A stretch of DNA of 34,087 bases from Ministeria vibrans ATCC 50519 (GCA_943704425.1 CALSCP010000352.1:1-34087); one strand, 5' to 3'. Positions 1 to 34,087 are shown, counted from the stretch's first letter. Translations and numbers: made by a program. Notes: generated by a model not told the origin, from the sequence alone.

Positions 1-86
<86 letters not shown>

Positions 87-112
87 CTTTATTTCTCTCT
101 CTCTCTCTCTCT
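1..112. repeat. (CT)n microsatellite in a GPCR intron
   Basis: Read directly from the sequence. Confidence 0.95.
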
Positions 113-144
113 GTTTGTTTGTTTTAATATTTTAATATTATTAG

Positions 145-3100
145 CATTCCGGCTGCCAAACAGACTCTGCGCACTCTTGTGCTGAACCAAGAAAAGAATC
201 AACTCATTGCCATTGTCAACTCTGAGGGTAATCTTATTCAATAATAGTAAAATAAGTAATAGTAGTTTTAACGCTTCCTCTTCTGTTCTTAGCGCCTCGC
301 TTCTCCCTGGGCGGGTCCGTTCCCGACATATTTTATGCGTACATTGCAGTGTTTGCGAGCGACACGGGATTGCTTTTGAATGCAACGAGGTTTGGTGAAG
401 GTGGCGGAGAACAACTGCTGGCAGGCGTGATCGATCAAGGATCGCTGTATTTCTGCGGGACGTCCAAGTCGGTGCTCATCCATGGCCATGTAAATCCAGG
501 TGGTTTCAATACAGACGCAGTGGTGATCAAGATGAATGCCACGACACTCGCTGTGGTCGCGACGCACTTTGAAGGATCCAACGAGCTGGACGTGCTAAAA
601 TCGATTACGGTTGACGCCAACGACAATGCCGTCTACGCTGTGGGCTATACCCAGGGCGGTGGATACGCACAGAATGTGCTTGTTATGCGTCTCACACTCG
701 ATCTCAAAGTGGTCTGGAAGCAAGTGCTGGTGGACAGCGAACCAACTTGGGCCATGCGCTTTGGAAATGCTATTGGTGTCGACTCACTTCTTGGCATTGT
801 TTACATTACAGGTGCCATCCAGGGCGCAGCCATTGATGGCCTCTTCGTCACAGTCAATGCCTACAGTGGCTATGCCAAAAGCACCGTGGTTGATACGGAC
901 ATGGGTAATGTCATTGGCTTCTCCATCGTGGTCGATCAGACCTCTCACTCCGTCTACCGCGTCTCAACGGTCCAGGCCAGTGCGCCACCCATCTACGAGA
1001 ACACGAAACTGCAGTCGACATGTCCTCTTTCAGCGCTCACCGGCACCTGCGCCTGCCCTACACCCTCGTACTCTTCTCTTGGATGCCAGCAGAGTCCATG
1101 CAACCCGAACCCTTGCTTGAACGGTGGCACTTGTGAAGTAGTCGACTCGAGCACATTTATCTGCCACTGTGACCGCGACCCCGAGTGGGATGGCAAGTAC
1201 TGCTTCACATCAACCTGCCCGCTGTGCAACCAGGGTGCGTGTTACGCGGCACGTTCTACCGACATCGCCGCAAATACCCTCGTGTGGTCAAGTGCCACCA
1301 CTGGTGCCGGTCTTCGCTCCACCGCTCGCTTTCGTCCCACTGCCGCAAATACCTTCTTTTTTGCGGGTGAAATCCATGGAAACGCCATTTTTGGTCCCAT
1401 TTCCGCCAACGGTTCTACCACAGTTGTGTGGGCATTTCTCAATACGGTCGACGGCTCACTGACGACGCCAGTGGCTTTCGACGCACGCAACGTCTCCCTC
1501 CGCACCATCTATTCTTACAAAACCTTTCTCGATTTTCGCTACTTTGTCGCTCTGAGCGCTCCAGGAGCACAGTCTACCGTCTTGCGGCTTGACACGCTGC
1601 TTCAAGTCGTCGTCGAAGCTCAATTGTACGAGTTGTTATCTACTAATTTCTCATCTTCTCATCACTCTCTTAAATGTTCTCTCTCTATCACTTTGTCTCT
1701 CTCTCTCTATCACTTTCTCTCTCTCTCTTTTACTTTCTCTCTCTCTTTCTCTGTCTTTCTCTCTCTCTCTCTCTCTTGAACTCTCTCTCTCTCTTGAACT
1801 CTCTCTCTTGAACTCTCTCTCTTGAACTCTCTCTCTTGAACTCTCTCTCTTGAACTCTCTCTCTTGAACTCTCTCTCTTGAACTCTCTCTCTTGAACTCT
1901 CTCTCTTCAAATCTCAACTCTCTCTCTTGAACTCTCTCTCTTGAACTCTCTCTCTTGAACTCTCTCTCTTGAACTCTCTCTCTTGAACTCTCTCTCTTGA
2001 ACTCTCTCTCTTGAACTCTCTCTCTCTTGAACTCTCTCTCTCTCTCTCTTGAACTCTCTCTCTTGAACTCTTGAACTCTCTCTCTTGAACTCTTGAACTC
2101 TCTCTCTCTCTTGAACTCTCTCTCAAAAATACCCATAGCCCTCTTGATGTGTATGCTATGGATTCGTTGCCCTATCATGGCCCTGAATTCTTGGCGCTCT
2201 GGGGAACCTCTACACGTACTAACAACTAAGAACGATGTAAACGCTCACAACACAAAAAAATAATAGGGGACATTTACAATACGACGAACAAAGGTGGCGA
2301 AGACTCGTACGTGGTGATCGTGTTTGGCGCAACACTCCAGTTCTTCAGTGCCACTCCAATTTTTTCTGCTTCCGGTGGCAATGACTCGGTGCGTGTGGCC
2401 ACGTTTGATGAACACCGACAGTCGTCGTATGCCGCTGGAATGACCTCGGGCAATTTGGGGGGTGCTCATGTAAGCTTTAATGACATATTTGTCGCCCAGT
2501 ACTCCTTTACCTTGTTCACCATTACTGCACTGGGCCACGTTGGCAGTACTGGCGATGATGTGTGTACGAGCATTGCACTGGACACCTCTGTGGGCACTCT
2601 CTTTGTCGCAGGCTATACCACAGGTGATTTCCCCGCTTTTGGCCAGAGCACCACTGGTGTGCACTCGGCACTTTTGGCGATCTTCACCAACACACTCGAC
2701 CTTGCGGATGTGAAATTGTTTTTGGGTTTCGAGAGCAGCAGTAGCGTGCAGGCAGTCAAGTTGGCCGTCGACATCACTTGGCATGCTCTCTACATGGCCG
2801 CATCCGAGATTCGCAACCCAAATAGCCCCACGACCGAGTCGGGAATTGTTTACCAGCTTAATTCGGTGACCGGTGAGCGTTTGGGACAGACAGCGCACCA
2901 CAACGACCAGACTGATCCCGACTACTACCGCGTGAGTGACATTCATGTGGATAGTGAAACACACGAGCTTCTCCAACTGGGCATGTTGGGTCAAGCTTCG
3001 CTGTCGCAGTTTGTCGTGGAAGCCCCAGTGAATGTGAGTCAATTCAGTACCACAAATGCCAGCTGCTTGTGTCCTCCTGGATCCTCGGGCGACCAGTGTC

Positions 3101-5601
3101 AGTTTACCACGTGCGACTCGTCGCCCTGCTTTCACTATGGTGTATGTGTACCTGCGCTCACGTCGTACACTTGCCAGTGCGCCTCAGGCTACTACGGCGC
3201 ACACTGTGAGTTTTCAACAGACTGTGGTCTCTGTGGTGTGGCCGACTGTCTTGAGGCACGAAACTGCTCAAATGATGTAGAGCAGTCGTTTTTTTCGGCG
3301 GCTGTGAGTTCTCCATTGAACAAGGCAAGGGTACATCTGAGCTGGTCTGATTCCAACCAAGACACAGTCTTTTTTGCTGGTAACATAAAATTTGCCGAGA
3401 CGTGGGGCTCCATTGGCATTGCAACGCATGATAGAGTTGTCTGCAGCCTCATTGGTGTTCCAACGGGCGTCGAATGGACCAGCGTGTACCTGCCCGAGTC
3501 CCAAGTCCATGACATTGCCGGCAGTACCGTTCGTCCCAATGGCACTCAGTCTCTCTTTTATGCGCTCTCAGCCGTCGACGTTGGGGGTAGCGCCGACTTT
3601 GCAAACATTGACATTTTGGATTCAACTTTGTCTCACGTCCAACGATTGCAACTGTAAGATCTCTCTTTTGGCTGTCCTGTTGCGATCTAAACTAAAAATG
3701 ATCGGTCCTTCTTTTTTTATAGGTCTGATTCACTTGGAATATACCCGACAGAAATACTGTACAACTTTGTTGATGACGTTCTCATTATTCTGTTCTACTC
3801 CTCTGGTAAGAACAAGTGCTGAAAATAGTGCAACGCAAGTTTTAATAATAACACTAAAACTGAATCATTATCGGGGGGGTGGTGGGTTTTTTTTTCCTAT
3901 TTTGTTTATAGCTGTGTCTCTGTACGGGATCAGTAACAATGGTGGTGTGGATGGATATATTCTCCTTCTAAATCCAGTGACTCTGGCGACTCTGTGGTCG
4001 CAGTCCACCTACTCACTGTCGGGCAATGATGATTATCTCAAGCATGGTGTGGTCGACGAAGCCGCTCAGTATGTGTACGCGGTGGGTGACACTCTGGGGG
4101 ATTTGGGGGGGACTTCGATGGGTGCACTTGATGTCTTTGTGGTGAAGCTGCACGCTGCCAATGGCACACGCGCATCCAATGCTTCCAAGGTTGCGTCGAC
4201 TGAGTCAGACCGGTCGGTGGGCGTTGCTGTGGACACCCTGTCAGGCTTTGTCTTTGTGGCGCTCACCTCGTCGGGTGGTTTTCCACAATTTGGCCTGGCC
4301 TCGTCCAATCAAGAGGACGCGTCCTATTTGGCCGTTTTCACGATTGATGATCTTACACTCGTGGGCCTGAAACGGTCTCTTGAAGAAGATGTGGGGGTAT
4401 CTCAGGCGTTGTCGCTCTCCGTTGACCACACACTTCATGTGCTTTACATGGCCGTACAGCACACAGTCAGCGAAAGAACGCACTCTGTTTTGCTGCAGTA
4501 CAACGCTGCGACTGTGGCACTGACATCGAGAGCAAGTCATTTGGAGGGTCACCCAACAAATTTTGTCATTGCCGATGTGTTGGCGAACTCTGTGCGCGAG
4601 ACCGTCTTGGTGGCAGCCACCTACTATACCGGTGCAACGGATACCGACTACGTCTTTTCAGAGGAATGCCTTGTCGGTGACCGCGTGGTATCCAACCAGT
4701 GTCTCTGTCCCCTTGGCACGTCTGGAGAGCTGTGCACCGTTGACGCCTGCAGCTCCAACCCCTGCTTGAATGGCGGCACATGCGTTGCAGAGTACGGCCT
4801 CTTTTCGTGCGTGTGCTCTGCTTCGCACACGGGTGCACTCTGCAATGAGTGTTTTGGCTGCGGTGCAAGCACCACGTGTGCCGAGATGCGCTCGTGCAAC
4901 AGCTCGGATGCGTCTCCACTTTGGACGAGCACTACGGCGAACAATGGTCTTCGTTACAGGACGGGGCACCTCCATTGGGGCGTCAACACGAGTGAAGTGT
5001 TCTTTGCCGCCAGTGTGGCCGGCGGAGTTTCCTGGTATGGTGACACAGCTTCTACACAAGCGTCTGCCGTGTACGCTTTCATCGATTCCGCCACGGGAAT
5101 CACAATTTCTTCAGGGCGCTCGCCCACCACGAGCCACCATCAGGTTGTTGACACGGCGGTGCGTCGCGACGACTCCAACACGCGCTACTTTCTCTTCTCG
5201 ACAGTGTCACAAAGCGGCTCGAAGTGTGAAATCACATGGCTGGACGCAAACCATGATCATATGGGCTCTCTTAGACTGTAAGCTCTGATATCACAATAAA
5301 TTATGGCAAAAGTAGCATGTGATAACAATAATACTGTGTAGAAATGCCACGGATGGACTGGGTTGCAGTCGGATTCTCTATGATCCCGTTCGAGATGTAA
5401 TTGCGGTGTTTGTACATTCCAGCAGTACGTCATAACGTTCATTTGTTTCCGCGTGTGTGTGTGAACAGAAGAAGGAGCAAAGGAGGAGCTGTGTTTCTTT
5501 CTCTCTTTTTTTCTCTCTATCACTTTGTTTCTTTCTTCCTCCTCTCTCCCTATATATATATATATATATATCACTTTGGTTTTCTTTCTTCTCCTCCTCC
5601 T

Positions 5602-5637
<36 letters not shown>

Positions 5638-7523
5638 AACTCTTGAACTCTTGAACTCTCTTTCTCTCTTGAACTCTTTCTCTCTTGAACTCTTGAACTC
5701 TTGAACTCTTGAACTCTCTTGAACTCTTGAACTCTCTCTTTCTCTCTCTCTTGAACTCTCTCTCTCTCTCTTGAACTCTCTCTCTCTCTCTCTCTTTTTC
5801 TCTTGAACTCTTGAACTCCTTGAACTCTCTTGAACTCTCTCTCTCTCTCTTGAACTCTTGAACTCTTGAACTCTCTCCTGAACTCTCTTGAACTCTTGAA
5901 CTCTCTCCTGAACTCTCTTGAACTCTTGAACTCTCTCCTGAACTCTCTTGAACTCTCCCTCTCTCTTGAACACACTCTCTCCATTAATTTATTGTGGTTG
6001 GTTGTTTAGGCGTTACATACGCGGGTATTTTGAACCAGGGCGAACTAGACGCGTACATTGTGAAATTGGACGCCCTCTCGTTGACTTTTCTCGGGGCGCA
6101 GACACTCGCGTCGAGTGGAAGCGAACGTTTTTACGCGGCGTGTCTCGACGAAGCATCCGAATATTATTACGTGACGGGCACCACCACTGGCAATTTGGGT
6201 GGTCCCTTTGTTGCCGCAACCGACTCGTTTGCGGCCAAAGTGGACGCAGCAAGTTTAAATGTGGTTGCCACGGTGAAGTTTGCGGGAACGGCGACGGACA
6301 GGCCTGCAGATATTGCGGTGGACTCGAGGACAGGACTTATCTTTGTGGTGGGTAGTTCCTACGGCGACTACCCTGACTTTGGGCTTACAATTGATCATAA
6401 TCGTGCAGCAACATTGGCCATATTCACATTGGATATGGTGCTCCTTGACGTGCAATTTCCCGTTGGCTCCTATGTTTCGTATGGCGTTGCCATTACTATT
6501 GACCCGCTCTTGCACATTGCGTACCTGGCCATGTCAGTGACATCCGACCAGCTCGATTTTACCACGGAACACGGTGTAGTGGTTCAAGTGAGCTCGGTGA
6601 ATGGCGCTACGCTGGGCGAGACCAGTCACCACAACGACGTGCCCGACGCACTCTACTACCAGATCAGCGATGTACTGGTCCGCACCGACGATAACATCTT
6701 GTACCAGGTGGGTGTGTATGGTCTCGGGACAGTAGCCGACTTTGAAATGACCACCGAGTGTCACTCAACGGCGGTGCAAGGAAATCTTGCGTGTGTGTGT
6801 CCGTGGGGGTCGAGTGGCGATGGGTGTCAACAAGGTCCGTGCGAGTCAAATCCTTGTTTGAATGCCAACAGCCACTGCTCCAGTGTTGCTGCCGGCTACG
6901 TGTGCACATGTGGTACTGGCTACTCGGGCACCAACTGTGAGATTTCCGACTGTGACTTGGGCGTGTGCGGTGTGAATGCAACGTCGTGCGTAATGAACCA
7001 CGATGGTTCGTTTGAGTGCTACTGTGACAACTCACACACAGGTCGTTTCTGCCAGCAGTATGCCTGTTCATCCGACTGTGGCACGGGCGAGTGCTCCACG
7101 TCACGCTTCTGTGACGACCCTAATGAAAGCGCAGCGCTGTGGACCAGTGTGTCCAGTGGCACTGCGTTCCGCGGGTCCCCGCAGGGTATCATGGGCTCTG
7201 GTGAAAATGAAGTGTTCCTCTTTACCACAATGCACCCTGGCAACGTGTGGTTTGATGGTTCCGTTGCGACACACAAAAGTGCTGTCTATGCTGCCTTTGA
7301 CTCTCACACAGGCTATACAACTGCGACTGGTCGCCTCACTGCCTCAGGACTCAGCTCACTCGATTGTGTCGCTGCCGATTGTGTGGTCCACAGCAGCACC
7401 AAATTCTACCATCTCCTTGTGCGTGTCCATTCGTTCTTTCTCATTGGCTACATTGTCGTCTTGCACCCTGTTTCGCTTAATATCCAGAGTCTCCAGCCAT
7501 TGTAAGCAATATAATTATAATTA

Positions 7524-7605
<82 letters not shown>

Positions 7606-10600
7606 GTTGTTGTTGTTGTTGTTGTTATTATTATTATTATTATTATACTGACCATCTCTTTGTTTAGTGAGTCGGGTGAATCGGTCGATCTGGAAGTGCA
7701 CAATCTGCTGTTCAACTCCAAAAACGATCTTTTTCTCATGACTGTCTCTACTCAAGGTAAGTTGATTGTTGTCTGACACATTTTCTAACGCGCATCCGCA
7801 TTATTTTTGATTTTTTGTGCTTTGCAAATTGTAGCGACGAATTACAAGGGGAAGAGCAATAATGGTGGATTCGATGGCTATGTGCTTGTGCTGTCTGGAA
7901 GCACGATGGCAGATGTGTCGGTGACGCATGTGTATTCAAGCGATGGGTTTGACGACAAGTTTGCAACGGCATGTCTGGACGAAGCGAGTGTGTTTGCGTA
8001 TGCGGCGGGTACGACGCGTGGGGATCTGGGGGGTGTCCAATTGGGAGTGGACAATGTGTTTGTTGTCAAGATTCAAGCGTCGAATGGCTTGGTAGCTGCC
8101 GTGGGCAAAGTGGGCTCGACGGCGTTTGATGCGCCGACCAGTGTGGCAGTCGATACGGCCAGTGGACTGATATTTGTGGGAGGTCACTCGAACGGCGCCT
8201 TCCCGGCCTTTGGTCTTGTTGCTCCCAGTGACCCCACTGCGATGCTTGCCGTCTTTACCATGCTTGATCTTAAGCTGCTTGATGTACAATTGATGACTGG
8301 TTCAACCGAGAGTCGGGGCGTGTCCATCGCCATTGATTATGCACTTCGAATGGTGTTCTTTGCGACCGTGGAGTGGCCCACTCCGTCGGATGAACAGAGT
8401 CAATATGGTCGAGTCTACCAACTCAGCAGTGTGAATGGGACACTCATTGGCGATGTGGATTTTTTGAGTGCACAAGATGACAACGAACTGTACCTGGTGA
8501 GTCAGGTGCTGGTGGATCCTGAACAGCACAAGGTGTTCCACTTGGGTAGTCGGGGCAATGCGACTGTGGCAGGACAGGTCACGGCGACGATCATGTGTCA
8601 GGAAGCGTACCTCTCGTATGCGACCGCCAAGTGTTTTTGTCCATTTGGTGTCTATGGCGACGAGTGTGAAGTCGATACAACCGTTAATGTGTGTGACTCG
8701 AGTCCCTGTGAGAACAATGCGACGTGTTCTCCGGTGGCCTTCCCCTTGTACACATGCGACTGTCTTCCTGGCTACCTTGGTTCCAACTGCGAGCAGTCAC
8801 TCTGCGATTTTAACCCTTGTGCTTCCTCCGCTGCGTGTACCATTACCATGGGCGGGAGCGACCCGTACACTTGTACCTGTCCCTCTGGCTCGACCGATCC
8901 CACCTGCTATCTTCCCGATTGCAATTCGCCCACGAACTGCGGTGTGGGTGTGTGCGAGCACACGGCAAAGTGTGCTTCCATGAGCGGAGTGGATCACCAC
9001 ATTGGCAGTCTCACCAACACAGCTCCTCCCTACGACGTGTCCGGCTCCGTTCGTGCCTTTGTCACCAGCTCCCAGCACCTGTTTGTCGCCACGTCGGTGC
9101 CGTTGAACTCTGTCTGGTACGACCGACCAGCGGCCACCAGGTCACATACGGTGGTTTGGTCACAGCTGAACGGCAAGACAGGCGCCCACATGGAATCGCA
9201 CACGGTGAACATTGACAATCTGAATGCAACGCTGCTCGACGCGGAGCGCGGCGTGGACGACTCTGAGTTCTTTCTCAGTGGCACTGCGTACGTGAACGAT
9301 ACGACATTGTTGGCCTTTGTCTATTCCCCTTTGTGGTCATCTCCCATCCTTTTGGGCGTTGCTTCAACCCAGTCGCAAGCACAAAGCATTGTTTACGATT
9401 CTTTCTCGAAATTGGTCTACGTCTTTATCAATTCTAACCGTATGAGGGGGAGGATTATTAATATTATGCTTATTAGCTTATCATGATGCTTTTTTTTTTA
9501 GAAATATTTCCTGGAATCAACCCTGGAGGGAGTTTGATTATTTATGTGGCAGCATTCAACGCAAGCACGTCAGCACAGGAGTCACTAGCGTGGATCATTG
9601 GAACGAACACGACTAAGCAGCAAGTGAGCGAAGCGGCGCTGTCGCCAAATGGGACGTCGGTGTACATGCTGGGCACAAGTAACGGGCCCCTTGATGACCT
9701 CCCGAACATGGGTGGATTGGATATGATTGTGTATCAGTTGGACACGGCGACCGGTGTGACACTGAACAAGCGGGTCTTTGGCACGAGCAGTGATGACGAG
9801 GCAGGAGATATTGCAGTGGACCCCACGAGTGGCGCAGTATACGTGATTGGTACATCAAGTGGGTCATTTATCCAGTACGGTGTGATTGGCCAGGGCATTG
9901 TCAAGGCGGTTCTCATTAAGATGGATGCAAGCCTCAACGTGGACTTTATTGAGCTGCACTCTGTGACGGGAGCCTTTGCACACGGGATGTGCGTGTCGAT
10001 TGATGCCGCACTGGGTTTGCTTTACTTTGGCACGTACTCTCCACCACCTGCCTCTCCGGGAAATGGCACGGCCGCAGTGACCATCTACGACGCTTCAACA
10101 ATGACCTATCTGGGCTTTGAGACGATTCCATCCGTGGGGCTGCTTGACACAATAGTGGATCCCTCTACACATGGCGTCTATCGGGTGTATGCGCAACAGC
10201 ATCAGAGTGGGAGTGGAATGAGATCTGCGGCATTGGACATTGTGTGTCCTTTGAAGGCTGTCGTGTCGGAGTGTGCGTGTCCCCTTGGGCTTGCAGGATC
10301 CAACTGCAGTCGACCGATTGAATGCTTCAATAGCGGCAAGGTGATCAATGGTGTGTGCGAGTGTACGTTGGTCTTTGAAGGGAAGCAGTGTGAGCTAGTG
10401 AAAAGCCCTGCCTCGGTGATTGCCGATTTGCCTGCGAATCTTGACGAACAAGCGCCGGCACTCTTTGAGGCGCTTGCCAATGCTACCACAGTCAACAACG
10501 CGACGCTCGGTGTGTTTGTGGAGGTATTCTCGACAGTGACGACCGATCCCGTGACCAACGAGGTGAAGAAGATGCTAAGCGAAACGACCACCTCGATACT

Positions 10601-12968
10601 ACTTCAGGTGATGACGAGCTTGGTTGCTGGTCTACCCGACCTCTCTGCGACGCCCACTGCGACGCTTGCAGGACTCGCAGACACCTTTGATAGTTTGCGC
10701 GTCATGAATGCGTTGCCCACTGTGCTCAGCGCCTCTGAGACGTCCACACCCGCACTGCTACTCGAGTCGGTCGCGAAGGCGAGTGTGCAACTGCCAAGTA
10801 ACGACAGTACAGGTGTGGCATGCGGACAGCTTCGGTATGTGCAGTCAAGCAGTGGCAACATTGCACTTTCCGCAGCCTCGTTTGGTCGCGCGGACGCCGA
10901 CAACGCAGTGAGGGATGTACAACTGGAAGGTCTTCCGTCGGGCGTAGCCTTGGCGCTCTCGTCTACGACAGCCGATGCAGTCTTTCAATCGACCAATTGC
11001 ACGCGACTTGTCATTAACACGCTCCAGTCGAGTGAAACATTCTTCCAACCGTCAGTGCGCGCAGTGCGCAGTGTCATTGCAACGGCAACCTTTGTCGATG
11101 TGTCGCTTCCGAACCCACTGCCACGTAATGGCTCGGTGAGCATGGCGTTTGACGTGGTACGCAATGCGGACGTGGATGGTTCGGTGCCAACGTGTGTTGC
11201 GTGGAACTTGACGAGTCGCGAGTGGGACGCGAGCGGGTGCACTGTGCTAGCGTACACGGGGAATCGTGTGACGTGCGAGTGCACCCACATGACAAATTTT
11301 GCCGTTGTTTTTGACCCGTACCGCTCGGAGGCGAGCGAGACGGTGCTCACGGCCGTCTCATACGTGGGTGTCGCACTGGCGATTGTTGCGAGTGCGTCTG
11401 TGCTTGTGGTGTATGGATCGCTACGAAAGCTGCGCACGCGCCCTCTTGTGCTCATCATGCTGTGTTGTGTGGGCATCCTTGCGACCGAAACCATGTTTGT
11501 CGTGGACGCTGTGAGCTCGAGCGCACCGTCGCTGAGCCGTGGCGGGTGTTTTGCATTGGGTCTTTTGCTGCACTACGCCATGCTCGTGCAGTTTGTGGCT
11601 CTTCTCACAGTCGGCGCGGGTTTCCACTACCTGCTTCACGACGCCAAGCAGCTGACAGCGCCCATCGTTCGGCGTCTGATTGTCGTTGTGTTTGTTGTGC
11701 CCGCACTAATTGTGCTTATGTACATTGTTGTGTATGCAGCTGTGCCATCGCTTGACGCACTCGATGCCTATGGTAATGTGTTTGGCGGTGGCAGTGGTGC
11801 GACGGTCTTCTGCTTTGTGCCCAGTGGCGTGTCAATGTGGGTAACTGTTGTGGCCCCCGTCGCAATTGTGCTCCTTGCAAACCTTGTGCTCTATGTGCGC
11901 ATTACGCTGTCGATGCGACGTCAGCAAAAGCTGGTCCCTGAGCGCGCGCGCACGAGTCGCATTGGGGTGTTTATTTCACTTGCGGTGCTCTTGGGCGTCA
12001 CTTGGTTGTGTGCCTTCCTTGTCATTGCCATTCGCTCAGTGGTCGTCCAGTACGTCTTTGTCGTGTGCAACGGCCTTCTTGGGGTGTTTCTCTTTGTGAA
12101 GTACGTGACGCTGCCCAAGGTGCGCCTTGGCTTCCGCGAGCTTATTTCCACCTGGCGACGCGGCGCATCTTCGTCCAAGACGTTGTCGACGCGCGTGAAG
12201 ACGAGCAAGAGCAGAACGACAGGCAAGGGCGGTCGAACTGCGGGCACGAGCAACGGGAGCACACGGTCGCAGCCTGTGTCGTTGCCGCCGCACCAGCAGC
12301 AGAAGAGCGAGGGTCGCATGAGAGAGCGGCGTCTCAGCGACGGCGACTGGAGTTCGAGTAGTGTGCTATCGCCCATGATGGGACGTCGTGCGGGTGACGG
12401 TGGGACGTCGTCGCCACCGGTGTCGCCAGGCCACCAACGCATTGCGTCGCCACAGCGTGACCACTCGCCGTTGTCCAAGTCGCGAGGTGCTTCAGCCATG
12501 TCTATTTTACTGCCCCTGCGCACTTCCAAGGCAACGGGCCGTGCGCCCGCAAGTTCGTCGTTCTTCTCGGACGATCGCAAAGTACGCAACGGTAACAGTA
12601 TCAGCAGCAGTAGTGGGAGAATTGGACATACCAACAGTCTCACAAGCAGCCACAACAACAAGGGGAGCTCGAAGAAGACACATTTGACGCAGGTTGCGTC
12701 TATTGGCGCAGTGCACACAACGCCGTCGACTTCCTCCGGCGGCTCCGAGTGGATTAGCTGCTGGGACGACCCGACCAGCGCAGCCGCGGCTACCGATGGC
12801 CTTTCGCACACACTGCGCTCTCTTGCCCAGTCCTCTACTGCGCCCTCTGCATGCCAGCCCGCTTTCTTTTCGGGTTCTGCTGACGACGAAATGTTTGAAA
12901 TGGAAGACTGTGAAGTCTCAAGACAGTACGAGAGATTTTGTTTGGGTTTGTTTTGTGTTCCTTAATAG

Positions 12969-13019
<51 letters not shown>

Positions 13020-13114
13020 TTTTTGTCTTTTTAGTTTGCTTCAGTCGCGCGATGACTCGCCGCTCAACTCTCCTCGCCGTCTTACCTTTGGTCGTGATCC
13101 GTTTGATGACAGTC
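145..13114 (+). CDS. Giant adhesion GPCR (six SBBP-like beta-propeller modules with EGF repeats, GAIN/GPS, 7TM, Ser-rich tail); 5' end lies outside the window, last exon uncertain
   Basis: Phase-consistent GT-AG exons: 145-227, 293-1625, 2139-2215, 2267-3653, 3723-3805, 3912-5277, 5342-5424, 6010-7501, 7668-7756, 7835-9439, 9502-12925, 13035-13114 (11,102 nt). Propeller motifs such as GTTRGDLGG..G.DNVFVVK and D....VAVD..SG.IFV.G; EGF motifs such as CSSNPCLNGGTC; GPS CVAWNLTSREWDASGC...VTCECTHMTNFAVVF; then seven hydrophobic helices. Confidence 0.92.
1775..2124. repeat. Compound satellite [CTTGAA(CT)n], mostly 14-bp units
   Basis: Tandem cttgaactctctct units inside intron 1626-2138. Confidence 0.95.
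5634..5980. repeat. Compound satellite [CTTGAA(CT)n], variable unit length
   Basis: Tandem units inside intron 5425-6009. Confidence 0.95.
7520..7646. repeat. (TTA)n/(TTG)n trinucleotide microsatellite, intronic
   Basis: Read directly from the sequence. Confidence 0.95.
11192..11315 (+). other. GPS motif with predicted autoproteolysis site H-M|T (11291/11292) and Stachel-like TNFAVVFDP
   Basis: The C-x2-W...W...GC...C-x-C-x-H-M-T-N-F-A pattern matches the established adhesion-GPCR GPS consensus and sits immediately before TM1. Confidence 0.9.
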
Positions 13115-13204
13115 GTAAGATGATGTTCTCTCTCACCTACTTTGTATTGCGTGTATTGTGTTCTCTCTCTCTCTCTCCACTAAAATTTGTTTTTCTTTCT
13201 TTCT

Positions 13205-13230
13205 CCTCTCTCTCTCTCTCTCTCTCTCTT

Positions 13231-13320
<90 letters not shown>
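13205..13320. repeat. (CT)n microsatellite at the GPCR/POLE2 junction
   Basis: Read directly from the sequence. Confidence 0.95.
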
Positions 13321-13323
<3 letters not shown>

Positions 13324-13330
13324 TTTACAG

Positions 13331-13877
13331 CGTACAGTACTGTACGCAGGAAATTGTCGTGTTTGCGAATGACACTCTCAATAAACTCCGTCGCAATGTT
13401 GTGCTGGCGCCCAGCGAGCAGGAACCAGACATCACCAAACACGTACTCGTTGCTCTTTTTCTCTCGCCTACTTTCTTTTGACCTGTGCCGCGCTTCCTTA
13501 GATGGTCAAGACGCTGATTGATCAAGGATCCCTCTCACCACTGTCGCTCCATTCTCAACCGGTGTTCTGGGCACACGCGCACGCACTACAGCTGTACCCC
13601 ATTCCGGACGTGGTAAGAACAATGCCGAGAGAAAATGTCTTTGTGTGTTTTCATGCGCTCATTCAAATGCGTTGCATCTCATTGTTTACATTTACGTGCC
13701 TCTCTCACACTCTGCCTCTCTTCCCAGCTGCTCCTCGCGTGTCCCGGCGAGCCCTTTCACGTTGACTACGAGGGCTGCACTGCCTGCAGTCCCGGCCCCT
13801 TTGACACCACCGGTCAATTTCAAGTCTATTCACCTGCTTCCCGTGAGATCGAGTCCAGCCAAGTTGATCTTGCATAA
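13331..13877 (+). CDS. POLE2: DNA polymerase epsilon subunit B, last three exons only
   Basis: Exons 13331-13442, 13502-13612 and 13728-13877 give VQYCTQEIVVFANDTLNKLRRN...MVKTLIDQGSLSPL...PVFWAHAHALQLYPIPDVLLLA...CSPGPF...FQVYSPASREIESS, matching the POLE2/Dpb2 C-terminus. Confidence 0.9.
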
Positions 13878-14030
13878 GACGCAATCCCCTCCCCCAATTA
13901 CGATGTACAAATTTGCTAATTCACTTTTTTTTTTTTATCAATGGTTCAAGATAATAATAATAATAATAATAATAATAGTAATAACAGTAATAATAGTACT
14001 AATAGTAATAATAATTGTACAATAATACTC

Positions 14031-14795
14031 TCACAAATTACGCATGGGCGACCGTTCGTGTGGGAGAAACGTCCGTGCAGGTAAAAACACATGGTTCGTG
14101 GAAAACCGGGCGAGATTGGTCACGTCGCTCATGTACATGTCAGCAGTACGGCTCAGTCGATGCGCAAAGTACGACTGGTTCTGTACAATCAACACACACA
14201 CAGAGACAGAGAGACATAGAGACATAGAGACAGAGAGACATAGAGACAGAGACAGAGACAGAGAGAGAGACAGGCCGAGGGTAAGATTGTACGATAGGGG
14301 TATGTTGTTTTTTGTGTTGCTTTTACGTAGTGTGTTCGGAAGACAGAGCCAAACTGTTTGTTAAATTGTCCTTTGAGTTTTGCCTGAGTTTCCTTTCGAT
14401 CATTCAGCAACTACACACGCAAGGCAAGGGGGGGAAGAAAAAAAATGAACATATTTTAGTTCAAGTCAGAAGTGAAATACACGGACCGATTCAAAGAAGA
14501 CTCTGTTCAAGTGCAGCTCATCGTGCGAGAGTTGATGGTAGACACTGGCTCGAGCATCGCTGGTGACCTGTGCGCTCTTCATTGCGCGTTGTACGTCAAT
14601 GAGCCAGCGCAGTTGCTGCTGGTACTCCAATCGATTCATCTGTGTCACTTCATCGCTCACTTCCCGGATGATCGCCCCAGTCCGCCATCCCTGAGACACG
14701 CAACATATCACTGAGTGAGCGAGTCATACGGATTTAAAAATTGAAGCAACACTCACAGAACACAAATATAAGTAATAATAATAATAATAATAATA

Positions 14796-14852
<57 letters not shown>

Positions 14853-14859
14853 GTTATTC

Positions 14860-14890
<31 letters not shown>

Positions 14891-17448
14891 ATTATTATTG
14901 TTATTCTTATTATTATTATTGGTATTCTTATTATTATTATTGTTATTATTATTATAATTTATTTTTATTATTATTATTATTAACACAATAATATTATAAT
15001 AATTATATTATTTTGTCAACCAGTGCCACAATCACTCTCAGTGAGTGACGTGTATCATACACGTCACATCTCACACTCATTCAATCTACCAGTGATATGC
15101 CCACTTGGCAAACCACCTCAATATACACTATAATGCATCAAACGTTACTCTTATCGTACGAGTGTTAACGAGGGCTCGTGAAGATCGGTGAAGATCTGAT
15201 CGCCAATGTAGAGCACATGTGAGTTGGGCATTTCGTTCCATTTCGTCAGAAGCATCAAATCCCGACTGTTTCCATTTGCATACACTAAAAATCAACAAGA
15301 AAAAAATATCACAACAATAAACGAACCCAAAATGAAACCCAAAATGAAACCCAAAATGAAACGGAAAAAAGGAAAATATTATCATGACAGTAAATCAACA
15401 GTCTCGAAACAAACGCGAGAAAAGTAGAGAATAGAACACAAAAAACACCAAAACTATAAGAGAGGATTACCGTTGTTTTTCTTAATTTCAGTGACGGTGC
15501 TCCATTTGAGTCTGGGACGATCCGCTCTCGAGATGTCCAGTTGGCGAAAATACCGCGCACTCTCGTCAGATCGAAAGAACTTCGGTTTTTCCGCTGAATA
15601 ACCACATTCAAAAAGAAGAATTATTGGCGATCAATAGATGAACAAGGGCTACAAATCGTAGCTGAAGATGATTATAATGAAAGAACACCAAAAAATTAAT
15701 AAACAAGAAATTCTATTAAGAACGAGTAAACACAATCAGAAACAGAAAATGTGTCATACAAAAACGCTCAAAAATGTAGTACCGTCAACAATAACAACGT
15801 CAAAGAGATCGCGCCAGTCTGAGCCCACGATGGCACTCATTCCGCTGTTCACAAACCCAAACGGTGAATTCGTCAACAGAAACGTCTTTTTCCCTCTCTT
15901 TCCGACCTACAATATTTATTGTTATTATAATATTCTTCTTCTCTTATTGTAATTCTTATTATTATTCGTATTATTATTATTACTTCTTCGAGAAACGCTC
16001 TGAGTTTTTTGTTTGGGTTTAGGAATCTGAAAAAATGGACAGTTTACAAAAAAGAAAAAAAAATATTAATATTATGTGACTAACCGGTCGTAATCGCTCA
16101 TAATCTCGCTGTGAATAAGATGATCAGAATGGAGCTACAGATGGAAGAGACAAAGGAAACAGGGAGTGAGAGTGAGTGAAAAAAAACATGGTTCCCATAT
16201 TGAGGGTGTCCTGAACTTTCAGTCGTGTTTCAAGGTTATATTTGTCATTAGGCTGAGTATTACACTTTGCAGTATAAAGGGTGAGGGTTAGGGTACAGCT
16301 GATACCTCGTTCATGACCCGCTTGACATCCCAAAAGATGGCAGCGGGAGCAAAGCGGACAGAATTGGAAGAGAAGTACTCGACCAAATTCGCCAGAAGGC
16401 ACGCTTCGGGAAGAGAGAACAGATCTGATAGGGATTTCATATGTCCTTCCATGTACTAAAAAACTTTAAAATTAAAAACAAAAAACAATACTCTTAAGAG
16501 TGATGTGAACGTACTTCTTTGGGAATGTGGCGCCCGTTGTAGAAGCGCGTAACGTCATCTTTGGGTACGGGTTTGCGACCACAGTAGACGGTGTCGGATT
16601 GAACCTTGTGGAAGGCATCGATCTTCATGAGAAGTCCCTTGGACGTGTCGTAGTGCAGGCCGCGGATGGCAAACGACGGATCGTACGGGATGTCTCTCAA
16701 CTCGTCCGGAAACTGAATGAATCAGAGAGAGAGAGTGAGAGAGAGAGAGAGTGAGAGAGAGAGAGAGAGTGAGTGAGAGAGAAGGGAGGGAGGGAGAAAG
16801 AACAAAGTGATAGAAAGAGAGAGGAGGGAGGGAGAACAAAGCGATAGAGAGAGAGAATAAAAAGAGAAAAAGAAAACAAAGTGATGAGAGAGGAGGGAAA
16901 GAAAGAGAGATTCTTCTTTTGTTTTCTTGTCCCAGCTTTACCATGTATTTAGAGACAAGACGGTCAACGGCCATGTTGTAGAGAGCCGATGCGAGTTCGT
17001 CGGTGTAGCTCGCGAGGGTGTACTAAGAAATGATTGACAATGTCATAAGAATGATAAAAGTATCGTAATGATAAGACGTATTATATTCGATTTGTTGTTA
17101 CGTCGTAATCAAAGCCAATAATGTCTATTTTGCCCATGTCCAATTCGTTGGACACAAACACGTCGTTTGGATCGATGGGAACCGTTGAAATGCGTTTGTG
17201 GGTAACTGAGTGAGAGAGAGAGAGAGAGAGAGTCAAAATTGAGTCAGACTCAGTCTCTGCGTTGCTCGCGTTCGGTCCAACGTACAGACACTCTCGTGCG
17301 CCTCATCCAAGAATCGCTTGATCTGGCCTATCCTGGCAGCGGAGGTGGACACAGGCAGTGCCTGTGAGAAGGCGTGCGAGGTCGACGAAAACGACATGGC
17401 GAGCAGCGACGGAAAGCGGCCGACGGAATGGCGGAGCGCGCCCAACAT
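14031..17448 (-). CDS. HAD-superfamily 5'-nucleotidase domain protein (NT5DC2/3-like), multi-exon, complete, with a possible mitochondrial presequence
   Basis: Spliced motifs IIGFDYD|[75 protein letters not shown] and FLPHE. The N-terminus is Arg/Ser-rich and lacks acidic residues. Confidence 0.93.
14772..15012. repeat. (AAT)n/(TTA)n AT-rich microsatellite in an NT5DC intron
   Basis: Read directly from the sequence. Confidence 0.9.
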
Positions 17449-17680
17449 TGGTGCCTGGATGGTGCTGACTGGTCGATGGTGAGGCGGGACTCGAGAGAAA
17501 GGCGGAAAGTGAAAAAAAAAATTAAGTGACTAAATTTTCAACACAGCCTCAAGTCAGTCAACTCAGTGAAGTTAGTCAAGTGTCAAATGACAAGACGTGT
17601 CAATTGCCATGTGTATTTGGTTTTGAGTGAAGAATAAGCATAATAATTATTTTATTTATTATGATACAAAAATTTAAAAA

Positions 17681-18376
17681 TCATCGACTGGGCGAAAATT
17701 GTGCATACTGCACAAAAGTAACGAGAGTGAAGATGGAGAGTATTACCTCCAGCCCAAGCAGCACGAGCCCAATGATGCACAGAACATATTCAAGTTGGAG
17801 ACTACGGCTCGTGCGACACATGAAACATCATTAAAAATTGTTGATAGTAAGATGTGTCAATTTGTGTCAAAACTTACACATAGGTTTGCCAGAGCAAATA
17901 AAACAGATAGCACACGCATGTGCCAATGGCGAGAAGCAACCCGCTTAGCAGGGGTATTTTACGCTCGGTAAGGTTGCCTTTGGAGGTGAGAAACAGTCGT
18001 ATGCTCTCAATGAGAGCAAAGACAAAGAGGAGGAAGATTTCCGCTCCCAAACTTGCTGCTTTGTAGGGAAATACACTGCCTTTGTAGATGAAGCACAGCA
18101 TCTCAACGAGCCAGTAGAGTGCAAACCACCAGGTGTTGAAGTAAACGAGCATTTGGAGCGGCAGCGAGGCCATCTGTGTCGGCAGAAAAGGAGGATGCGA
18201 ATGTTTGATTAGGTGCACTCCGACCAGCGAAAGACGGCTATCAGACACATCTCACCACAACACCCGCACGTCCTGGGCAAGCAGCATCAGCGGCAAACAT
18301 AATACAGAAGAGCGAAGTTAGTGGGCTCTCGAAGGACACACTCACACGTCGAGACACACACAACTGTACCGGCCAT
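17681..18376 (-). CDS. TMEM216: Ciliary transition-zone transmembrane protein (TMEM216/TMEM17/TMEM80 family)
   Basis: Probable microexons 18370-18376 and 18256-18272, then SLPLQMLVYFN...KGNLTERKIPL...LLWQTYV|LQLEYVL...FSPSR*, with four hydrophobic segments. Confidence 0.85.
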
Positions 18377-18599
18377 GGAGACAACAGCAAAATAAATGAG
18401 TAAAATGAATACAAAATTAACAATGACTTGAACGTGTTCATGAGTGCGCTATACCTTTCCACACTATGGTGTTTTCATTGTAAGTTATGTTATTTGACGT
18501 GGTTCGATTTAGAACCAATGGAGAGAAGAACTCTAAGTGGAAACTTCATTGAATACTTTGGCTGAATAATTAATAATAAACTCATGAAAAGTTTAGGTA

Positions 18600-19148
18600 T
18601 TAGGGATACACCCTCTCGACTGGCATGCTTCTTGCCTCGGGCTGAAGCTGATACTCATTATGAACGCGCTCAGAAATGTCCTCGATCGACAAGATCCCTT
18701 CGAGATAATCATGGACAGCTGAGTTGCGTAACCCGATCTGGATCGCACGACGATTATCGAGCTTCCGATCGGCTGCATCGTACTCGGGATCCCACTGTAT
18801 GACGACAGGTGCGTCGCGAGTGCCGCCTGTGCTCGAGGGAACGCCAATTCCAACGATTGCATCAAAGGTCGAGCGACGAATAGAAATCGCCAAGACACAC
18901 TCCTGACCGGCTTTGTGGGCCCAGCCGGACCGGTGCATCATCCACAAGAAGCTCGGCTTGATCCAAGTCATGCGGTCGCGTGAGAAGCGCGGACAGGCGT
19001 CGAGGCGTTGATCGCGCACTGCCGCAGACGCAATGTCCCGCGCATACGCCTGGTACACGACCACCGCGTCGTCGTCGAACTGCGCTACCACAGCGCACCC
19101 TGTCACTTCAACGCGCCTGTTGCACCGCTCCCATTCAAGAGTCACCAT
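18600..19148 (-). CDS. DUF4291 family protein, intronless, 182 aa
   Basis: Motifs VVVYQAY, RMTWIKPSFLWMMHRSGWAHKAGQE.VLAI, VIQWDPE and RAIQIGL are typical of DUF4291. ATG at 19148. Confidence 0.88.
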   Translation of the reverse strand: MVTLEWERCNRRVEVTGCAVVAQFDDDAVVVYQAYARDIASAAVRDQRLDACPRFSRDRMTWIKPSFLWMMHRSGWAHKAGQECVLAISIRRSTFDAIVGIGVPSSTGGTRDAPVVIQWDPEYDAADRKLDNRRAIQIGLRNSAVHDYLEGILSIEDISERVHNEYQLQPEARSMPVERVYP

Positions 19149-19283
19149 GTGTGTTGTGAGCGCGAGGAGACGAAAGAGACAAACGAAATGATTAATGAAT
19201 TTCAAATATTCCTTCGTGTTGCGTATTTTCAAACGAAAAGACATTAAACTAATAAACTTACATTCATTCTTCAGTTTTCAGCA

Positions 19284-19875
19284 ATGTCCAAGAAATACGT
19301 GACTCTATTCTACAACGATGGCACTCTGTCCGCATTGCAGGTTTGTGACGTTTTATCGATCAATCCATTTTTTATGCGTCGCTTTTTTTTTTTTTGACCA
19401 TATTGTCTTTTTTTAACGCCCCACACTCCGAAATGGACTGTAGGCACGACCCTTCTTCATTCTGGAGTCGTGGACGATTGATATGATCCGGTCTGCATGC
19501 CACGAGCGCCTCTACGGGACCCCCAACAGCCAGGCGGCGCTGTACACGGACACGGGCATTGTTCTTGACGACTTCGCTTTCATTCCCGACCGACAGGTAA
19601 GCGTGAACCCCCCTGCGCATGCCCCCGCCCCCTCCCACACCTGTGGTGTCTGCACTGCAAGTCCCGCGACCCGTGCGCCTCCCCAAATGCCCTGTTTTGT
19701 CGTCTTGTCCCGTTCTTCCTAAACATGGTCCAATCGTTCTTTTTTTCACTACGTTCTTTTTCTTTAGTGCATCTGCGTTTCCTCGGGCGGTCCGTTTGTC
19801 CCCATCAACTATGGCAGCGCGTCGTCTGCTGCGCCTGTCGCCCAGTCGACGCTGTCGGACTTTGTGACGGCCGCA
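19284..19875 (+). CDS. Protein with N-terminal KHA/doublecortin-like ubiquitin-fold domain (resembles the KCTD9 N-terminus); 3' part not found
   Basis: Exons 19284-19340, 19444-19596 and 19768-19875, all phase 0: MSKKYVTLFYNDG...ALYTDTGIVLDDFAFIPDRQCICVSSGGPFVP. Confidence 0.65.
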
Positions 19876-19924
19876 GTACGGAGCTCGCCCCGATGCCATT
19901 TGCTCCGTCTTGCTCACACGCCTT

Positions 19925-20150
19925 CTCTCTCTCTCTCTCTCTTGAACTCTCTCTCTCTTGAACTCTCTCTCTTGAACTCTCTCTCTCTTGAACTCTCTCT
20001 CTCTCTCTTGAACTCTCTCTCTCTCTCTTGAACTCTGTCTCTTGAACTCTCTCTCTCTCTTGACCTCTCTCTCTCTTGAACTCTCTCCCATACTGATTTT
20101 TTTACTCTTGAACTCTCTCTCTTGAACTCTCTCTCTTGGAACTCTCCCAT
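19925..20150. repeat. Compound satellite [CTTGAA(CT)n]
   Basis: Same unit as the two arrays in GPCR introns. Confidence 0.95.
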
Positions 20151-20172
20151 ACTGATTTTTTTCTCTTCATAG

Positions 20173-20285
20173 AAAATGCCTCGTGGATCTTTGATGATGG
20201 GGCTACGAGCAGTGTGTTGTCATCGCCGCGCGCACCCCGTCTTGCGTTTGATGGGTGGGTTGACGATGGCGAACGACAAGTGTAG
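20173..20285 (+). CDS. Orphan phase-1 terminal exon (NASWIFDDGATSSVLSSPRAPRLAFDGWVDDGERQV*), possibly the GPCR's last exon
   Basis: Polypyrimidine-TAG acceptor at 20172, stop at 20283-20285, then an AT-rich stretch containing AATAAA. Confidence 0.5.
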
Positions 20286-20377
20286 TTGCATCATAAAAGC
20301 CCGCAATAATAAATGTATCATAATAAAATATATTGTGCTGTTTTTTCGTATTCTTCTTCTTCTACTTCCTTCAACTC

Positions 20378-20650
20378 TCGAGGCGCATAGCAGCACACTG
20401 TCTGTCATACAACGACGCCCTCGGAACAATCAGAATATCGGGTGTGCACCACTATGCGCCACTCCCTCCCCCCAAAAGGTGCTGGAGCTTGCTCCTAACA
20501 CCTAGTGCTGGCCCTTGTGCTGGCAGAGCCTTGTGTCCCTCTCAGGATATTGTGTATCTGGTGCCTATCGCGTCACTTGTCTGGCCATCAGCCAGCCTGT
20601 CTCCGCTCCCTCTCGACGCTCCCGTAGCTTAGAAAGTGGTTCTGAGCTGT
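20378..20650 (-). ncRNA. Candidate structured RNA or element end, unassigned
   Basis: GC-rich island in AT-rich flanks with four hairpins whose wobble pairs all read as G-U on the minus strand. Confidence 0.35.
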
Positions 20651-20825
20651 TTGTGTTGTCGCTTTTAGTTTGTGATTGATAATAAATTAGAAGAAGAAGA
20701 CATTTAAAAGTTGAAGAAGAAGACATTTCCAAAAACCAAAATAATACTTATTATGAATGAAAGTTGGAAACAATTAGAAGAAGAAGTCAGACATTTTTGA
20801 TGAACTTTTCATTCTTGACTCTTTA

Positions 20826-22883
20826 ATGAAACGTCTCTCATTCGATTGCAAGTGCGCCATTGTTGGCTGGTGTACACCACAAGCGGCTCTGGCTTTGTCG
20901 GGCGTCAACCACGAGTGGCGCGAAATTGTCGCGTACACAGGTTTCACAACACTGCCTCAGGCACAGGCCTCTTACGACTACACAGATGCGGCGGTTGCGT
21001 TGGAGGTTCTGCTGCGTTTGAGCACGCGGCGACCGCCCCCGAAATGGCATGGTGCGCGTCGCATGTCTTCTGAGAGTGTTCGCAATTTGCTGTCTCACGC
21101 TACAAGACGGTCGCTCTTTCGCCTCATGTCGCTCCTTGCGCAATGCGTTAATCCAGCTGCAGCCAGTTTTGCAGGTGCGTTGAAGCACGCGTTCCGTACA
21201 GGACGGACCGACATTGTCAGTGAGATTTTGTCACAGCGCGATTTGGCAATTGGAGACAGTCAGCCTTTGTTGGATTGCGCCGTGTACGCTCGTCAATGGT
21301 CGATCGGAGCGTTGATACTGGAGCATCCACGAGTGGACGTGAGTGCGAATAAGGCGATGAAGGTTGGGGACTTGTTTGAGTATACTTGCGGATTTGGCAT
21401 GGAAGAGAGAGTGGGGCGTCTTCTTCGCCAAATGGACCCGTCGACAACGAAAACGAACGGAATCGGACGCGCGAGTGAAACTGGCCAAGTGGCAGTGGTT
21501 GAACTGCTGCTGACCGATACTCGAGTTAACCCTGCCGCCGGCGACAATCATGCCATTCGATACGCCAGTCTGAACGGTCACTCAGCGGTGGTTGAACTGT
21601 TGCTGGCGGACGGTCGTGTTGATCCGTCAGCTAACAACAATTACGCCATCCGATGCGCCAGTGAGAACGGTCACTTGGCGGTGGTTGAACTGTTGCTGGC
21701 GGACAGTCGTGTTGACCCTGCCGCCAGCGACAATCATGCCATCCGATACGCCAGTCTGAACAGTCACTCGGGTGTGGTTGAACTGTTGCTAGCGGACGGT
21801 CGTGTTGATCCGTCAGCTAACAACAATTCTGCCATCCGATACGCCAGTGATAACGGTCACTTGGCGGTGGTTCAGCTGTTACTAGCGGACCGCCGTGTCG
21901 ATCCGGCAGCTACAAACAACTATGCTATCAAACTTGCAAGTTGGAGCGGCCACTTGGCAGTGGTTGAAATCTTGTTGGCGGATAGTCGTGTCGATCCGGC
22001 AGCTGACAACAATCACGCTATCCGATTTGCCAGTGCGAACGGTCACAGGGCAGTTGTTGAAACGTTACTAGCGGACAGTCGTGTCAATCCGGCAGCTGAA
22101 GGCAATTACGCCATCCGAAATGCCAGTAGGAACGGCCACTCGGCGGTCGTTGAATTGTTGCTGGCGGACAGCCGTGTCGATCCGGCTGCCGATGACAACG
22201 CAGCCATTCGATACGCCAGTGAGAACGGTCACTTGGTGGTGGTTCAGCTACTGCTAGCGGATAGTCGTGTCGATTCAGCAGTCAACTACAATAAGGCCAT
22301 TCGAGACGCCAGTGAGAACGGTCACTCGACCGTAGTTCAGCTGTTGCTAGCGGACAGTCGTGTCGATCCGGCGGCCGGTGACAATTATGCCTTCCTAAGC
22401 GCCAGCGAGAAGGGCCACGCAGCGGTGGCTCAGCTACTTCTAGCGGACAGTCGCGTCGATCCGGCAGCTGACAACAATCACGCCATCCGATTCGCCAGTG
22501 CGAACGGTCACTGGGCAGTCGTTAAACTTTTACTAGTGGACAGTCGTGTCAATCCGGCAGCTGAAGACAATTACGCCATCCGACACGCCAGTGAGAAGGG
22601 TTACTCAGTAGTGGCTGAACTGCTGCTAGCGGACAGTCGCGTTGACCCTGCCGCCGACGACAATTACGCCATCCGATACGCCAGCAAGTACGGCCACTCG
22701 GCGGTGGTTCAGATGTTGCTAGCGGACAGTCGCGTTGACCCTGCCGCCGACGACAATTACGCCATCCGATACGCCAGGAGAAACGTCTACTCCGGAGAAT
22801 ACGCCATTAGGAACGCCTACTTTGCGGTGGCTCAGCTACTCCTAGCGGATAGCCGTGTGGATCCGGCAGCCTGTTACAATTAA
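20826..22883 (+). CDS. Intronless ankyrin-repeat protein (about 15 x 34 aa) with an F-box-like N-terminus
   Basis: 685-aa ORF. Repeat consensus RVDPAAxxNxAIRxASxNGHxAVVELLLADS. The N-terminal LSFDCKCAIVGWCTPQAALALSGVNHEWREIV fits F-box spacing. Confidence 0.9.
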   Translation: MKRLSFDCKCAIVGWCTPQAALALSGVNHEWREIVAYTGFTTLPQAQASYDYTDAAVALEVLLRLSTRRPPPKWHGARRMSSESVRNLLSHATRRSLFRLMSLLAQCVNPAAASFAGALKHAFRTGRTDIVSEILSQRDLAIGDSQPLLDCAVYARQWSIGALILEHPRVDVSANKAMKVGDLFEYTCGFGMEERVGRLLRQMDPSTTKTNGIGRASETGQVAVVELLLTDTRVNPAAGDNHAIRYASLNGHSAVVELLLADGRVDPSANNNYAIRCASENGHLAVVELLLADSRVDPAASDNHAIRYASLNSHSGVVELLLADGRVDPSANNNSAIRYASDNGHLAVVQLLLADRRVDPAATNNYAIKLASWSGHLAVVEILLADSRVDPAADNNHAIRFASANGHRAVVETLLADSRVNPAAEGNYAIRNASRNGHSAVVELLLADSRVDPAADDNAAIRYASENGHLVVVQLLLADSRVDSAVNYNKAIRDASENGHSTVVQLLLADSRVDPAAGDNYAFLSASEKGHAAVAQLLLADSRVDPAADNNHAIRFASANGHWAVVKLLLVDSRVNPAAEDNYAIRHASEKGYSVVAELLLADSRVDPAADDNYAIRYASKYGHSAVVQMLLADSRVDPAADDNYAIRYARRNVYSGEYAIRNAYFAVAQLLLADSRVDPAACYN

Positions 22884-22890
22884 AAATTAT

Positions 22891-22956
22891 TGCTAGCTAT
22901 TTATCTATTTATCTATTTGCTAGCTATTTATCTATTTGCTAGCTATTAATCTATTT
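22891..22956. repeat. Short tandem repeat (GCTA/TTTATCTA units) downstream of the ankyrin stop
   Basis: tgctagctatttatctatt occurs three times with variation. Confidence 0.8.
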
Positions 22957-23059
22957 AAGTCACACCCAAGAAATACGATGCCATTGAAAAAAAAATTGTG
23001 CTCTTGCAGCGCATCCATTAAACTATCCTCGTACACCACTATGACGTGTCCAACCCCAA

Positions 23060-23618
23060 CACACCTACATTAAAACAGTCCTACACCCTCCCAGACGGCG
23101 GGCCCCCTCAGGGGTCACTCGTTAGCCATGCAAGATAAAGCATGGCGCTTGCGCGCCACCCGCGCGTACACATCCCGCGCACACATGCATCCCCCCTAGG
23201 TCACACCCTAAAAACCCACGCCAACTGAAAAAAAAAAGTGTGCCAGAATAGGCGGATAACTAAGTGACGAGGGGACGCTGACCGCGTCGTGTAAGCGGCA
23301 GAGACATCTGTTTTATGTCCATCCGCTGAGCGCACGCTGGTCACTTGGTGACGAGACACACCTACAGTAAATCAGTCCTACACCCACTATGACACACCTA
23401 CAGTAAATCAGTCCTACACCCTCCCAGACGGCGGGCCCCCTCAGGGGTCACTCGTTAGCCATGCAAGATAAAACATGGCGCTTGCGCGCCCACACACGCA
23501 CACATCCCCCCTAAGTCACACCCTAAAAACCCACGCCACCTGAAAAAAAAAGTGTGCCAAAATAGGCGGATAACCAAGTGACCAGCGTGCGCTCAGCGGA
23601 TCGACATAACAAAGATGT
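23060..23618. repeat. ~330-bp tandem repeat (two copies, the second cut by a gap) with an internally inverted hairpin segment
   Basis: 23060-23268 closely matches 23393-23582; 23304-23349 is the near-exact reverse complement of 23573-23618. Confidence 0.92.
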
Positions 23619-23626
23619 NNNNNNNN

Positions 23627-23703
<77 letters not shown>

Positions 23704-23758
23704 TTGTTCTCTCTTCCTCTCCCCCCCCTCCTCTCTCTCTTTGTCTCTCTCGTCGTAC

Positions 23759-24243
23759 TTGATGGTCTTCCACCCTTTCACTCGCCTCATAATAACCAAC
23801 AATTTGCAGCTCCTTTTCGCTTGCATATGCCTCAACCTACACGGAAAACGTCGAAGATGCCATCATTAAGGCTTGTCGAGGTAACAACAACGGGCGGAAC
23901 GGTGCAGCGAGCACGCCGTGGGCCATGCAAGAAATCGGGTGCTTTTTTTCTCTCACCTGCGCCAGTGCGACTTCAAGCATCGGCGCAAGCCCCAAGTCGC
24001 CGTGTCGAAGAGCCACAGCGTCAACTACAGTTACATGTACAGCCGACGATTCGCTCGCCTCGGCGTCCTCCGCGGTGGTGCCCTGCGCAAAGGGGATGAG
24101 AGTCAGACGCCACACACACACACACACGTCGGTCGTGCCTTCTTGATTTTGCCCAGTAAAACGCCATTCACCGCCACCGTGGGGTGACGTGCAGCATGAA
24201 GCAGTGGTACTGCAGCAGCGCGGAGTTCCACTGTAAATAGCAT
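23759..24243 (-). CDS. ER membrane protein complex subunit 8/9 (UPF0172), first three exons; the 3' part is lost at the microsatellite/gap
   Basis: Exons 24139-24243, 23957-24082 and 23759-23836: LLHAARHPTVAVNGVLLG...VVDAVALRHGDLGLAPMLEVALAQVEAY...IVGYYEASER. Confidence 0.9.
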
Positions 24244-24318
24244 AATTGACTGCTTCCCAAATTCCCGATCATATTCATCATAAATCATAATCAGAAATTC
24301 TGAACTCATTATTGTACC

Positions 24319-25230
24319 ATGGCCGCCCCTCCCGTGGAGTGTTTGCTGCAAGGAAGTGTCCCGGATGACCCGACGTTAACGAAACTTCTTGAACGGCTCA
24401 CAGGAATCTGTGGGTCGCTTGGTACAAGAGCATCCCGCTGTGTTTGAGGAGTCGTTACGTTTTGTCGCGTAGGGACTGAAGTGGAACTTCACGAGATGGT
24501 CTTTGGCTTCCCGCTGGACGGTGGCAAGAAGCAGTCGGATGTGCGCGTGCGGCACAACCTGAAAACGGACTCGTGGTATGCATAGGAGGCGTCGAACGCA
24601 CTGCCCCTCCCTGGATTGATCCTTGGCCTCTCTTCCCTCTTTCTCTCCGCCACCCTTCCCTCTTTCACTCCACAGGCGCATTGTCCAGTACGCCTCGATG
24701 AACTTTGACAAGTCTCTGAAGACAAACGAACGGCAGCTTGTTGACATTGGATGTGGGACGGACGCGCTTGTACCGGACATGCTGCAGGCAATGGGCGGAC
24801 GCATAGCGTTTGCGTTTCTCTCGCGCGGCTGGATTTTCAAATCGGGTCTCATTCTCGTATCTGTTGTTCGTATTACCAAGTTGGAAGACCCCCTCGGTAT
24901 GCTTTGTGTGTCTATGTGTTATATATATTTGCTGTTTTGTCTGTGTGTGTCTGTGTGTGTGAAGATACGGACATGGAGTGAGTAAGGGTGATCACCCTCA
25001 CTCACTCGACATGAGAACTCAATGAGTGATGATGCATTGCGTATATAGTGGCGCACAACGAAGGAAACACTCTTGGCGACGGGTATCTCGTTGAGGCGTC
25101 GTGTTGTGTTTCACCCGAGCGAACAAAACAGGCGGCAGAGCGACTGGTCGAGTTTGCGCGATTGCTTGTTCCCTATGTGTCGCTCGTTCGGTTTGACCAT
25201 ACGAAATTGAGGAGGCAAAAGGGGCGATAA
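24319..25230 (+). CDS. MED18: Mediator subunit 18, four exons
   Basis: VECLLQGSV...LLERLTGICG...ELHEMVF...FAFLSRGWIF...YLVEASC...LVEFARLLVPYVSLVRFDH matches the Med18/Srb5 pattern. Confidence 0.88.
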
Positions 25231-25316
25231 AGGAATTGCAGTGTATCGTATCTTATAGTGTTGCTTGTTTGTGTACAAAGAAGAAGAAGAAGGAAAGAAA
25301 CTCAGAGTAAAAATAT

Positions 25317-25779
25317 TTAAGTGCGAGGGGCACGGGGAAGAATTTGAAGGACAAACTGGGGAGGGTTAGGGGGCGGAGGGGCGCCTTGGATGAGGGTGTT
25401 TTGAGCAGTGGGAAGAGCGCCGGGAGAGAAGAGGGCGGTGGGACTGAGGTGAAAGGAGACGGGAGAGTGGGGTTGAGGGCGTCGCTGGAGGTGATGAGAG
25501 AGGACAGCTTGAAGGGAAGGGTGGAGTGAGAGACGATGAGTATTAGCATGAGGCGAGTGCGAGTGCGAGTGCGAATGCGAATGCGAATGCGAATGCGGGT
25601 GAGATGGTGGTGAGTGTGAGTGAGAGTGTGGTGGTAAGTCAACGGAGGGGATGGGCAAGGTTGGTGCAGTTGCGAGCTCCGAGCGTGGCTGTGGCAGACG
25701 CTGTAATTCCCTTTCTGGTTGTTGTTGTTCTTCCTGTTGTTGTTGTTGCTGCTGCTGCTGTTGTTGCTGCTGTTGCTGT

Positions 25780-25820
<41 letters not shown>

Positions 25821-25922
25821 CTGTTGCTGCTGCTGTTGCTGCTGCTGTTGTTGTTGTTGTTGTTGCTGTTGTTGTTGCTGCTGTTGCGGTTGTTGTTGTT
25901 GCGGCAGAGGTGTGATAGTAAG
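25317..25922 (-). CDS. Terminal exon of an unidentified gene: polyQ, (HS)n and Pro-rich tail; upstream exons absent
   Basis: Acceptor ttgtag, then a 606-nt open frame to TAA with a mixed CAA/CAG run typical of coding polyQ. Confidence 0.7.
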
Positions 25923-25998
25923 CTACAAAGTACCAATACCAATGTCACTTCACAAATAGACATCTCTCTCTATCACTTTGTTTCTTTTTTCCTCCCTC

Positions 25999-26105
<107 letters not shown>

Positions 26106-26110
26106 TCCAG

Positions 26111-27532
26111 CGACTCGAGCCCAACGAGCCGGCCGAGAATGTTGACGTGGCCATGACGGAGGCACTTGAGTTTATCAAGGAGCGTATGGCGGAAGTGCCG
26201 CCGGAGAAGTGTCCGCTGCAATCGGTGCTGTACGGGGCGGAGGTGCCCAAGCCACGACAGTCGACGGACAGCGCTTCCGCCGATCCCCTCAAGAACATCT
26301 TTGACAGCCTTGATTTCCCTTCCATTGACTTTGATGTTGAGCAGCGCATGCGCGAGCAACAGGAGCGCAGTCCCGCCAGCGACACGCAAGTTGGAGAGAC
26401 GCTCGAGCGCTTGCGTCTGGCTCAGTCACAGTCTCAGTCACAGTCACCCACTCCTCAACAGCAAGACCAGATTGCGCCTCAGCCCTCTGCTTTCTCAGTG
26501 GGTGCATACGAGTAATCAAGCACATCTAGGGGGAGGAGAGGTGGAGAAGAAGAGTCATTATCCTTTTTTTTAGTGCTGGATCCCCTACAAGTTCATTGGG
26601 CGACCGAGCTTCGTCACACAAGGTACACTTTGGTGCAAACCTTTCTCTCATTTCAATCTCACTCACTCACTTACCTACGCACACACACACACTCTCTCAA
26701 ACTCTCAAACTCTCAAACTCTCAAACTCTCTGAAACTCTTTTCTTTCGCTTATGTAGATGTCAGAAGTGCGCTCCCGCGAGCGTCTCAAGGCATCCATTC
26801 AGGAGTTGGTCGTTTCAGTGCCCACCTTGGCTGAGCTCAAGAAACCCACTAAAGCAACAATCTTTAAAAAGGTCACTTTATCCCTCCTTCTCTCTCTCTC
26901 TCTTTTTCTTTATCTATCACTGTTTTTCTTCCTCCTCTCTCTCTCCCTTACTCTATTTATGTTACTTAGGCCGCTGAGTTTGTGAATTATGCGAAGAAAG
27001 CTCATGAATCGCTCTTGGAAGAAAACCGCAAAGTATATAATATCACAAAGAGAAAGAGCGTGTGGGTGTGATTGAATCTGCTGATTTTATAGGCACGAGA
27101 GGAATTGGACCGGTTACAAGCAGAGACAAATGAGCTGCAGAGTCGATTGCAACAGGCGGGGCTTGTGACGGTGGAGGTACGCACGCTCACTCCCTGTGTG
27201 TCGTTCTGTTTGTGTGTATGTGTGTGTGTGTGTGTCTGTTATATTAGCTGACACTGAGTGTATGTGCATCGATTAACACTCTGTGAGTGTGACATTGCAA
27301 CAGACTCTGTGAGTTTTGTATGTGTTGGAGTGAGCCACGGCGCATATGTGTCAGTTGCGATTCAGTCACTCACTCTGTTTCTCTCCTTGTACCTCCTCAT
27401 TGTGGCTTTAGGTGACCGATTTGAACATGCGATATCTGTTTGTGGACCATATGTGGGAGATCATTATGGGGTATTCGCGAGACGAGGCCGTGGGACAGTT
27501 ACTGCGTGATGTGGTCGGCTGCGAGACGTGCC
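26111..27532 (+). CDS. bHLH-leucine zipper-PAS transcription factor, partial
   Basis: Exons 26111-26511 (donor approximate), 26574-26622, 26758-26871, 26970-27032, 27093-27176 and 27412-27532. They give RASSHKMSEVRSRERLKASIQELVVSVP...KATIFKKAAEFV (bHLH), a heptad coil, and VTDLNMRYLFVDHMWEIIMGYSRDEAVGQ (start of PAS). Confidence 0.82.
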
Positions 27533-27568
27533 GTAAGTTATCGCTCCCTGCCCCCCCCCNNNNNNNNN

Positions 27569-27661
<93 letters not shown>

Positions 27662-27683
27662 CCCTCTTCTATCTCGATGCCTG

Positions 27684-28904
27684 TTATTTGCATCGATTCG
27701 GGTGACGTACAGTAAGACAATAGCGAGGGTGGGATACGGAGAGCTGGTTCAAAAGAACGGCAGGGACTTCGTTGAAGAAGAAGGAGTAGATCAAGAGAGT
27801 GGCAGCGGAATGGAAAAAGAGCGACGAGGCAATGTGGTCGAGTGTGTACGGGAAGACCACCGAGTACATCAGATAGCACGACGTCAAAAGATGCCATGCA
27901 TGCGGAAACACTCGCATCGTCCACTCTGTGCGCGCCCTGTGCAATATTATATATGTATATATACATATTGTTAAAAAGATGGATATAAAGATTCTTTGTC
28001 CTTACGAGACAAAAGTGAAAAAATTGCCAATCAACGCGGAAAAGAGTATGATGGAGCCGCAAAAGGGGCCCTGGAGGAAGTCGTCGATGAAATGAGCAAA
28101 TGCATAGAGAGAGACGCCGAGGGAAACGGCACGGAATAAGGTCATGAGATGGTTGTGGCCCACACGTTCGACGAGCTCGCGCACGGACAGGTCTGGCTCT
28201 TGCAGCACCTGCGACACAACCGTCGCATAGTTGAGAGTCGCCCGAAGCGCTTCTGCCATGAGTATGTTGAGCGCAAGCAGAAAAACGCTGGCACCAAAGA
28301 GGTGGAAGAGGCGCAGAAAGGCACGCACTGAGATGTAATCGGACTCGGACGCGACGCCAATGCTGTAGTCGTCGAAGCGGAACCAGCCGCGCGACACATT
28401 GAAACCATAGCCGGCACCAGACGCCAGTGGCGCTTCGGCATTGAGCATCATCCACAGGGAGACAAGGGAGCGCCACGAGACGGACGCGTACGGATCACAG
28501 GAGCCAAGCGGGACACACACTGTGGTGATGTTCCATTGCTCGCGCTGCGTCTCATTCAGGAACATGTACTCGAGATTACGACTGTACTGGACGGAGCACG
28601 AGGAGGCAAACATGCTGAGGAGCGGTACGCTGCACAGACGAGACGGCTCGAACTCGAGGAGGACGTCTGGCGTGTGCAACGCATCGCGCAAGTGCGGTTG
28701 CTGCGCGACACAGCCGCCGCCGAACACGTAGCTGGTGTGGAATGCAACCAAGGCCAGAAGAGAGACGCACGCTGCCAGACCCTGCCACACAAGGAGTAGT
28801 TTGCGCACGCGTGGCGTGAAGATCCGGCTGAGCAGACGCACAAGTTTGACATGAAAATTGAACGACGCAATTTCAATCCGAGGGTCAAAAAAGGCAGGAG
28901 GCAT
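27684..28904 (-). CDS. Membralin (TMEM259)-like membrane protein; 3' end uncertain
   Basis: Exons 28006-28904 and 27936 down to 27711 (donor) or the stop at 27684. Motifs SRIFTPRVRKLL, QYSRNLEYMFLNETQREQWNI, GYGFNV and FFFNEVPAVL resemble membralin. Confidence 0.75.
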
Positions 28905-29043
28905 GGTGACGCGCCGGCCTACACTGAATAATCTATTTCAAAGATAGGCTGGGCTCGGTGCGCTCACTTCGACACTTCTTATCGGCGAAAATGATTAATA
29001 ATTTTTTATTTTGATCTTGGAAGTTTGATTATTATTTTTTGAG

Positions 29044-29202
29044 ATGACCGAAACTTGCGCGACGTGCAAAACGAACCCGATCGAATTCAAAGTGATGCCA
29101 TGCGGTCACGCGACCTTGTGTCGGGCGTGTGCGATGAAACAGGCGACCGGTGGCAAATGCAAAAAATGCCAAAAAATGTTTTCTGAGTGCGCACGAATCT
29201 GA
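29044..29202 (+). CDS. 52-aa stand-alone C3HC4 RING finger protein
   Basis: MTETCATCKTNPIEFKVMPCGHATLCRACAMKQATGGKCKKCQKMFSECARI*, i.e. C-x2-C-x11-C-x-H-x3-C-x2-C-x9-C-x2-C. It is too short to appear in the ORF track. Confidence 0.85.
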   Translation: MTETCATCKTNPIEFKVMPCGHATLCRACAMKQATGGKCKKCQKMFSECARI

Positions 29203-29370
29203 CATGGGCGACTTCAGACACGACTCACCAACAAACAACTGTCAACAGAAAGAGAGAGAGAGAGGGAGAGAGAGAGAGAGTGTGTGTGTGTGTGTGTCTA
29301 TGAGAGAATGATTGTAAAAAACTCGCACTTTTTCTATTTATTTTTTTTCTATTTACTATACACAATTGCA

Positions 29371-31465
29371 ATGCACACACTGTGGCTCGTTGTGTGCGTG
29401 ACGCTTCCGTCGCTCTCGTGGGGTGCCATCTATCCGCAGTCATCGGCGCCCACAAGAATGTTTGTGGTTGATTTTACAAACTTCACAGATGGCGAATCAG
29501 TTCTCATCGCAACGCTCGCTGGTGTCGTGGCGCAGCGGCAGCCCGAGCTGTATCTGCTGCCCTCGGGACAAGGCGTACGAAGATGGAAGAGTGGGGAGGA
29601 GGGGGGGGGGGAGAGTGTCAAGAAGAATCGAAAGAGTTCAGAGTGATCAGAGTGAACACAAACCGCTTCGCGTTGTGTGTAGGGCGTGAGCTTCTGGCAG
29701 AATGTCACCAGCAAAGAGTACCCAACCGTGTCGTTTGACGAGTCGCTGATGCACGACGCACGCGGCGTGGTTGCTCACTTTTGCGACGCCATTCAGGGTT
29801 ACTACACCTACTTTAATACGTCTGTATCGCTGGCCGTCTCCCTCTGCGGCGTCGACCGGGCCGTTGCCGTCTCGGTCGACACCGTTGCCATGCTCAACTC
29901 GGCGTGTCCTCGCGCGGCCTTTCTTGGCGATGCTGCAAAGATGGACGCCCTCGATGTGTTTCAGAAGCGTGCTGGCGAGTTCAGCACGTCCATTCTTGTG
30001 TACCAAGACCCGGCCAAGGCTGCCTTCCTTAACGACTACGCTGTGTTTGCCAAAGCCTTTTCGCACTTTGAAGATCTCTCAAAGGTGTGAAAAAACAATA
30101 ATGCTTACCCTCCACTGTTTCACGCTTGCAACAGTCGCCCCTCTCTGCTGCAGTCTTCAAGCACCTTGAGCCCAACAGCGCTCTCCTAGGATGGGGCACC
30201 GAAAACGACCTTGTTCAGCAAAGGTACTTGGTCCCTCTTTTGCCTTTAATGCCATACTTGTGCGTGCCTTCTGACGCCGCCTCCTCTGTAGCTCCAAACA
30301 CGGTGTGTTTGTACACGCGGCCGACTGGGCGTCCAATCTGCCCGTGTTCACCAACCTGGGACTGCTTCCCACACCCCTAGCCGCAGCACAGAAGAAACAG
30401 AGAGAAGCGACAATTCGCGTCAAGGATGCGTCTACCAGCAAGCACACTGTTGCATTTCTCATGACGGACGGAGACAACATCCAAGTAATGCGTCTCGAAC
30501 ACCCTCCCTCTCACACTCTCACTGACAACACACTCTGCAGTGGATGATCAATGCGTTTGCACAGTCTGCACAGTGGTACGGCAGTCCCAAGCGAGGCTCC
30601 GTGCCTATTGGCTGGACCATCAGTCCCGCTCTGGCCACCCTTGCTCCGCCCATTCTCAACTACCTCCACGCGACCCAGACCTCCAACGACAGGTATGTCT
30701 CATACACACACACTCACATACATGCATACACATGCACATGCATACATGCATACATACATACATACACGCACACATACACATATACACACACACACATATA
30801 ATATATATATATTATGTCTCTCTGTGTGTAGTTTCGTCGGTGCACCCAGTGGCCTGGGCTACATGTACCCGACCGACTACGCCCCCGCCGACATGCAAGG
30901 CTACTCCCATATCACAGACCTCGCCATGCATGTCAGTTGGTTTGTTGTTGTGATGGTTTTTAATATTTTTTTTTCTTTACTCTTTCTTTCTTCAGGGAAT
31001 GCACTCTTCTATTGTCAATGTGATTGACAACGTTGTCGATGGAAAACCATCAGCTGCATCGCTGGAGCTAGCGCAACAAGACCACAGTACGACTTGCACT
31101 GCCACCCACTGATTCAACTTACCTGTTTCATTGCAGTTCGGAGCGTTCTCTACTACCAATACAATGACTATGCGGGTCTGCGTGGCAACATCACCTGGGC
31201 ACACGGCAAGCCCATCATTGGCGGTCGTTTCCAGCTGTGGCACCCTCAGTTCAATACGGCCAAGCAACTCGCGGCGAAGCTCAACGTGCAGTCCACGGAT
31301 GTAACGTCGCAGGATGGCTACTCGCTTGTACCAGTCAATGTCTGGGCCGAGAGCGTTGATAGTATCATCGAATGCATTGGTTTGCTTGACATGTCACGTA
31401 TCCAAGTGGTTCTTCCCGACGAGCTTGTTGATCTTGTCATTAAGAACCTCAAAAAGGAACAATAA
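29371..31465 (+). CDS. Secreted GxGYxYP-domain protein (putative glycoside hydrolase), multi-exon
   Basis: Signal peptide; motifs ATLAGVVA, LLGWGTE, HAADWASNL, VAFLMTDGDNIQW, PIGWTISP, PSGLGYMYP, GKPIIGGRFQLW and GYSLVPVNVW; phase-consistent GT-AG introns. Confidence 0.88.
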
Positions 31466-31557
31466 TAATAATAATAATAATAATAATTATTATGAAAGAA
31501 TAAAGAATAAAGATTATTGTTAAACTTATAATTATATTTCGTCGTGGTGTTTGTCAC

Positions 31558-33978
31558 ATGTTCCCACCGCGTGCGTCGCTCTCGCGGCGGGTTCTTGCAG
31601 CCGTTGCCCTTGCCCTTGCCTTTAGCTCAGTCGCAACCTGTCAACAAACGTCAAGTGACTATGTCATCCCTCCAAACGCAATGATTACCGTTGTCTTCAG
31701 TGACCCATCGTGCACACTGCCTGACTACAGCTCAGTAAGTCTCGAACTATCAGAGTGACTTAAATTGTGTTGGGAACAAGAAAGAGAAAAAAAAGAAGAA
31801 AAAAAAACCGCACTGTACTCACTGCCTTAGCGCGCACACGACGCTGCCTTGCTCCGCCCAGCCACGCTTAATTGGGTCACACACACACACATAGCCCCGC
31901 TGCTCTTTCCCTCTCACACCCTTTCTTACTGTCTCAATCTCATTTCTCTTGTTTTTTTTTTTTTTTTTTTTTTTNNNNNNNNNNAGGTTGCGGAAGCGGT
32001 GAAGAAGTTCACCTCTTTCCTTCTTTTGCTTTTGTCTCAGGTCACACCCACGCTTCAACCGTTTATGATCTACTCAAGCAACCAGTGCATCTACCTCGAA
32101 CAGTCTCGCGTGTTTGCGTCGCTTTCGCTTCACGGCGTCTTTCAGTTTGGCTGCAACGTAAACTGCTCCGGTTGCGGCAAGGTTGTCAAGGGGACCTTTG
32201 GCGAGTGTATTCAGGCAAGCCCAAGCACCTGGGTCGTCACCCACACGGTGTCGACCACCATACAGGATCCTCTTGCCATTGGTGGTTATCCGTACTCGAC
32301 GTGCGCCGAGCCGGCACGCATGGCGGACAACCACCTAAGTGCGGGCTTCTGCCGCGAAAGCCTCCTCGGCGGCTCTGGCTATGGCATGCTCATTCCCACC
32401 GGCGAAAACACTGTTATTGTCGCCAACAACTGCGATGAAGGTTGTGACACGAGTTGCCGCCTGTGGATTTCACCCATGGGCGCCTGCACGCCCTACGGCG
32501 CCTCGGGGCACGCCTTCATCAAAGTCGTCCTTGCGCTGCCCTACTCCCATGGTGCCACCAACAGCTTTCATCTCGTGTCGGTCGAAGGAGACGACGCGCA
32601 CTCGTGTGTATCTACGAGTCAATCTGTCACTCATTTCACCGTTCAGGGCGGCGAGTGTCACGTGAACCCGCTCATCGGCAATACCGGTAGCATGCTTGTT
32701 GACAATGGTCCTACCGCCGACAGCATCACCATCCAAACCGACTGTTCCATTGGCTGCGCTCAGTGTCAGCACTCGACAACGATCCAGTCTGCTCAGTGCG
32801 TTCCGTACGACGCAATGACGGGTACGGTGTACGAAGGACGCCGCGACGCCGACACCGACATCAACAGCATCGAAGATCAGAGCAATACTGATGATCCACA
32901 GTCACGCCCGAATTCGAATCAAAATATTGCCCTCGGCCCTAGTGTGTCGCTCACCGCATCCCCCGTTTTTGTACCTGACCTTAACCCTTCCGCTGCACCG
33001 CCAGTCCTCCCGTCGGCCCCTCCTCTGCCCTCCAACTTGATCAATCCTTCCGTCGCGCCTCCCGCTATCACTTACACCCCCGCCCCACTCAATACCGTCA
33101 TGCCTGTCCCCACCTACGTGCGCAACGACCTCACCTATCTGACCGCCATTAAGGCGGTACCCATCACCTCCGTCTCCTACAACGTCGCCTTTTTCAACGA
33201 CGCGTCCTGCACCGCGTACGTTGGCATGCCTATCTCTGCCGTCAACGAGGACATTTGCGTCTATGCCAACACAAGCTCCACTAAAGGAGGCAATCCCGGC
33301 ATCTCCATTTCGCATCTCAGCAGCACACAGGTAGTCGTCTCCAGCGACTGTGATTGCAGCAGCGGGGAGAACTTCTTCTGCTCCCTCACCACCATTGTGG
33401 CACCCAACACGTGCACGCCCATCATACACGCGCAGCCCGGCCAGACCACTGTTATCGTCGGCTATGTGTTGGTCGCTACCGTGTCCTATGTGGACACAAC
33501 CACGCGCTCCCTCGTCTTCTTTCCTTCTTCTGACTCTTGCCCGACAGGAGTTCCAGCGACGCCGCTCTCAAGTGTTGTTTCGTCTCACCCGGCCATTATT
33601 GCTGCAAGCAACGAGTGCGTTTACAACGCACCTCTCAACTCATTTGTCCACCTCACATACGACGCAAGCACCGACACTATCACGTACAGCCTTGCTTGCG
33701 ACCAATCATGCTCCACCTGTGGCACCACAGGTCTCACCACGAACCCGTTGACGTGCACTGCGTCGTCTCCTTTCACCTCATTCACCGTCTACCGTGTCGA
33801 CACAAGCGTCTCAACCGCAAGCAACAGCCGCTACAACGTCGTCACGTACGCCTCGGACGAGTGCACGTCCGTCGTCGTCGAGACCAACTTGCCCACCACC
33901 AACGTTCCCGCCTTCACCTGCACCTCTATTGCTCTCTCCATTTACGCACTTTATCCCCTCGTCGGGCCCAACAATCTC
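31558..33978 (+). CDS. Secreted protein with tandem six-cysteine repeats; continues beyond the window
   Basis: Exon 31558-31734 (signal peptide) joins in phase 0 to a 1,938-nt open exon 32041-33978 that the ORF track omits. Confidence 0.8.
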
Positions 33979-33979
33979 G

Positions 33980-33992
33980 TAATAATAATAAC

Positions 33993-34087
<95 letters not shown>
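33980..34087. repeat. (AAT)n microsatellite, probably intronic
   Basis: Follows a GT donor at 33979. Confidence 0.9.

Follow-up and report, generated by a model that had tools for sequence, protein, structure and literature searches.

A probable giant adhesion GPCR gene with tandem SBBP-family propellers and EGF-like domains in a unicellular holozoan-like eukaryote

Closest described receptors and propeller proteins

Adhesion GPCRs play a central part in how animal cells sense one another and the matrix; the diversification of their ectodomains before animals arose is an active question. We know of no animal adhesion GPCR in which SBBP propellers occur or propellers and EGF domains alternate in tandem. 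In the filasterean and choanoflagellate adhesion GPCRs described in the main text of a recent report, ectodomains can carry EGF domains as well as beta-propeller repeats of the PQQ type (Garcia De Las Bayonas and King, eLife 2025, PMC12716839). We analyzed a 34,087-nucleotide stretch of DNA (the window) and conclude that it most probably belongs to one giant gene of a unicellular holozoan-like eukaryote, encoding an adhesion GPCR whose ectodomain consists of seven SBBP-family beta-propellers with one or two EGF-like domains after each. The predicted product shares with the receptors of that main text the GAIN-7TM module and conserved cleavage motifs and differs from their PQQ-type propellers in that a profile search of its module segments returned no PQQ match; the same main text mentions neither SBBP nor a sevenfold propeller-EGF array. 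As far as that text goes, we consider the window receptor a variant on the already published EGF/propeller adhesion GPCRs of unicellular holozoans. An earlier reading from the sequence alone (the sequence-only reading) had called the architecture unfamiliar among animal adhesion GPCRs. We found no description in the literature of SBBP propellers combined with EGF domains in the adhesion GPCR class; the surprise is lessened by the unicellular receptors of that main text, in which EGF domains already accompany PQQ-type propellers.

Animal adhesion GPCRs (ADGRG2, ADGRG6, ADGRL3, ADGRF1, and ADGRE5/CD97) share with the window receptor GAIN subdomain B, the Cys/Trp/His/Thr pattern of the GPS, the tethered agonist T-x-F-A-V, and a class-B2 7TM domain. 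Unlike them, the window receptor has Met at GPS position -1, where Leu is usual, and lacks an HRM domain; none was found in the genome, which is weak evidence because the control genomes were likewise blank. We found no orthologues in other species.

Members of the LDL-receptor family (LRP5/6 P1E1-P4E4, LRP4, and LRP2/megalin) likewise alternate propellers and EGF domains in a long, multivalent ectodomain, and LRP2 and LRP6 were among the structural matches of a propeller unit modeled from a paralogue (see below). That family, however, consists of single-pass receptors with six-bladed YWTD (Ldl_recept_b) propellers. Because no exon or module of the window gene matched Ldl_recept_b, we regard the resemblance as an analogy in architecture and not as homology: the propeller-EGF design of LRP proteins is paralleled here with an otherwise mostly bacterial blade family.

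The same blade sequence family occurs in CylK, the top structural match, and in bacterial SBBP-repeat surface proteins (PF06739). CylK differs in being an alkylating enzyme from cyanobacteria that carries an additional N-terminal domain, and the bacterial SBBP proteins among the best 150 of 45,809 profile matches lack EGF, GAIN, and 7TM domains. Two eukaryote-like proteins, P0060 (GCA_041447055.1) and P0028, alternate EGF_CA/EGF_3 domains with SBBP propellers but are shorter (980-1,226 aa), carry another EGF subtype, are only distantly similar, and had no detected 7TM or GPS.

Receptor portion of the gene product

Based on its GPS and 7tm_2 domains (Table 1), the gene product is supported as an adhesion GPCR (class B2), as the sequence-only reading had proposed. 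The 7tm_2 match spans 247 of 250 profile positions, and the region from GAIN subdomain B to TM7 aligns to human ADGRG2 (E 7.8e-29, about 380 residues) and also to ADGRG6, L3, F1, D1, and E5. A Pfam GAIN match was not obtained in the exon profile search; the sequence of subdomain B can be aligned to ADGRG2. Directly ahead of TM1, the GPS reads PTCVAW..EWDASGC..VTCECTHM/T, with the slash marking the predicted H-M/T autoproteolysis site between bases 11291 and 11292, which fits the triad H-[L/M]-[S/T]. Its Cys, Trp, His, and Thr positions do not vary among eight adhesion GPCRs of the genome, in an alignment that includes the window gene. The putative tethered agonist (Stachel) that would follow cleavage, TNFAVVFDPY, fits the T-x-F-A-[VIL] consensus, and its first residues, TNFAVVFD, align to the ADGRG2 Stachel and were modeled as the final GAIN strand. 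The intact cleavage motif, the 7TM domain, and the Ser-rich tail noticed beforehand are thus all present; the low-complexity cytoplasmic tail comprises 339 aa with 19.5% Ser.

A low-confidence structural model of the GAIN-7TM region (pLDDT 59, pTM 0.38) has about 7 helices in the helical subdomain, about 12 strands in the beta subdomain, and a 7TM bundle plus helix 8. The best Foldseek match of this model was the GAIN-7TM structure of CD97 (E 1e-10), and scores normalized to target length (TMt) against adhesion GPCR 7TM structures were 0.65-0.77.

By analogy with animal adhesion GPCRs, the GAIN domain may cleave itself, and a long, rigid, multivalent propeller-EGF stalk would bind an external partner, which might be a surface, the matrix, another cell, or prey. 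Pulling or removal of the N-terminal fragment would then expose the tethered agonist, which could activate the 7TM domain and, with it, a G-alpha protein of the cell. The genome encodes at least three G-alpha genes; together with integrin beta and T-box genes, these fit the protist origin suggested earlier. Thecamonas is an improbable source, since a single adhesion receptor is reported for that organism.

The gene could instead encode mainly an adhesion or structural protein, with the 7TM domain as a mere anchor or an uncleaved GPS and no G-protein signaling. Met in place of the usual Leu at GPS position -1 and a long Ser-rich tail that could serve as a scaffold are consistent with this alternative, and several animal adhesion GPCRs have N-terminal-fragment functions that do not need signaling. 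We nevertheless consider it unlikely, given that conservation between paralogues peaks in the 7TM region, that the tethered agonist TNFAVVF is canonical, and that the genome has G-alpha genes. A signaling adhesion GPCR remains our preferred reading.

Gene structure and the number of genes

Six long open frames lie on the + strand of the window (256-1776, 2230-3654, 3389-5278, 5988-7502, 7789-9483, and 9477-12962). GT-AG introns join 13 exons into one open frame (Table 1), with four mini-exons of 77-89 nt between the long exons and one more ahead of them. The spliced frame extends over 11.2 kb and encodes 3,737 aa, with a sole stop at its end in the local joined translation, in agreement with the single chain of about 3,700 aa expected earlier. 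Intron phases are periodic along the gene and all compatible with one frame; together with the stop-free length, this is far beyond chance. The joined translation was built in local scripts for frame, length, and hydropathy checks; searches and folds were run on single exons or intron-free paralogous stretches.

Table 1. Exons and encoded domains of the window gene
Feature	Coordinates	Strand	Remarks
Mini-exon m0, 83 nt	145..227	+	In frame with next exon; splice sites ttattag (acceptor) and gtaatc (donor)
Exon E1	293..1625	+	C-terminal blades of propeller 2, EGF region 1048-1242, initial blades of propeller 3
Mini-exon m1, 77 nt	2139..2215	+	Sole in-frame GT-AG solution for gap
Exon E2	2267..3653	+	Propeller 3 blades, EGF region 3064-3267, initial blades of propeller 4
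Mini-exon m2, 83 nt	3723..3805	+	In-frame GT-AG; peptide EILYNFVDDVLIILFYSS matches blade pattern
Exon E3	3912..5277	+	Propeller 4 blades, EGF region 4700-4897, initial blades of propeller 5
Mini-exon m3, 83 nt	5342..5424	+	In-frame GT-AG
Exon E4	6010..7501	+	Propeller 5 blades, double EGF region 6792-7112, initial blades of propeller 6
Mini-exon m4, 89 nt	7668..7756	+	In-frame GT-AG
Exon E5	7835..9439	+	Propeller 6 blades, double EGF region 8632-8973, initial blades of propeller 7
Exon E6	9502..12925	+	Remainder of propeller 7 (9502 to about 10270), then EGF-like, GAIN, 7TM, tail
EGF-like region in E6	about 10272-10397	+	
GAIN domain in E6	about 10404-11306	+	
GPS motif	11187..11306	+	Pfam GPS E 5.6e-12
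7TM (7tm_2, secretin/adhesion class)	11343..12089	+	Pfam E 4.3e-15, 60.5 bits
Ser-rich tail in E6	12090-12925	+	
Small exon m5, 80 nt, cytoplasmic tail	13035..13114	+	GT-AG, in frame; 60% identical to equivalent exon of C2020
Predicted terminal exon, 113 nt including stop	20173..20285	+	Phase and acceptor fit; past 7,058-nt intron

Two paralogues, C2020 and C642, have a domain plan and exon structure in common with the window gene. Identity to C2020 is 63% for E1 (against unit 2) and 58-67% for E5 (against unit 6), an exon into which the mini-exon equivalent is fused, leaving one intron fewer. The first exon on the contig, m0, encodes one blade strand of propeller 2, and its peptide is conserved in C2020; m1 aligns to a mini-exon peptide in the transcript protein P0006. 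A public spliced transcript of C2020 (L034) joins exon, mini-exon, and exon at sites homologous to the model junctions, one of which is the E1 donor, and confirms this pattern at the transcript level.

The sequence-only reading had bounded the locus at 145 and 13114. Both positions are exact exon borders, but coding continues beyond the second of them to the terminal exon. Use of this exon in the window gene is predicted from conservation: tblastx aligns it to the last exon of C2020 over 39 aa at 56% identity, and the stop falls at the same position. The 7-kb intron before it contains other genes. At the 5' end, which had been recognized as open, the contig end cuts the gene within a (CT)n repeat, and the gene continues on contig C1414. 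We located neither a start codon nor a signal peptide in the gene model. The whole gene would exceed 20 kb and comprise at least 16 exons, most of it within the window, and the full receptor would measure roughly 4,200 aa.

An alternative we consider very unlikely is that several genes are present: one or more upstream genes for secreted propeller-EGF proteins and a shorter adhesion GPCR whose start falls inside the last long exon or a short way 5' of it. An ATG at 9483 does open the last frame; however, it lies inside a 62-nt GT-AG intron, directly 5' of a poly-T acceptor, and the paralogues, whose 7TM exon has no usable start codon, lack an in-frame ATG at the equivalent place. Separate genes would also split propeller 7 in two, all long exons begin in phase 1 without a start codon or signal peptide, and L034 splices two units together in C2020. 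The window copy itself had no transcript or protein in any collection searched, which leaves some room for separate genes. A metagenome scan with the E5 protein and a 27-nt stretch inside E5, in which records close to this genome may be missing, likewise returned no transcript of this copy. A word-based protein search with the 7TM exon, E5, and the GPS-7TM region was also blank, but is uninformative because it required exact words and a subject length of 0.55-1.75 times the query. Intron phases, split propellers, the paralogues' exon structure, and the C2020 transcript lend indirect support to one gene.

An array produced by misassembly, or a gene that is decaying and unexpressed, is scarcely credible even in a draft assembly of 2,860 contigs with a repeat at the 5' contig end and a last exon set apart by a 7-kb block with other genes, as the units are too divergent for collapsed or expanded copies (23-37% identity), the 11.2-kb frame is free of stops, dN/dS against C2020 is about 0.25 (0.23-0.29), and the small 3' exons retain frame and stop position.

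Propeller-EGF array and its history

The repeating unit, of beta-propeller blades and an EGF region, measures about 500 aa and recurs about every 480-530 aa. The window holds six homologous copies, whose frames match each other with E values down to 1e-62, as anticipated by the proposed alternation of modules of about 500 aa. At least six had been counted beforehand; six is the number in the window, and the N-terminal unit on C1414 brings the total to seven.

All six long frames gave EGF matches, and among the six long exons Pfam EGF was matched in five. Similarity to Teneurin EGF domains (PF25024) scored 24-28 bits, where the cut-off is 65, and was set aside as generic EGF similarity. Matches to SBBP were weak in three of the six long frames, and window segments alone scored 17-19 bits, below the Pfam cut-off of 20.5; automatic annotation would therefore label the pieces only as EGF, GPS, and 7tm_2. 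The locus thus yields a curated, near-full-length model of a gene that such annotation would fragment. Across the module segments, SBBP (PF06739) matched 9 of 17 (best E 3.7e-9), and the blade profile matched the CylK propeller in six stretches (E 1.7e-35). The best 150 of the 45,809 library matches to this profile look almost all bacterial, in an order that tracks repeat number and not relatedness. The assignment to an SBBP-like, mainly prokaryotic propeller type, made from the sequence alone, agrees with these matches.

Since introns split every propeller in the window, we modeled an intron-free EGF-plus-propeller unit of C642, which is about 30% identical to the window units. AlphaFold returned an all-beta propeller with 25 beta-strands (pLDDT 75, pTM 0.75), and Foldseek matched it best to CylK and to propellers with seven blades, for example YncE. 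Based on this paralogue, we infer that the window units also adopt a closed propeller fold, probably with seven blades each.

The stalk may further represent a lineage-specific invention that converged on the LRP-type ectodomain, took its blades from bacteria, and, coupled to a tethered-agonist GPCR, lets the cell sense force through multivalent contacts with bacterial prey or surfaces, as an adhesion GPCR ectodomain class with no animal counterpart; we hold this extended scenario to be doubtful. If the propellers do bind bacterial or surface ligands, the organism would offer a tractable single-cell model of adhesion GPCR mechanosensing.

In a tree, every unit of the window gene pairs with a single unit of C2020, which indicates that internal tandem duplication built the array first and that duplication of the whole gene came later. 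The locus thus exemplifies module-array growth by tandem duplication of exon blocks followed by whole-gene duplication. A search of the ESM Atlas gave weak leads only (0.82), one to a PQQ_2 cluster and one to an SBBP cluster.

Exon structure and evidence for a single gene

Within positions 1 to 13,000, we found six long plus-strand open frames. According to Pfam, five carry an EGF domain (the fourth has only a sub-threshold EGF_TEN match), three have weak matches to the SBBP beta-propeller, and the last matches GPS (E = 5.6e-12) and 7tm_2 (E = 4.3e-15). Direct joining of these frames fails (at the junction of the second and third, for example, 2 + 2 bases meet), and in each gap the frame is restored by exactly one well-formed mini-exon of 77 to 89 nt, every one of which encodes a blade-like strand. 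The fifth and sixth long exons are separated by a 62-nt intron alone because the equivalent of the mini-exon is fused to the fifth. With a further mini-exon and two small exons downstream of the tail donor (see the table), the full model comprises 13 exons and 12 GT-AG introns in a single frame of 3,737 aa, the sole stop of which is terminal. Phase is regular throughout, with every long exon beginning in phase 1 and every mini-exon in phase 2. Database searches and structure predictions took individual exons or intron-free stretches of the paralogues as input.

Several observations bear on whether the frames belong to one gene or to several. The last frame opens with an ATG at position 9483, which sits within the 62-nt intron; neither paralogue has an in-frame ATG at the equivalent position, and every propeller is divided between exons. 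The genome encodes two paralogues with the same plan, on contigs C2020 and C642. A public contig of 2,110 nt (JGI 3300040761, Ga0439914_055092) is 99 to 100% identical to the C2020 gene with two introns missing, and by its sequence this contig is a spliced transcript of that paralogue; the JGI sample therefore contained this organism or a strain very close to it. In the contig, a 65-nt mini-exon is spliced between two exons, and the junctions align to the donor of the first long exon (1625) and the acceptor of the following mini-exon (2139) of the window gene. Protein and metagenome searches with the 7TM exon, the fifth long exon, and the GPS-7TM region recovered no transcript derived from the window gene. 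Comparison with C2020 gave dN/dS values of 0.23 to 0.29 in three exons, with dS of ∼1.2 to 1.4.

The last intron is 7,058 nt long in the window gene versus 54 nt in C2020, so either a block of genes was inserted here or the terminal exon was displaced. Besides the two genes tabulated, this intron holds further minus-strand ORFs.

The contig opens at window base 1 with (CT)n, and contig C1414 opens with the complementary (GA)n. The exons found on C1414 resemble their C2020 counterparts (58% identity) about as closely as the remaining units do (55 to 67%), and we therefore place the contig break in an intron microsatellite. Together, these exons and the units in the window give seven propeller-EGF units and ∼4,200 aa. 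We sought the start codon and signal peptide in the 5′ part on C1414 and could place neither; a frameshift possibly lies close to an ATGATG on its minus strand. Microsatellites of (CT)n and (ATT)n, as well as a ∼36-nt repeat built on CTCTCTTGAACT, fill the introns and the contig end and probably caused the assembly break.

Features of the window gene and of related loci (positions without a contig name are those of the window)
Feature	Position	Strand	Remarks
First three recognizable exons	C1414:1-3043	-	58% identity to first unit of C2020
Additional mini-exon	145-227	+	In-frame
Tail donor	GT at 12926	+	Leads into 80-nt exon
Small tail exon, 80 nt	13035-13114	+	60% identity to C2020 counterpart
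Last intron	13115-20172	+	Contains minus-strand genes
TMEM17-like protein gene in last intron	17877-18248	-	E = 2e-24
DUF4291 protein gene in last intron	18603-19244	-	E = 3.4e-51
Terminal exon, 113 nt	20173-20285	+	56% identity to C2020 counterpart; stop position shared
Microsatellite/repeat stretches	1-100, 1640-2100, 5480-5980, 7510-7640, 12965-13020, 13150-13320		
Paralogous giant propeller-EGF aGPCR gene	C2020:7400-21730		
Paralogous giant propeller-EGF aGPCR gene	C642:71000-85000		

Repeat units and the receptor region

All six frames share homology (E values down to 1e-62) and, as judged from their sequences, are old tandem repeats; pairwise identities of 23 to 37% rule out assembly duplication as their source. 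EGF regions begin at model residues 280, 764, 1251, 1732, 2264, and 2790, a period of 481 to 532 aa. In a tree of units, those of the window gene and C2020 pair one to one, indicating that the array is older than the gene duplication. The C642 units group together; two of them share one exon of 964 aa through intron loss, and another feature of this gene is that three units are ∼60% identical to one another, which we read as recent duplication or homogenization.

The stretch from ∼100 aa before the GPS through the end of TM7 aligns to human ADGRG2 (E = 7.8e-29) as well as to ADGRG6, L3, F1, D1, and E5. The GPS reads PTCVAW...EWDASGC...VTCECTHM|TNFAVVF, and its Cys, Trp, His, and Thr columns are invariant in an alignment of eight adhesion GPCRs (aGPCRs) of this genome. 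A weak AlphaFold model of the GAIN-7TM region (pLDDT 59) has some seven helices and some twelve strands, with the tethered agonist as the final strand, followed by seven transmembrane helices and helix 8; the structure it matches best is that of inactive CD97, GAIN and 7TM included (E = 1e-10). The tail that follows is 339 aa long and 19.5% Ser.

The sequence shows the domain order and the intact cleavage and agonist motifs of the gene, and the genome carries G-protein genes. By analogy with animal aGPCRs, the GAIN domain would cleave itself, the multivalent propeller-EGF stalk would bind an external partner, and the N-terminal fragment could then be released or pulled, after which the tethered agonist would activate the 7TM domain and a G protein.

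Propeller family and comparison with known receptors

Pfam SBBP was matched by 9 of the 17 pre-EGF segments (best E = 3.7e-9), and a blade profile built from all 17 had a single match in the PDB, the CylK beta-propeller (E = 1.7e-35, in six stretches). Since introns interrupt every propeller in the window, we chose an EGF-plus-propeller unit of C642 that is free of introns for structure prediction. The AlphaFold model (pLDDT 75, pTM 0.75) is all-beta, with 25 strands after the EGF. Foldseek placed CylK first (E = 3.5e-10); the best TM-score normalized to target length (0.73) was for seven-bladed propellers such as YncE, and LRP2 and LRP6 were also among the matches. We infer, rather than count, seven blades per propeller.

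With this profile, 45,809 relatives were detected among 1.84 billion representative proteins (E ≤ 0.001). Nearly all of the best 150 are Cys-poor with bacterial-type leader sequences, and the GAIN-7TM part is absent from all of these 150. They include pieces of this organism's own paralogues (P0006, encoded by the transcript contig, and P0038), and a few look eukaryotic. Two of these eukaryote-like proteins, P0060 (NCBI GCA_041447055.1) and P0028 (JGI), lack a 7TM domain and alternate EGF_CA/EGF_3 with SBBP propellers; the EGF-SBBP pairing is therefore not unique to the window gene, and both are possible distant relatives of its ectodomain module.

Propellers and EGF domains also alternate in LRP5/6, LRP4, and megalin. 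The blade family of the window gene differs from theirs and has no Ldl_recept_b match, so we read the likeness as convergence. That aGPCRs of unicellular holozoans are diverse in their domains had been pointed out before (PMC3971589), and the main text of PMC12716839 describes filasterean and choanoflagellate aGPCRs with GAIN-7TM and ectodomains including EGF and PQQ-type propellers. In the literature searched, that main text included, we came across no aGPCR described as having SBBP propellers or propeller-EGF units in tandem.

Within the genome, the SBBP-type propeller is confined to the window gene and its two paralogues. About 60 loci in the 29.7-Mb genome match 7tm_2, many of them with the canonical GPS C.C.HLT|S/NFA and open frames of 1,000 to 2,500 aa, an aGPCR expansion that is large for a unicellular organism. 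The gene content also fits a unicellular holozoan, perhaps a filasterean, with three integrin beta, two T-box, and at least three G-alpha genes.
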